DNA of 64,000 nt, from the IMG/VR virus record IMGVR_UViG_3300037484_000435, positions 192,001 through 256,000 of that record. One strand, written 5' to 3'. The notes under the pieces were generated by a model. It had not been told where the DNA came from, searched no databases, and saw nothing but the letters and a program-made list of their open reading frames with translations. The stretch is from a virus (Duplodnaviria; Caudoviricetes). A program made the translations under genes and the position numbers. Below, one piece after another: positions 1 through 64,000 of the stretch (position 1 is the first letter of the stretch; each line of letters starts with the position of its first letter).

Positions 1-390
1 ATCACGAGGAACATAACGAATCTTAGATTCTGGACTAATTAGATCGCGAAGGGTTTTCAAATGATTCAGGTCCTTCTTTGATAGTTTAATTAGCAACGAA
101 GGGGTCCGATCACCCACCATTTTACACAAGGCCCCATCAGCAGAAATAAAACCCACAATGTAAGATTTCACTTCAGTATCAATTTCTGTTAAATCTATTA
201 CTTGCTTTCGTTCAACACCATTCTTAAAAACATTGTTTCTCTTAAGTCCCAAGGAAGTGGCCTTAGTCCAAATATTCTTCCAAGGTCTTCCTGGAAACTC
301 GTTCATTACCTCGTGCTGAGATTTGTGCTCATAAATAGCAACTAACTTCTCTACTTGGTCTGGGGACCAACCCCAAATTCTCTTTCTCAA
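1..390 (-). CDS. LAGLIDADG homing endonuclease with N-terminal Myb/SANT-like module (partial, runs off window edge)
   Basis: Not in ORF track. Manual translation from TTG at 390 (SD AGGAGG at 399-404): MRKRIWGWSPDQVEKL...IDLTEIDTEVKSYIVGFISADGALC..., matching motif 1 of the three other LAGLIDADG ORFs. Confidence 0.85.
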   Translation of the reverse strand, partial: MRKRIWGWSPDQVEKLVAIYEHKSQHEVMNEFPGRPWKNIWTKATSLGLKRNNVFKNGVERKQVIDLTEIDTEVKSYIVGFISADGALCKMVGDRTPSLLIKLSKKDLNHLKTLRDLISPESKIRYVPRD

Positions 391-402
391 CTACAAATCC
401 TC

Positions 403-436
403 CTATCTGGGTCTTTTATTAAGATAAGAAAGATAG
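403..436 (-). promoter_or_regulatory. Short hairpin overlapping the 5' edge of the SD of the 1-390 endonuclease
   Basis: mRNA CUAUCU (436-431) pairs with AGAUAG (408-403); covers only the AG of AGGAGG. Confidence 0.3.
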
Positions 437-447
437 TTAAATAATAA

Positions 448-1464
448 TTACTTCCAATTATCATAAAAAACATTGGAAGAATCATATGTTATTGTTTCGT
501 AAAACTTTAATAATTGTTTTATCGTGCGTGCCATATCCCACACAGGGTTAAAACCAATGGATTCTATACGCTCATTACTAACTAAATAGTCGCGACGATC
601 TTCATCTTTCATTAGTGGGGCTTCCAAAATATGAAGTTCAGTGTACTTTGCTATCTCGTCCGCCAATTCGGCCTTGGTAAGATTTGCTTCTGACAACCCG
701 ACATTATAAGGCTTACCAGACATCTTATCATACTTCTCAATAGCCAACATGAAAGCCTGACAAACGTCTTCCACATGAATGTAGTTGCGTCTAAAACCTT
801 TTTCAAATAGAGTAATCTCTCTATTCTTCGCCGCGTTCCAAACAAAGTTATTCACTAACAAGTCTAGCCTCATGCACGGAGAGTACCCCATAACTGTGGC
901 CAGTCGTAAACTCACGCCGCCTACCTCTAACACAATCTTTTCGGCTTCAACTTTAGACATACCATAGACTGAGATTGGGTTGAGTGGGTCATCTTCTGTA
1001 ACTGGGGTTCCATCCGAACGAGAACCATACCCTGAATTAGTAGACGCGATAATTAGCTTGTGCTTAGGGCCGAGCTCGTCGATCATGGCATTAACCGCAC
1101 CGTAATTTAGGGACCATGCCAGAGCAGGGTCTTTCTTACATGCAGGCATACCCACAATCCCCGCAAGGGGTAATATTACGTCTATGTCGTGTTCTTCAAG
1201 AATCTGCGACACCAAATCAATATTCGTAACTGTCCCATTTACAAATACAAACCTATCATCACTACAGAATTTGCCTAGGGTATTCTGTTTACGAGATAAG
1301 TTGTCCAATACCACTACCTTTTTTACTACAGGTAAATTCATACGTATCTCACCAGGGACATCTTCTGTCACATTTTTTACTTCAACCCATTTGTTCCAAC
1401 CCAATAATTTTTCGACCAACACAGAGCCAATATACCCAGCTCCTCCCGAAATCATAATGTTCAT
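448..1464 (-). CDS. NAD-dependent nucleotide-sugar epimerase/dehydratase (extended SDR)
   Basis: GGAGYIG Rossmann motif, YGMSK (YxxxK), SLRLATVMG, RNYIHVED; SD upstream. Confidence 0.92.
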   Translation of the reverse strand: MNIMISGGAGYIGSVLVEKLLGWNKWVEVKNVTEDVPGEIRMNLPVVKKVVVLDNLSRKQNTLGKFCSDDRFVFVNGTVTNIDLVSQILEEHDIDVILPLAGIVGMPACKKDPALAWSLNYGAVNAMIDELGPKHKLIIASTNSGYGSRSDGTPVTEDDPLNPISVYGMSKVEAEKIVLEVGGVSLRLATVMGYSPCMRLDLLVNNFVWNAAKNREITLFEKGFRRNYIHVEDVCQAFMLAIEKYDKMSGKPYNVGLSEANLTKAELADEIAKYTELHILEAPLMKDEDRRDYLVSNERIESIGFNPVWDMARTIKQLLKFYETITYDSSNVFYDNWK

Positions 1465-1479
1465 AAAATAAAAACCTCC

Positions 1480-2052
1480 TTAACAACTGACACACATTTC
1501 AAAGTCAGCATAACAATTATATTCTTTACACTTTGGACAAGTGGATATTAACCAACCTGTCCTTTTATCTTTAAGAGAAGCCCCGCAAAATCTACAATAG
1601 GCTACACCACCAAAGTCAGGCTCTGCTTTCATCCAGCCCCGCTCAATGAGGTCTCCCTCATCGACTCCTTCAGGTAAATGTTCTATACGAGACATATCCA
1701 AATAGACATACTTATGGCCTCGATTTTTACCCGCAAATCTCCCAGCGTAAACGGGGGAAGTTAAATACTTATCTGAATCCGGGTTTCGTTTAACGACATC
1801 GGACCCGTAATCCCTCGGGGGAATAAAGGTCTCAGTAAAATACCAATCATCAGCGTCCAAATCAGTAAAGGATAAAGTAAAATTATAGTCCGCAACCACA
1901 TCAAACGGATAATAATCTTGGGGTTTTACTGGTTCTATTCTATCGGTCCTTTGTGATACCCTTAACTTTATTCCCCCTAAAGCATTGTTCTCCCTACTAA
2001 TAAAACCATCACCCTTCTCCCTTCTCCCGCAATACCGTAATAGCCTCTTCAT
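1480..2052 (-). CDS. Hypothetical protein with C-terminal Cys-rich zinc ribbon
   Basis: 190-aa ORF in operon; CRFC...CPKC...C...CVSC at C-terminus. Confidence 0.6.
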   Translation of the reverse strand: MKRLLRYCGRREKGDGFISRENNALGGIKLRVSQRTDRIEPVKPQDYYPFDVVADYNFTLSFTDLDADDWYFTETFIPPRDYGSDVVKRNPDSDKYLTSPVYAGRFAGKNRGHKYVYLDMSRIEHLPEGVDEGDLIERGWMKAEPDFGGVAYCRFCGASLKDKRTGWLISTCPKCKEYNCYADFEMCVSC

Positions 2053-2059
2053 ATTTCAT

Positions 2060-2593
2060 TTATAATCTCCTTAAATGTTTCTTTATCATATTCACTAATA
2101 TTATATAAGCCTCCTCCTCTGAATGAAAACCAGTATCTATTGTCAAATCTGGTAAACGATTCAATCCTAAGTTATCCTCACTAGGCCCCTCAAATGGGCT
2201 TCCGATACCAGTGAAGTTAGGAATTTCTCCTTTCAATGCCTTCTGATATAATCCCTTTGGGTCCCTACTAATTAACGTGTCCAGAGCACACCGTAAATAA
2301 ACTTCGAAATATTTATGAAGCAACCCAGCGTTTGCGTTCCGCATCGCTTGTAAAGGGGTAATAGAAGCTACAACCATGTTATTACCACGGTCTTGTAAAC
2401 CCTTAACGTGGTGCCTTAAAGCTTCTTGGTAATGGGACCGCCCTGCTACGGAGAAATCAGCAGGAGTACTTAATTGCTTTCTCACTGAGTCAGAATCCAA
2501 GAATAGATAATCCAGTTCTTCGGCCAACCTAAACCCCAGTGTGGTCTTTCCAGAACCTGACAAGCCCCAAATCCATATAACATTTCCTAACAT
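2060..2593 (-). CDS. cysC: Adenylyl-sulfate (APS) kinase
   Basis: Start MLGNVIWIWG 2 nt after upstream stop; GLSGSGKTT P-loop, LDSDSVR, RDPKGLYQKALKGEIPNFTGIGSPFE are CysC signatures. Confidence 0.9.
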   Translation of the reverse strand: MLGNVIWIWGLSGSGKTTLGFRLAEELDYLFLDSDSVRKQLSTPADFSVAGRSHYQEALRHHVKGLQDRGNNMVVASITPLQAMRNANAGLLHKYFEVYLRCALDTLISRDPKGLYQKALKGEIPNFTGIGSPFEGPSEDNLGLNRLPDLTIDTGFHSEEEAYIILVNMIKKHLRRL

Positions 2594-2595
2594 TA

Positions 2596-3432
2596 TTAAT
2601 CTCCACCAAATCCTGTTATTCTTCGAATCCCTAACTGTCCTGCCTTCCAAACGATACTCGCAATACTCCTGTCTAATAATAAACTTATCTGTTTGTTACC
2701 TATAGTTCCGTAGTTCATTTGCAAGAAAGCAATCTCTTCAGCAGACCAATAAGTTTTTATATGGGGTTTATAATTATTTGTCTCGTAATCTTGAATAATA
2801 TCTACCGCGTTTCGATACTTCCGAGGCAAGGACAACGAACAGTCTGAATATAGAAATTTTACAAACTGATAGGCACTATAATTTGCATAACCCAACACAT
2901 ATGTATTTCGGCTTGATAAAACCTTACACTTGTTAGGATAATAATCACGAAAGTGAAGCTGAATATAATCTAACATTCTTTTAGATCCACTGTAAACACA
3001 ACATTTCGAATTTCTATTTCTATAGACAACTGATCCATCTCCGTCCACATAACCCCTGATGTAATGTCTTATTAAATTTTTTGGTGTTGAGGAGGGTGGA
3101 CTCAAAATCTTGGATTTTGCAGGTACAATGTTATGCTTAATAAACTCGTTGCACAGTTTGGAAGAGGAAACACGTAATGTGTACTGTATTTGGGTTGCAT
3201 ACTTCTTACCAGTTAAAGGACTTGTCATAATCCTATTACGCGATTCTGTTATTTTGGTTTTGATACCCATTATCATCTTCACTTTTTCTAGAAATTTTCC
3301 ATCTTCCCCAGCCAAATAGAGGGAGACCTGATTTTTAGCAGAAAAAACGTTGCCATCAGCACCATATAATCCCAACAAATAGGCCTTTTCCTCTGTATCA
3401 ATAGTAGAAAAATCTAATAAACCGTTTATCAT
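2596..3432 (-). CDS. Free-standing two-motif LAGLIDADG endonuclease with C-terminal Myb-like module
   Basis: KAYLLGLYGADG and HYIRGYVDGDGS motifs; C-terminal WSAEEIAFLQMNY...KAGQLGIRR. Confidence 0.88.
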   Translation of the reverse strand: MINGLLDFSTIDTEEKAYLLGLYGADGNVFSAKNQVSLYLAGEDGKFLEKVKMIMGIKTKITESRNRIMTSPLTGKKYATQIQYTLRVSSSKLCNEFIKHNIVPAKSKILSPPSSTPKNLIRHYIRGYVDGDGSVVYRNRNSKCCVYSGSKRMLDYIQLHFRDYYPNKCKVLSSRNTYVLGYANYSAYQFVKFLYSDCSLSLPRKYRNAVDIIQDYETNNYKPHIKTYWSAEEIAFLQMNYGTIGNKQISLLLDRSIASIVWKAGQLGIRRITGFGGD

Positions 3433-3950
3433 TTCTTCTTTTCCTTCAACCTTTGCATCAATTTTTTAGTTTCGTTCTTATGACAGGGAACACAGAGAGA
3501 CCTCAAGTTCTCTTCATAAGGTAAATTATGAGGATAGTCTCTAGGACCACCACCCTCGGCAACAGGTAAGATATGGTCTACCGTGAACCACCGACGATTA
3601 TGAAGAGGGGCCCAACCCTTTTCAATATACTTTGCCCTTACCTCTTCTCTACAAGTAGGTGAACCACTAGACTTACATCCGCTTAACTCCCTCAAGAATT
3701 CTCGCCTTACCTCTTCTGTATCTACACCACAAATAACACAGTTACCTCTGTCACGTTTGTAAATCTGTAATGCGGCGTACCTAGGTTGGTTTCTTAATTT
3801 ATATTGATGTACGCAGGCCTCACCACAGAAAGTCCTGCGACCTTTAGGCACTTCCTCCCCACACATCCTACACAGCCCACGCCCGTTGGGCCCACGAGGA
3901 TGCTTCTGATAATCTACCCAGCCTGTATCTTTCATCTTACGCTTGGACAT
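3429..3950 (-). CDS. HNH endonuclease
   Basis: CVIC, VDHILPVAEGGG, NLRSLCVPCHKNET; N-terminal CRMC...FCGEAC zinc motif. Confidence 0.88.
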   Translation of the reverse strand: MSKRKMKDTGWVDYQKHPRGPNGRGLCRMCGEEVPKGRRTFCGEACVHQYKLRNQPRYAALQIYKRDRGNCVICGVDTEEVRREFLRELSGCKSSGSPTCREEVRAKYIEKGWAPLHNRRWFTVDHILPVAEGGGPRDYPHNLPYEENLRSLCVPCHKNETKKLMQRLKEKKK

Positions 3951-4756
3951 TATCTTTTGATTACGAAACCAGTCTCTTGTTCGTTATACTTAGAAATGTG
4001 CATTTCTTCTTTACCATGAATGTGCTTTAACTCTTTGGGATACACAAAATTATGGCGACCCTCATAGGGAGGGGTACTATGCCAGACGGAGATCGCAATG
4101 TTTTCTACTTCTGGATCCACGGGCTGCCAATCACGAACAAAGGTGGAAATACCAAAACTATCCCACCAGTCTTGCGGATAACCTCTAGTCAAACCGATAA
4201 ATTGGTCTGGTGTCCAAAATTCGTGAAGCACCTGAAATTGATAACTGTGGTCTCTGTGCCATATTCTCCAAGCATTCGCTACACGATTATAGTTCAAATC
4301 ATCACAAATTATAATGGCCTCGTCCGCCAGGTAAGGAACAATTCTTTCAAATGCGTCTATAGTCGCTTCATAACTGTGGTCTCCGTCATAATAATACGTC
4401 CCAATTTTCCTCCCCCCTAGAAATTTCTCCAAGTCTAATTCAGTATAATCTCCGAGGTGAAATTTCAAATTGGGAATTGTATCAATTAGTCTCCCCACTT
4501 CTCCTTGCACCTGTATGTCACAAGCAAATTTATGAACATCATCGTTGCCTCTACTCGCCGCATCCAACGAAGACCCATAAAGCAAACCTATTTCAAAATA
4601 GGCTTCATCGGTGCCTTTCAAACAACTAACCGCCAAATTTATTGTGTGCTGTATCAAGGGGCTGTTGGTTCCCCATATATTTGTCAAAGGTTGTAACTCT
4701 TTGGCTCTTGACAAAACCTTTGTATGAAACTGTCTTCTAAAACAATCTAAATTCAT
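3950..4756 (-). CDS. Class I SAM-dependent methyltransferase (Methyltransf_24-like)
   Basis: YFEIGLLYGSS motif I; YYYDGDHSYE and IIICDD typical of this family. Confidence 0.8.
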   Translation of the reverse strand: MNLDCFRRQFHTKVLSRAKELQPLTNIWGTNSPLIQHTINLAVSCLKGTDEAYFEIGLLYGSSLDAASRGNDDVHKFACDIQVQGEVGRLIDTIPNLKFHLGDYTELDLEKFLGGRKIGTYYYDGDHSYEATIDAFERIVPYLADEAIIICDDLNYNRVANAWRIWHRDHSYQFQVLHEFWTPDQFIGLTRGYPQDWWDSFGISTFVRDWQPVDPEVENIAISVWHSTPPYEGRHNFVYPKELKHIHGKEEMHISKYNEQETGFVIKR

Positions 4757-5052
4757 CTCTTCCCTCCGCTCCTTGCAATCGTTGATAATGTTACCACGAA
4801 CCTCTCCAAAGCATCCGCCTCATGTAATAACAATTCTTCCCATGTATCAATGATAAACGCTCTTTTTATAAATAATGCTACCCAACAACAAGTACGGTGG
4901 GTATAGTAACGAAGTAAAAACCAATACCCAATCAACCATTTAGGTAAAAATCTTATGATGATGGATACATAATCACGTAAAATTATGTGAGGAAGCATTA
5001 TTAAATAAAAAACATAAAAGAGAATTTTTGACCCAAAACAATCTAAATTCAT
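4739..5052. repeat. 18-bp exact direct repeat AAAACAATCTAAATTCAT at 4739-4756 and 5035-5052
   Basis: Read directly; both copies encode the start MNLDCF of two consecutive genes. Confidence 0.9.
4753..5052 (-). CDS. Small hypothetical protein with hydrophobic N-terminus (99 aa)
   Basis: Starts MNLDCF 1 nt after upstream stop; stop overlaps next ATG (ATGA). Confidence 0.55.
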   Translation of the reverse strand: MNLDCFGSKILFYVFYLIMLPHIILRDYVSIIIRFLPKWLIGYWFLLRYYTHRTCCWVALFIKRAFIIDTWEELLLHEADALERFVVTLSTIARSGGKR

Positions 5053-5053
5053 A

Positions 5054-5272
5054 CTACCACTCCCGTTTCCCATGTTGGGAAGAACATTCCCACAACATAA
5101 ATATAAAATCCATAGCGTCCCCCACTATACCATCAAGAACACCGCTGTTATATCCATCAAATTTTTCCAGCATAGCTAAATCCAAGACTTGTCCCAGCTT
5201 GAACATTTGCTCGTCACTCATGTTCATTATGCGTTCACAAATATCTTCTCGTGTTGTTATGTTCTCGCTCAT
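5054..5272 (-). CDS. Hypothetical protein (72 aa)
   Basis: Start MSENITT at ATGA overlap with upstream stop. Confidence 0.55.
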   Translation of the reverse strand: MSENITTREDICERIMNMSDEQMFKLGQVLDLAMLEKFDGYNSGVLDGIVGDAMDFIFMLWECSSQHGKREW

Positions 5273-5433
5273 ATTAAATCCCACCCTATAATAAAGAAAG
5301 GATTTCTCTCCAGAGTCTCCCTCCATATATATAAACTTGAGAAAGCCCCTCGGCTGTCCCAGCATAGGGGTTTAAAAAGAATATTATGGGCATCAATTGG
5401 TTTACCACCAGGCATAAAAGTTCCTAGCGTCAT
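5269..5433 (-). CDS. Small hypothetical protein (54 aa)
   Basis: Start MTLGTF; ATGA overlaps at both ends. Confidence 0.45.
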   Translation of the reverse strand: MTLGTFMPGGKPIDAHNILFKPLCWDSRGAFSSLYIWRETLERNPFFIIGWDLI

Positions 5434-5463
5434 ACTAAATCCCACTTCCAAATAAAGAATGGA
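5269..5463. repeat. 34-bp degenerate direct repeat (27/34 identical) at 5269-5302 and 5430-5463
   Basis: tcatattaaatcccaccctataataaagaaagga vs tcatactaaatcccacttccaaataaagaatgga; each copy spans an ATGA gene junction. Confidence 0.8.
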
Positions 5464-5630
5464 CTACTTTTAGCCCCAGTCGGAGACAGCTGTCTAACAT
5501 GTTTATAATACATTTCGCTATAATTATTTTTAATCTCTATCATTCTCCACCCTTCTTCCTCACATTTCTCGCAGGAATCTAGGACGAAGGGGCAGTAATG
5601 TATATTATCATACCTAGGGAAGGGCAACAT
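5430..5630 (-). CDS. Small hypothetical protein (66 aa)
   Basis: ATG directly after upstream TAA; ends PFFIWKWDLV like the neighbour's PFFIIGWDLI. Confidence 0.5.
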   Translation of the reverse strand: MLPFPRYDNIHYCPFVLDSCEKCEEEGWRMIEIKNNYSEMYYKHVRQLSPTGAKSSPFFIWKWDLV

Positions 5631-6260
5631 TTACGCAACCTCCTTCTGTATAACACATTGCATCATAGCGGTTGTAGTTATTGTCGCTCCAACTGATTCG
5701 GCAAACTCAGTAACAGCTTTTGTAATAGGCTCTATCGTTGCCCAATCATCATAAACAATGACACCGCCATCGACGAGGCGGGGCCAAAAAAACTTTGATG
5801 CTTCCAGTGTAGGTAGATAGACGTCCATATCTAAATGGACCAGACTAAACTTCTCATCTCCTAATTGGTTAAGTGTTTCTGGAACAAGTCCTTGGTATAA
5901 GGTAGCAGGTATATCACCCAGTGTTGCTCTTACTTGGTCCTGACTCACTGCAAATTCTCCACCTCGGCACCCATTACCTTCTATTATATACTGTGCGGGT
6001 ATCCCTGCAAAAGTATCAAAAATATGTAGAGGCTTTGTACCATCTGAAGCCAGATACATCACCTTTGAAGCCCCGCCCAAGTAGGTACCACACTCTGCTA
6101 TACACCCTCCCAAAGGAAGAGTGTAGCGGGCCATAGCCCAGAGTATCCAAAGGCGGTCGGGTGTTAACAGAGTTCTGTGGAGAATTTGTCTTTCCACATC
6201 CATAAACCGCTCTCTAGTTTCTTCTACCCGCCCGCAGCCGTAAACCTTATAATAATCCAT
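5631..6260 (-). CDS. TylF/MycF-family sugar O-methyltransferase
   Basis: IAECGTYLGG, HIFDTFAG, LVHLDMDVYLPT, LVDGGVIVYDDW. Confidence 0.88.
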   Translation of the reverse strand: MDYYKVYGCGRVEETRERFMDVERQILHRTLLTPDRLWILWAMARYTLPLGGCIAECGTYLGGASKVMYLASDGTKPLHIFDTFAGIPAQYIIEGNGCRGGEFAVSQDQVRATLGDIPATLYQGLVPETLNQLGDEKFSLVHLDMDVYLPTLEASKFFWPRLVDGGVIVYDDWATIEPITKAVTEFAESVGATITTTAMMQCVIQKEVA

Positions 6261-6261
6261 G

Positions 6262-6696
6262 CTAACCTCCTATTTGTCTAGTTAACCAACCCAGTTGTTC
6301 CCGAGCCAAAGGTGCATCATATCCTGGGTCGTAAGCCCACTTCTCCATAGATAATAATTGAAGAAGCCACCCACGATGTGTTTCTTTATCCGCCTCGAAA
6401 GCGGATTCACACTCCCGTAAAAATGCCCCGAACGCACTTAGGAAAGGAACACCGTCCGAGGTAGGATAAACAAAATAAGTTCTACGACATCCAGGCATAC
6501 TTCCACCCGACCTTATACACTTACAAATGTTTTCGATGTCGCTCTTACCACCCTCTGAGTAGTGGCTAGGGCATTTGTACCCAATGATTTCAACACACCG
6601 TTCGATGCATTGGGCCTCTAACTCCCGTATAGTCCCCTCATCGGGTATTGCTTTAACTGTACGTAATATTTGAGACCAAATATCTAGATAATTCAT
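6262..6696 (-). CDS. Hypothetical protein
   Basis: 144-aa ORF, tightly packed in operon. Confidence 0.6.
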   Translation of the reverse strand: MNYLDIWSQILRTVKAIPDEGTIRELEAQCIERCVEIIGYKCPSHYSEGGKSDIENICKCIRSGGSMPGCRRTYFVYPTSDGVPFLSAFGAFLRECESAFEADKETHRGWLLQLLSMEKWAYDPGYDAPLAREQLGWLTRQIGG

Positions 6697-6698
6697 AA

Positions 6699-7259
6699 TT
6701 AATCCTTCATCAATTTAGACTTTTTGGTAAGTTGAAAACGGTCAAATGCCTGCTTGATTATTTTGTGGAAGTAATCCAACCCGTCACCCTCTGGACAACT
6801 TAAATGTCGTGCGGTTTCATTCTTTAAAAGCTTCAACTTAGAATGTTGAGCCATATCAATTACTTTTTCACCGGTGTTTTCATCCGTAACACATAAGTAA
6901 TATATAGGCTTGCCTCCGGGAACCACGGGCTCAAAGGAAGTAACTTCTGCCGCTGTTAAAAAAGATTCTAACTCTGCGGAAGTATAACTCCCATATTTAT
7001 TCATAATCTGCAAACGGAAACCGAGAAAAGAAGCTTCTGTCGAAGCATATATCCCTGGGGTTATATTGAACCACGGAATCTTATGAGCACGAGTTAGTTC
7101 AATCAACCAATCGATTATTTCATTGAGGTTATGTTCTATTCTATCTTTGTCAACCTCGTTATCTATCTTAGCCCTCAACTCCTCTACCTCTTCTTTGAAA
7201 GGATAGAAATCCGAAGTAGAATTAAGTACCACCTTTATATCATTTAGTGCTTTATTCAT
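6699..7259 (-). CDS. Hypothetical protein
   Basis: 186-aa ORF with SD (AGGAG). Confidence 0.65.
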   Translation of the reverse strand: MNKALNDIKVVLNSTSDFYPFKEEVEELRAKIDNEVDKDRIEHNLNEIIDWLIELTRAHKIPWFNITPGIYASTEASFLGFRLQIMNKYGSYTSAELESFLTAAEVTSFEPVVPGGKPIYYLCVTDENTGEKVIDMAQHSKLKLLKNETARHLSCPEGDGLDYFHKIIKQAFDRFQLTKKSKLMKD

Positions 7260-7270
7260 AATCTCTCCTA

Positions 7271-8152
7271 TTATTGCGGGCCGTAATTCTGTCTGGGTGA
7301 TTTAGGATTGTGATGTTGTTTAAATCCTAAGGTCATATCTTCCCACGCAGGGGTATACATTAATTGTAACATACGAACTTTCCTATCGTCTTTTTCTGGA
7401 AATTCAATACAATTAGTCTGGTGACAAACACCTAAGTTCACGTCAAACGAGTACAAAAAGTTCGGAGGTAAATCTACATCTATGGGTGCCCGCTTTATCA
7501 ACAGAGCATCCTTTTCCAAATTGAAACCACACCTTACAAAGTGTGTATATCGGTCACGCTCAAAATGTCCTTCCATCGAGAGAGGAAAATACCCACTATC
7601 CAACGCTTGCTGGCGAGGAAAAATAAACATAGACCCGAACTGCTCAGTCTGCGGAATATCATGCTGAGTGTAAACCGATGTTGTTAATTCATTAAGGTCG
7701 TATAAATAAGTATCTTGAGAAGTCAGAATAAACTTCCCACTATCCCTTAACATCTGACAAAACCCAAAGAAATACGTTTGGTTTAACCAAGGCACATCGG
7801 AATCCGTATGTGCTACCAACTCTATATTTTCATTGTGCATAAGAGGGTATAGTGCGGCGTTCGCATGGGCGGTAGTTCCGTTCTGATGGCCCAGAGACCT
7901 TTCCACCTTAACAATATAGTTCGTAACTTTTTTAAGCCTCTCCACTACTTCATCAGAAAGAGGTAAAAAAGAAGCGACAGAGATTTCAATAAATTCTTTA
8001 TTAATCCAAGATTTGTCAATCAACTCACACGCAAAAATTAAATCATTCACATTCGAACGCCCAAAACTAAAAGCGATACCGTACTTTGCTGTTGGATTCG
8101 GTGCATAATGCAAATAAGTATTAACTACATCATGTATACTAAAATCTTCCAT
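7271..8152 (-). CDS. Putative GT-A fold glycosyltransferase (GT2-like)
   Basis: SLGHQNGTTAHANAAL followed by LVAHTDSD (DxD) and FILT, in the usual GT-A order. Confidence 0.6.
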   Translation of the reverse strand: MEDFSIHDVVNTYLHYAPNPTAKYGIAFSFGRSNVNDLIFACELIDKSWINKEFIEISVASFLPLSDEVVERLKKVTNYIVKVERSLGHQNGTTAHANAALYPLMHNENIELVAHTDSDVPWLNQTYFFGFCQMLRDSGKFILTSQDTYLYDLNELTTSVYTQHDIPQTEQFGSMFIFPRQQALDSGYFPLSMEGHFERDRYTHFVRCGFNLEKDALLIKRAPIDVDLPPNFLYSFDVNLGVCHQTNCIEFPEKDDRKVRMLQLMYTPAWEDMTLGFKQHHNPKSPRQNYGPQ

Positions 8153-8519
8153 CTAAATCCTCCCATGAGTAACACTTTGTAAATTCTTCATACTGCTCTT
8201 TAGTGATGTAGGACAAATCTTGCTTGTTTTTTAATTTCGTAATCAAATCATTATTAACTGCTGAACCTGTCCCCCAATATAAAGTAGTCATTCCCTCATT
8301 ATAAGTGTATTCTGTAGGAACTCCGTCAACATACGTTAAGAAGTAGTAGGTCCCAATTCTCCACCCGTTCTCCTTCCTGTCCGCCTCTCCTCTTGGGGAT
8401 CCCGTAAAGTATATTCTCCAGTCTAACTCGTCAACTCTCTGCAAAACTTGGTATGTTTGTTCTGTAAATACTGACCAAATATATTTTAGCCTGCCCTCAT
8501 CTAAGTCAGTTATTTTCAT
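8139..8519 (-). CDS. Hypothetical protein
   Basis: 126-aa ORF, TAATG overlap with upstream gene. Confidence 0.6.
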   Translation of the reverse strand: MKITDLDEGRLKYIWSVFTEQTYQVLQRVDELDWRIYFTGSPRGEADRKENGWRIGTYYFLTYVDGVPTEYTYNEGMTTLYWGTGSAVNNDLITKLKNKQDLSYITKEQYEEFTKCYSWEDLDGRF

Positions 8520-8908
8520 TAATTGTCATCCTCCACTATTTGGTGTTCCCCTTCCGCCGGTACCCAGCGTCCTTGGTCATCATGAACCTCAACCTTTGTT
8601 ATTTTGGGATTCTGAACTTCCTTATCAACTCGTCTTCTAATGTCCAAGAGTTCGCCTGTTCTACGGGCGACTTCGAGTCTATGCCATTTTTTAAACTCAG
8701 GAGTTTCAACCATTCTTTTGAAAGCCAATTGTCTATTTTGGCTTTGACTTCGGCTATCTTCAGCATATCCCAACGCTCCACTAGCCGCATGACGGCAGCG
8801 GACAGCGTTACTTGTTTTGTTCCTTTTTTGTCCACCTTTACCTGACCCCCTGACGAAGTCCCATTCGAAATCTTTTTGTGTGAGACTGAATAGTAATTCT
8901 TTAGCCAT
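8519..8908 (-). CDS. Peptide chain release factor (RF-1/GGQ) domain protein
   Basis: FVRGSGKGGQKRNKTSNAVRCRH...EDSRSQSQNRQLAFKRM is the class I RF peptidyl-hydrolase domain; no codon-recognition domain. Confidence 0.88.
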   Translation of the reverse strand: MAKELLFSLTQKDFEWDFVRGSGKGGQKRNKTSNAVRCRHAASGALGYAEDSRSQSQNRQLAFKRMVETPEFKKWHRLEVARRTGELLDIRRRVDKEVQNPKITKVEVHDDQGRWVPAEGEHQIVEDDN

Positions 8909-8924
8909 AATAGCTCACCCCTAT

Positions 8925-9260
8925 TTAAGCATTTGCTGCCTTATCCCGATCAAAACACGCTTGCTCCAGAGTGTGCACCACATAGGAATACGCCATAAAA
9001 AATAATTCGGTGGGCGTAAATTTTTTGTGATATTTTAATGTATAGTCCCTAGTGGCTGAAAACAAACCATCAATCTTACCATTAACTACTAATTTCTCTC
9101 CCAGAACTACTCTTAACTTTATTACGGTGTCCCCATAAGTTCTATAAATCCCGTCAGCAGTAAAAACCGCCTGTGTGCCCGCTGGGGTTTGAAACTCTAT
9201 GTCCTCCAACTCCAATCTTTCCATTGCGTCAATAATTGCTTTCTGTTCTTGTGTAACCAT
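8925..9260 (-). CDS. Hypothetical protein
   Basis: 111-aa ORF with SD. Confidence 0.6.
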   Translation of the reverse strand: MVTQEQKAIIDAMERLELEDIEFQTPAGTQAVFTADGIYRTYGDTVIKLRVVLGEKLVVNGKIDGLFSATRDYTLKYHKKFTPTELFFMAYSYVVHTLEQACFDRDKAANA

Positions 9261-9272
9261 ATCCTTTCCCCT

Positions 9273-9986
9273 TTATTTCAATTTAATCACGGCAAAACCG
9301 TTACATTGATTGTTAAATACAGTGAATGCGTAGTCTACCTCATCGTCGTTTTTATCACAAAAAGATAAGATAGCTCGGAGAACTCCATAATCCCTAACAG
9401 GTCTCCACACCCCACCATACTCTTTACCAGCTACCGCTTCATCGAATTGGGGAGCGGCGTCATCCAAAACTATATACCCTCCCTGCCTCACATTGTTACG
9501 CCAGTACCCAGTCAACAAGGAATTCGTGGGCTCGAAGTAATGGGGGTCTACATCTATGTAAAGTAAATCCAAATCTTTCTCAGCATCTCCGTTCCACTTA
9601 TAGCCTTCCTCCCCAGTCATCTCATGATAATACCAATACTTCTTAAACTCTCCTTTAACAAATGTTTCTGGCAAAAGAACTGGGTCGTAACTATATACAC
9701 GCCCACCTCGTTTTGAAACCACACGGGTAAACGCGTCGCCACTCCTCCCTTCGCGGATTCCACATTCCAAAATGGTTTTGGCCCCAGTATAATATGCTAT
9801 ATCATAAAGTGGCTTCCTGTATTTAAAGAATATATCAGTGTCAACTTCTTCCATACTGTCCAATAACCTATCACTCTTTTCGTAAGGAGCATACAGGTAG
9901 TCGATAAAATTTTTCACATCTTTGTGGTCTTTGTGAATGTAAAAATCCTGACCTACCAAATCATTTATACGTTTAGTCCAATCCAT
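9273..9986 (-). CDS. Class I SAM-dependent methyltransferase (Methyltransf_24-like)
   Basis: Start MDWTKR (TAATG overlap); TILECGIREGRS, DLLYIDVD, RQGGYIVLDD. Confidence 0.8.
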   Translation of the reverse strand: MDWTKRINDLVGQDFYIHKDHKDVKNFIDYLYAPYEKSDRLLDSMEEVDTDIFFKYRKPLYDIAYYTGAKTILECGIREGRSGDAFTRVVSKRGGRVYSYDPVLLPETFVKGEFKKYWYYHEMTGEEGYKWNGDAEKDLDLLYIDVDPHYFEPTNSLLTGYWRNNVRQGGYIVLDDAAPQFDEAVAGKEYGGVWRPVRDYGVLRAILSFCDKNDDEVDYAFTVFNNQCNGFAVIKLK

Positions 9987-10687
9987 TATTTCTCCTTCTG
10001 CAGCATAAAGCAATTCTCTTCGGGAGAATGCCTAGCCAATTGTAGTATAGGAGCAAACCCTAAGTCCTTAAAGCCGTACTCTTCAAATTTGCAGACCCAC
10101 CATTCTCTGGACCTACATAAAGTATGATAACCCTCGTTATCCTTATCCGTAAACTCAATGGTGCCCATAAAACAGCCACCATGCTTAAGGTGTCTATATA
10201 TATTTTCCATTACTATATCTATAGATTCTGCAGTCATATGTTCCATGACGTCCCACGCTGTTACCAAATCAACCTTAAGTATCCCAAGAGTTATATCATT
10301 TTCAGTTACAACGGGGGTTCCCTTTAATTTCTCATGGTAAAGCTGGTTACCAAAATAATAGGGACGTTCTAAAACAAAACGCTGCCTGAGGTCTGCGTGA
10401 AAGAGTCTCTGGTCAATGTAAGACACCCACGGGGGTTTTCCATTAACTTTATCTGTTCCTTCTATTCCGTATACATCAAACCCGCACTTCACTCCATTAC
10501 TCACAAACCACCCCGAACCAGTCCCCAAGTCCAATACGGTTTTGATGCTGGGATAGGCTCCCTTCAAGCGAGTAAAGAACTCAATCCCCTCATGTCCTTG
10601 TTGGTCTAAAGCACCACGGGGTTCTAAGTGATCGACTGAGTCTAAAGCGATAGGATATTTAGTTGTTATTATTACCGTGGTTCCCAC
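9986..10687 (-). CDS. Class I SAM-dependent methyltransferase
   Basis: GTG start; TVLDLGTGSGWF, DLVTAWDVMEHM, LKHGG. Confidence 0.88.
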   Translation of the reverse strand: MGTTVIITTKYPIALDSVDHLEPRGALDQQGHEGIEFFTRLKGAYPSIKTVLDLGTGSGWFVSNGVKCGFDVYGIEGTDKVNGKPPWVSYIDQRLFHADLRQRFVLERPYYFGNQLYHEKLKGTPVVTENDITLGILKVDLVTAWDVMEHMTAESIDIVMENIYRHLKHGGCFMGTIEFTDKDNEGYHTLCRSREWWVCKFEEYGFKDLGFAPILQLARHSPEENCFMLQKEK

Positions 10688-10971
10688 TACTTATCTAAGG
10701 CCTCGTCAATATACGCCCGTAAGAGCATATCATCCCCTTTCGTTAGAAAAGCAACAGTAAAAGGAGCGTGTGCATACCACCTTCTAATGAAGTCACCACT
10801 TGGACCTTCTGGTATAACTGATTCCAAGTTGTCAAAAATAGGAATATTGCCTTTACCAACACCCTCAAACTCCTCGGTGGACCATATGGTATGTATCTCG
10901 GCCAACAATTCTCCAATTCTCTTGAGTTTCTTAATTCGTTCGTCTGTTAATTCAAAAATTTCTGTGTTCAT
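10687..10971 (-). CDS. Hypothetical protein
   Basis: 94-aa ORF coupled at both ends. Confidence 0.6.
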   Translation of the reverse strand: MNTEIFELTDERIKKLKRIGELLAEIHTIWSTEEFEGVGKGNIPIFDNLESVIPEGPSGDFIRRWYAHAPFTVAFLTKGDDMLLRAYIDEALDK

Positions 10972-11906
10972 TTATTCTGTCCTCCTACAGAACCATCTAA
11001 ATAAGGTTTTGCAATTTGATATTTTCGATCCATTTTTATCGTTGCATCTTGGTAGATATACTCCGCAAACCTTGCCCCGGTTTTTCCCCCATAGGAAATC
11101 ACAAAGGAATTTCTCGTAGGTCTAACACTACAGTTATTATGATATATCTTTTTAAATTCGTTATTTACAAAAGTTATCATCTTCTTGCTTCCAACAATAC
11201 TACAATGTAAATAACCTTTACTATCTATGTAAGCACAACCATCCCCATCAAACAACCCACGTATATAATGAGGAATTAATTCTCTAGCAATGTCCTTTGG
11301 TTGTCCAACTATATGTGTTTTTTTGGGGACAATCCCATATTTCATTAATTGTCTACAAAAGGCAACATCTCCAATAGAAAACCTAACCATACTCTTCTTC
11401 TTTCCTTCTAGTCTTAATTTAGAGGCCGGACTAATCAGATTCTTTAAATTATCTAAAAAATCATAATCTAATATGGACAACGATATTACAAAGGTATAAT
11501 TACCCTCGTATTGATTAGACTTTACCATACAACCATCCGCAGCCGAAAAACCTAAAAAGTAGGCTTTCTCCTCGGTATCAAGTAGGGAAAAATCTAGAAT
11601 AACTTTAGAATAAATACCCTTTCGTTTAATACCATGGTTCCCTGCTCCCGCAACAATTTGTTCCCAAGACCACCTAGGCAAACCTTCAAGTAAAAATTTT
11701 TTTTCGGCATCGGGGTAGTGCTTTTTCAAGAATTCTAGTTCCTCTCCAGTCCACAATTTTTGAAGTTGTCGGTCAGGATATTTAACCCACCATTCTGCCG
11801 AACTTTTTGGCACCCCTGTTAATCTTTCTATCTCAGTATAAGTTCTTCCGTCTTTTCGTAATAACAAAACCGCCACTCTTTGTTCTGCATTGTAAGTTTT
11901 TCTCAT
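10968..11906 (-). CDS. Free-standing LAGLIDADG endonuclease with N-terminal HTH and Myb-like module
   Basis: KAYFLGFSAADG and HYIRGLFDGDG; N-terminal RTYTEIERLTGVPKSS (HTH) and WTGEELEFLKKHY. Confidence 0.88.
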   Translation of the reverse strand: MRKTYNAEQRVAVLLLRKDGRTYTEIERLTGVPKSSAEWWVKYPDRQLQKLWTGEELEFLKKHYPDAEKKFLLEGLPRWSWEQIVAGAGNHGIKRKGIYSKVILDFSLLDTEEKAYFLGFSAADGCMVKSNQYEGNYTFVISLSILDYDFLDNLKNLISPASKLRLEGKKKSMVRFSIGDVAFCRQLMKYGIVPKKTHIVGQPKDIARELIPHYIRGLFDGDGCAYIDSKGYLHCSIVGSKKMITFVNNEFKKIYHNNCSVRPTRNSFVISYGGKTGARFAEYIYQDATIKMDRKYQIAKPYLDGSVGGQNK

Positions 11907-11954
11907 CTAATCCTCCTCGCTGATAGAATGTTACCCTAGCAAGTTAGTTAGATA
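11904..11954 (-). promoter_or_regulatory. Predicted mRNA hairpin sequestering SD and AUG of the 10968-11906 endonuclease
   Basis: Three stacked helices on mRNA: UAUCUAA/UUAGAUG (includes AUG), CUUGC/GCGAG, UAGGGU/AUUCUA. Confidence 0.55.
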
Positions 11955-11968
11955 ATACACCACAATAA

Positions 11969-12751
11969 TTACATATAAAGCTTTTCAAATTCCTCTACGA
12001 TACTATCGGTTCCCAAGAAGTACTTTTCCAAAAGTAGCCTAGATGACGTCCATAATTGCTGTGGTATTGGGTAGAGTGCTTCGGCTATCGAACCCGCAAT
12101 CGCGGCGGTTGTATCTGAGTCTCCACCAAGAGAGACAGCAAGTTTTATAATCTCCGTAAAATTAGAACCCTCATAGACACACCTGAAACTGGGTGGCAAA
12201 GTTCCTTGGCATGTATCCGTAAAATCAAAAGTCTTTCTTATTTCTTCCAAAGGCATGTCAACATTATACTCGAATTCCTTAGTCATCACCTCTTTAAGGT
12301 AATCCTTGTCCTTCCCTAATCTAGCATAGTAAATCAATGTTGCCACAGATACCGCCCCTTTTATACCCTCAGAGTGATTATGTGTGCATTCTGCTGATTT
12401 TTTTGCTTCTTCTTGCACTTTTTTAAGGTCATTAAAAGCCCACCCAATAGGAGAGACCCTCATTGCTGAACCATTACCATAGGAATTATACCCAAGAGAG
12501 TCAGGCCTGTATCTTGACATAAATTCGCAGAACATTTGCCCGTACCCAGCCCACGGAAATTCGTACCAGTATTTATGGTACATCTCCAAGTAAGGTTTGC
12601 CTGTTAATATAGCCTCGGCAGTTGCTATAGTTAATGCACTATCATCCGTAGGATGCGAATCCTCTGTCCACAACCTTATATCATAAACCTTCTGCTGTCC
12701 TGACCCCTCGTAGGGACTCCCTATAATATCACCTATTATTGCTCCTCGCAT
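11969..12751 (-). CDS. ADP-ribosylglycohydrolase (ARH/DraG family)
   Basis: MRGAIIGDIIGSPYE, PTDDSALT, GNGSAMRVSPI, SLGGDSDTTAAIAGSIAEA. Confidence 0.92.
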   Translation of the reverse strand: MRGAIIGDIIGSPYEGSGQQKVYDIRLWTEDSHPTDDSALTIATAEAILTGKPYLEMYHKYWYEFPWAGYGQMFCEFMSRYRPDSLGYNSYGNGSAMRVSPIGWAFNDLKKVQEEAKKSAECTHNHSEGIKGAVSVATLIYYARLGKDKDYLKEVMTKEFEYNVDMPLEEIRKTFDFTDTCQGTLPPSFRCVYEGSNFTEIIKLAVSLGGDSDTTAAIAGSIAEALYPIPQQLWTSSRLLLEKYFLGTDSIVEEFEKLYM

Positions 12752-12915
12752 GTCTCCACCTTTACACAATTAAAGTTAACCTCTAAACTATTACTGTCCC
12801 AAGGGGCAGAATAAACATACATAGTTTGTCGACAAACTTCATCTATAGAGGTCTCCAGAGAAGTAACCTTTCTCCAAAAACCTGTGTTATCATCTGTGTC
12901 ATCTGGATATCTCAT
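12736..12915 (-). CDS. Small hypothetical protein
   Basis: Start MRYPDD at ATGA overlap. Confidence 0.45.
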   Translation of the reverse strand: MRYPDDTDDNTGFWRKVTSLETSIDEVCRQTMYVYSAPWDSNSLEVNFNCVKVETCEEQ

Positions 12916-13130
12916 TGTATACACCGCTCCTCACATATGTTGTTAAGGCACTTGTTAAAGTTCAACAAAATGCCTTCCAATAATTCTAAACGTCTATCTG
13001 TTGTCTGAATTTCACCGCTCTTATACCGCAGCATATAAGCTTCTAATATACCAGTCAGTATTTTAATTTCTATCTCATCAAACTCACACTTAACACTAAA
13101 GTTAGTCTGAATAGACACACCTTTCATCAA
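12912..13130 (-). CDS. Small hypothetical protein
   Basis: 72 aa, ATGA overlap, GGGGA SD. Confidence 0.5.
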   Translation of the reverse strand: MMKGVSIQTNFSVKCEFDEIEIKILTGILEAYMLRYKSGEIQTTDRRLELLEGILLNFNKCLNNICEERCIQ

Positions 13131-13327
13131 ATCCCCCTTTTACTAAGAATAACTACTGCCTCTTTCAAGGTAGTGGTATAATCAACGAGTTCATCGATTT
13201 TAGCTTCTAGCTCCTTAATTTTTTCCGCCATAGTAACCTCACCAAGTTTCTTGGGCTGGTCTATAATGACTTTTGCTATAATCTTGCATTGTTCATCAAC
13301 GGTTTCTAATTCTCTTTCAATACCCAT
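13127..13327 (-). CDS. Small coiled-coil hypothetical protein
   Basis: 66 aa, heptad-like AEKIKELEAKIDELVDY. Confidence 0.5.
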   Translation of the reverse strand: MGIERELETVDEQCKIIAKVIIDQPKKLGEVTMAEKIKELEAKIDELVDYTTTLKEAVVILSKRGI

Positions 13328-13328
13328 T

Positions 13329-13616
13329 TTATTTTTCTCCTACCATGCTCTGCTTCGTATATGAAACAGCCAATTCAATAATAGCCATAAACGTGCTCTT
13401 CCACTCTTTCATAAATTGGTAATCATTGTATTTAATAACTAGTTCATTCAAAACCCAATCTTTCTTTTCGGTTCCTGTGTAAGACTTACCATCATCATGC
13501 TTCAATGTATTAGCTTTTGATACTGCATCGATGGTAAACTCAATAAAATCTCTAGAAACCTTAAAAAGATAGCTGACTATGAGCCAGACTATTTTCCATC
13601 CTATTGCTTGCCACAT
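13329..13616 (-). CDS. Possible holin (LL-H-like)
   Basis: Single N-terminal hydrophobic helix, then GTEKKDWV...IIELAVSY resembling the GxEK...IExAV pattern of LL-H-type holins; strong SD. Confidence 0.4.
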   Translation of the reverse strand: MWQAIGWKIVWLIVSYLFKVSRDFIEFTIDAVSKANTLKHDDGKSYTGTEKKDWVLNELVIKYNDYQFMKEWKSTFMAIIELAVSYTKQSMVGEK

Positions 13617-13661
13617 TATTTTGTATCCTCCTACAATTTAATTTTTGAGTTAAACTCTATA

Positions 13662-13853
13662 TTACCTCTCATATACCCAGTCATCCGTACTTTGCCCATC
13701 AATGGAAACTATTTCGACATCAACAAATGCTGGACCATCAAACTCGCTGTAGACTCTCTCTGATAATTTATTGTAGAAAGAGTCTCTGTTAAAACAATAT
13801 TCACAAAGCTGACGCTCATCAACTTCTAATTTTAGAATAACTGTGGGCATCAT
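13662..13853 (-). CDS. Small hypothetical protein
   Basis: 63 aa with AGGAG SD. Confidence 0.5.
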   Translation of the reverse strand: MMPTVILKLEVDERQLCEYCFNRDSFYNKLSERVYSEFDGPAFVDVEIVSIDGQSTDDWVYER

Positions 13854-13859
13854 TTCTCC

Positions 13860-14294
13860 TTAATAATATTCCTTCGGCTCTTCGCTATCGGCAAGAGGCC
13901 AACTAGCACCACGACTTCCAGCAACTATTCTTAACTGCTGTGTCGCAATCATACGTGCCCTTCGCCCAGGCATTATCATTCTCCTAGTGTGTGGTCGCGG
14001 TTCATGGTATGCGTGTGTATTAGCTTCCGCTAAGTCAAGACCTTCAATCTCTTCCAAGGGTTTACCATCAATGATATCTCGCGTTATCCGTTTGGCTTCT
14101 TCATACTCTTCCTGTGTGTAAGCATCGGGAAACGTGATTTCTCTTATGATTTCATCTTCTGTGATTATAGGTGGCTTTTCACACCCACACTGACTACACG
14201 TAGCGTTCTGTAAATTGATTCCTCGCCATGCAAACCAACCACAGTCAGGACACTCGTGTTTTAGTATTTTACTTTTTATTAGTTTCTTAGCCAT
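13860..14294 (-). CDS. Zinc-ribbon protein, paralog A
   Basis: HECPDCGW...CSQCG; clear paralogy with 14305-14745. Confidence 0.65.
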   Translation of the reverse strand: MAKKLIKSKILKHECPDCGWFAWRGINLQNATCSQCGCEKPPIITEDEIIREITFPDAYTQEEYEEAKRITRDIIDGKPLEEIEGLDLAEANTHAYHEPRPHTRRMIMPGRRARMIATQQLRIVAGSRGASWPLADSEEPKEYY

Positions 14295-14304
14295 AAGGGT
14301 CTCC

Positions 14305-14745
14305 TTAATAGTAATTGTTCTTTCCCGTATGACCTACCACCTGAGAACCAACGAGTAAACCCAGAAGACTCCAACCATATAGTCCAGTTGCACACCCTCT
14401 GATATCGTTGTAAGGCACCCTAGATATATCAGCCAATGCCCATGTGTCTCCTTCCTCAAGAGACGCGAGCATATCGGAAGCGACATTCAATCCGTCTATT
14501 TCTTCCAAAGGTTTACCGTCAATAATCTCTTGAGCGATCCGTTTGGCTCTATCGTAATCCTCTGGGGAATACGTATCGTTGATTATCATTTCCCTTATTA
14601 ACTCGTCCTCAGTTATTTTAGGTGGGTTTGTAGACTCACACTGAGAACACCTTGGACTATCCACAATAGGATAATCCCGCCAAATCTTCCAACCACAATC
14701 AACACACTCATGTTGATAAATTTTAAACTTTAATTGTTTCTTCAT
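14305..14745 (-). CDS. Zinc-ribbon protein, paralog B
   Basis: Start MKKQLKF after AAGGA SD; HECVDCGW...CSQCE. Confidence 0.65.
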   Translation of the reverse strand: MKKQLKFKIYQHECVDCGWKIWRDYPIVDSPRCSQCESTNPPKITEDELIREMIINDTYSPEDYDRAKRIAQEIIDGKPLEEIDGLNVASDMLASLEEGDTWALADISRVPYNDIRGCATGLYGWSLLGLLVGSQVVGHTGKNNYY

Positions 14746-14758
14746 CTTTTTTTCCTTT

Positions 14759-15745
14759 TTACTTCTCGTCTTTAGTATATTGGTTCTTAAAGCAACCTCT
14801 ACGAAATAGGCCATGTTTTTCCTTTCCCCTCTTATAAATCGAATTCCATGAGCGGTTAGGTAATAGATTTAGAAGGTTTTCTTTTGAACGTCTTTCAAAA
14901 TTTTTAACAAGAAGGTCATCTTCTTCCGTGGTCCAATTTACGTAGTCAGTCCTCTCTACCACCGTTCTTCGTAACCCCAAGCAGGAAGCTTTCGACATAA
15001 GGGCGCGCCAATTTCTGTGAAATCTGGTAATTAATTCCTCTCTAGAAAGAATAGGGTACATTACCATAAAATCTTCAGTCTCAACTGTTGTCCATTCAGC
15101 CACCCTATGTCTGTTGTTCTCTATATAATTTAAGAACTTATTGTATTTACGTTCTAAATAAATAGTGGCATCTTGGTAAATATAATCAAAAAACCTTATT
15201 GCTGAAGCACCACTATACTTAATAATATAATATGTTTTTTCTGACTGAATGTTGTTACGTTTAACCCCTATATCATTAAAACTTTTTTGAATGAATAACA
15301 AAAGATCACGCGACCCACTCGTTACGCCACACCTAAGCCTGCTAGAGTTAAGAGTTAGATAAACAGTGCCATCCCCATCAAAATAACCTCTAATCCAGTG
15401 ATGGACCAAATGACTTGGTAAACCCCTTGGGGGGAGAATAGTAAAAGTCTTTCGCGGATGTAATCCATGAATAAATAATTGATTATATAAAGACTTATCG
15501 TAGACAACCAATTTCACCGTGCTTTGGCTATTCGGACGAGAGATTCTCTTATACTCATAAAGTTTTCTCCCTGGAGATATTAAATCTCTGATAATCTCAA
15601 GGTGACCTCTGTCACTTAAAGCAACCTCTATTGTTAAAAATGATCCCTTTTTTGTCGCCTGCACACAACCATCCGCAGCGATAAACCCTAAGATATACGC
15701 CTTCTCCTCAGTGTCAATAGTAGAAAAATCTAATAAATTAGTCAT
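14759..15745 (-). CDS. Free-standing LAGLIDADG endonuclease with two C-terminal Myb-like modules
   Basis: KAYILGFIAADG and HWIRGYFDGDG; WTTVETEDF... and WTTEEDDLL... modules. Confidence 0.88.
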   Translation of the reverse strand: MTNLLDFSTIDTEEKAYILGFIAADGCVQATKKGSFLTIEVALSDRGHLEIIRDLISPGRKLYEYKRISRPNSQSTVKLVVYDKSLYNQLFIHGLHPRKTFTILPPRGLPSHLVHHWIRGYFDGDGTVYLTLNSSRLRCGVTSGSRDLLLFIQKSFNDIGVKRNNIQSEKTYYIIKYSGASAIRFFDYIYQDATIYLERKYNKFLNYIENNRHRVAEWTTVETEDFMVMYPILSREELITRFHRNWRALMSKASCLGLRRTVVERTDYVNWTTEEDDLLVKNFERRSKENLLNLLPNRSWNSIYKRGKEKHGLFRRGCFKNQYTKDEK

Positions 15746-15751
15746 TGATTA

Positions 15752-15782
15752 TGCCTCCGTAATTAACCTCTTTACCGAGGCA
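15752..15782 (-). promoter_or_regulatory. Predicted mRNA hairpin sequestering the GGAGG SD of the 14759-15745 endonuclease
   Basis: UGCCUCGGUAA-N9-UUACGGAGGCA: 10 of 11 pairs, SD within the 3' arm, 8 nt before AUG. Confidence 0.7.
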
Positions 15783-15795
15783 CAAAGTCAGTCAA

Positions 15796-16755
15796 TTAAA
15801 ACCTATCCAGAATATATTGGGCTAAAATGACGGATGTCATATATTTTTGACCATAATCATAACACTCTTTTTGGAGTTGTTTAGATTCTTCTGGTCTGTT
15901 TACCCAATAATCCAATTTCCCTTTTAATTCCTCCGCGTCACCCCACAATATACAATTTACCCCATCAATAAAGGAATGGTAGGGTATAATCTCACTAGAA
16001 CACCTTTGAATTACTGGAATACACCCCGCCGCATAAGACTCCGCGTGCCTAAAACATGTCCAACCAGCGCCCGCAGGACAAAATGAGAACATATACTTAC
16101 ACAACTCTTCATAGTACCTAGGGTCATGTGTATACCTTCCGTAAATCCATTTGCTCCATTTCCCGTCCCCATCATTATACTCATAAGTTCCATATCTAAC
16201 TGGTAAACCAGCGTTACGAACAGTGTCCAAGTACAGCTGGCGGTGGGCCGTAGAAAGTGTTCCCAAAAACAGCAACTCCATCCGACGCTCTTTATTTAGA
16301 TGCTGAACACAAGATTCGGTATACCTTCTTTCTATCGTATAATCAAGAGCATAAACTGGTAAACCCTTCTTAGCACATTTATCCTTGGTTGCCACATCCA
16401 AATCCCTAACAAAAAGAGTATCTCCTTTCATACTGTCCACAGGTACTGGTTTAATTGGACTGCTTGGGACATTGATGTAATCAGTAAAACGATCATGAAG
16501 ATGACAAATAATTTTTTTAGCCCCGCGCAGTGGGAGCCCCATTTTATCTGGAGATAGTGCTAACGCTATACTATTATCTGTGTCCAGCATAAACCAAATA
16601 TCAATCTTACTTGGAGAAGGGATCGGCCAAGACTCAGCGTAATTAATTGCTGGCCCATTAAGATTATATACTTTATGACCCAATTGCAAAAGGCCGTCCA
16701 CAATTCCACAAATACTCGATTCCACATAATTAGTTGAAGTAATTGCTATATTCAT
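15796..16755 (-). CDS. GT-B glycosyltransferase with exostosin(GT47)/CgeB-like C-terminal domain
   Basis: LLFLGTLST..R, YYEELCKYMFSFCPAGAGWTCFRHAESYAAGCIPV. Confidence 0.7.
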   Translation of the reverse strand: MNIAITSTNYVESSICGIVDGLLQLGHKVYNLNGPAINYAESWPIPSPSKIDIWFMLDTDNSIALALSPDKMGLPLRGAKKIICHLHDRFTDYINVPSSPIKPVPVDSMKGDTLFVRDLDVATKDKCAKKGLPVYALDYTIERRYTESCVQHLNKERRMELLFLGTLSTAHRQLYLDTVRNAGLPVRYGTYEYNDGDGKWSKWIYGRYTHDPRYYEELCKYMFSFCPAGAGWTCFRHAESYAAGCIPVIQRCSSEIIPYHSFIDGVNCILWGDAEELKGKLDYWVNRPEESKQLQKECYDYGQKYMTSVILAQYILDRF

Positions 16756-16762
16756 GCTAGCC

Positions 16763-17947
16763 TCACCTTAACCCTCTCTTTTTTGCTACCACATCAGCAA
16801 TATTGGAAAGTAATACTTGAGTAATCCTCTCGCTATTATACAAATCAACCATATTTAATCTGGCCTGTTTGCCTACCTCAAAAGCCTCAGATTTATTGTC
16901 ATATACGTGACGCATCAACTCTGCGGCGTTTGGTAAATTAGGCTCGGCCCACATCTGTTCCCCCCTATAAAATTGATTCCAACCCATATTATCCACAAAT
17001 GTCAATTGGTACTTTACAGGGTAGGAGTTAGTTTCGTTTAGGAATTGCCTAGACCCCCCAAAATCAGTCGCGATGATAGGGTTGGCTGCAGCAGCTGCAT
17101 CCATATAAGGTAGCCCCAAGCCCTCACCTCGGTCCAACAATACATAACAATCACACTCCTCGTGAAGTTTTCGAATAGCCTCGTTGGTTAGTTTTTCTGT
17201 AATCAAGTAAACAGGTGCATAACCTTTTACTAAATTCAAAGACCGTTTCAAATTGGAGATATGTTCTTTAATTATGTCCCTTTGGTTTTGTTGTTCTTCA
17301 ACTCTGGTGAGGTAAGTTTTCAATACCAATAAAACATCATCCTGCTCCGTAAAGGCGTTGTAATAAGCCTTAAGTAGACCTGCTCCGTTTTTTCTTTCCG
17401 TCCACTGCTGGATTGAATAAAATTTGTAAGTCCCTTGACTAACTGATTCCTTTGGTTTAAAAAGAGAAGCGTCTACATAGTTGGGAACCAAATGAATCGG
17501 GACTTTTACTCCTGAATCTTTGAAGACATCAACGGACCACCTACTCTCTACAAATACGGCATCAAACTTATTACAACAGTCAACCCACATCGGGTCTAAC
17601 CTAGTTGTTTCCCATGCACACGAGAGTATGTTTATAGAATTAGGGTCTAGAAACTGTACACCAACCTCTGGACTGAGACGCACAAAATTTATATCATGCG
17701 GACAGGGCTGTCTACATAGACCATCAAATAGTTCAAAATCCGCACCTAAGTCGGGGCGGTCTTTTTCAAAAGAAACAGGGTGTATCCATAAAGGAACGCC
17801 CGCATCCTTCATACCCTTTACCCAATTTCTTACACCTTGAGCATAACCCGAGCCATCAAACGGGCAGGATACTACTCGTATCCCTTGAATACGAATCTCT
17901 GTCTGCGGCTGCGACTCAACCTTCTCTTCCATTTCTACTTTCCGCAT
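16763..17947 (-). CDS. GT-B glycosyltransferase family 4
   Basis: SGYAQGVRNW, FYSIQQWTERKN..GLLKAY, DRGEGLGLPYMDAAAAANPIIATDFGG. Confidence 0.9.
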   Translation of the reverse strand: MRKVEMEEKVESQPQTEIRIQGIRVVSCPFDGSGYAQGVRNWVKGMKDAGVPLWIHPVSFEKDRPDLGADFELFDGLCRQPCPHDINFVRLSPEVGVQFLDPNSINILSCAWETTRLDPMWVDCCNKFDAVFVESRWSVDVFKDSGVKVPIHLVPNYVDASLFKPKESVSQGTYKFYSIQQWTERKNGAGLLKAYYNAFTEQDDVLLVLKTYLTRVEEQQNQRDIIKEHISNLKRSLNLVKGYAPVYLITEKLTNEAIRKLHEECDCYVLLDRGEGLGLPYMDAAAAANPIIATDFGGSRQFLNETNSYPVKYQLTFVDNMGWNQFYRGEQMWAEPNLPNAAELMRHVYDNKSEAFEVGKQARLNMVDLYNSERITQVLLSNIADVVAKKRGLR

Positions 17948-19368
17948 TATACTACCTCTCCTTGACGCCAGTCACTGGGCAATTCCTTATTGGGGATTAC
18001 CGCTTCGGGCATGGGGGTCTTTAATTCTTCATACAGATTTTTAATTATATTGTCAAATCTAGGTACAATATGTCGTTCCCACTGTAAAGTATGCAAAACC
18101 CAGTCGTAAGCCTTTTCCGCCATCCTATGTCCTACCTCTGGTTTTTCATATAGCCGCTTAAGATACTTAATCATATCATTAACATTCATCTTGGGACGAA
18201 CAACTTCATTATCCATAGGGAGTACTACTCGCATATTGGGAGTATCCCCGCTCCTGCAAAGAAAGCCACGACCATCCGCAAAAATCTCTGTTAGAGATGT
18301 GTTGTCAGGAAAAATACAAGGTGTCTTAGTAGCCATAGCCTCTGTAGAACTTAAACCCCAACCTTCTCCTAACGCCGCACTTATACACACATCAGCACAA
18401 TTATAAAGTTCATTTACTATACGCACTGGAAAACCAGTATTAACATTGAAGTTCTTGGGAAAAACTATATCATCTCCCACTCTCAAATCCAAATGTTGTG
18501 CGACTCGGTTTAGGTCCCAACCAACATCTTTTTCTGCACAATGTAAATACAAAATACTGGCAGGACACTCCTTTTTAAACTCTTTGAAAGCCATCATAGT
18601 CGTAGGAATATCTTTCCTTTGTTGGTTACGGTTAACATTAATAATGATAAATTTATCCGCATGCGGACCAAAATAGAATTTACGCAGTCTTGCCCGCTCT
18701 TCGTGTGTAACAGGAAAAAACTCCTTGAGACTTATACCGTGGGGTATTACTTGCAAACGCTCTGCTATACTGGGATAAGCTCGTGCACATTGTGCTTTCC
18801 CCCATTCAGTATAAGTAATAGGTACGTCCGCCGCCGACATTGATTCAATCCACTCGGGCCACGGGACACCATCTATAGGAAAATAAACCAAACTACGGAA
18901 ATTCTTTCCACGCTTACGCATTTCTTGTATAACACTGGGGAGAAACGTCATGATGAAAGAATCCTGCAATAGAAATAGGATATCAAACTCCATTTGTGGA
19001 AGAATTTGCTGAATCTTCTCTCTACCATACGGGTCTCCTTGGGGATTAGGGAGCATAGGATAAATTTGGAAGGGGTATGGATGTGGTATGCCCATATAGT
19101 TCACACCAAAACAGTAGATTTCATAATCACCTGTCTCATAAAGATAGGGGAGAATGTTGCTAGATACTTTACCAAAACCTGTGGCTACGCTGGGAGCGTC
19201 ACCATAAAATACTAACCTTATTTTTTTCTTATTGTCCTGAGCAGGGGGCTTAAATGACCACCCTTGTGATTCTAATTTTGATAATGCTTCCTTTAGTTGT
19301 GAGTCGTTTAGGCCAACGCCACTATCCTTTCCGAGCATTTCGCTACCTGCTGGTATCATGTCACTCAT
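17947..19368 (-). CDS. GT-B glycosyltransferase family 4
   Basis: ATGFGKV, IPHGI, NVNRNQQRKD, GEGWGLSSTEAMATKTP. Confidence 0.9.
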   Translation of the reverse strand: MSDMIPAGSEMLGKDSGVGLNDSQLKEALSKLESQGWSFKPPAQDNKKKIRLVFYGDAPSVATGFGKVSSNILPYLYETGDYEIYCFGVNYMGIPHPYPFQIYPMLPNPQGDPYGREKIQQILPQMEFDILFLLQDSFIMTFLPSVIQEMRKRGKNFRSLVYFPIDGVPWPEWIESMSAADVPITYTEWGKAQCARAYPSIAERLQVIPHGISLKEFFPVTHEERARLRKFYFGPHADKFIIINVNRNQQRKDIPTTMMAFKEFKKECPASILYLHCAEKDVGWDLNRVAQHLDLRVGDDIVFPKNFNVNTGFPVRIVNELYNCADVCISAALGEGWGLSSTEAMATKTPCIFPDNTSLTEIFADGRGFLCRSGDTPNMRVVLPMDNEVVRPKMNVNDMIKYLKRLYEKPEVGHRMAEKAYDWVLHTLQWERHIVPRFDNIIKNLYEELKTPMPEAVIPNKELPSDWRQGEVV

Positions 19369-19603
19369 TCAATTTACCTCCATTGACTACCAATAAAAAT
19401 CTTTCAATTGTGGCCCGATGAAATTCTTTTGTAAATCCATCGGACCAATCTTTTATTATTAAAATATTTGGTTTATGCTCAACCAATTCACCAAAAATCT
19501 TTTCACCACTAATAAACTGTACACATACACTCCGTCCCCTTTTTTCTAATTTACGGGGCTTAGTGTGGTCAGTTATTTTGGAATCCATATCTCTCGTTAT
19601 CAT
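19361..19603 (-). CDS. Small protein, predicted Sm/LSm (Hfq-like) fold
   Basis: VCVQFISGEKIFGELVEHKPNILIIK...FHRATIERF aligns by eye with the Hfq Sm1/Sm2 pattern. Confidence 0.45.
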   Translation of the reverse strand: MITRDMDSKITDHTKPRKLEKRGRSVCVQFISGEKIFGELVEHKPNILIIKDWSDGFTKEFHRATIERFLLVVNGGKLNE

Positions 19604-20136
19604 TTTTTCTTTTTACTACGGGAAACTTTTTTGCGTACGGCACATTCCCCTCTACTCGATAAGATGTACCACCACCCTACAGTGTAGGCATCAGTAATAT
19701 CATTTCCCTTTTCAAAAGATTCCGGTAAATTATACTTCTTTTGGAAGAAGGCGTAGGGTTCTTCTTTATTATTCTTAAAACCCACACAACTCCGTGCAAC
19801 TGTAGCAGTAACAGTAATGGGGTCGGCCCCGAGCACTTCGAAGGCGGTTTGCATAATAATACCCTTCGCATTATTAAGGCGAGCATTAGTGAGAGCATTC
19901 TTTCCAGAATACGTTTCCTCAATTACCACTACATCGGCTCTTGTTGACTTTATCAACTTAATCAGTTCATTTCTTATGTAAGTTAGCTTAAATCCCAAGG
20001 ACATGGTAGGTTTAGTTGTGATGATTCCGTATTTAGAGGCTTTTACCCCCTCCCATCCTTCACCACCTTTGTTTTCTAATACAACCCATCCACTGTGATT
20101 TAATGCACCATCTATCGCTAGTATACGCATTATCAC
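19600..20136 (-). CDS. ruvC: RuvC-like Holliday junction resolvase
   Basis: [29 protein letters not shown] catalytic carboxylates. Confidence 0.85.
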
Positions 20137-20951
20137 CTCGTACTATATATTCTCTCGGCAATCTTCAATAAAGCCTTTTTATCCTCCTCTGAAATATTAC
20201 TTTGCTCAGGATAAATTACCTTAAACATTAAAACGAGGGCCCCCGCGGGGCCTTGAAAAGGACCATGGTTTCCACCGTCCTTTATAAGTTTGGTGCCGTC
20301 AGGCCTTATATCCGTTAAAGTAACATCCCTCTCAATTTCTACCTGAATCAGACCGGTTCCACCGCAACGTGTACACATATTCTCTTTAAGAATACCTGTG
20401 TTTCCACAATCGCCGCACGGGGAATCTATTACCCTACGTTGGCGACCAGCCTCTTTAACCTCTCTCTTAATCCCGTGACCCTCACAAGCTGGACAATGCT
20501 TCAAATCCGCACCATGACCACTACATTCATCACAAGGTTCCAAACGACCGTAACGTATTCTAACGTCTAAGCCTAACATCAATTGAAACGGTGTCACGTC
20601 GAGAACCAAATGAATTGGTTTTCCTACCAGAGTACCGTGCTCGGGTATAGGTGACGGAGGTGGTCTGTCAAATGTAAAAGAAAAGTTAACACCATTCATC
20701 CCAAATGGAAATGGCCCAAAACCACCAAATCCCGCGAAGGGACCTTGGGGCTTTGGGTTATCATATACAAATCGTTTTTCGGGATTAGAAAGAATCTCGT
20801 AAGCTTCCGCAATTTCTTTAAATTTATTTTCAGCCTCTGCGTCACCTGGATTACGATCAGGATGAAACTCTAACGCAAGCTTTCTATAAACTTTTTTAAT
20901 CTCATCAGTCGTCGCATCACGCGGAACTCCCAGAACATTATAATAATCCAT
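20133..20951 (-). CDS. dnaJ: DnaJ co-chaperone (J domain, G/F region, 4 CxxCxGxG repeats, shortened C-terminus)
   Basis: [29 protein letters not shown]; [32 protein letters not shown]. Confidence 0.92.
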
Positions 20952-20974
20952 GTATCATCCTTTTAGACTTTTAA

Positions 20975-21691
20975 TTACAACACTTCAAACCTATTGACAC
21001 GAAAATCAGTCTGCCAATTAGACTGCTCTCCCTGTTTGGAAGCATCCCACCTATTGGCGTTTGCCCACACTCTAACAGGAGTACCTACAGGCAATTGGGC
21101 CATAGCCTGAGCAATTGCACCCCAAGCAGACATCGCAAAGCGGACATCTCTGACAGCGGGTGAGCCATCAGGATTAAATACTTGCTGACCACTTTCGTAA
21201 ACAAAAGATTCCCAAGCTAATAGAAAGCCCACTCGTGTAACAGAACCATCGGGGGCATTCGTAACTCGGACATTATTAATGTACCCATCCATCATCAAGA
21301 GGTTCATACGCTCCATTTGTTTACGGGTACACTGTAATTTAACTACTGGGTTACCGCCCTGCCCCTGTTGTGGGGCTTGCTGCTGTCCCTGTTGAGGCCA
21401 ACCACCTTGTTGCTGTGGGGCTTGCTGCTGCTGCGGCCAACCACCTTGTTGCTGTGGGGCTTGCTGCTGCTGAACAGGTGCCTGTTGAGGAGGATACTGT
21501 TGTTGCTGTTGTTGTTGCGGGGGCTGCTGAACAGGTGCCTGCTGTTGTGGAAGCTGTTGATACTGTTGCTGCGGTACCTGCTGTTGCTCCTGTGGTGGTG
21601 CCATCGGCTGTTGCTGTGGGTTATACTGCTGTTGCTGTGGCATATACTGGCCCTGCTGTTGCTGGGCATACGGATCGTAAACTGTTTCCAT
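20975..21691 (-). CDS. ssb: SSB-like OB-fold protein with N-terminal Q/P/G-rich disordered region
   Basis: C-terminal NLLMMDGYI...RFAMSAWGAIAQAMAQLPVGTPVRVWA...FRVNRFEVL matches the SSB OB-fold pattern; lies directly downstream of primase. Confidence 0.7.
   Translation of the reverse strand: METVYDPYAQQQQGQYMPQQQQYNPQQQPMAPPQEQQQVPQQQYQQLPQQQAPVQQPPQQQQQQQYPPQQAPVQQQQAPQQQGGWPQQQQAPQQQGGWPQQGQQQAPQQGQGGNPVVKLQCTRKQMERMNLLMMDGYINNVRVTNAPDGSVTRVGFLLAWESFVYESGQQVFNPDGSPAVRDVRFAMSAWGAIAQAMAQLPVGTPVRVWANANRWDASKQGEQSNWQTDFRVNRFEVL
21397..21473. repeat. 39-bp-period tandem repeat encoding QQQAPQQQGGWP within CAG-rich coding sequence
   Basis: ggccaaccaccttgttgctgtggggcttgctgctg at 21397 and 21436. 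Confidence 0.85.
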
Positions 21692-21693
21692 TA

Positions 21694-22791
21694 CTAGCTC
21701 CTTAAATTTTCTCCAATAATTTGGTGTAGTTGTTGTGGTGTTAATGTACTTGGATCGTGTCCATCTGGCATATCTATAACTTTTATATCACAAAAATAAC
21801 CTAACTCGCTTTTTGTTCGTCTAGAACCATTTCGTCCTGCGTCGTCTCCGTCTAAGATAACAACAAGACGTTTAAGATTTAAATTTTGCATAAGTAGAGA
21901 CCCTTGATCGCCTTGTAATCCCGCTCCCATACAGGCAGCTGTATTCCAATAACCATTAGCTACCATGGACCAACAAGCCTTATACCCTTCCACCAAGAAC
22001 AAATGTCCGTCAGATTCCTTGATGTAGTTTTTGGCTCTATAATAGTTATACAATACTTTGCCTTTCGGAAAACCTTGGGGGTCTATATTGTAACGCATCT
22101 TATTATCTATCCCATCGGTGCGTCTACCGTCCCAAGCTACTATTCGGCCATTTGTATCTCTTATAGGAAAACTAGCTCTCGGTATTCCATAACGGTCATA
22201 ACAGAAACCTACTTCAAAGTAATCCTGAATCTCGTGGCTGTAACCTTTGTTATAAAAAAAGTCTGTGCGGTTTTGTATCCAGCCAAAAACAAATTCCTCT
22301 ATATTATAACTAGTACACAAATCCATCTCTGTTGAATTTTTTTGTGATCGGCGGACAAAATCAGAGAGGTCTTTCTTAATCGCGGCTACATAAGCCACTT
22401 TAGAATTATCGTCTGATAAATTGATTCCAGATAAACCAGCCAAATACAGAACTGCGTCAACAAAGTTGCAATTGGTTGCCAACTGCACTAGTCCTATTAT
22501 ATCACTATATCCTTCATGACACTGGTGTGTGAAACACTTCCAAAAACCTGTTGATAAGTTAATTGAAAACGCACCTTTGTTATCCCCGTGGTGTATAGGA
22601 CATGTATTGCTGCCCCATCCGTTACTTACCCGATTTAAAAGGATACCAACACTACTCAGTACCAATTCCACATCCACTATCTGTTTAATATGTTCAACTA
22701 CGCCCTTGTTAATATTAGGACGGTTATTGCCCGATGACAGGGAGTGGGCTATCGGTCTGTTGGGATAATTGTTTATAGGCTGCATTTGCAT
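21694..22791 (-). CDS. dnaG: DNA primase (CHC2 zinc finger + TOPRIM, no C-terminal helicase-binding domain)
   Basis: CPIH...WKCFTHQC, FPIRDTNGRIVAWDGR, FLVEGYKAC, ILDGDDAG; GGAGGT SD before ATG. Confidence 0.9.
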   Translation of the reverse strand: MQMQPINNYPNRPIAHSLSSGNNRPNINKGVVEHIKQIVDVELVLSSVGILLNRVSNGWGSNTCPIHHGDNKGAFSINLSTGFWKCFTHQCHEGYSDIIGLVQLATNCNFVDAVLYLAGLSGINLSDDNSKVAYVAAIKKDLSDFVRRSQKNSTEMDLCTSYNIEEFVFGWIQNRTDFFYNKGYSHEIQDYFEVGFCYDRYGIPRASFPIRDTNGRIVAWDGRRTDGIDNKMRYNIDPQGFPKGKVLYNYYRAKNYIKESDGHLFLVEGYKACWSMVANGYWNTAACMGAGLQGDQGSLLMQNLNLKRLVVILDGDDAGRNGSRRTKSELGYFCDIKVIDMPDGHDPSTLTPQQLHQIIGENLRS

Positions 22792-24151
22792 CCGAAACCT
22801 CCATCATAGGTTGTACCTGAGAAACAACAAATTTAAAACAATAACCATAATACCTCAAATTTATACCACTAATAATAGACCCAGTATACCGACCCCTATA
22901 AAGTTGCAGTCGATGAGTACCAGCATTTTGTTCCTGTTGAATTTCTTTGGGTGTCTTCCAGTTAAGCATAAAGGCAACATCAGCTACCTGCAAAACTCCA
23001 TCGGATTCCGCTAATGACTCGCCGCCCGTTCTGCTTTGGCCTTCGCCTTTTCGGTTCTGCTGTAACGCCGTTAACCCAGTTATATCCAACTCACCCATGC
23101 TATCTTTGAGGTTTCGTGCTAGGTCGCCAATTACTTGCCAGCGTGCCCTATCCTCTTCTCCACCAGAAGGTTCCTTGATATAATCGAATACGACTAAGTT
23201 CACACCATGATTATAAACGTAACGTTTAATTGTGTTTATTACTTGGGTACGTTTAAATCCAGGAATGTATTCATGAAAGAAAGAACCTTTCCTTTTATCC
23301 ACCAAAGAAGAAGCCATCTCAAAATTCTTTTTGGCTTGCTCATCTGGGTACCAAGAACCATCTAACAGACTAAGACCATCTATATTTCCTATATTGGCTG
23401 CCATACGAAAAATGAATTCGTTCTCGGTGCCCATTTCCGTGTCAAGGTATAACACCCTAACATCTTGATTTGACAAGATGGAAGCATAAATAGCCCATTG
23501 CATTAACAATGCTGATTTACCTTCCTTGGGTCGGGCGGCTACAAAATACAAACGTCTTTTTAACCAACCTAAAGTAGCGTTATCAAGGATAGGCATACCA
23601 GAATAGATACCCTGATAGTTTTCCTTATTATGTACCCTATCCATAATAGCATCACGAAATATTGTTGAAATATCTATAGGCTCATTCACGCTTGTCTTAT
23701 TACCGATATTATATATATCGGTTTGTACTTCATCAAGGAGCCCCTGTGCAGACACCGCAACCCCTTGTGTATGTAAGGTATTAATGTGTTTAGACAGGGT
23801 ATTATAAAGACGGCTCTTAATCTGTGTGTCCAAAAAATCTTGGAGATAAGAACCAAAGTTGATGTCGCTCACATTCGCCTTATATAATGAGACCAAGTAA
23901 GAGTGTAATTGTTCCTTAGAAAGTTCTGGTAGATCGTAAGTAAATAAAGAGCTAAATACCAAATCTATATCAAAGGCGGTATATCCCCTTTGAAACAGGT
24001 TATTACACGCCAAGAGTATGGCGCGGTTTACTGGAGACTTGAAAAAAGATATGTCGACTTTACCATCTAGTTCGATTAACAAAAAAGGTTTCTGTAGAAC
24101 ACACGCTAGTAATGCTCTTTCCAAATGAAGAAACCGGGAATCGTCCCACAT
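22724..24151 (-). CDS. dnaB: Replicative DnaB-like helicase
   Basis: AARPKEGKS Walker A, LYLDTEM, LVVFDYI Walker B, ALQQNR, LYRGRYTG. Confidence 0.88.
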   Translation of the reverse strand: MWDDSRFLHLERALLACVLQKPFLLIELDGKVDISFFKSPVNRAILLACNNLFQRGYTAFDIDLVFSSLFTYDLPELSKEQLHSYLVSLYKANVSDINFGSYLQDFLDTQIKSRLYNTLSKHINTLHTQGVAVSAQGLLDEVQTDIYNIGNKTSVNEPIDISTIFRDAIMDRVHNKENYQGIYSGMPILDNATLGWLKRRLYFVAARPKEGKSALLMQWAIYASILSNQDVRVLYLDTEMGTENEFIFRMAANIGNIDGLSLLDGSWYPDEQAKKNFEMASSLVDKRKGSFFHEYIPGFKRTQVINTIKRYVYNHGVNLVVFDYIKEPSGGEEDRARWQVIGDLARNLKDSMGELDITGLTALQQNRKGEGQSRTGGESLAESDGVLQVADVAFMLNWKTPKEIQQEQNAGTHRLQLYRGRYTGSIISGINLRYYGYCFKFVVSQVQPMMEVSDANAAYKQLSQQTDSPLPVIGQ

Positions 24152-24154
24152 GTT

Positions 24155-24619
24155 TTATCTCCTGTTTTCTCTCCGCTTTAGTTCGTACTTTAAAACTTGG
24201 ATGTGTTCTGAGAGTCTCTCTGGCATCCGCTCATAGTATTTTGCTTTTTCCTCAGCATCAGCCAGACGTTCCTCAATTTTTTGTAATTCTGGATTAGCTT
24301 TATATGCCCTTACCATCATAACATTACCACTTGTACGATCAGTGATACCGTCTAACCCAGAAATAGTTAAATATTTTTGTCCTTCATAATAACGTTTTAA
24401 CTTGGCGGATTCCGCCTGTAATTGGTTTCCAAAAAATTGTACATGACTCAAGAAACGAGACAACGCAGCCAAAGTAATGCTAATAATCTCGTCAGGCTGG
24501 TAGGGTATAGTACGAATAAAGTCATCACTAAAACTTTTTTGGACAAGGTTGTCAACATCTGGATAATTTTCTAAGAGGATGTCCACAAACCATTTTGTTT
24601 TAAATTCAGGTATTGTCAT
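24155..24619 (-). CDS. Helical hypothetical protein, possibly UvsY-like recombination mediator
   Basis: All-alpha, long C-terminal helix; located between recA and dnaB; family resemblance only. Confidence 0.35.
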   Translation of the reverse strand: MTIPEFKTKWFVDILLENYPDVDNLVQKSFSDDFIRTIPYQPDEIISITLAALSRFLSHVQFFGNQLQAESAKLKRYYEGQKYLTISGLDGITDRTSGNVMMVRAYKANPELQKIEERLADAEEKAKYYERMPERLSEHIQVLKYELKRRENRR

Positions 24620-24966
24620 TTCTTGGCCCTGTTCTGATAAATGAAATGAAAGAGTTCCGCTGCAGTGGTCGGTTTTTGATTGAAAGGAATTTCAACCAAT
24701 ATCGCCTTCTGTTTTCGTGCCCAATCCCTCTTGGCTTGGTCTCTCGCCAAGTATGACTTGAACCCTTCCTCGGATTGGTGATAGTGGGGAACAAACTTAT
24801 AATGTTGTTCCCCTTGGCATTCTATAGCCAAATTCATTGATGGGATAAAGAAGTCTATGAACAACTGGTCCCCGCCAAACTTAACCGCGTATTGAGATAA
24901 AATAGTACACCTAGGAAAAGCTTCATTCAGAAGTTCTTCTATATCGTCCTCGAAATTACTCGGCAT
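24616..24966 (-). CDS. DUF559/Vsr-like PD-(D/E)xK endonuclease
   Basis: FIDFFIPSMNLAIECQGEQHY...RDQAKRDWAR...LVEIPF. Confidence 0.8.
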   Translation of the reverse strand: MPSNFEDDIEELLNEAFPRCTILSQYAVKFGGDQLFIDFFIPSMNLAIECQGEQHYKFVPHYHQSEEGFKSYLARDQAKRDWARKQKAILVEIPFNQKPTTAAELFHFIYQNRAKK

Positions 24967-26203
24967 CTTCGTCTGCTCCTATAATCTCTACGTCTAGGTC
25001 TTCAACCTCTACTATCGGTACTCTACCGATTAACTGCATAGCCTTTACATCATTCCATAACTTCTGAAGTACTTCTGGGTTAGAGTCGATGTAATCCGTA
25101 GCTTGTTCCATTCCACGACAATGGTAATCATAAATTGTATAATTTCCACCGCCGCCCTGCTTAATTACACTTAAGGATGTTCCCATCTTTAAAAGCTCAC
25201 CAGCAGTAAGGAATCTCTTACCAAACTCTAGGAAAACTTCAAACTGTTTGAAGAATGTATCCCCGGAGTGGTTTCGGAATATTGTACCGCGAGACCACTG
25301 GCCCTTGTACTTTGACTCCTCTTGCACAAACTTACCACTAGCATCTTTTGCCCCTTTCTTATATCCTGACTGAAAGTTATCAAAGAATATAGAGACCGAG
25401 ACACCATGCTTCAAAGCGTAGCCACCACCTTTGTTGTACTGGTTCATACCAAACGAGAACTGTCCTGCTTTTAAGTTAGCCCTAACTTGATTAATAAGTA
25501 ACATTGGGACACCTGTCCGTGCAGCGGCCCCCGTCAACTTAGGAAGCCAATCAGCAATAAACCCAGCTTGAACTCCGTAATGACTAGTCTGGTCATCCTT
25601 CTTAAGTTTTTCCCAAGGTTGCAGAGCACTTATACTATCTAGCATAATCAGGGAAGTCCCCGCACTCTCCGCAAAAGAAAACATGAGACCAAAGGCATCT
25701 TCACCACTACTTGGTTCTACAAAGAAAGTATGGTCAGGATGAAAACCGCCTCGCCACTGATTCAAGAGTCTCCTATCGAATTTGTGTTCAGCATCAATAA
25801 ACACTATTCCTGCTGGTACACTAAGGTCCCCTTCTGCCCTTTTCTTCAATGCTTGCTGCTGGCGATGCCACGCGATTTCTAATCCTAAGCTAGTTTTACC
25901 ACTGCTAGGTGGACCCCATAATTCAATCATTCGTCCTTCGGGTAATCCCTCTCCACCAAGGGCGGTATCTAACCCCAAACAACCACTACTGAACCTACCC
26001 TGTTCTAACTTATCTTGCTCATACAGCCAAGCCATAAAACTATTTTTGAACTTACCACCGATCGCCGCCGACGTCATTTCAAATGCTAATTTGGCATCTA
26101 TAACTGCAAGCTCCCCCTCAGCTTTAGTTTTGGACTTTTTTTCTTTAGTTTCTTTTTTATCCTTCTTAACTTCTTTAACTTCATCCGTTTTCTTTTTTGC
26201 CAT
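24956..26203 (-). CDS. recA: RecA/UvsX recombinase
   Basis: SSGCLGLDTALGGEGLPEGRMIELWGPPSSGKTS, FIDAEH, IMLDSISAL, LLINQVR, GGYALKH; Lys-rich N-terminal extension. Confidence 0.93.
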   Translation of the reverse strand: MAKKKTDEVKEVKKDKKETKEKKSKTKAEGELAVIDAKLAFEMTSAAIGGKFKNSFMAWLYEQDKLEQGRFSSGCLGLDTALGGEGLPEGRMIELWGPPSSGKTSLGLEIAWHRQQQALKKRAEGDLSVPAGIVFIDAEHKFDRRLLNQWRGGFHPDHTFFVEPSSGEDAFGLMFSFAESAGTSLIMLDSISALQPWEKLKKDDQTSHYGVQAGFIADWLPKLTGAAARTGVPMLLINQVRANLKAGQFSFGMNQYNKGGGYALKHGVSVSIFFDNFQSGYKKGAKDASGKFVQEESKYKGQWSRGTIFRNHSGDTFFKQFEVFLEFGKRFLTAGELLKMGTSLSVIKQGGGGNYTIYDYHCRGMEQATDYIDSNPEVLQKLWNDVKAMQLIGRVPIVEVEDLDVEIIGADEDAE

Positions 26204-26885
26204 TACTATCTCCCAGTTTTATTTTTCTCCGTTTCTTTCGGCGTAAATTAAATTCTTGTGCCTCTAGCATTTTTCGTCTACTCTCAGCCAACATGGCTAA
26301 ATAGTCTTGTTGGTCTTCGTAAATCAATAATTGTTCTACTTGATATCCTATTCTCTTATCTTGCTCTACATGCACATTATTCAAGAGCGATAATACAAAA
26401 GGTTTATTTGTTGTGATACTTAGAATACCCATACTATCTATATCTAATTTCCACTCGCCCTTTTTTTCAATAAGCATATCAATCGCTACAAATAACTCCT
26501 CAATAGCATTCCGTATAGTTACATTACTCCCCATCCGCCATTTAATAAAGTTGTTTACAATACTGCAATCTACTCTCCTAAACTTAGGGTCCTTCAATTT
26601 ATCTGAATCAAAGGATTTGGACCCAGATCGACGCAACTTCTCATAAAAATATAGGGCAATATCATCCGCGTTTATTATTTTATTGGGGTCCACCTTAACC
26701 AGAGAGTCTCTGATATGTTCTATCTTATAACCAGACATCTCTAACTTACGGAGAATCTCAGCCTCTTCCACATCAATATTATCCTCTACCCGAAAAGTTC
26801 CGTACCCGTGAGCATGAAGAAAATCAATACACCACTGTAGTTGATCGTCCTCACTAATGATAGACTTGTTTTGTTTCTTCGCCAT
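26181..26885 (-). CDS. Hypothetical protein with basic C-terminus
   Basis: 234 aa, GGAGG SD; no motif recognised. Confidence 0.65.
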   Translation of the reverse strand: MAKKQNKSIISEDDQLQWCIDFLHAHGYGTFRVEDNIDVEEAEILRKLEMSGYKIEHIRDSLVKVDPNKIINADDIALYFYEKLRRSGSKSFDSDKLKDPKFRRVDCSIVNNFIKWRMGSNVTIRNAIEELFVAIDMLIEKKGEWKLDIDSMGILSITTNKPFVLSLLNNVHVEQDKRIGYQVEQLLIYEDQQDYLAMLAESRRKMLEAQEFNLRRKKRRKIKLGDSNGKKENG

Positions 26886-26898
26886 TCACACCTCCAGT

Positions 26899-28083
26899 TT
26901 AATCTTCATCCACCAATGCAATCGCAATTTTGATTCGTAAGTTATCATCCAAATTATCTACTACAATAGGCCTCTTGTCAGAGGGGATTGTTATCTGTAT
27001 AACATCCGAACCTAAGATACTCAACGAAGAATCTAAAAGGACCGCGTTTATAACTAAATCCTGTGGTTGCCTCGGCCCCTGCAATAATGGGATACCTTCG
27101 TTTTTAAAACTTATATGGCTACCTTGACCGTGATTATAGATATTAAAGGTTGACGCAGTAAAATTAATCTTAATCCTATAAGGGTCTTCATCTATTGCTT
27201 TTCTCACATTAGCCACGTTATCCACCAACAATTTGGTGTTAAACTTAACCACCGTCCCAGTAATATCAAACACAGAAGAGTATGGTGGAAAATAAGCTGA
27301 GATAATTGCAGATAATACAGACGTATGCAAACCGGCATTATCAATAACAAACTTTACTTGATGCCCGTCTGACCACATCTCCAAATCATCGCCATCCGAA
27401 ATCAAGCTCTGCATCACCATACAAGTTACTTTTGGTAGAATGATATCAAAGTCAACCGCGTCTATATCTCCTGGATAGGAAATCTCTATAATTCGATAAC
27501 CATCAGATACCACAAAAAGAAGTTTCTTATTTTTACACCGCACCAGTACGCCCGATAAGCCAGCTATACTTGATGTGTAGTTAGCGATTATTTTTCCCAA
27601 AGCACGAAAAACATCTGCTAAGTAAAGTGCAGGTAACTCTACTTTAACAGCGTTCACACCTTGTGGAATAAAATCATCTCGGGCGGATAATACAGCGTTC
27701 ACTAGAGTAAAGGACCTATTCTGAGACACACTGGCCCCTATGTTTGTATAATCAGACACCGTAGATACCGAAAGGGTTCCTCGGTCTGCCTTTAACTCTA
27801 AGTCTTTGGATTGTAAATTTGGATTATTTGTGTGAGGCAATTTAGAAATTAATTGGAAAAAATCTGTTCCATTTACACTTATTATTCCTGGTTCCTTTAT
27901 CGTGGCGAATATCTCTGACGATGCTGTTATGGTAGCATTATCACTCACGATTAACCTCAACTTATTATTCTTTGCCTCAATAGTGTAAATGGTAAAAGAA
28001 AAGCCTGTGGTCACCAGACTCTTCATTGGCTTCAGTTTAGACATAAGTCTAATAAAATCCGCCGTTGGTACCGTTAGATGCAT
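26899..28083 (-). CDS. dnaN: DNA polymerase III beta sliding clamp-like protein
   Basis: Start MHLTV (GAGG SD); EPGIISVNGTDFFQLISKLP, LSGVLVRCKNKKLLFVVSDGYRI, IILPK, YFPPYSSVF parallel the beta-clamp motifs. Confidence 0.82.
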   Translation of the reverse strand: MHLTVPTADFIRLMSKLKPMKSLVTTGFSFTIYTIEAKNNKLRLIVSDNATITASSEIFATIKEPGIISVNGTDFFQLISKLPHTNNPNLQSKDLELKADRGTLSVSTVSDYTNIGASVSQNRSFTLVNAVLSARDDFIPQGVNAVKVELPALYLADVFRALGKIIANYTSSIAGLSGVLVRCKNKKLLFVVSDGYRIIEISYPGDIDAVDFDIILPKVTCMVMQSLISDGDDLEMWSDGHQVKFVIDNAGLHTSVLSAIISAYFPPYSSVFDITGTVVKFNTKLLVDNVANVRKAIDEDPYRIKINFTASTFNIYNHGQGSHISFKNEGIPLLQGPRQPQDLVINAVLLDSSLSILGSDVIQITIPSDKRPIVVDNLDDNLRIKIAIALVDED

Positions 28084-28106
28084 ATTTTTTACCTCTACTT
28101 GATAAC

Positions 28107-28270
28107 TAGTACACAAATTTATCTCTACAAATTTTATTGGAAAGCTTCTCGGAGTACGTTATAGATTAACCTCGAACCTTTCAAACAAAAAATCCTCGTG
28201 GACTGTACCTTATTAGCTAGGTTTTCTTGTTTCGCGTTTAGTACTAATATAGTACACAAATTCATCTCTA
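28107..28270. repeat. 21-bp direct repeat (20/21) at 28107-28127 and 28250-28270 in the only long intergenic gap; candidate promoter/operator/origin element
   Basis: tagtacacaaatt(t/c)atctcta; perfect palindrome ttagtactaa at 28238-28247. Confidence 0.8.
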
Positions 28271-28290
28271 AAAAATAAAGTTAATAAGTA

Positions 28291-30246
28291 TTAGGAAACA
28301 CAGTTAATTTCGACACTGAGGTCATGTAAATGGGCTGGCTCAATAAATACAGCTAAATTATAAAATCGATCCGTACCCCAAATATCCATAAAAACATTTA
28401 AATCCCTATAACCACCGGTCGCTTTAATATATACTTCCAATTTGGATTGGCCTTTATACGTAAATGCACTTATAAGAGCTTTAAAAGCAGCATCAATGGT
28501 TTGGTAATTTTCCATATCACTAATTTCATAAAGAGAGACATAATCAATTTGTCCACTATATTCGGCATGAGGTAAATAACCGCGAGCCATTGCTGACCAA
28601 CGTTCATAATCTTCTTTCTTGTAGGCTCGTTGCTCATTTGATACCCAGTAATAATCATGAACTTGCTCACCAAAGACAACCTCTATAATTCTAACAACCT
28701 CAGGAGGGTCCTCCGCCCAAAGCTCAATCTCTTTGACTTGAAAGACCGCAGGCCACACAGGCTCTTCCCACGATTGAGTTCTTTGTACGATAGGCTGGGA
28801 TGTGGGCATTTTTGGTACATCTGGTCTAAAAGCAAATAAATCAATTGTCAAGTCGTGATAAGGGTCCTGTTTATATGCAACCAAGTCTATCGTCAAATTC
28901 AGATTACCGCTAAATATTCTAATCCGCGGCCACGAAAAACGAAGTTGCATCACTTCTGTTACGATATCATCAAATTGATTATTATAAACTACTGGTAACT
29001 GGTCCACTATTTTTGCTTCCATATCCCAAGTTGTCTGCGGAAGATAAAATTCTAGACCATAACTATTAAGATAGGAAGTAAAGTTTGAACGATTGAGATA
29101 CGTACCTAGATTGGACACACCACTCCCGTCTATTACTTTGAACAACACTTCCAAAGCCAAGAAAAAAGCAGGTTTAAAAGTTACTGAAAAATTGCTATAA
29201 GAAGAACCAAAACCACAAGGCCAGCCTTGGTTTATCGACACATACAAATCATGTATCTCAACAGTTAATACAGGAATAATAGTAGTCATAACCCGCGAAG
29301 CTGGTTTTAAAGTTACAAACAAGTCTCGGTAACTAGATGTTCCGGGCAAATTTATAGTGAAGTCATGTTTCCCTCCCATAGTAAAGGTAGCACTAAAGTC
29401 CGAGAAGTAAACTCCCCACACATATACAGGCAAAGTATAAAGCCCGAGCCAAATATCAAAATCGACTAAGAGATGTGACGTACGAAAAGTTCGATGAGTC
29501 ACTATTAAATCATACCCATCTTCTGGGGCGGCCACAAAATCAACAGCCAAATCCTGAGGTGCAGAAGCACTAATAGCAGCGTCCAAGTCAGAATATCTCC
29601 ACCCATATATATTGGCAATTAAATCAAAGGGAGCGTGACCTCCTATAGGTACCGAAAGAGTTCGGATACCCCAACCCCAGAAGTTAACATACAAGTCTTC
29701 AAACCCGCTATGCACTGGATTAGCAAAAACATAGAGATCGGTTATACCATGCTGAAATATCCGCATAAAGACTGTAAAATCTTTTGGAGAATGTACTTTG
29801 ACTTGAGTGTACAGATCGTGTTTTTTCATTATGTTAAACGGAACTTCTAAATCATATGGTGGGTGAATACCTAACTCGGCGTACAAATAAGACTGGTGCA
29901 CTGACCAGAATTCAACCAGAAGTTGGTGATAAGGAATCGGAGACAAAACTACATCGAGGTCACTAGGTTGATGCCCAGCTATATCAGTATATAAATTATA
30001 AGGCATAATAGTCCGCAGACTAACTTCTAAATCGTATGGCTGCGAAACACCTATTTTTACTTCTAAATCCTTAAACCATTTCCAGATACCAAAATTTACA
30101 TAAAGGTCAACTGGAATCGGCAGTGGATGCAGTGTAACCTCCAAATCCTGAGGCCTATGCGCAGAAATATACGTCTGCATTTCTACAGTATTTTTTAGAA
30201 GTATGCCATCAATTTCTATCCCATCAGGGGTCGCAACAATTATCAT
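28291..30246 (-). CDS. Putative virion protein with about 20 tandem 12-aa DLxV repeats
   Basis: Start MIIVAT at ATGA overlap; SQPYDLEVSLRT / IMPYNLYTDIAG / HQPSDLDVVLSP etc. Confidence 0.7.
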   Translation of the reverse strand: MIIVATPDGIEIDGILLKNTVEMQTYISAHRPQDLEVTLHPLPIPVDLYVNFGIWKWFKDLEVKIGVSQPYDLEVSLRTIMPYNLYTDIAGHQPSDLDVVLSPIPYHQLLVEFWSVHQSYLYAELGIHPPYDLEVPFNIMKKHDLYTQVKVHSPKDFTVFMRIFQHGITDLYVFANPVHSGFEDLYVNFWGWGIRTLSVPIGGHAPFDLIANIYGWRYSDLDAAISASAPQDLAVDFVAAPEDGYDLIVTHRTFRTSHLLVDFDIWLGLYTLPVYVWGVYFSDFSATFTMGGKHDFTINLPGTSSYRDLFVTLKPASRVMTTIIPVLTVEIHDLYVSINQGWPCGFGSSYSNFSVTFKPAFFLALEVLFKVIDGSGVSNLGTYLNRSNFTSYLNSYGLEFYLPQTTWDMEAKIVDQLPVVYNNQFDDIVTEVMQLRFSWPRIRIFSGNLNLTIDLVAYKQDPYHDLTIDLFAFRPDVPKMPTSQPIVQRTQSWEEPVWPAVFQVKEIELWAEDPPEVVRIIEVVFGEQVHDYYWVSNEQRAYKKEDYERWSAMARGYLPHAEYSGQIDYVSLYEISDMENYQTIDAAFKALISAFTYKGQSKLEVYIKATGGYRDLNVFMDIWGTDRFYNLAVFIEPAHLHDLSVEINCVS

Positions 30247-33200
30247 CCTACACCAGTGACCTCCCATTTAACCATTAGGTAGGCTGTGTCTCTCTTATGT
30301 AATTTTTTTATTTCTTTTTGTGGACGTTTATTTCGCATATACACTGTGCAACAATCACTGTTAGGCACACTCGTATACAATAAAGGTAGATTACCTGCAA
30401 GAAAACTTTTCCAATCCACTCCGTCTTTGGAAAGTTCAATTAAATTTTCGGGAATCAATGAGGTACTATCCACATCTACAAATGGATTACTAACAGCATG
30501 TTTATAAACCCTTACTTTAGAAAAGCCAGCATACGCCGCCAAGGGGTCCATATCGTCCTTACTTAAAATAACTGTTCCCTTCCCTAGCGTAACTTTTACA
30601 TCATCTGTAGTAAAATACTTACCTAAACCCTCAAATCTACCACTACAAGTCTTTATACCATTTATCCACAAAGCAACGGCCTCAGTTTCCATCAAACCTG
30701 GGATGGACGGAGGGGACCAACTCAACACAACATGAAAGGGCCCTAGATTATCTAGTGTAGGGAGTATACGCTCTGCCTCCTTCAAGGAAGGCATACTAAC
30801 ATAAACTAAATTATCTTCAGGACTAAAACAGAATAGAGACCAGCCCCAACGCAAATCCAAAGCCACACAAATTCCAGCATTAGCGTTTGAAACAGTGGCT
30901 ACATTATAAAGATACTTACGCGGATCCCCATCGACCAAATTTACTGCGGCCTTGGATGGCAGATAATCAAACTCCAAAGTACCGGTGTTGGTCAAATCTA
31001 AATCAGGGATATACAAAGCTTCCTCAATACCAAGGAACATGAAGTCATCTACAAATCTTTGTCGTTTATTAGAAAGATTCTTAAAATAAATATCACATCC
31101 AGCACTACCAGAAACGGTCATTTCTATGTAACCCATAGTCAAATAAGGAAGAGGCATATAAGGGGCCTCAAGGGCCGAATAGAACTCGATATCGTGCTGG
31201 GTATAGGAAGGTTCATCCGGAGACCTATCTCCACGTATGACCATCTGAGAGTCCTTATACGTCCACTGGTGAGTTGTCCACGATTGAGACAAAGTACCGG
31301 TTACCGTAAATAAATAATAACAGTCTGGGTCTCGCCCCACTTTTACCGAGATGGAATTAATATTTTCAGGGTGGGACAGTTTCAAATCGATAGAAAACAA
31401 ATCCTCCCACGTCCATTGTTGGTCAGAAGCTAGTCTCCAAAATGGAGACCCGTCACCATTAAAATAACAAGACCCCTCAATGTTCAAACCTGGATAACTA
31501 TAAATCATAGTGTAGGATGGGTCCCACTCTGTATTATCCACCCACTGCGTTAAACCAAAATTAGTGCTCCACCAATTAATATTGTCTGTTATATATGTGG
31601 GTCGGTCAAAATGGCTTAATTCCACCGGACCCATAAACCATATACCCGTAGCTGTAGGAGTAATAGCTTTGTAATCTTGACTTTCTAACAATAACCATCG
31701 TGCCCGCCCACTAGTAAAGAGAGGGCAGGCTTGGTTAACATTTCCGGCATCAGTGGCCCAACCATCACACTCACCAGCAAAATAATAATTAGGTATCTCC
31801 CCCTCTCCATAAATCATACGAGGTTTACCGTGTGTGTAATCTGCTGTACACTCATTGTTTTTGCTACTATAAATACATCGCCTAAAAAACCCAGCCTCAT
31901 CGTATGATGAGGATTCCCAGTTTACTTTTAGAAAATAAGGTGTATCTGTATCACCAAAACGGCCCTTAGCTAAATTGGTAGCTAGCGGACATCTCCCTAA
32001 TTGGTAGGACGCCCCGAAATCTAATGCTATAACTGGGTAATCATACATAGATAAGCCTTTATAGGAAAGATTATCGCTACTTGTCCACCCAGTCCCAGAA
32101 ACACCCATAGGGGGAGGGTCTACCAACTTCATGTCACCTGCTATGTCAAAGAGTTGTTTGTTTCCATCAAGTATCTCGGTTGCTAATAACGCTTTACCTT
32201 TTATTTTAGACATGTAAGGGTCTGGAATAAATTTAACAGAGTCTAATTCTACGTCTACATAAGGACTCTTACGAAATTTAAAATACGTAATCTCGTCTGG
32301 TTTTTCCGATGTGAAATCCGTCAGATCGTCCGCGTTTGAATACTCGATATCAAGCCACTCGGTGCCTCGACCATAAGCATCTAATAAACAGATAGCAGGA
32401 TCGAACTGTGCCACTAAATGAGTCGCGTCAACACTCGAAGTCCCAAACTGTATATAATCAAATAACACAACAGTATTTATATCTGAAGAAAAGGCGAACT
32501 CCACAGGAGCAGTTTCAGACCAATCATAAAGAGACACTCCAGACAGTGTGTTAAAGTATGTCCCTTCATAGGAGTAGGACAAAGTAACCACACCATCAGC
32601 CTTCCGCATTCTAAGCCACACGCCCGAAATTGTGGCCGCGGTATCTATACTCGTGAGGTGAGAAACATTATTCTCAGCGATCTCCAAAACACTATTAGAC
32701 CTTACAGCAAATTTAACACTATTGGTGTGGGAGGAAGAGTCACGTATGAGCATACCTGCAGAGAACACCCCAGAGCTAGTTGCATTGTCCTCAAAATCTG
32801 ATAACCGAAATACAACAGAACCATAGTCAGTTATAGAACCCCATTCAGCCGTAAGAGCTGGAGAAATTAAACGGTAATCAAAAAATCTGGCCTCGTTACT
32901 TCGCTTCCAAGGTTTAATCCGTAGACCATCAGATGAGGTAGAAAGAGTAACGGCATCGTTAGCATTCAGAGCGGACCACGCACCATCTGTCGTCACTATA
33001 TCTGACAAATCGGAAACGTAACTAAAATTCTCCACTAGCTTATTACTAGACGCCTTATAGGAGACGTAGTCAATCTGTGAAGAAACTAAAACCCCTTGAG
33101 CCAGTCCCGCCACGGCCTCAGCCCCGCCATAAGTTCCTACTCGCAGGTCATCCGACCACCCCGATATGTCGTAAGCACTGCTAGTAGTCCACGAATCCCA

Positions 33201-36200
33201 AGGTAATCGGTACCTGACCTCCACCAAAGTTTTGCTTTTGTCCATTTTAAGTACCAGCGGGTATTCACCTCGTTGTATTGGGGTTATCTGTGGTAAGGTA
33301 CCGCTGGCAGAGTAAAATGCGTTATGGTCACCGCAGCGTACATAATCACCGAACGGTACCTCATACCTAATATTGTCATCACTAATATAACCCGACGCTG
33401 TAAGAATCCCATTACCAGTAAAACGTTCCACACGAAAATACCTAGACAAATCTGAGTTATCGTAAATTACTAAACCAGTAGACGTATCAACCCCAGTAGT
33501 AAAGGCGGAACTTAGTGGGATATTAATCTCAATTGATAAGAATGCTTCTTTATCAGTACTCATAAAGTACGTTGGGTTAAGCCATTTCTTTAGGTCATAA
33601 GGAAAGTGGTGTGCGGGTTGAGTAATAGTCAGGGTTCCACTATTTACTAACATCGAGTCAGCCTTACACCAACTAGATACTTTCCACGAATTATTAAATG
33701 GGTCCGTAGGTTCGTTCCAAGTAAATGCGTCTATAAAGGGACTACCAGAAGTTAAGGTCTGCCAAGTCTGCCCCTCATTCGTTGAGCTATGCCAATACAC
33801 AGGGACCTCGTCCAAGAGAGCATACGAACGGGCGTGGTAATTCACCCCACGATGGTTGCAAAGTGGTGAGTCCTGCGACCTAATTAGTTCTGCCGCACTC
33901 CCCCTATAAGGGTCTTCAACAGACTCCTCGGTATTAAGGTCACTCGCAAACACACACGCATTATCTATAGCTAGGGGGTCAGCCACACCTATCATCAAGT
34001 TGGCTAGATGACCCGTATCATTACAAACCTTGTAGGACTTCGTAGGTCCGTAAGTGAACTCAGAATCATCAGAGGGGGCACCCCAAGACAAGTTAGATAT
34101 TTCAGTAATAGGTTCATCACCATCGATCGTTCTAACTTGCACCGCTAAATGTTGGGGAATTAGTTTTATCTGTTTTATCTTAGCTGGAAAGGTTTTAAAA
34201 TCCAAGTCCAATTTACTCAGCGTGGTTCCGACAGGTGCAATAATTATAGATTCATCGTCCTCCAAGAAATCAAAAATTAAATCATACTTGTATTCAGTAG
34301 TTGTTGCTCTACTAATGTTACTTGAGTTCCATACCTGTCCTTGAGTATCAATCACGTTATATTTTTCTGTGTCAAATACTTGTGGCCCACTAAACCCTGC
34401 ACCATCAACCGCACGAATAATCGTATCCAGACTAGAAAACTTAGACCAAATCGAAACACCCGTAATCCTAGCACTGGTCCACTTCCAAACATACAACCTA
34501 ATACCGTGCGTGGGAAATGAGTTGTATGTATATTCTAACGTGTTCCAAAAAGTGCCATAAGCGGCTTGGCTCCTGTAGTATCGATAAGACTCGTTAAGTC
34601 CGGGGTAATAATCAAAAGGGTCATTCGTAACATAGCTCTGGGCAATATAGATTGAATTGTTATTATCTAATCCATTTAAGGTTGTGAGGATCGGTGGGTC
34701 TAAACGTACCCAACCAACTTCGCTACCTAAATAAGGGGCATCCGTGGAAAACGTATACTCCCCATCCCAACTAATACCTGTCCGCATATTCTCTTCAATA
34801 TAACCCTCTAATGCGAATCCTCTGATGTTTTCAGAATCTTCAAAAGTAAATTTTATTTTAAATATGTCATGTATAAAGCCGGGGAACCAAAAATCGAGCC
34901 ACCAAGCGTCTACCTCATCTGGATTAAAAGCTAACATTAAGTCAGCCTCGTGGGCCAACTGCAGTGCTCCCTGTCCCAAATTAGACGAAGCCCTTACTTG
35001 AGATACACCGGATTTAATCAGGTCCCATTCAAAAACATCCTCCTCCACCTCCCCCTTGATTGCCACATGGCTCACTCCATACTCCCAACGTAGCTCTGCC
35101 TCTATCCCTATCCCTGGAACCTTAGTATCCGAAAACCCATAGACTGGTAAACTTTGATAACCATAAAACTTTACATCATAAACATCATAATTGACGGTAG
35201 TTCCTACTGAAATATCTCGTACAAATTTCTCTATCCAAGAATATTTATAATACATCTCTGGCCAAGCCTTAGCATTTTCTTCTGTGGAAATAGCCGGAAG
35301 ACACATAAACAAGCCAAATACATCCCCCGGTTTAACTTCCCAATCCACCAGTAATTCATATAAGGACTCTTGTCCAGTTTTGGAATCCGATCCAGTAATT
35401 GGACTACTGTAAATAGTTTGAAACTGGGAATCTGATACTGGGCGTAAAAGTAAGATGGCACTCCGTGCAGTTAAATTACCTTTGTACCAAACTTTTGAAA
35501 TTGTACCATGGTAAGTAGCCCCACCAAAGGAATCAATAAATAAAGAACCTTCCACGTAGCCCTCATCCAGTAACTTTTCAATAGGAAATGAAAGGAGGTC
35601 ATTACGCCCAATTTCCACTGAAGGGCGTTGTGGGTCAAAATCTATAGTTGTAACATCTGCACTAGGAAGCCGGTAAAGTAAAGTTGCTGGTTGTTTTTGG
35701 TAACCTTCCACAAAACCATCTGCTGGATTTTTTCCGCCCTCGGTTCGGTAAGTGGCTTGGGAGGAGGAAGAGAAAAACCCCAGTCTCTCTGTAGCATCTT
35801 TTGTTCCGCCGTGGTAAATTTGGACCCCACCCAATCGTCCTCTAGTTCCTGTGTATATTGTGAAATTCTCGTCCACCTCATTATAGTAGCACTCAGCAAA
35901 TTTGTAACCACCAAATGATAAAGTATTCAACTTCAGTGTTATTTCTTGTGCGATAGACCAGCAATCTGTACAATGGCTTAAGTCTAAATCTATATACTTG
36001 GCTGGATAACCATCTAGCCCAACTCCGATTCTACAATTATTATCATCAATTAGGACACTCCGTTTACGAGTAATGCTGTAAGCCTTCGCGTAGGTGCCAG
36101 TCCCTTGACATATGTGCTTGTAGTGTCGATTATAAGCACACGGAGCATAGTTACATTTATAGTGTGTATTAGATGTAAAAGCCAACCGCTGAATAATGAT

Positions 36201-36713
36201 TTCTACATTAGGGTATCCATCTATAAATGGGTGAAGTTCTAAATAATTACAGTTACCAACCCACTTAGAATAAGTCAACATTGTAAATTTATACCGGTGC
36301 CACTCACCGTCGGGGTACACATCAAAATCAGCCTGTGCTTCGGCTGGGGTAACTGGATCGCTTTCAGTTCGCCAGACTAAACGAGCAGTCAACGACTCAG
36401 GGGTAGTTCGCCCTGTTACACTCTCATTACACCTGATCAGCATATCTAATTCTAAATCAGTAAAGAAGTCAGCTTCAAAAGGTGTGGTTAGGGTTTCGTC
36501 CAAAGATATGTAGCATGAAGAATCGGTACTTGTCCCCCAAAGAAAACGGCCTTCTGCCCAATGCCAATCTGCCCCGCCGTTATCACTAAACCCACAGTCT
36601 CCCCTACTGAAGATAGCCTCGAATCCACAATTGGTATCATGTATACAGCGGTCTTTGTTACGTATATATCTACAATCGTTTAGGAGGTTATACTCTCTAT
36701 CGATATTAAGCAT
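30243..36713 (-). CDS. Large beta-rich putative tail/adsorption protein (CBM-like, two ConA-like and one LamG-like segments)
   Basis: Start MLNIDRE (TAATG overlap); GVWLRMRKADGVVTLSYSYEG..VLFDYIQF (ConA-like); GTLEFDYLP..FHVVLSWS..LWING (LamG-like). Confidence 0.7.
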   Translation of the reverse strand: MLNIDREYNLLNDCRYIRNKDRCIHDTNCGFEAIFSRGDCGFSDNGGADWHWAEGRFLWGTSTDSSCYISLDETLTTPFEADFFTDLELDMLIRCNESVTGRTTPESLTARLVWRTESDPVTPAEAQADFDVYPDGEWHRYKFTMLTYSKWVGNCNYLELHPFIDGYPNVEIIIQRLAFTSNTHYKCNYAPCAYNRHYKHICQGTGTYAKAYSITRKRSVLIDDNNCRIGVGLDGYPAKYIDLDLSHCTDCWSIAQEITLKLNTLSFGGYKFAECYYNEVDENFTIYTGTRGRLGGVQIYHGGTKDATERLGFFSSSSQATYRTEGGKNPADGFVEGYQKQPATLLYRLPSADVTTIDFDPQRPSVEIGRNDLLSFPIEKLLDEGYVEGSLFIDSFGGATYHGTISKVWYKGNLTARSAILLLRPVSDSQFQTIYSSPITGSDSKTGQESLYELLVDWEVKPGDVFGLFMCLPAISTEENAKAWPEMYYKYSWIEKFVRDISVGTTVNYDVYDVKFYGYQSLPVYGFSDTKVPGIGIEAELRWEYGVSHVAIKGEVEEDVFEWDLIKSGVSQVRASSNLGQGALQLAHEADLMLAFNPDEVDAWWLDFWFPGFIHDIFKIKFTFEDSENIRGFALEGYIEENMRTGISWDGEYTFSTDAPYLGSEVGWVRLDPPILTTLNGLDNNNSIYIAQSYVTNDPFDYYPGLNESYRYYRSQAAYGTFWNTLEYTYNSFPTHGIRLYVWKWTSARITGVSIWSKFSSLDTIIRAVDGAGFSGPQVFDTEKYNVIDTQGQVWNSSNISRATTTEYKYDLIFDFLEDDESIIIAPVGTTLSKLDLDFKTFPAKIKQIKLIPQHLAVQVRTIDGDEPITEISNLSWGAPSDDSEFTYGPTKSYKVCNDTGHLANLMIGVADPLAIDNACVFASDLNTEESVEDPYRGSAAELIRSQDSPLCNHRGVNYHARSYALLDEVPVYWHSSTNEGQTWQTLTSGSPFIDAFTWNEPTDPFNNSWKVSSWCKADSMLVNSGTLTITQPAHHFPYDLKKWLNPTYFMSTDKEAFLSIEINIPLSSAFTTGVDTSTGLVIYDNSDLSRYFRVERFTGNGILTASGYISDDNIRYEVPFGDYVRCGDHNAFYSASGTLPQITPIQRGEYPLVLKMDKSKTLVEVRYRLPWDSWTTSSAYDISGWSDDLRVGTYGGAEAVAGLAQGVLVSSQIDYVSYKASSNKLVENFSYVSDLSDIVTTDGAWSALNANDAVTLSTSSDGLRIKPWKRSNEARFFDYRLISPALTAEWGSITDYGSVVFRLSDFEDNATSSGVFSAGMLIRDSSSHTNSVKFAVRSNSVLEIAENNVSHLTSIDTAATISGVWLRMRKADGVVTLSYSYEGTYFNTLSGVSLYDWSETAPVEFAFSSDINTVVLFDYIQFGTSSVDATHLVAQFDPAICLLDAYGRGTEWLDIEYSNADDLTDFTSEKPDEITYFKFRKSPYVDVELDSVKFIPDPYMSKIKGKALLATEILDGNKQLFDIAGDMKLVDPPPMGVSGTGWTSSDNLSYKGLSMYDYPVIALDFGASYQLGRCPLATNLAKGRFGDTDTPYFLKVNWESSSYDEAGFFRRCIYSSKNNECTADYTHGKPRMIYGEGEIPNYYFAGECDGWATDAGNVNQACPLFTSGRARWLLLESQDYKAITPTATGIWFMGPVELSHFDRPTYITDNINWWSTNFGLTQWVDNTEWDPSYTMIYSYPGLNIEGSCYFNGDGSPFWRLASDQQWTWEDLFSIDLKLSHPENINSISVKVGRDPDCYYLFTVTGTLSQSWTTHQWTYKDSQMVIRGDRSPDEPSYTQHDIEFYSALEAPYMPLPYLTMGYIEMTVSGSAGCDIYFKNLSNKRQRFVDDFMFLGIEEALYIPDLDLTNTGTLEFDYLPSKAAVNLVDGDPRKYLYNVATVSNANAGICVALDLRWGWSLFCFSPEDNLVYVSMPSLKEAERILPTLDNLGPFHVVLSWSPPSIPGLMETEAVALWINGIKTCSGRFEGLGKYFTTDDVKVTLGKGTVILSKDDMDPLAAYAGFSKVRVYKHAVSNPFVDVDSTSLIPENLIELSKDGVDWKSFLAGNLPLLYTSVPNSDCCTVYMRNKRPQKEIKKLHKRDTAYLMVKWEVTGVG

Positions 36714-39700
36714 TAGAACCTCCACCATGGGTCAGGTCTATTCAAGGTACTACCTCCGTCACTACTAACAGCTCTTGGCCAACTAAGAACATCTTCTGGT
36801 TTCCATTTTTGTTTTAGGTCTTTGCATTCTGTACCACCAGAATCGTCGAAATGCTCTAAGTTTTGTCCTTCAGGAGAATCAGACTTTCGTTTACAATCTA
36901 TAGAAACTATCGTCGGAAAACCCCTTTTGACTGCAGCTCTACCCCTTTTCATAGCCTTGGCCCACTCCTCTCCCCATTTTGACCAAATCTTCCCCCCGTC
37001 TACCTCAGCGTCCTTGTGTGCCCATTTAGACCCACACCGCCTGACAAGAATAGTTTTCCAATCTGACCCAGACGAAGAATTGAGAGGGTATTTATTTTTT
37101 TCCTCACTTCTAAAAGAAAAACTACTAATCTCTTCCCAAGACCACTCTTTCCATTCCATAGAACAACCACTTTCTTTTTTACCTTCTAAATCCCGTGCTG
37201 TAATTGGCTTTAAACCACGCGATACAAATTTATTCTCTAATTGTAAATAATAACCCGTCATATCTAAAATCTCATTCCACTCATGGTAAGGAATAATCGC
37301 GGTAAATTTTATAGATGTTAGGCCATCATCTAATTTCTTTGCCTCATCCCACACTTTTTTCTGGTTTTCCTCTCGCTCCTTTATTTGAGTCCAGTTAACC
37401 TCATCAATCTTCATATTAATTTCATCTAAGAATACCCAAGTTCTCTGATCGTTAACTCTATAATTTTTAGCCGTTGCGTTAGAGTTAAGTATTCCGTCCA
37501 CAGCACTCTGCGCCATCTGGCTTGCATAATCATTACCAGGAACCGATATACCTTTATTTGATGCGTTGTAATTTTGTGCGTAGTTTACTCCGTATTCCCT
37601 AGCATTAGTAGCACTTCGGCGGTCTTCCGCAGTTGTTTGCTCAACTGTTTGTATAGTTCTTAATAAGGTATCAAAACCCCTAACTTCATACTTATAGGCA
37701 AATTCGTTTATCTTATCGTCCTTGTCCACACCACGTGCTTTGCCCTCGTTGATAACTTTTGACTCATCTTTGTATTGTGGGCCAAATTTGAAGTACCTCC
37801 CTTTCATAACAATATGTCCCTCTTCATAGGGCAGGGCGGGCCACCAAATCATGTCCCGTGTTGGATACTGGTCTGCCGTAACCCACTCTGGTCCAGCCAT
37901 TCGAGTAGTCCAGATACCACCCCACGCCCAGCCTTGGTCGCCATCTCTTTGTGGCCACTCATAGGGGTCCCTTGTGTCTGGGAGACTGTCCCAATTAAGA
38001 GCATTCCACGCATTAATCTTTAAACGAGAAGTTGGTAACTCGGGAAGTTCGGCACATACTCTGGGGAATATTTGTGCGGCGGGCTCTTTGCCCAAAGCAG
38101 AGCTTTTCTTTTTTCCTTGTGCATCATACAGACCACCAGTAGAAGTATCCTCTTCAGCCTCTCTAAGTTTCTTCCACATCTCTTCTTCTGCCTTCACCAT
38201 CCACTGTTCTGATACCCCAGCCTTACCAGCGTCTTCTGTTGTTAATCTTCCTGACTGTTTCCACCACCCTTCCTTACGCTCAGTACGCTTATCAAAATCT
38301 TCCCAATTAGGTTTATAAAGTTTTGAATCAGACTCGGTAAAAAAGTTGTAAAGGCGTTTTACGTCAGAATCGGGTCCCCGCGATACCCCAAACTTGGTCT
38401 CTTTAACGGTTACAACTTCTGCACACTTTCCAGGCATTAGCGACCCAAATTTAATAGTTTTTACAAGCTCATTTAAATAGCTATACTTAGACTCATCTGG
38501 TGTCTCTGTCCACCCAGTCTGCTCAGCATATGTTCTCTTTGTCTCAGGCATGGCTTTCCAAGGACCAAGGTTGAAATTATTTGGATCAGTCCTAATCCAC
38601 CAAGTAAATTCAACTATCATATTTGCAGTTACACCAAAATCACAATTATAAGTTAATGTCAACTCATCCACAGTAGGGCTCTTTTTTAATGGAAATGCAT
38701 TTATGAAAGTAGGTACTTTACTGGGGAAAGTATCTCCGCCTGGTATTGGGGAACCATAGACTTTAACTTCAACCGATAGCGAGTCGGATATATTTAAAAA
38801 GTAGTCATTTACATTTTGTTCCTTAAACCAATCGTCATAAGTTACTTCCACAAAAAGTAAATTAGCAAAGAAATTCTTTAACACAAAGGTGCCTGTAACT
38901 TTATGCTGATTAGTTCCCGCTATACTTTTCTGTTTAAGGAGTCTTATTTTCTTATACCATTCCACTGGTATTTCTTTCTCTAGATAAACTTTGCCTACGG
39001 TACGATGATTTATAATCCCTGTGGAAAATCCGGGGTAAAGACCAGATTCATTCTGCAATGATTTCGTGATGAGGTTAGCGTTTGGGGCCCATTGTTGAAT
39101 TAAAGTATCGGTTATCTTGCCTGTACTAAATGCTGTTTTATAATTAGGAAAACCCTTTTCATCTTTGCTGTCTTCATCTCCTTTGGCCAGAGTAACTGGA
39201 ACTAGAGACCCAGTAGTTGCTACACGGTGAACCATAATATCTGGTTTAGTAGGAACTTTAAAAGCACCTATATCTTGTATATCTGCGTTGTCCAGTTTCT
39301 CTATCCACATTAGAGGGGGACGTATCGTACCATCCTCATCTACCCGCTCCGACTCTACAATAATAGCAAAGGAAGTATCCTTATATGTTTTTTCCTTCTC
39401 ATTTTTAGACGAACTGGTTTTATCTTCGTCTAATTCAGGCCCGCCTGAAATATCGCGGCCATCATCCATATCTTCTGTCTTTTGGAAATATGGAGCACAT
39501 TGTAAAGTGGGTATCGCCCAAAGACCTTGGTCATTGACCGCATCAGTAAGATATTTTGGCTTTACTTCTTGAACCTGCGTTCCTGAGCTAGTGTCGGGCG
39601 GCAATAAGTCTAAATACCACCTAACTGTTTTCTTAGCTCGTATTAATGTGTCTCTCACATCAGACGGCCAAGCCCAACTAGGTGTAAACCCTTGTACGGT

Positions 39701-42700
39701 TTTGTAACCCACAAAAAATTTACCATGCTCGTAAGGACTAGTGAATCCGGGGTACCGTTGGCCAACATACATGTAGTCACCCGCGAGTACACTGAACCCT
39801 TTAATGGTAAGTCCATCTATATAGGGCTCTGGATAATCTTCATCTGGTTGCTTTCTTTGACTCTCCACTGGGTCTTTCATAGTTAACCCTGCTTGTGATA
39901 AATCTTGGCTGTCAATTACCGCGGGGCTGTCACAAGTTACATATATGGCTGACATGGAGGAGTCATCTGAGACTGTTAGGGTGAATCTCCCAACATCAGA
40001 CCTTATAGAAGGTTGGCCATATTTTCTCGTGTTGTGTTCAGTAACAATCCGCAGCTCCTTCACTGTGCTAGGATTAGAGAATATATTCCTCTCACCTACC
40101 CCAGGGTCTTGTATACTGGGAGCCTGTTCCGAGAATGGTGCGTCCGTGAACAGATAATTATAAAAAGGGTTATAGGGTTCAGACGATAAGGGAACTAATG
40201 CCCTTGTGCATTCATGAGGAGGTGACAACATGACTACCATTTCCCGAGCAGTACCATCTGGGTCACGAGAAGTCCACCAACTAGGGATGGTTGGAAAAGT
40301 AGATATAACGGAGGGCTTTTCTCGTGGGAGCCAAGAAATCGCCCCACCAATAGTACAAATCTCTACCACAAATAATTCTCGACCCATATTTCCAAACAAG
40401 GGAGGGGAGTCATACGGGCTCCACGGATAATTGTAACCGAAGGCAGTTTGTTGGTATTCATAATAACGCATACATTGTTTTTCTAATTTTTCTCTAGCTT
40501 TTTCCGTCTTCTTATTTAACTCATTCCTAGCCTGACCTCGGGCTGTTTTTGCGTTTAGCTGCTCTACCTTAGACCTTGCTTCACTGGCCTTACTCTCTGC
40601 TTCCGCCTTCTTTTGCTCCTGTTCCTGTACTTTATCATCTATAGATTGCACCTCGGTTTTATTTCCATACGTTTCCCCCGTCACAGGGTCCACAGCAGTG
40701 CTGTTTGGCTGCCCGTAGAGACTATCTTTGGTTCTCTTTAGGCTCTCCCTTTTCGCTTTAGCATCCTCATAAGCCTGTTTCTTATTGTTCACAGTAGTTT
40801 GTTGATCGGTCACTTTCTGTTCTTGTTCTGTTATGGCTCCGCTGGGGTCCGTCAGCTGGTCCACTTTACCATAAATCTTATCATCATCAAAACCACGATA
40901 CACTCTTTCTGGATTAAGGGCCATACTATCCTGAAAAGATTTGTAACCATTATAAGTATTTGTGGCACTATCAAAAGCGGCATTTAGTGCTGGGTCTGAG
41001 AAAGGTGGAACTGTCCCAGCGGCGGCTGCCTCCGCTGCATCTTTATCTGCAAGAGCTTGGCTAACCCTAACATCTATTGAAGAAATACTACCAATATTGG
41101 CGTATATCTTACCATCTGTAAAAGGCTTAGTAACAGTAGCGTCTGCTTGAACAGCTTTTTGTATTGCCTTCAGTGACTCTAAAACATCTTCATACTTCTT
41201 TAAGTCGGCATAAGCCTCGTCATATTCCGTCTTTTTGGTTTCTTCATCTACTATCGCGTTATTATAAGCCTCATCTATATTAGCAACATCCCCAGGTGTA
41301 CTCCCGCCGGACTGCTGAGCCCGCTGTGCTGATCCATATTGGGTACCATCGGAATAAGTAACAGTTGCGTTAGGGCTTTCTCGTATTATATTTTGGAAAC
41401 GTTGTAACTTTTTATACTCAGCATCCTGCTTTTCGGCCTCTCTTTCCGCAGCTCTAGCACGAGCCTCTAACTCTTGGTATTCAAATTCCCCGCGAGACGC
41501 TGGGTCAGACCCATAATAGGGAGTAACGCTTCCAGGAACATATTCGTCAGACAGTTGAAAGGCCCCCAAATCCAGACGTTTCTTATCCCCGTATTTATCA
41601 CATCCGGTCAACATATTAACTTGAGACTTCTGGGATAACTCCTTTACTCTTTGTGCTTCCGCACTGGTAGCCTGAGACTCTTCATCGTTAACAAACTTTA
41701 ATCCCGCGGTATAATCAACTATCCAACCCTTTATTTTACCACGAGCCTGCTCTCGTTTCAAACTCTCTAGGGATGATTCAGTTTTTGCATTTGTCCAAAA
41801 AGTATAAAGTTTAGTAACCCGCTCCTTCCACTCTTCGTATTTTTCAGTACTGGGGTCATCTGGAACAAAAGCTTTTAGTTCTTCCTCTGTAAGTTGCTCC
41901 TCCCCAGTTTGTAGTGTAACAGGTTCAGAATCAACGCGGTCTACTAAGTAAGTCCAATCAGCAGACCAAGCACTCTTCTTGGTAATAGTGCCTTTATCAA
42001 TGCCGCACAACGGACATGCTCCCCCACTAGCACACTTATCTCTCTTAAAGTAGCGGTTACACTCTGGACAATAGCACTGGTCCTCTGCGTAAGATGTGGT
42101 AGCTGCATAAGGTTTTAGAAAAACTGTTTTAGTAGGTAAATCAAAATATTCCCTATATTCTAGCTGGAAGACTGGTCCACGAGTCTTGGACCTCCCTAAG
42201 AACTTTGTTTCACGTTTAGTGTCATAAAACCAATGCCGAGACCATTGTCTAATCCTAACTACGTCTGTTCCTTTAACACACCAGTCATATGCCTGTAACC
42301 TAAAGCCACCAAGGTCCTTAGCCTCATCCGCTTTGTTTCTCCACCTATCTAAAAAATCCCACGTATACGTTTTATGCCGAGGGACATAGGCTGTTCCAGT
42401 CTCCCCCCTAGTATAGGGATAATAAAGAGAACCCACGTTATCAGGAGGAGAAAAAATTGTGTCAACATCTGTAGGAAAACCGTAGGTAGGATTTTTATTG
42501 GTGATATATTGTGCAGTTTTATCTTCAAAATTGGTGGACCACTCCGCCCGAGTAATGTGAAATCTAGGCGTTCCGCCTTGAACATTCCTAGATGTTGTTG
42601 TACTGTAACTTAATTTCGGTTGAAACTCAGTGCCTAAATCATGGTCCCCTTGGTCAGCCATAGTAAATTGGCGGTCCTTTCCCTTGGTCTTGTTATATGC

Positions 42701-45700
42701 ATAACCCGCAGCGTAGTTTGTCATCGTCCTGTTTTTCATGTTACCAGTACTTAATTCTTCGCCTTTATAATTATCCCGCCACACATAACTAATTTCGTAG
42801 TCTCGGCAAGCATAACGAGCATAGGGCCAAATGGTAGCTACAGTGTGTGCCCCAATTGGTGCGTAGCCGAAACCATCAATAGTTTGGTCACTGCTCGGAG
42901 TATATTTGAAGACTGTCCGCATTATTCCTGCTTTAGGGCTGGAAATTAATATACGTGTTTGCTTGTCTGAAGAATAACTTTTTTCCCAATCATAAGCTTC
43001 CGCTTCATTTTCGTCATACATCTCGCCAATATAAGCATACTCCATATAGAGGTCCATTTCAGTTTTATCAGGGATCGTGATTGGTATCGCAGCAGTAATT
43101 TGAGGGTACCACTCATTATTGTAGAACCGCCATTCCTTAACATTCACCTTCTCCTCAACAGGAGAAGCAAAGAATACCCAAGGATGTCGCCCAGTAACTT
43201 CTTTATCGAAGACCTCCACAAACTCAGATACTTCTACCTTGTTATACTCAATGCCATCCTCTTGAGTGGTTCCTATATACTTAGCAGTCTTACCTGTAGA
43301 ATAACCAGGGAATGGCCTAGTAATTTGTGAGTAGTTCATTGGCATAAACTTAATTTTCTTATCCTTTACTTGCCAATTACCGTCCGCGTCCTTATATTGT
43401 TGCTGTAGCATTGCCTCCATACTAAATATCATAAACTCGGTATTAGCGTTACAAATCTTTGGGTCAACCACAACGATTATAGTAGAAGCACAAGCGGAAC
43501 TTTTATACCATTTGATTAGTTTGCTATCCTTGCTAATTTTAGCCCCGCGTGGTTTAGTTGGGTCAGTAGTGGAAGCACCACCTTTATCAGACTCCCTAGT
43601 AGAGTAAACGACTACTTTTTTAAGAGCTTTCGGAGCAAAAGTTTTCCAAGGAATAATATCAGCTGATTCGCCCTGCCCCACAGATAAGTAATCCCATTTG
43701 ATAACACCAGAGTCATTCGGAATTGACAAAGTAATATCCTCATTCTTATTTGAACGGTCAATTGTGTTGTATTTTCCTATATCACGAAACTCAGTTCGAT
43801 CAGAATTTAAGAACGGTATATACAGACGGTTAACTGCGTCCTCTTTTGCTAGAGGAGTGGTTGTAGTAATAGCTGTCTCCTCCTTTACTACACCGCCTTC
43901 GTCCGTGTCAGTATCACCTTTTTTCGAGTACTTCTTTTTATCCTTGTAACTATACTTAGTCGTCGAAATCTTCTGGTCATTAGAAACGTCTGGGGGGTCT
44001 GGAATGTCTTCCCCTAGAGCCTCAGATTTTTTCTTCTCTAATGATTTTATCTTCTTATCAGCATCTTCAATTTGGGTAGTCAACGCGGCAGCCCTTTCGG
44101 TTTCTCCCAAAGAAACATACCGGTCACGTCTATTTTCTAAAGCACTCTTTTCTTCTTTAGCAATGGTTATCTTTTTATCTAATTCTTTAACTAGCTCCTC
44201 TTTGTCACTATCAGTGGACATACGTTTAATACTTTCAGCGTAAGCTGATTCCGACGCCTTAATCAACTGCTCCCGTAATGCGGATAATTGTGTTTGTTTC
44301 TGTGCTAAGGTTTTTTGCATTTCGGTAATATCTTCAGTGCTGGGACGTGGATTATCTCGCCTAAGTTGTGTGTTTAGTGTTTCGATTTCTCTCTCTAACC
44401 CGTAGATACTATCCTGTAGAGCTGATATTTCACTAACAAAATCCCCAGTAGCAGTAGAATAATACCACCCTCCCAATTGAATAACAGTACCACCTTTTTC
44501 TAAAGCACCCTTATCAACAGGTTTACTGATAGTGTCATACAAGTAACGTTCGTTTAAAAATACAGAGGGACGTCCGTTCCAGATAGCTTTCCAAGATGTT
44601 GTCAACTTGGTATTTTTCTGATACATCCACGCATGCCTAAATACAGGCTTTACCTTAACTATGTCAGCGTCGATATTTGCGGCAGAACTAAACCCAAATA
44701 CAATAATGTGATTCGGGTCATCTAGTAAACTTAACGGAACCGAAGGAAAAATAAACATACCCCTATAATCCAGATATGTTTTCAGAACCGTAAAGTTTTT
44801 TAGAACTGGGTCATTCCCTGCGATCTGTGCTTTGTTTACGTCTCTCCATAGATTATGTAGAATTTCCTGTGCTCTAGTCCCCGCGATTTCTTGATTTATA
44901 AGTAATGCTTCGAGCTCTTCTCTATACCTAGTCCAATCAAATTTTTCGCTTTTACCCTGCAGAAATGCAGTATTAATACAGTAAACTCCTGTTTGATACT
45001 GGCCCCGCATGGCCTGTCCCACCACGTTAGTGACTAATCCAGCACGGTTCCAAATTAATTTAGTGTAAACTTTTTTCTTCAAATTGATTAATTTTTCTTG
45101 ATACTTTTGTGTGTCTGTCACGGCAAGATTTAGGTCCGCCAAATCTGGACAAGGCCAAATAATCTTTATCTGTCCTGTGGGACGCAATTCTATTTTACGA
45201 ATCAACGAAGGGATATCAGGTACCTGTACACCATCTTCCATGGTCCTATCTTGTTTACGCTTGAACGCAGTAACCGAACCACCTGGAAGTTTCCTCATGG
45301 GCTTCAACTCTATTTTACCTGTTTTAGGGTCAATCACCGTTTTACGAGAATAAACCTCGTACTCGTGGTGCCAAAAACCCTCTACTTGTGTACCGTTTTC
45401 ATCTGTAAAATATTTAGTCTGTTTAAACACTGGATTGAATGGCACAGTAGTCCATATGTAGGGGTTAAGCCAAGTGCTTTTCCATTCTTCTTCTGTCCAC
45501 GGTAAACCCCCTTTGGACATCCACATAATTTCCAGCATAGAAGCAGCCGTTACAGAATCCCCTGGGTACATATTCTGTAATTTAGAATAACGCTTCTCAG
45601 TATCTTTATCCCCCATCAAAGGGTTCTGGTAATAAGGACATGCTCGCCCATCAACTAGGCTGAAGGCACCACCACCATTACACACATGACCCCAAGTGTA

Positions 45701-46924
45701 TTTCGCTTCGCAACCGGGGTAAGAACAATTCCTCGGACTTAGGGGGCTCCACGCTTTCCAGTTAAACCACACTGGCTGACAGCCGTTTTCTTTATCTTCA
45801 GGTAAAACCCCGAAAGTGGGCAAGACATGGGTAGCTTTTAAAATATATATAACCCTTTTGTTGTTACCACACTCAGGAAGGGTCCAATCATAATTCCTTC
45901 CAAACATTGCGTTTAAAGTATAGGCGTCTTCATATGTTAATACCTTTTCTGTGCCATCTACCTTCTCAATCGCCATTCCCTTATAAAAGTAATCACCTAC
46001 CTCATAAGTATAATTAGCACGATCACTGCGACCGTCCTGTGTAATCGCAGGCATGTTATCAATGTTAGGTATAGCACCAGGAAATTTCTTTTTGATGGTC
46101 TCCATAGCCACAGCAAGGTCTACTACTTTAAAATCTGAGGGTTTATAAATGTAAGGCTCGGTCCCCACCCACCAACAGCATGTGGCCACCAAAGCCCTAG
46201 CATTAATCATCATTTGGTTGATAGTTAACTTAGGGTCAAACGCTAGTTTGTCACTTAAATTATCCGGTACATATTTAGGAATACCTCCAGCATAAGCAGG
46301 AGGAGTTCCAGCGGCGGGGTCCTTGTAGGTATTCCACACGTTATACACATTTTGAAACTCTTTAGTTTTATCTGGGTCATTCGGGTCAGGAACATATCCT
46401 GTGGCAAGATGACCTTGTACAGCCCCATCAAAGACAGATATGGCCAAACCACCCCGAGGGGTATAACAATTGCACATAGGAAATTCAACAAACTCTTCAC
46501 CAGCAATACCGTGTTTAGTGGCTTCCGCTGTGCTACTATTACAATACTTACAAACAAAAAAGTCCCTCCGGATAATAGAGTCTTCGGCGTAGCCCTCTAA
46601 AGCGTTAGCCCCAGAAACTCGGGCCTCGGCCTCTCCTGTTTGGGTACCACCCTGCACTCTAGTATTAGACGCCACCAGTTGGTAGTACATTGTCCAGCGC
46701 TTTATACCACAAAGATATATCCAATTCATCTCTCCGCTTGAGTTATCAGCGGAAACTTTAGTAATAAAAGCACATGTAGATGGTTTTATATTTTTATCGG
46801 AGTCAGTAAGATACCCAGTATCAACAAGTTCTTTATACCTATCCTCAGGTATGTTCTCCTTGTCGAACATAGATAATTTTGAAACAGAGGCACACTTGAT
46901 ACGATATTTAAGATTGGAAGGCAT
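36713..46924 (-). CDS. Giant 3403-aa protein of unknown function with Cys clusters, zinc ribbon and coiled-coil repeats
   Basis: Uninterrupted ORF with GGAGG SD; CPECNRY...CPLCG; two long heptad-rich regions. Confidence 0.75.
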   Translation of the reverse strand: MPSNLKYRIKCASVSKLSMFDKENIPEDRYKELVDTGYLTDSDKNIKPSTCAFITKVSADNSSGEMNWIYLCGIKRWTMYYQLVASNTRVQGGTQTGEAEARVSGANALEGYAEDSIIRRDFFVCKYCNSSTAEATKHGIAGEEFVEFPMCNCYTPRGGLAISVFDGAVQGHLATGYVPDPNDPDKTKEFQNVYNVWNTYKDPAAGTPPAYAGGIPKYVPDNLSDKLAFDPKLTINQMMINARALVATCCWWVGTEPYIYKPSDFKVVDLAVAMETIKKKFPGAIPNIDNMPAITQDGRSDRANYTYEVGDYFYKGMAIEKVDGTEKVLTYEDAYTLNAMFGRNYDWTLPECGNNKRVIYILKATHVLPTFGVLPEDKENGCQPVWFNWKAWSPLSPRNCSYPGCEAKYTWGHVCNGGGAFSLVDGRACPYYQNPLMGDKDTEKRYSKLQNMYPGDSVTAASMLEIMWMSKGGLPWTEEEWKSTWLNPYIWTTVPFNPVFKQTKYFTDENGTQVEGFWHHEYEVYSRKTVIDPKTGKIELKPMRKLPGGSVTAFKRKQDRTMEDGVQVPDIPSLIRKIELRPTGQIKIIWPCPDLADLNLAVTDTQKYQEKLINLKKKVYTKLIWNRAGLVTNVVGQAMRGQYQTGVYCINTAFLQGKSEKFDWTRYREELEALLINQEIAGTRAQEILHNLWRDVNKAQIAGNDPVLKNFTVLKTYLDYRGMFIFPSVPLSLLDDPNHIIVFGFSSAANIDADIVKVKPVFRHAWMYQKNTKLTTSWKAIWNGRPSVFLNERYLYDTISKPVDKGALEKGGTVIQLGGWYYSTATGDFVSEISALQDSIYGLEREIETLNTQLRRDNPRPSTEDITEMQKTLAQKQTQLSALREQLIKASESAYAESIKRMSTDSDKEELVKELDKKITIAKEEKSALENRRDRYVSLGETERAAALTTQIEDADKKIKSLEKKKSEALGEDIPDPPDVSNDQKISTTKYSYKDKKKYSKKGDTDTDEGGVVKEETAITTTTPLAKEDAVNRLYIPFLNSDRTEFRDIGKYNTIDRSNKNEDITLSIPNDSGVIKWDYLSVGQGESADIIPWKTFAPKALKKVVVYSTRESDKGGASTTDPTKPRGAKISKDSKLIKWYKSSACASTIIVVVDPKICNANTEFMIFSMEAMLQQQYKDADGNWQVKDKKIKFMPMNYSQITRPFPGYSTGKTAKYIGTTQEDGIEYNKVEVSEFVEVFDKEVTGRHPWVFFASPVEEKVNVKEWRFYNNEWYPQITAAIPITIPDKTEMDLYMEYAYIGEMYDENEAEAYDWEKSYSSDKQTRILISSPKAGIMRTVFKYTPSSDQTIDGFGYAPIGAHTVATIWPYARYACRDYEISYVWRDNYKGEELSTGNMKNRTMTNYAAGYAYNKTKGKDRQFTMADQGDHDLGTEFQPKLSYSTTTSRNVQGGTPRFHITRAEWSTNFEDKTAQYITNKNPTYGFPTDVDTIFSPPDNVGSLYYPYTRGETGTAYVPRHKTYTWDFLDRWRNKADEAKDLGGFRLQAYDWCVKGTDVVRIRQWSRHWFYDTKRETKFLGRSKTRGPVFQLEYREYFDLPTKTVFLKPYAATTSYAEDQCYCPECNRYFKRDKCASGGACPLCGIDKGTITKKSAWSADWTYLVDRVDSEPVTLQTGEEQLTEEELKAFVPDDPSTEKYEEWKERVTKLYTFWTNAKTESSLESLKREQARGKIKGWIVDYTAGLKFVNDEESQATSAEAQRVKELSQKSQVNMLTGCDKYGDKKRLDLGAFQLSDEYVPGSVTPYYGSDPASRGEFEYQELEARARAAEREAEKQDAEYKKLQRFQNIIRESPNATVTYSDGTQYGSAQRAQQSGGSTPGDVANIDEAYNNAIVDEETKKTEYDEAYADLKKYEDVLESLKAIQKAVQADATVTKPFTDGKIYANIGSISSIDVRVSQALADKDAAEAAAAGTVPPFSDPALNAAFDSATNTYNGYKSFQDSMALNPERVYRGFDDDKIYGKVDQLTDPSGAITEQEQKVTDQQTTVNNKKQAYEDAKAKRESLKRTKDSLYGQPNSTAVDPVTGETYGNKTEVQSIDDKVQEQEQKKAEAESKASEARSKVEQLNAKTARGQARNELNKKTEKAREKLEKQCMRYYEYQQTAFGYNYPWSPYDSPPLFGNMGRELFVVEICTIGGAISWLPREKPSVISTFPTIPSWWTSRDPDGTAREMVVMLSPPHECTRALVPLSSEPYNPFYNYLFTDAPFSEQAPSIQDPGVGERNIFSNPSTVKELRIVTEHNTRKYGQPSIRSDVGRFTLTVSDDSSMSAIYVTCDSPAVIDSQDLSQAGLTMKDPVESQRKQPDEDYPEPYIDGLTIKGFSVLAGDYMYVGQRYPGFTSPYEHGKFFVGYKTVQGFTPSWAWPSDVRDTLIRAKKTVRWYLDLLPPDTSSGTQVQEVKPKYLTDAVNDQGLWAIPTLQCAPYFQKTEDMDDGRDISGGPELDEDKTSSSKNEKEKTYKDTSFAIIVESERVDEDGTIRPPLMWIEKLDNADIQDIGAFKVPTKPDIMVHRVATTGSLVPVTLAKGDEDSKDEKGFPNYKTAFSTGKITDTLIQQWAPNANLITKSLQNESGLYPGFSTGIINHRTVGKVYLEKEIPVEWYKKIRLLKQKSIAGTNQHKVTGTFVLKNFFANLLFVEVTYDDWFKEQNVNDYFLNISDSLSVEVKVYGSPIPGGDTFPSKVPTFINAFPLKKSPTVDELTLTYNCDFGVTANMIVEFTWWIRTDPNNFNLGPWKAMPETKRTYAEQTGWTETPDESKYSYLNELVKTIKFGSLMPGKCAEVVTVKETKFGVSRGPDSDVKRLYNFFTESDSKLYKPNWEDFDKRTERKEGWWKQSGRLTTEDAGKAGVSEQWMVKAEEEMWKKLREAEEDTSTGGLYDAQGKKKSSALGKEPAAQIFPRVCAELPELPTSRLKINAWNALNWDSLPDTRDPYEWPQRDGDQGWAWGGIWTTRMAGPEWVTADQYPTRDMIWWPALPYEEGHIVMKGRYFKFGPQYKDESKVINEGKARGVDKDDKINEFAYKYEVRGFDTLLRTIQTVEQTTAEDRRSATNAREYGVNYAQNYNASNKGISVPGNDYASQMAQSAVDGILNSNATAKNYRVNDQRTWVFLDEINMKIDEVNWTQIKEREENQKKVWDEAKKLDDGLTSIKFTAIIPYHEWNEILDMTGYYLQLENKFVSRGLKPITARDLEGKKESGCSMEWKEWSWEEISSFSFRSEEKNKYPLNSSSGSDWKTILVRRCGSKWAHKDAEVDGGKIWSKWGEEWAKAMKRGRAAVKRGFPTIVSIDCKRKSDSPEGQNLEHFDDSGGTECKDLKQKWKPEDVLSWPRAVSSDGGSTLNRPDPWWRF

Positions 46925-46927
46925 GGA

Positions 46928-47260
46928 TTACCTCCTATCTTCATATGGACCGCTCATTTCCCCTGTGTGTTCGTTGACAGTATATTTAACTCTAACATTG
47001 AGGTCCGTATCCCAATAGCCTACGGAACGACTTTCGATTTGAGGACCACCCAAAAAGCCTCCCCCAACCCCACAGATGATAGACTCACTCTTTTGAGCAA
47101 AGTAATGTTGTTTATCAGGTATGACCCAGTGTCTATTTTCCCATACGATAGCCACAGCCTGAATATCATTTTGGTCTGGTAATTGACTGAACGGTTTTTG
47201 GAAATCCCACTCGGTAACTACTTTATCGTCTTTATATCTTACAACCCATCCTCTAGCCAT
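46928..47260 (-). CDS. Hypothetical protein
   Basis: 110 aa, GGAGG SD. Confidence 0.65.
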   Translation of the reverse strand: MARGWVVRYKDDKVVTEWDFQKPFSQLPDQNDIQAVAIVWENRHWVIPDKQHYFAQKSESIICGVGGGFLGGPQIESRSVGYWDTDLNVRVKYTVNEHTGEMSGPYEDRR

Positions 47261-47269
47261 AGGTTCCTC

Positions 47270-47914
47270 CTATTCTATTCGTATACCAGTTGATGCCAAC
47301 TTTTTGGTACAATTTAGCTCAATTAAATAGTCCAGTTCTTTCTGTAAACTTCTAAGCAGTTCTCCGTAAGGGTCTGATGTGTTAGAGACTGTTCGTCGGT
47401 AACTGGTATTTTTATCTGTAACTTCTTTAGAGGTGTATAATGAATCAATATTACTAACTCTAATAGAGGGAATTAAGTCGATCGCTGCTTTTAGTATTTC
47501 CATTTCTGGTGTTACACAATCAGGGTTATTTACATATGTACTTAAATCAACGCTCAGGTAAGCTGTCCAAATCTCATAATCAGAAAGCTTAAAAGATTCA
47601 ACCCAAAAGTCTATACCGGACGCAGACAGATTAGTAGAATCTTCAAACACCATATAGTGATAGTTTACAACATGGGGATTATAGATGCCTGAGCACACAG
47701 TACTTCCCACCTTTATATGATATGGCCAGAACCTTGCTTCCTCACTAAAAAAGGTAGCGGGGTCAGCGGGGACATACTCTGTGAAGTCCCCACCAACACC
47801 AACGTAATAACGTTTTAATTCAGCCTTATCGCCTATCTTGTCTCTCACAGCACTAATAATTAAATCATCACAACCATAAATGCTGCACTCTGAAGGATAA
47901 GTTCTATTCAGCAT
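47270..47914 (-). CDS. Hypothetical structural protein (possible head-tail adaptor)
   Basis: 214 aa in structural operon; helical N- and C-terminal parts around a beta insert; adaptor role is a guess. Confidence 0.45.
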   Translation of the reverse strand: MLNRTYPSECSIYGCDDLIISAVRDKIGDKAELKRYYVGVGGDFTEYVPADPATFFSEEARFWPYHIKVGSTVCSGIYNPHVVNYHYMVFEDSTNLSASGIDFWVESFKLSDYEIWTAYLSVDLSTYVNNPDCVTPEMEILKAAIDLIPSIRVSNIDSLYTSKEVTDKNTSYRRTVSNTSDPYGELLRSLQKELDYLIELNCTKKLASTGIRIE

Positions 47915-47923
47915 TGTAAATCC

Positions 47924-49555
47924 TTATTCGGTATAATCGTAATAACAACGGTAAATTACAGTTTTCTGTCCTGACTCATCAGCCCCTAGTTGGATAGCAT
48001 TAAATATGTAATCTGATATTAAGGCGTCGAATGGGTCAATTCCTATAGTCTTGGAATCATCCGCCGTAGAAACGACCGTCAAGTTTGAATCGATAGCATA
48101 CAAATAACTCGGTTTAGGAGTTACCAAATCTTGGGTAACTACTTGATTCCACCACTCAACATCATAATCAGTACTCGTGGCTTTCTGGCCGGGTCCCACT
48201 GTGCCCCATCTGAAAGCAGTATTAACACCGTCGTGATAACCCATACCTCCGTTATTAAGTAAGCTGAACTTTACGTTCGTTAATTCGGTGGCCCCACCGT
48301 AAAGGTCAAACCGCATACAGAAAACTCTCGATGAGGTTGTAACCGTAATGTTCCCTAAGTTAACAGATGTTACATCATATCTGTAGGGAATCGGTCCGGG
48401 CATTCTAATTCTGATTGTGTCACCAGGAGCCACATTGTAATCCTGATTAGCAGTCATAAAGATTCCTTTACGCCCTATTCGAAAATAATTACCGAAAGTA
48501 GCGGTAGACTGTTGAGTCCACTGTGTGTCGCCTTTTATTGAACTCCAAATAACTTTACGCATAGCAGAGCCCCACTGATAATCATAGCCCTCTGGAGTAA
48601 CAATACCGCTCGCAGAAATTTGCCATGAGTCGCCAGGATAAGAAAATGGTGCGTTGGAGAATTTAATCCAAAGGCCCTTATTTCCCAAAGGATAGGGATG
48701 ATTAGGATAAAGAAGTTCAATATAACCAGAATCAACACCAGACATAGTGGTATCTCCCCCAGTTCCATACCAAGTCATACGAGGAACGGCGTCTTTTACC
48801 CCATTCATATAAGAAGCAGAACCACTAACAGTTACTTGAATATGGTAAGTTGAACCTTCAGTATAATTATAAACACCACCTAAAGTTACTGTTCCAGGAT
48901 AGGTCCCGCTAGCATGTGTGGTTATTGAGGCAGTACCTTGGCCTTCGCCCGCGTCGGAGTTAACCGCAACAATTGTGTATTCGTCCCAAGACCCAGCAAA
49001 GGAAGTTCCACTGACAGTAATAGAGCCGCTCCAAGTATTAGTTGTTTTATTTCCAGCAGCAATTCCCCCACCATAGAGACGGTCGTTATCCGCTCCATAA
49101 GCAGTAACCCCGTGAGTAAAACCCAATTTACTAGCAGCACTATTGGCAGTATAATCCACAGCAATAGAGGCATTATGCCCGCAGATTCCACTTCGGATTT
49201 CAAAAGCATTATACCACCATAAGCAATACGCCTGTGTCCATATAGGATGGTTTACTGGGTACTCTCGGTGCATTTTATCAGTAATATCACGAGCGATAAC
49301 TCGTGGGTCTAGATTATTTCCACTTGCTAAGGTGAAAGTTTTGGATGTGGCTGTTGTGCCGTCATTCATTGTTATCATTAAATCAGCCTCAGATGATGTT
49401 AATGATATTGGAATGTTAGTAGGTGTGTCCCCTCTTAACGCAGCTGGGGTTCCACGTCCATACATATAATCATGTGTATGACCAGCATTAAGATATGAAG
49501 AGAGGCCGACACCACTAGAATTTGTGTACATTTCTATCCAGCGGGGTAATGCCAT
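47924..49555 (-). CDS. Gly/Ser/Thr-rich beta-structured putative virion protein
   Basis: 543 aa; shares an IAxxIT...FxIxSG...AxxxLGF module with 30243-36713. Confidence 0.65.
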   Translation of the reverse strand: MALPRWIEMYTNSSGVGLSSYLNAGHTHDYMYGRGTPAALRGDTPTNIPISLTSSEADLMITMNDGTTATSKTFTLASGNNLDPRVIARDITDKMHREYPVNHPIWTQAYCLWWYNAFEIRSGICGHNASIAVDYTANSAASKLGFTHGVTAYGADNDRLYGGGIAAGNKTTNTWSGSITVSGTSFAGSWDEYTIVAVNSDAGEGQGTASITTHASGTYPGTVTLGGVYNYTEGSTYHIQVTVSGSASYMNGVKDAVPRMTWYGTGGDTTMSGVDSGYIELLYPNHPYPLGNKGLWIKFSNAPFSYPGDSWQISASGIVTPEGYDYQWGSAMRKVIWSSIKGDTQWTQQSTATFGNYFRIGRKGIFMTANQDYNVAPGDTIRIRMPGPIPYRYDVTSVNLGNITVTTSSRVFCMRFDLYGGATELTNVKFSLLNNGGMGYHDGVNTAFRWGTVGPGQKATSTDYDVEWWNQVVTQDLVTPKPSYLYAIDSNLTVVSTADDSKTIGIDPFDALISDYIFNAIQLGADESGQKTVIYRCYYDYTE

Positions 49556-49584
49556 AGTTTTTGTCCTCCAAAGTAAAAAGGTCT

Positions 49585-49603
49585 CTGCTAGATATACTAG
49601 CAG
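49585..49603 (-). terminator. Intergenic 7-bp hairpin, possible weak terminator or processing site
   Basis: CTGCTAG-N5-CTAGCAG, followed on the minus strand after 5 nt by a U5 tract. Confidence 0.3.
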
Positions 49604-49608
49604 GTTAG

Positions 49609-52600
49609 TTATTCAGGTTGATCCTCGGTTCTAAACGCCCACGTGTAGACTAACTCATTACCATCCAAGTCTTTGCAAGCCACTTCCACCTCGACGTCTT
49701 CACTATATTGCAGATACTGGCTCTGTGCCAATATTCCAACTTTTAAGTCTTCCTTAGGTATGGGCTTGGGTTTTATGTAGACTGGAAGGTCGCAAGTATA
49801 CCCAGGAGAAGACCAAAGCATATAAGACTTACTGCTTCGGGATGGTGCGAAATCATAGGTCTTCACACTAACAAAGATAGGAAACTTGGTGTTAAATTCA
49901 AATGGTGGTATTTGATTAGGAACCGCTTGGTGCCACCAGTTTAATTGCCACCCATAAAAAAGAATATATTCTTCACGGTTATAAACGTCACACGTAGGGT
50001 CATTATTGTGGGATTCCACAGTCAAGTGTACAGCCCTATTACCTATCCAATCCCAGTGGTTCCCTGGGTCCCAGTGCATCCTATGGAAATAAACATCTTC
50101 CCCAGAAGCTGTGACTCCAGTCCACGTCGTAAACCAAGCACCAGAACAAGTAAAGTTATTTACCCCATCTGTCCAAGTTATGGAGCATTCGTCCTCTACA
50201 ATATCAGTAACAGGATAATTCGAGTCAAACAGGTCTACCCAAAAATGGACACCCCTCGCCTCCATTTCATCCACACGCATAGAGTGACCAGTATGCATAA
50301 ACACATCATCGTAACGAATATTATCATTAGGTATAAAATCAAAATAATATTGCCCACTAAAAGTGTTGGGGAATTTATCATCAAATCGAGATAAGAAACC
50401 AATACTATCAGTACCTGTAATAGTAATGGTCATCCGACTTCCAAAGTAACCAATCTCCGTTGCTTCAGGAACATAGTAAGTAAACCTGCGGCCCCACGCT
50501 CCGCTCCCACTATACACGGTACCAGGCGGATATAATATCCTGTTGATACCCGCTGTGTAATCTATACCAGAAGCAGACAGCTGAATGTTTTCCCACTCTC
50601 CCGCAACTTTACCTAAATCGTCATACACCAAAGTTCCTCGGTCATCGAACCATTCGGTCATATTGTTACCACCTGACCATACGGTAATGTCATTCATCTT
50701 GATTAAGACTTCAGTCCACTTAACCCCAGAGTAATCATCTAATATTTCAAACTCAATACCTGAAGAGGGGCAAATTAATTGGTCATAAGGCAGCGGGGCT
50801 TTGGGTATAATAACCGGAGACTCTGTATCGAGCCCTACATCCACATTCACAGTAAGGTCATGTTGACCAACTACATTAAAGCTGATTATTTGGTCTAGCA
50901 TGTTAGAATAAATTAAGGTATTATTCCACGGGGCCTCTTTCTGGAAGAACATCGAATCCAAGGAACCAGAAAAGGTTGATCCACCTATGTATATACTGGT
51001 TCCAGTAGAAGTTGTTAATGGAGTAGAACCCGTAAAAACCGAGGAAAAAGACTTTGTACCATTCATATAAGTGGCTATCCAGCCATCTTTTTTAGTAATA
51101 CCTAAGTGGTTCCAACCAGCAGAAACATTAAAAGGACCACTCCTGCCAAGCAGCGTATCTCCTAGGGAAGCATTTAAATAGCTCCCTGAAAGTGATGTCA
51201 ATAAACCGAATCCCGAGGGCGGAACAAAAGATAATATGTTTCCGTCAATATACGGAGAATAGAGCCACGTATGAAATGTCCAATCACAGGTCGAGAGGTC
51301 TTGTGGCAAATTCTCTGTGAATAGTTGGCTTCCTTGGCTGAAGTTGATACTACCAGTACCATAATATTTATTTGCTGTAGATACCCTTAAACGATTAGCA
51401 TAAATATCTTGTAATTCCTCCACAAGTTCCATACTGACCACACCTATATAAATGCTATTATGGCTCGCAGTAATGTACCATCTGTAATAACGATAAGGCA
51501 TCGGGGGTGTAAAAGTGTACCATTCGCTCCAAGCCCCACCTGAAACATACACAGAACTAGAAACCGTATGCACCGTGGTCCACGTAGACCCGTCATTGCT
51601 ACCTTGAAATACCCAAGTTCTAGGCCAATCTGCATACTGAGTTCGGCTTTGTATTCGGTACTTATTAATATATTTGAAATTATTATACCCAAAATCTATG
51701 ACTGTGTAATAAGGAAAGCTGGTATTATTGTACCAAAGTGTCGTGCTGTTCTTATCGAATAGTTGCCAAGAGGGGTTACCCGCTAAATATACGTTTTCTG
51801 TTACCCTTACTCCCGATGTAGTAATGCCAGACATCGTAGGGACACAACTAACCGTTGAGCTGTTAAGGGACCCATTTTGCATCGATACAGCCCTACTAAA
51901 AACTCTATAAGCATGGGGAGATTCATCAAGAGTGTAATAACCGGACGCAGTTGCTCCTACGTTGCTGTCTATCAGAAGGCTTTCTGGACCAGATACAGGT
52001 ACATATAGAAGAACTCCAGAACTTAACGTATAAGATATTTTGAAACTCGGGGCGTCTTGAGCTTGAAATCTTAAATAGACTTGTTCTCCTGGTTGAAATC
52101 CTGATTTCAGGGCGTACTTAAACTGTGAAGTGTAGTCGGTTAATTTATCGTAATAAGCAATCCCAGAATTTTTCTCAGAGTTCAGGGCAGATACCCCATC
52201 ATAAAGCAACTCCCAAGTATCACCCCCGCTCGTCGTTGCTATACCACTAGGAGTATAATACCTAAAGTAATCAAAGTATGAATCTATCCAACCATCAATA
52301 TTCTTTACAGGAACCGCGGCATTGGTGCCTGACAGCACGGTCCCTTCTATATAGAAGTCGCGAAGCCCTAAGTCAGTAGGCATTGTATACAGACTATCTA
52401 CGTAACGATAGTACCGGTAATAATTAGGGCTAACTACATTAAAATAGAGAGTGTATGAATTTCCATACCGTGGTTGATACATTCGTGTGTCAACCGTTTC
52501 CCAAAAAATATAATCATCTGAGCCTTGCAACATAAAGTGAACAGGCCCCTGATACACATCGTTACTAAAACCATGTCCACCCGTCCAATACCCGTATCTT

Positions 52601-55600
52601 TGTATCCGCATTTTATTGCCCGAACCACAATCTATGCTAAACCACCCAGGATAGTCATTATAAAGGGCTTGAGGTGCTGCACTATTAAATCGATGAGGTA
52701 GATAATAACGAGAACCTGTATCAGAATCAAATAACCGAAAAACATTAGGGTCTATACTAGACCAAGGTGTATATGTAGTCCACGGAGACGGGGCCGCATT
52801 AGAGGTCATATAAGCTGGTTTTCGATTCCACACAGAGTCAAGGTCTAGCGTTTCCTGCAGAGTTATTAATCCAACGTTCACAATCCCTGTGGCTAGTGAA
52901 TTTCCGTGGTATCTATCCCCATCCCACTGCACTTTTCTTAATCTGGCAGATGTTCCCCAACTAAATATAGTATCAGTGCTGGTATAGTATGACAACATCG
53001 CCCCTTTCAGGGTAGTCAATCTGTAGTATTGGTAGGGTTGGGGGTTATCAATGTAAAAGTAAGTTCCAGCAGAACCAGAACCGGGGTCCAAGACCAATCC
53101 CCTATAGTCAATGGTATTCCACGTTTGGTCATCAATGCTAGCATCCAAACTTATTTGACAAGGGAATGACCGAACCATGTAATCCGAGTCCAGAGAAGCA
53201 ACTAGACGATAACGAGTCATAATTTCAGGCTGAGCAGATTTCCATTTTATCCAATGGCTAAGCCCGACCCCGCTTGCAGATTGCCAACCAGTCGATCCCA
53301 AATAGGATGCTTTCCAAGGTTCCCAGCTCGACTGATTGCTCGAAGATGTCCACGCATGACCACTAGTAGTTGTCCCAGACATGGTAATGTTTAGTTCCAC
53401 AGGAGTGCTTTGAATATTAACCCCAGACCAAGTAGTACCATCTAATGACCAGTAAGCCCTGTAATAAGGCATAGTTGGTTTTCGTTGTACCTTTAACCAA
53501 ACCCAATTTCCCTCAGTAAATCCGATTCCGCTGTAGGTAGTCTGGCTTAAAAAATCCAGCTTCGTATGGTCCCGCGCACAAATTCCAGAAGCATTAGCAA
53601 GAACCTGAATATATTGGGAACTATCACTTTGGTCAAATACTATCAGACCTGAACTTTGGGAGCTACGGGGCCCATTACCGAATATCTTGACTTTTGTGGA
53701 AATCTCCCAATCATCTTGTGTAATCCCGGGCCAGTACATTAGTGGGGCAGATTGTTGTGTGGAATCCCAAATGCCGCTTGACGTCGTTACCTGCAGTGTG
53801 TTTGTACCATCTACATTACAAGATGGATTACAGTGGAAAGAACCTATCCTCATGGTCTCAAGTGAGATATCTAGACCCGAAGTAGTTAAAGTTTGATGCA
53901 CCCCCGATAGAGTAGCAGAGAAGTCAAGGTCCACCGTACTAGTAAACCCCTTGTTAATCTTGAACGCAGAGCTATTGTTAAGATTTTTAATAGACCATTG
54001 AACTGGTATAGAGGGTGTGGTTGATGTTTTTAAATCAGCCTCATAAAAACTAAAATTGTCCATATATACATAGGAATTGTAACCCATATCCCGCCGTTTT
54101 ATCCACAGACGAGAATCACTACTTCTAAACAAGCTTCCATAATCACGTAAAGTGTAAATCAGAGCATTCGAAGCTGTCCAATCTAGGTCAGCATCTACCA
54201 TACGAGTATTATTCGCAGGGGACTCTGTGTATATCTGCGGGGATTGAAAATCGTAAGTTTGTTCTCGGAATTCCGCGGTTAACGTGTTGGTGGGTATCAA
54301 CAAATTATAGGATTCTAAAGACATTGTCCTAGGTATCTGTATTTCCCATAAATCAAATCTATTTGCCCCTAGGGCATATACCGAGATTTGTTCCATCACC
54401 AAGCATTGGCACCTACTATCCGTTCCAGTAGCGGCGGTCATACATCCAAAACAGCCCATTTGATTAGCCAGCCAACCACTGGAACACCTAGCAATATTCA
54501 CTACAACAGGGTTAATCTCCCACGCAACTACAGATAAATCTCTCTGTATTCGGTAACTTATGCTCTGGAATTTTATTTCTAGTGAGCTCGGGCTAGCACA
54601 TTGGTACTGCCCATAATAATAGAAGGCTAAGTCCTTCTGAATACTGCGGGAAGCGATAGAACCAGAAATACTAATCAGGTCCTCATAAACATTTACATTA
54701 GAAGACTTGTAACCTTCTGTACATAACCATTGTACTTGTGAAACCTTATTTATTAATTTTAGACTTTCTTCCGCCGTCAACCACCGTGACCAATGAGAGA
54801 CTTCATCCAAAACAAATGCCCCACTAGTCGTAGGCGGTAAACCGTTATCAAAATAACTAACACCACTGCTAGTTAAAAAAGTAGACCCGATAGTGTTACC
54901 AGACCCTACCGTTAAGCCCCTTTCTTGTTGTGCATTTACCCACCAACAGTAATCCCCGTTTGACTTAACCCCAGCTTGCAGGAGATACCAAGTATTGGAA
55001 TCCCAGTCATGCGTAGCCGTTCCATAAGCCAATCCGTCTCGTTTGGTCTCCAACCATATTCTCCCGTCGTCACGTGGGCCGACCGCACCAGACACACCAG
55101 TTTCATTATAGGAAACAACAAATCTACCAGGCTCCTCCAAGTCACCTAACTCTGGGGGCTTCTTACCTTTGGTGAAGGCAACATAGTCGAATTGTACTTC
55201 AGGAGAAGCCCCTAAGGTATTACGACTTTGTAAACCAAAAGCCATATTACTCCCCCACAAAGATACATCCACTTCATAGATGGTATCTTGCCAACCAGCA
55301 GTAGAGGGGTCCCAAAACTTAAACTTAATTAAGTTATCTTTTTTTAACATCCTAAGTTTGTAATCGGTTGCGGTGGTAGGACCAGTAATATCCTCACGAG
55401 CTGTATAGGAGAACGTGCTAGTTTGAACAAGAACATCAAGATTGCCGGGCTCATAAACAGAGGAGGCCAATTCTATCTCTCCTATCCAAACATAAGTATT
55501 AGAGGAAACAGCAGTAGTTTTTAATCTGTAATGGGTATAATTTCCCGGTGTATCTATATCAAACCAAGCCGTCCACGTCCCAGTTCCTGGGCGGGAAATA

Positions 55601-57228
55601 CCTACTTGAAAATCGACCTGCGCCCAATGAGACTCATTACTTATACTGGGACTGGAAACTGTGTTACCGTAGAGAGTGAAATCTTTGGGAAATCCACTGG
55701 TATCAGTAGTATTGGGGCTTCTTAATCGATACCTAGTTATGTTATAAGCAGAAGAGCCAAACCCATAAACAATAGATTGTGGTAATCCACTAGCGGTTAA
55801 TGAGCACCAACCATAGGCGTCATTCACATGATCGAAAGCCTTATACGCTGGGTAACCCACATTATATATAGTGGTGGCTTCGACCGTGAAAGGGCTCGGG
55901 GCAGTATTAGAAGTCATCGCTACGGTCTGGTCCGTATCCGCTGAGGCCCCACCAGTATTTTTAAATTGAATTGAGGCGTAATTTAGGTAGGAACTAAGGT
56001 TGAAAAATATAATTCCCGCTGCCTGACCATCCGAGAGGGTACTCAAACGAAATTTAGTCTCAATCTCCCAATCGGTATTTTTAGGTATTTTGAAATAAAG
56101 AGTAGAAGCCGTCCATGTACCCCCAAACCAGTTAGTACTGGGGTTACCCTTTAACCTGAGGTTAGTTACATCGCTTGGAAGGGAATACACCACCTTAATG
56201 GCCCCATTAATAGTAGCACTAGACAACAATTGGTTAGTCCCTGTTACATTACCAGCCGCGTAATACGCGGTCCCAGTGGTTATCCCGTTTGTCATATTTG
56301 CTGTGATGTAAAGTCCCAAATAGTAGGTATCGGACGTAGGAACGACATAAGGAGTAGACAAAGTAAAAGTTTGTGCTCCTCCCCCCGCATGAGAGAAGGT
56401 TTCTATATTAACAATATCGTATCTATTGGAACCTAAACTTTTACAACTCTTCCATGTTATGGTTGTTGCAGTAGTGGAATAAGCAGTGATAGTTAAGATG
56501 GTGGAACCAGGAACTAAAGAATAGGCTAACTCAACTATGGTATTATTTCCACCCCAATAAGAACTACCAGCAGAGGAGGTCCCTAAGAATAACGGATCCG
56601 AGGCCTTACATATTTGTGTATTGTTGAGTAAGTACCAACCCTTATACGGAGAATAGGCAGTATAATCCCAATAGGTTGCAAAATTATCACCGCAAAACGG
56701 GTCGGAAGATAGAATTCTAAAACTTTGGCTATTACCAGAAGTTAATGTATTTGATGGTTTAAACCAAAAGGCACACATATATTCCGTAAGCCCAGACGGC
56801 ATCGTGGGAACATGAACATAACCATTGGGGCCCTCAGCTACAGCACACCCATACCCACGCTTAGCAAGTGCTGGAACTGTACCATGGTTGATCGCGTAGT
56901 AATTATTGTTGGACCAATCATCAAAGTAATCCCCCGTCTCAGCAAACGTGTGCCAAGCTATAAGATCGCCCTTTAAATCCAGAGGACTTAATCCAATAGC
57001 CTCTCCTACATCTTGTGTATAGACCATAAGATTGCTATCAACATAATTACCATCACACAGCGAGTAAATCCCGCTAGGCAGAATTATATCAGCACATACA
57101 TATGAACCACTCAGGGAGGGTAAAATATAAGAGTATGAGTAGTTTACATAGTGACTCCCAGAAACGAGAGTAGTACCTGATAAGGTGGTACCAGATGCTG
57201 TTATAACTCCGCTTACGGTCAAACTCAT
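49609..57228 (-). CDS. 2539-aa multi-lectin adhesin/tail-fibre-like protein (LamG, ConA-like, four F5/8C discoidin-like domains, C-terminal Ig-like)
   Basis: MTSNTAPSP..AYKAFD, WPRTWVFQGSNDGSTWTTV..YRYYRWYIT (F5/8C); WNHLGITKKDG..YMNG..FSGSLD (LamG); ESPVII..IEFEILDDYSG (Ig-like). Confidence 0.75.
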   Translation of the reverse strand: MSLTVSGVITASGTTLSGTTLVSGSHYVNYSYSYILPSLSGSYVCADIILPSGIYSLCDGNYVDSNLMVYTQDVGEAIGLSPLDLKGDLIAWHTFAETGDYFDDWSNNNYYAINHGTVPALAKRGYGCAVAEGPNGYVHVPTMPSGLTEYMCAFWFKPSNTLTSGNSQSFRILSSDPFCGDNFATYWDYTAYSPYKGWYLLNNTQICKASDPLFLGTSSAGSSYWGGNNTIVELAYSLVPGSTILTITAYSTTATTITWKSCKSLGSNRYDIVNIETFSHAGGGAQTFTLSTPYVVPTSDTYYLGLYITANMTNGITTGTAYYAAGNVTGTNQLLSSATINGAIKVVYSLPSDVTNLRLKGNPSTNWFGGTWTASTLYFKIPKNTDWEIETKFRLSTLSDGQAAGIIFFNLSSYLNYASIQFKNTGGASADTDQTVAMTSNTAPSPFTVEATTIYNVGYPAYKAFDHVNDAYGWCSLTASGLPQSIVYGFGSSAYNITRYRLRSPNTTDTSGFPKDFTLYGNTVSSPSISNESHWAQVDFQVGISRPGTGTWTAWFDIDTPGNYTHYRLKTTAVSSNTYVWIGEIELASSVYEPGNLDVLVQTSTFSYTAREDITGPTTATDYKLRMLKKDNLIKFKFWDPSTAGWQDTIYEVDVSLWGSNMAFGLQSRNTLGASPEVQFDYVAFTKGKKPPELGDLEEPGRFVVSYNETGVSGAVGPRDDGRIWLETKRDGLAYGTATHDWDSNTWYLLQAGVKSNGDYCWWVNAQQERGLTVGSGNTIGSTFLTSSGVSYFDNGLPPTTSGAFVLDEVSHWSRWLTAEESLKLINKVSQVQWLCTEGYKSSNVNVYEDLISISGSIASRSIQKDLAFYYYGQYQCASPSSLEIKFQSISYRIQRDLSVVAWEINPVVVNIARCSSGWLANQMGCFGCMTAATGTDSRCQCLVMEQISVYALGANRFDLWEIQIPRTMSLESYNLLIPTNTLTAEFREQTYDFQSPQIYTESPANNTRMVDADLDWTASNALIYTLRDYGSLFRSSDSRLWIKRRDMGYNSYVYMDNFSFYEADLKTSTTPSIPVQWSIKNLNNSSAFKINKGFTSTVDLDFSATLSGVHQTLTTSGLDISLETMRIGSFHCNPSCNVDGTNTLQVTTSSGIWDSTQQSAPLMYWPGITQDDWEISTKVKIFGNGPRSSQSSGLIVFDQSDSSQYIQVLANASGICARDHTKLDFLSQTTYSGIGFTEGNWVWLKVQRKPTMPYYRAYWSLDGTTWSGVNIQSTPVELNITMSGTTTSGHAWTSSSNQSSWEPWKASYLGSTGWQSASGVGLSHWIKWKSAQPEIMTRYRLVASLDSDYMVRSFPCQISLDASIDDQTWNTIDYRGLVLDPGSGSAGTYFYIDNPQPYQYYRLTTLKGAMLSYYTSTDTIFSWGTSARLRKVQWDGDRYHGNSLATGIVNVGLITLQETLDLDSVWNRKPAYMTSNAAPSPWTTYTPWSSIDPNVFRLFDSDTGSRYYLPHRFNSAAPQALYNDYPGWFSIDCGSGNKMRIQRYGYWTGGHGFSNDVYQGPVHFMLQGSDDYIFWETVDTRMYQPRYGNSYTLYFNVVSPNYYRYYRYVDSLYTMPTDLGLRDFYIEGTVLSGTNAAVPVKNIDGWIDSYFDYFRYYTPSGIATTSGGDTWELLYDGVSALNSEKNSGIAYYDKLTDYTSQFKYALKSGFQPGEQVYLRFQAQDAPSFKISYTLSSGVLLYVPVSGPESLLIDSNVGATASGYYTLDESPHAYRVFSRAVSMQNGSLNSSTVSCVPTMSGITTSGVRVTENVYLAGNPSWQLFDKNSTTLWYNNTSFPYYTVIDFGYNNFKYINKYRIQSRTQYADWPRTWVFQGSNDGSTWTTVHTVSSSVYVSGGAWSEWYTFTPPMPYRYYRWYITASHNSIYIGVVSMELVEELQDIYANRLRVSTANKYYGTGSINFSQGSQLFTENLPQDLSTCDWTFHTWLYSPYIDGNILSFVPPSGFGLLTSLSGSYLNASLGDTLLGRSGPFNVSAGWNHLGITKKDGWIATYMNGTKSFSSVFTGSTPLTTSTGTSIYIGGSTFSGSLDSMFFQKEAPWNNTLIYSNMLDQIISFNVVGQHDLTVNVDVGLDTESPVIIPKAPLPYDQLICPSSGIEFEILDDYSGVKWTEVLIKMNDITVWSGGNNMTEWFDDRGTLVYDDLGKVAGEWENIQLSASGIDYTAGINRILYPPGTVYSGSGAWGRRFTYYVPEATEIGYFGSRMTITITGTDSIGFLSRFDDKFPNTFSGQYYFDFIPNDNIRYDDVFMHTGHSMRVDEMEARGVHFWVDLFDSNYPVTDIVEDECSITWTDGVNNFTCSGAWFTTWTGVTASGEDVYFHRMHWDPGNHWDWIGNRAVHLTVESHNNDPTCDVYNREEYILFYGWQLNWWHQAVPNQIPPFEFNTKFPIFVSVKTYDFAPSRSSKSYMLWSSPGYTCDLPVYIKPKPIPKEDLKVGILAQSQYLQYSEDVEVEVACKDLDGNELVYTWAFRTEDQPE

Positions 57229-57230
57229 TA

Positions 57231-58433
57231 TTAAATCTCATTCACAACTACGGCCACATTACTGATACCAACATTAGCTCCTGTCGTAAATACTGTTTGG
57301 GCTGTTCCAGTTTCATCAGTATAATCCCAAGTTGGATTAACTCCGCCGTCACCACTTGACACCCAGAACTGAACCAATTTACCTGATAAAGTAGTGCCCC
57401 AGCAATTAGCAACAACCGCTATAATGTCTGCTTGGGCCCCAATACCTGCGGGCATAACTGTATCTGAGGAGTTCACGTTCAAAAAAGCAGCCAAACTATC
57501 ATCAATATTGAACACACCTAAGTAGGCTGTTGCATTGTTTGCCCTGTATTCTGTAGTTATACCGCTTGCACTATTAACACCAGTCACTGTTGCTGAAGTA
57601 TAAGAATAGGGTTTGATAATATGTAGAGAATCATAATCCAGTTGATTGAGGAATAGGGGTTCCCTACAATAGGCGTAATCAGGTACATTTAGCATCGACC
57701 ACCGGTCAGAAACATAAGCCATAGTTGAAGCATCTATTGATCGAAGGTACAGTGCGTCAAGTGACGTGTCATACCAACTATATAAGAGGTAACCAGAGCC
57801 AGTTACTCCCGGCTGGAATGCTAAATTCCTACATCCAACACCGTTACCATAATGAAAAGAATTTGTAGTTTTTGGGACCGACGAACTCACAGAGGCCCAA
57901 GCACCCGTTAGACCTTCTCTAAACTTGTAGAGATTAGAACCAACCTTTACAAATATATCAGTATCGGTCGCAGCTATTCCTACATACCCACTAGTTACTG
58001 CCGTGTACCAATTGGCCCATTGCCCGTCGGCATCAAAACCAGAAATCAACAATTCGGGGTTAGCCCCGTCTGGCCCACACTTATATATGTTGTAGGTATT
58101 TCCAGATACTAAACTCGCATCCATGGTAATGTAGGCAAACTTCTGTTCGTCGTCAATCCACGTGATGTCAAGAATATTCTTATAAGGAATACCACCCGAG
58201 CCAATTGTAAACTGAGCAGCTTCGGTACCATCCATATTCCAATACTTGATTGAGGCTGTAGGAGTTCCCCCCGCAGACCCATCTCTGTGTTGAACACGAA
58301 TTATTTGTTGTTTATTGTGTATGACCCTGTGTGAATAGTAAAAGTAACCAGACCCAGTGGTTCCAATCATCCCTGAATAGAACCCTGGAAAGTTCTTCTG
58401 TAGGTCATAATAATTAATTCTTCCTACCTGCAT
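57231..58433 (-). CDS. Putative virion protein with C-terminal Big-1 (invasin-type) Ig domain
   Basis: IIAVVANCWGTTLSGKLVQFWV...YTDETGTAQTVFTTG. Confidence 0.7.
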   Translation of the reverse strand: MQVGRINYYDLQKNFPGFYSGMIGTTGSGYFYYSHRVIHNKQQIIRVQHRDGSAGGTPTASIKYWNMDGTEAAQFTIGSGGIPYKNILDITWIDDEQKFAYITMDASLVSGNTYNIYKCGPDGANPELLISGFDADGQWANWYTAVTSGYVGIAATDTDIFVKVGSNLYKFREGLTGAWASVSSSVPKTTNSFHYGNGVGCRNLAFQPGVTGSGYLLYSWYDTSLDALYLRSIDASTMAYVSDRWSMLNVPDYAYCREPLFLNQLDYDSLHIIKPYSYTSATVTGVNSASGITTEYRANNATAYLGVFNIDDSLAAFLNVNSSDTVMPAGIGAQADIIAVVANCWGTTLSGKLVQFWVSSGDGGVNPTWDYTDETGTAQTVFTTGANVGISNVAVVVNEI

Positions 58434-58450
58434 AATATTTAACCCTCCTC

Positions 58451-60433
58451 TTATTTAAACCGATATATCTTTGGATATGTAGACGGAATATATTTCTTCT
58501 GGTCTACTGTAAATACTAGGGAACTCAAATTAATACCTCCCCCACGACCATATACATCTACTTGGATATCATCCTTTAGATGGACTGGAAAAGTTCCACA
58601 ACTAGGCGATGCATTCATTATGATGGGCACCTCAGATTCCCCCGTTTGGAATGACCAAATAGCATATCCTCGATTTTGTGCACTGGAACGATCAGCCACA
58701 GTAGCAAAACACTCTACTGTAGAATTATAATAAAACGGATAGGGAGGTGTATAAATCACTTGGTACCAATTATCACTGTACTTATAGATATCTGGGATAA
58801 CTACTAGGTTGTTCACAGTAAAAGTTAATGTACTTATATCTATACCTAAGCCCTCGTCTTGTATTTCGAATCTTATCCAGTGCCTATGGTCCACATTAGT
58901 CATGCCATTATAAGGATACATGTTAAATATCTCAGGGGGATAAAAGTCATCTACAATATCAAACCAGTAGTTTAACTCTAAAGGATAATCAGTGTAGGTA
59001 TATTGGATGGTGTCCCCCTCCAAATACTCATAAGTTGTTGGTTCTACCAGTAATGTATCTACCCCCACAATAGCTAGCAGTTCTCGGGATTCACTTTCCC
59101 CTCCTGGATTCGGCCCCAACTCTAACATACCACCTGGTTGGAACATTGAGAGATCGCCATCGACCTGTATATATCGTGTATCTACAGATGCACTAGCCGC
59201 AAATGTCCTAGTCAGGGTTGGGGAGGCTGAAACATAGACATAAACCCACACCCTGCTATTTAATGGAAAATCTTGTGGCGGATTATAGAACAATTCGGCC
59301 CCACCTGGTATAAGAGTTATTTGAACTTGGTCAGTTACCTCCACCCCATTAACCTTATAGACCAATGTAGACCAGTTCATGGGGATAGAGGGATTAGATA
59401 ATCTTTGCCATATGTTTGTATAGGGTGGATTTCTTATAGAATAGGGGGTAGGAACTGCCCACGGAATAGGAATAAAAGTTTCTATTACTGTGAAGGTCTC
59501 AAGCCCACCTTTTACTCCAACCGAGAGTTCTGTCCCTTTACCTCCGCTTTGAGTGGTATACCCAGCGATTTCATAATCACCAGAACCTCCTGGAACAGGA
59601 ATATCAATGGTTTTCTTTACTTCAGAATCTTTATAGGTAATTGGGTCTCCGTTAAGAAATGTGTAATCCATTGGAGTTATCTGTAATCTATCGCTTCCTA
59701 AAATAGACACGACTGTCGACACACCCGAAGCTCCTTGTATGTTAGGCCCAAAATATAGGGTCGCCCCGACATCCATTACATCAGTAGTCAAATAAAATCC
59801 TGTAGTACCACTAGAGTTAGTATCGATCCACGGCATAGTCATTGTTAAGGTTGTTGTCCCGCTCGTCAAAGTACCGTAGACTTTTAAATCTGAATTTTCA
59901 TAGTATGCAATTGGGCTGGAAATAGTTAAATGACTTTCGTATTCGGGGAGCGTCCTAACAATAAAGTACCCACCAGGATTACAAATACCTGGAAGGGAGG
60001 GGTCTTCAAACAAAAAATAAGCGAAGTTTAAACCGTAAAAAACTGCACAATTTGGCTTACCACCCTCCGACCCCACATCCAAATATTCGGAAAGATGTTG
60101 TGCAATATAATTTCTTTCCTCATCAGTTAAATGTGGTAAAGCACCTTTCATCAAAGGAATACTAATGTTAGCGTCCCCGCTACCAGAAGCGGTAGCTGAA
60201 TCTTTATAGGGTGAGCCATAATGTCGAACAAAAATATCTACAGAAGAGTCTAAGGGACCACCCACAACAGCAATTCTGCCAAGAGCATCCGTACGGTACC
60301 AATCGTACAGACCATTATTATCTGGGTCCAACCATAATTGTTGAGTTCCCCACGTGTGGCCCCACTGATAAGTGTAAATATTTAGGTAGGAGCTACGTGA
60401 GCTAGCTCCTACCAACAGTGTGCTTTTTTGCAT
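58451..60433 (-). CDS. Putative virion protein with two complete and one truncated Ig-like domain
   Basis: PPEIFNMYP..IRFEIQDEGLGIDISTLTFTVN..WSFQTG; last copy ends after about four strands. Confidence 0.7.
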   Translation of the reverse strand: MQKSTLLVGASSRSSYLNIYTYQWGHTWGTQQLWLDPDNNGLYDWYRTDALGRIAVVGGPLDSSVDIFVRHYGSPYKDSATASGSGDANISIPLMKGALPHLTDEERNYIAQHLSEYLDVGSEGGKPNCAVFYGLNFAYFLFEDPSLPGICNPGGYFIVRTLPEYESHLTISSPIAYYENSDLKVYGTLTSGTTTLTMTMPWIDTNSSGTTGFYLTTDVMDVGATLYFGPNIQGASGVSTVVSILGSDRLQITPMDYTFLNGDPITYKDSEVKKTIDIPVPGGSGDYEIAGYTTQSGGKGTELSVGVKGGLETFTVIETFIPIPWAVPTPYSIRNPPYTNIWQRLSNPSIPMNWSTLVYKVNGVEVTDQVQITLIPGGAELFYNPPQDFPLNSRVWVYVYVSASPTLTRTFAASASVDTRYIQVDGDLSMFQPGGMLELGPNPGGESESRELLAIVGVDTLLVEPTTYEYLEGDTIQYTYTDYPLELNYWFDIVDDFYPPEIFNMYPYNGMTNVDHRHWIRFEIQDEGLGIDISTLTFTVNNLVVIPDIYKYSDNWYQVIYTPPYPFYYNSTVECFATVADRSSAQNRGYAIWSFQTGESEVPIIMNASPSCGTFPVHLKDDIQVDVYGRGGGINLSSLVFTVDQKKYIPSTYPKIYRFK

Positions 60434-61977
60434 TACGGTTGCACTATAGCTAAGACGGTAATCAAACCTGCCTTAGTACCAGCCCTCCATTCTATTACTG
60501 CTTGCCCCTTTCGTGCTGGGGGTCCCCCCGGATAGGACGACTGGCTTCCAGTAATTATTTCGGCCTGTGCGTGCGGCGTACCATCAAGCCAAGTAAAGGA
60601 ACCTTCAACACACTCAGATATATCTTCAGGACAAAGGAAATAACCCTTAGTTTGAGTATCAGTCGCACTGAGGCCAAACACTACACGTTTGTAATTCAAC
60701 GCGGCCCCATACTGGTCTCGCACAGTAGCATAAATCAACGCCTTGTCGACACCGTTGGCCACGACTAATGCCGGTTCAGCAGTAAGTGCTATTGATGTAA
60801 CCATGGGCTTCATGACGGAAACTACGTAGTTATAGGGTCCAGAAGAGAAACTACCTTCGATCGCACCATAAGTATACCCAGTTTGTAATCTGTAGATGTT
60901 TACAGTTTTACACTCTGTTGGGTGCACTGAAGAAGCCAAATCATAAATAGACCAAAGAGTAACTCTATCATTCTTAATAGCATTATCCATAATCATCGAA
61001 GCCATATTTTCTCGGAACTCTATATTACTACCAACGTAATCAAACCCAGTAGTAATCACACCATCGGCGTTGGGACCTGGATAATTGAATCCCCCGCCCG
61101 GCATATTGGGCCGTTTTAACAAAAGTTGTTGTCCACGTACATAGGCAATCAATCCTGTGTAATAACCTTGATTTATGCCGTCAAGCCCTGAAGCCGTAAT
61201 AAAAGTTGCGGCTTGTGTCTGCTCATACATGCCGCTATCATGGCAACCTTTATAAGTTAATTCATTGAGAGCTGTTGGGTCTGCCGCAGTAATATGAGGT
61301 ATGGCATACCAATATACCGCCGCACTGGCGTCACCCAAAGAGGGAGATGCGTTGTTAAAAAAATAAAGGTCTCTACGCAGATTAACTGGGTCTCCAGGAT
61401 AGTAAACTCTTTGAATCGGTTGAGCAGTAGTCACTGTATAGTTGTTGAGGATGGTCGCCACTGGGACATCTTCTTCGTACCCTTGAGTAGCTGAACGCAA
61501 ATGAAACTGGTCTGTAACATGGAAGAAAGATGAATGAGGATGTGTTAATTTAATCCGGTCGAGATTACTTGTTCCAGGACCGCAAGCTTCACTTAAAATA
61601 TTATAGTAATTCTCTATCGCGAAAGCCTTACCATTAATATTTTCCGAAATTCCTTGTGCCCTTAATCTCCAAGAGTCCTTCAGAACACACATAAAACTCT
61701 CGATTCTCCAACGACGGAGAATTCTTTCCTTCTCTAAATTACCACTCACATTCCTCTTCTCAAGTGACCAGAAGTTTATACCGTCATACTGCAAGGACAA
61801 AAAAGATGTCCCTGCACTAGAAAGATTAATCTCGTGACTGAAAGGGTAAGTCATAACGGGGTCACCGTAACTCGTCTTCTGGATTAACATGTTTGTAGGT
61901 GCTGGTTTCATAATATAGAAATAATCTCCAGCAGCACAGAATCCAGGCGTATCCGCTCGTATGTTTTCGTAAGCCAT
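60433..61977 (-). CDS. Putative virion protein, propeller-like N-terminus and C-terminal Big-1 Ig domain
   Basis: SLQYDGINFWSL, LRRWRI; IYATVRDQYGAAL..VVF. Confidence 0.7.
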   Translation of the reverse strand: MAYENIRADTPGFCAAGDYFYIMKPAPTNMLIQKTSYGDPVMTYPFSHEINLSSAGTSFLSLQYDGINFWSLEKRNVSGNLEKERILRRWRIESFMCVLKDSWRLRAQGISENINGKAFAIENYYNILSEACGPGTSNLDRIKLTHPHSSFFHVTDQFHLRSATQGYEEDVPVATILNNYTVTTAQPIQRVYYPGDPVNLRRDLYFFNNASPSLGDASAAVYWYAIPHITAADPTALNELTYKGCHDSGMYEQTQAATFITASGLDGINQGYYTGLIAYVRGQQLLLKRPNMPGGGFNYPGPNADGVITTGFDYVGSNIEFRENMASMIMDNAIKNDRVTLWSIYDLASSVHPTECKTVNIYRLQTGYTYGAIEGSFSSGPYNYVVSVMKPMVTSIALTAEPALVVANGVDKALIYATVRDQYGAALNYKRVVFGLSATDTQTKGYFLCPEDISECVEGSFTWLDGTPHAQAEIITGSQSSYPGGPPARKGQAVIEWRAGTKAGLITVLAIVQP

Positions 61978-61986
61978 ATTTCCTCC

Positions 61987-63354
61987 TTAAAATGTTGTTG
62001 TCATTGCTGTAATATACGTGGGGAATGGAATCGTACCAGCACCACTAAATGTTGCATATGCTATCCCACTAGCATTCGTCATCGTGCCTGTCGCTGTAAT
62101 AAACTGCCCTGCGTTTGTGGGAGATACACTCCAGTATATGGGTACATCCCTAATCGGAAATCGATAATCATCTAGGACTGTGCAACTACACGCTACCAAC
62201 CCACTGGGTAAAATAAATTGCGGCTCGACGCTCACAACCATGAAAGAGGCTTGGGCCTCTAACTTGTGTGTTACATAATTAAATGCTGGCCATGTTGCAA
62301 CACTGGTTTCATGTGATTCTCGGTAATCACGCTGTAACATAAAAAACTGCGGGTGATTGTTGATATCTTCAGGGTCATCATTTCTCACCCGTAATTCATG
62401 GATAGGTAAAAATGTATTCCCACCCGTATAATAATTCAACGGAATAGACTGGGCCGTCACGTACAAATCCAGAGTAGTTACATTGAGACAATAAACTGCA
62501 TAACCAGCAACAAAGAATAAGGATTGCGTTCTATTACCTATATTGATTGCCGGAACATTCTTTACAACACTAAAAGCAGCGGTAGTCACATTTTGGTATA
62601 TAGCGTCTTGTCTACTCTGAATCACCTGATAATTAATTGGGTCTATTTCTGATAATGTCCCGCCCGAATCAAATACGTAAATCCTAGTCTCTATAAAACA
62701 ATTATGACCCGCCACATAACTCGTATTGAAGTTAGTAGAAAAGTCTATCTCATATCTTATGACTGGCCATCTAGGGTCATCAGGAATTGTCCTGATATCT
62801 GTTATGATTCCCTCATAAATTTCATCTTGAATGTTGGGCCCTATTTTTACTTGTTGGCCAATCCTCAATCTCTCAATTAAGTAACCGTAATTTGGGTGAA
62901 TCCTCGCGGTATACTTTGAAGGGTCAATTCCCTCATTAAGCGGAAAATTATAATACTCTATGGCCACAGCAGTAGGTTTAGAGAATCCAGGATATGTAGC
63001 AAACCCAACACACTCGAAACCATATTGACTACTATTTATCCTCCATTTCCGTAAAGCTATTCCTGGGTAGTAAGGGGTATCGTTAATTGCTTGCACAGAC
63101 CAAAAGTACTCCCCATCGTAATCGAGACTTTCTGCCCGAGTTTGCAATTCTATCATGGTAGGATAAGCAGTTAATGGAATATTTCCATTATCGTAACGCA
63201 CTAAAAGGAAATTCTCATAACCCCCAAAACCTACTTGGCCTCCTGGGGGAGGGTTAGTCTGATAGCCTCCAAAAATCAAGTTATAAAACTTAAGTTCGTG
63301 GTTAGACAAAAACATAGCCATGTTGGGCTCTATCAATCTAACGTTCTGATCCAT
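61987..63354 (-). CDS. Putative virion protein, paralog of 60433-61977
   Basis: SLDYDGEYFWSV, LRKWRI; CTVLDDYRFPIRDVPIYWSV..TNASGIAYATF. Confidence 0.7.
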   Translation of the reverse strand: MDQNVRLIEPNMAMFLSNHELKFYNLIFGGYQTNPPPGGQVGFGGYENFLLVRYDNGNIPLTAYPTMIELQTRAESLDYDGEYFWSVQAINDTPYYPGIALRKWRINSSQYGFECVGFATYPGFSKPTAVAIEYYNFPLNEGIDPSKYTARIHPNYGYLIERLRIGQQVKIGPNIQDEIYEGIITDIRTIPDDPRWPVIRYEIDFSTNFNTSYVAGHNCFIETRIYVFDSGGTLSEIDPINYQVIQSRQDAIYQNVTTAAFSVVKNVPAINIGNRTQSLFFVAGYAVYCLNVTTLDLYVTAQSIPLNYYTGGNTFLPIHELRVRNDDPEDINNHPQFFMLQRDYRESHETSVATWPAFNYVTHKLEAQASFMVVSVEPQFILPSGLVACSCTVLDDYRFPIRDVPIYWSVSPTNAGQFITATGTMTNASGIAYATFSGAGTIPFPTYITAMTTTF

Positions 63355-63868
63355 TTGCGAAGTCCTCGTTTACAGCAGATTGGTATCTAGTACCGGGCGT
63401 TATATACACAGAACAAGAGCTGATATCCCCTTTAATAGTCACCTGGTCAGTTAAGTCGAATCCTTTAACTTTTACTTTTATACTACTAATATCTAAGCCA
63501 GAAGATGGTAATTGTTCTCCGATATTTACCACAATTTCCGAATCCACAGGAATTCCTGTATCGTTCTGCATAGGCCAGTGACTTGTAATTTCAGGTGGAG
63601 TAGTGTCTGGTTCATAAGTCCAGTTTACCTTCTTACACAAAGTATCGATAAGCTCGTTAACATCATCTGAGAATGTGGTTTGATTAGACGTCCACTTGTA
63701 TGTAGGTGCTATAGGATTCCCATCAGCATCCAACTCTTTAGTTGATGCTTGAATAGCCCACATCTGTGTGCCTGTGCCATCTTGCGTTACTATAACTCTC
63801 TTAATCGTAACCATAATACCAACCCTTTGAGAAGGGTCTCTAAGGTTCTGGACAAATACCTCAGCCAT
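63338..63868 (-). CDS. Small putative virion protein with C-terminally truncated Ig-like domain
   Basis: Start MAEVFV (GAGGAG SD); DTTPPEITSHWP..SEIVVNI..GLDISSIKVKVKG. Confidence 0.7.
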   Translation of the reverse strand: MAEVFVQNLRDPSQRVGIMVTIKRVIVTQDGTGTQMWAIQASTKELDADGNPIAPTYKWTSNQTTFSDDVNELIDTLCKKVNWTYEPDTTPPEITSHWPMQNDTGIPVDSEIVVNIGEQLPSSGLDISSIKVKVKGFDLTDQVTIKGDISSCSVYITPGTRYQSAVNEDFANGSER

Positions 63869-64000
63869 AATAAAACTCCTCGTCAAACCACCACACCAAT
63901 AGGTTTGTATTAAATATTCCAAATGTTTTGGCTCGGTTAAATACCGTTTTTATAGCCACTTGTCTGGTCTGTAACTTGTCTAGAGGTTCTAATGTGATGG

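Follow-up and report, generated by a model that had tools for sequence, protein, structure and literature searches.

We identified two truncated Ig-like domains and two orphan strand segments at the C-terminal ends of three proteins encoded by a 545-kb uncultured phage. In homology coordinates these pieces tile a complete domain, and distant large phages have them, conserved and together, at protein C-termini. The reading we favor, which the sequence patterns bring to slightly less than an even chance, is that these domains are completed between chains. The last 115 residues of a giant lectin-array adhesin would act as a double plug, whose E-F-G segment (G3) and final F-G hairpin (G4) would insert into two strand-deficient domains, H in a 660-aa protein and S in a small protein, rebuilding complete beta-sandwiches from two chains. 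The variable adhesin would thereby be anchored via its conserved C-terminus to conserved tail/baseplate proteins.

All genes discussed here lie on the minus strand of the window, the 64,000-nucleotide stretch of the phage genome that was analysed, and the peptides quoted in the original prediction were all found there at their coordinates. The genes encode a 660-aa tail-region protein with Ig-like domains (P0001, 58451..60433), a 400-aa protein with a C-terminal Big_1-like domain (57231..58433), a 2539-aa lectin-array adhesin (P0003, 49609..57228) in which F5/8 type C and ConA-like domains are followed by two complete Ig-like domains and the terminal module, and a small protein (63338..63868). 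The true start of the small protein is the ATG at 63868, giving 176 residues that begin with MAEVF, and its gene ends with a TAG stop overlapping a 455-aa gene by 17 nt. Within the 545-kb genome, the segment types H, S, G3 and G4 are confined to the 660-aa, 176-aa and 2539-aa proteins. Additionally, a gene like that for the 400-aa protein lies between the 660-like and the plug-bearing genes in every lineage examined, and because this position is constant, the 400-aa protein is probably a member of the same complex.

The 660-aa protein contains a complete Big_5-like Ig domain, T (residues 497-598, 58640..58945), whose whole length aligns with individual repeats of P0080, a Big_5 repeat protein, and which served as our template. 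It is followed directly by H (residues 599-660, 58454..58639), a copy of 62 residues. The claim that the last Ig copy of this protein is incomplete was borne out by profile-profile comparison, in which H aligned with T positions 4-57 only (E 5e-6). H comprises strands A to C'/D, the first half of a Big_5 repeat unit, and is devoid of strands E, F and G. Its end carries the motif P-K/R-I/L/V-Y/L-R, followed by two residues and the C-terminus, and this end is conserved in 22 homologs as well as in distant relatives. The first Ig domain of the same protein carries an insertion.

The second truncated domain, S, occupies residues 88-176 of the small protein (63341..63607). Residues 88-163 match Pfam Big_5 (PF13205) over positions 1-74 of 105 with 23.8 bits, narrowly above the gathering cut-off of 23.6 bits, and several homologs of the small protein have the same precomputed Big_5 match. 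The conserved core stops after strand E, at the motif TPGTK, and is without strands F and G. Residues beyond TPGTK are variable and absent from distant homologs, which corrects the strand count originally given for this protein. The S end is kept in 21 homologs and additionally in the loci L010 and L021-L023. A complete Big_5 domain (positions 1-105) in one chain is found neither in S, which ends at position 74, nor in H, nor in G4, which corresponds to about the last 35 positions.

The giant adhesin ends in a 115-residue module, the two parts of which align with the back halves missing from H and S. Profile alignment with T upheld the proposal that this protein terminates in two orphan segments, an E-F-G segment and an F-G hairpin. 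The first, G3 (residues 2425-2476, 49801..49956), consists of an E-like stretch and an F-G hairpin (49813-49887), and matches T positions 60-102 (E 3.5e-4), a match whose weakness (hhalign probability 37%) counts against interchain completion. The second, G4 (residues 2477-2539, 49612..49800), has two short DLxV-type stretches and a canonical Big_5 F-G hairpin (49630-49698), which matches T positions 68-102 (E 1.8e-4) and, in P0080 and P0097, the closing F-G part of canonical Big_5 repeats; the C-terminus lies six residues beyond this hairpin. Pfam searches with the isolated fragments gave a weak PKD match for G4 only. Two features of G4 likewise count against interchain completion: its hairpin motif is similar to the B-C hairpin found in PKD-like repeats as well, and its own E-like stretch would duplicate strand E of S.

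The module of about 115 residues is a discrete unit that is always C-terminal, in carriers of 331 to 2824 aa. The tail of the giant is conserved in 24 homologs; the C-terminal 460 residues share 43-82% identity, and total length ranges from 1851 to 2824 aa. This combination of a conserved C-terminus and varying total length fits a conserved anchor carrying a variable payload.

Placed on a common domain, the truncated and orphan pieces complement each other, as originally claimed for their strand sets. H covers T positions 4-57 and G3 positions 60-102. On the P0080 repeat at residues 604-708, S covers 604 to about 673 and the G4 hairpin 674-708. Furthermore, matches to the S profile (positions 2-78) and the G4 profile (positions 27-59) adjoin in that order in the Big_5 repeat proteins P0090, P0098 and P0116, overlapping by just 3-5 residues. 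The suggested pairing of the 660-aa half with the E-F-G segment, and of the small-protein half with the last F-G hairpin, thus agrees with homology. Wherever DNA covers them, H, S and G3+G4 were located at the extreme C-terminus; this was so in the window, in 16 other loci and in a further five that are more distant, the contigs measuring 7.6 to 545 kb. Every sampled lineage has both H and G3+G4, and even at about 20-30% identity the ends persist and their terminal motifs are invariant. Co-conservation of the truncation points, a check suggested with the original prediction, was observed, and the pattern goes beyond chance. From this pattern, we infer that H and S would be physically completed, which piece would pair with which, and that the complex would be located at the tail.

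The further claim that the pieces form two orthogonal split-Ig pairs stands only in part. The complementary strand sets are real and conserved, but in two lineages (L011 and L019/L020) the small protein is absent at the syntenic place while both hairpins, G3 and G4, are retained, which speaks against two orthogonal pairs as a strict code. We regard it as rather unlikely that each plug recognizes its own socket (G3 with H, G4 with S) in a natural orthogonal, multi-strand split-Ig docking system for exchangeable adhesins. The 210 proteins retrieved and the 22 loci included no fused single-chain form with socket and plug joined, which also weighs against interchain completion.

Structure prediction is consistent with a tail that is not self-sufficient. 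For the module alone (37 sequences), AlphaFold2 returned two locally confident hairpins at module residues 24-48 and 87-109 (local pLDDT about 80-89, with 83-89 for the G3 hairpin), a pTM of 0.35 and no compact fold. When the last 260 residues of the giant were modeled, the preceding domain reached a pLDDT of 74-88 and the tail 52-70. The giant's tail is thus predicted to lack a compact fold on its own, and the models favor the view that the orphan segments do not pack intramolecularly. We also considered closure of the tail by upstream orphan strands within the same chain and rejected it: AlphaFold2 packed nothing confidently onto the tail in the 260-residue model, and, judged by eye, neither of the two upstream Ig-like domains nor the LamG-like end seems to lack a part. 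A three-chain complex prediction, combining residues 490-660 of the 660-aa protein, residues 84-176 of the small protein and, as the designated partner, the last 260 residues of the giant, gave 0.54, 0.29 and 0.84 in separate runs. Two controls in which the partner was replaced gave 0.00, and a control in which chain 1 was replaced gave 0.58; taken together, these scores weigh neither for nor against binding.

It is possible, if doubtful, that H, S and the hairpins find their missing parts elsewhere than in the proposed partners, whether in a self-swapped sandwich, in a homo-oligomeric tip, or by N-terminal strands of neighbors, the named donors being the translationally coupled 400-aa and 455-aa proteins. 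Local hairpins with a pTM of 0.35 in a monomer prediction are also typical of intertwined oligomeric fibre tips. The N-termini of the 455-like (MD.N.R.IEPNM) and 400-like (M.VG.I..Y.L.K.F) proteins are conserved between the window and the distant L010, the small gene and the 455-aa gene overlap, and the small protein is missing from two lineages that keep G4. However, one N-terminal strand cannot stand in for two or three missing strands, the missing and orphan halves tile exactly, and H accompanies G3+G4 throughout the lineages sampled. As for a homo-oligomeric tip, the giant consists of globular lectin and Ig domains one after another, and trimeric fibre repeats were not detected in it.

In an alternative that we consider improbable, domain erosion would have left the truncated domains and hairpins behind as small, stable beta elements or as flexible tails, kept for another reason such as spacing or surface docking, with no interchain fold completion. 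Nested and rearranged domains do occur in these proteins, one example being the first Ig domain of the 660-aa protein with its insertion, and would be in keeping with erosion. Yet the ends retain their invariant motifs at about 20-30% identity, and the pieces are always the very last residues of their proteins. Half of an Ig sandwich leaves its hydrophobic core exposed and is seldom stable by itself, which also counts against erosion.

The prospect that the truncations are artefactual or bypassed is negligible: the genome does encode a tRNA with the anticodon CTA, amber-suppressor-like, and readthrough of the small gene's TAG would add 11 residues ending in the strand-like GYVFV before a TAA, but the small protein's homologs have TAA or TGA stops whose positions differ slightly, with no conserved extension, the TAA that closes the 660-aa gene precedes a GAGGAGG ribosome-binding site and the next ATG, the long ORFs of the region are unbroken under code 11, and more than 20 independent assemblies have the same ends, with differing stop codons and overlap lengths. 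Because the ends are conserved in every related locus covering them, sequencing or assembly error, frameshift into the next gene and TAG readthrough are excluded, and the stops are not errors, in line with the original prediction.

Completion of H and S by the giant's tail would have a precedent, although the original prediction recognized nothing like it from phages. In the baseplate tripod of Lactococcus phage Tuc2009, the C-terminal beta-hairpin of BppU completes the beta-sheet of BppA domain 2 to form a titin-like Ig domain (Legrand et al. 2016, PMC4742702). There, as proposed here, a C-terminal hairpin of one protein completes an Ig-like domain of another; in Tuc2009 that other is the carbohydrate-binding BppA, which is thereby mounted on the tail (PMC4742702). 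In the present phage, the giant would have a C-terminal beta-hairpin extension in the form of the two AlphaFold2-predicted hairpins, and sequence profiles point to partners with Ig-like domains devoid of those strands. The systems also differ. Tuc2009 has one hairpin and one socket, whereas here a single chain bears two candidate plugs and each of two further chains a truncated domain; one socket is without three strands (E-F-G), and the plug is on the giant adhesin itself. PDB sequence searches revealed no homology to BppU or BppA, and the Tuc2009 structure is solved whereas the present system is known from sequence and predictions. Literature searches on strand complementation in the baseplates of phages turned up no account of this system. 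Three profiles (A1, A2, A5) searched against all PDB chains gave no relevant match, tblastn against GenBank phages gave none, PHROGs had none for the 660-aa or the small protein, and look-alikes in the ESM Atlas were generic Big_5 leads only.

Strand donation between Ig-like chains is also known from bacterial pili. In chaperone-usher pili (Fim, Pap, Caf1), an incomplete Ig-like subunit is completed by a strand of another polypeptide, giving very stable non-covalent links (e.g. PMC6615685). Only the G strand is missing in those subunits, whereas the S core is without F-G and H without E-F-G, and the donor there is the N-terminal extension of the next subunit, whereas the candidate donors here are C-terminal, in the last 115 residues of the giant. 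Pilus assembly involves a periplasmic chaperone and an usher and yields a polymer; here assembly would be cytoplasmic, without a polymer, and Pfam and PHROG scans of nine neighboring proteins at the locus detected only Ig-like and lectin-type domains and no chaperone or usher. In the Type V pili of Bacteroidota (FimA/Mfa1), strand exchange is mediated by a protease, and a groove in each subunit takes up C-terminal strands of its neighbor. These pili need lipoprotein processing and proteolysis and form homopolymers, and no such features were seen here. Engineered split domains such as SpyTag/SpyCatcher (from CnaB2) and split GFP separate a short strand or hairpin from the larger remainder of a beta-sandwich or barrel, and the two reassemble. 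Those are man-made, and SpyTag forms an isopeptide bond, whereas nothing suggests a covalent bond here.

If interchain completion is true, Tuc2009, so far the one phage case with a solved structure, would gain a widespread counterpart, multi-strand and with two sockets, built from small natural parts, with sockets of about 60-90 residues and plugs of 25-50 residues. Should each plug have its own socket, the parts would be reusable as a pair of non-covalent protein connectors. For annotation, interchain completion would be a warning that an Ig domain cut short at the end of a phage tail-module protein can have a function and need not be an error. A constant C-terminal plug combined with a variable payload would account for the way in which uncultured phages of very large size mount giant lectin-array adhesins that evolve fast on a tail scaffold that is conserved.

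The two truncated Ig-like domains and the two orphan segments compared here fit together in homology coordinates. Domain T of the 660-aa protein (residues 497-598), which is a complete Ig-like domain, is directly followed by a half copy, H (residues 599-660), which matches only positions 4-57 of T in a profile-profile comparison (E 5e-6); an HMM of T also matches H, at positions 4-54. The small protein, whose true start is the ATG at 63868 (176 aa), matches Pfam Big_5 positions 1-74 of 105 in its C-terminal part, the truncated domain S. The last part of the giant lectin-array adhesin of 2539 aa consists of two complete Ig-like domains followed by 115 residues in two segments, G3 (residues 2425-2476) and G4 (residues 2477-2539). 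With a 37-sequence alignment, G3 matches T from position 60 to 102 at E 3.5e-4, and the hairpin of G4 matches positions 68-102 (E 1.8e-4); both matches are weak but fall in the right register. Every peptide quoted in the original prediction was found where it had been placed. Using one repeat (residues 604-708) of the database protein P0080 as the ruler, we located T at 609-704, H at 606-654 plus 12 more residues, S at 604 to about 673 and the G4 hairpin at 674-708. Moreover, positions 2-78 of the S profile and positions 27-59 of the G4 profile together cover each repeat of several natural Big_5 repeat proteins, overlapping by just 3-5 residues. In homology coordinates, therefore, one Big_5 domain results from S and G4, and one T-type domain from H and G3, the same pairing as in the original prediction.

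We propose that H would receive strands E, F and G from G3, and S strands F and G from the G4 hairpin, whereby two sandwiches would be rebuilt out of three chains. In our judgment there is a little under an even chance that one or both of these completions are real. AlphaFold2 modelling of the last 260 residues of the giant (24 sequences) gave pLDDT 74-88 for the preceding Ig-like domain and 52-70 for the last 110 residues. Modelled alone with 37 sequences, distant ones included, the 115-residue module reached a mean pLDDT of 77 and a pTM of 0.35, and was predicted as two hairpins (residues 24-48 and 87-109) with the remainder as coil; hence AlphaFold2 predicts no self-contained fold for it. 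Between the hairpins (window 49700-49800) lie two short DLxV-type stretches, CDLPVYI and EDLKVGI, left as coil at pLDDT 61-68. Since intertwined homo-oligomers would look alike in a monomer run, the two-hairpin prediction simply fails to support intramolecular packing. Completion by homo-oligomerisation or by other partners, among them the 400-aa and 455-aa neighbours with their conserved N-terminal strands, is a less probable reading, but a substantial one.

Co-conservation of the truncation points had been suggested as a check, and the ends are indeed kept across homologs of all three proteins. A ...YPKIYR.. end motif is shared by 22/22 homologs of the 660-aa protein, which are 40-91% identical to it, and an 873-aa relative, 31% identical, ends at the same motif. 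For the small protein, 21 homologs terminate no more than a few residues from TPGTKYQSA, and all 24 homologs of the giant (1851-2824 aa, with a common C-terminal 460 aa) stop just after the last hairpin. When 16 related loci and the window were scanned with HMMs, H, S and G3+G4 formed the very C-terminal end of their ORFs in every case that the DNA reaches, with TAA, TAG or TGA as stop codon. No single chain uniting the pieces was found among 210 retrieved proteins and 22 loci. The same layout, an H-ended protein, one or two genes and a module-ended protein, occurs in five more distant loci (L019-L023; contigs of 47-296 kb), found via module carriers of ~630 aa, and in locus L010 on a 256-kb contig; the module is hence a discrete C-terminal unit, its carriers being 331-2824 aa long. 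Furthermore, a search of the tail profile against 1.84 billion representative proteins recovered the whole module at the C-terminus of other proteins; its final ~35 positions align with the F-G end of canonical Big_5 repeats, such as those of P0080 (12 Big_5 domains) and P0097, and PKD-like repeats show a weaker likeness in their B-C hairpin. Alongside this conservation, simple erosion of the domains with no fold completion appears quite unlikely.

One point of the original prediction needs correcting: it is the conserved part of S that stops after strand E, at TPGTK. Beyond this motif both sequence and length are variable, and distant homologs lack these residues. The window lineage, L010, L012, L016 and L021-L023 have the small protein. 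L011 and L019/L020 have none at the syntenic position, and their 660-like C-terminal part follows, in a fused protein, a longer propeller-like N-terminal region (782-801 aa; L011 2436-4784, L019 3047-5449). Two lineages thus retain G4 although they lack the small protein, and G4 already includes an E-like stretch; for these reasons a strict scheme with two orthogonal pairs is unlikely, the completion of at least one domain being the better prospect.

An artefact or readthrough is very improbable, as assembly error is ruled out by conservation of the ends in >20 independent assemblies, and homologs of the small gene stop with TAA or TGA elsewhere and share no extension. The small gene itself stops with a TAG that falls within the beginning of the 455-aa gene, the two genes overlapping by 17 nt, and in-frame readthrough would add 11 residues ending GYVFV before a TAA (window 63299-63354). 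An amber-suppressor-like tRNA with anticodon CTA, labelled Pyl by ARAGORN, is encoded outside the window (G000:C1:47126-47202). The region's long ORFs are uninterrupted under code 11, under which pairs of long ORFs interrupted by one TAG (29) show no clear excess over those interrupted by TGA (17) or TAA (57). The 660-aa gene ends with TAA, a GAGGAGG ribosome-binding site and the next ATG.

The 545,322-bp record (rated complete; GC 42%; 40 tRNA genes), of which the window is bases 192001-256000, encodes the region's genes on the minus strand without exception, in the order 176, 455, 514, 660, 400 and 2539 aa, then 543, 214, 110 and 3403 aa. Complete Big_1-like Ig domains lie at the C-terminal ends of the 400-aa (57231-58433), 514-aa (60433-61977) and 455-aa (61987-63354) products, the latter two having short N-terminal motifs in common by eye. 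In this genome, only the 660-aa, 176-aa and 2539-aa proteins carry segments of the T/H, S, G3 and G4 types, and cultured phages in GenBank yielded no relatives. The 660-aa protein has a nested domain architecture, with a small beta domain apparently inserted between the F and G strands of its first Ig-like domain (window 58946-59461, residues ~325-496) and a second insert-like unit at residues ~205-270. The start of the giant is uncertain by 67 codons (window 57027-57228; 2472 aa for P0029 in the public protein collection vs 2539 aa from the first ATG). In L010, a 311-aa LAGLIDADG-type gene (14747-15682; faint Pfam match) directly follows the plug-bearing adhesin gene, a spot that is only a 53-nt spacer in the window.

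The proposed completion shares its principle with donor-strand complementation in chaperone-usher pili. However, more than one strand is missing from the phage domains, the candidate donors are C-terminal, and the locus includes no chaperone or usher. The closest known case is phage Tuc2009, where a beta-sheet of BppA domain 2 is completed by the 25-residue hairpin at the C-terminus of BppU, the composite resembling a titin Ig domain (PMC4742702). We found no sequence relationship to any solved structure, and full-text literature searches returned no description of this proposed three-protein system. Domains of the F5/8 type C and ConA-like kinds occur in the giant, which has a PHROG match to a tail protein; under the proposed mechanism, its conserved C-terminus would serve as the anchor and its variable lectin array as the payload.
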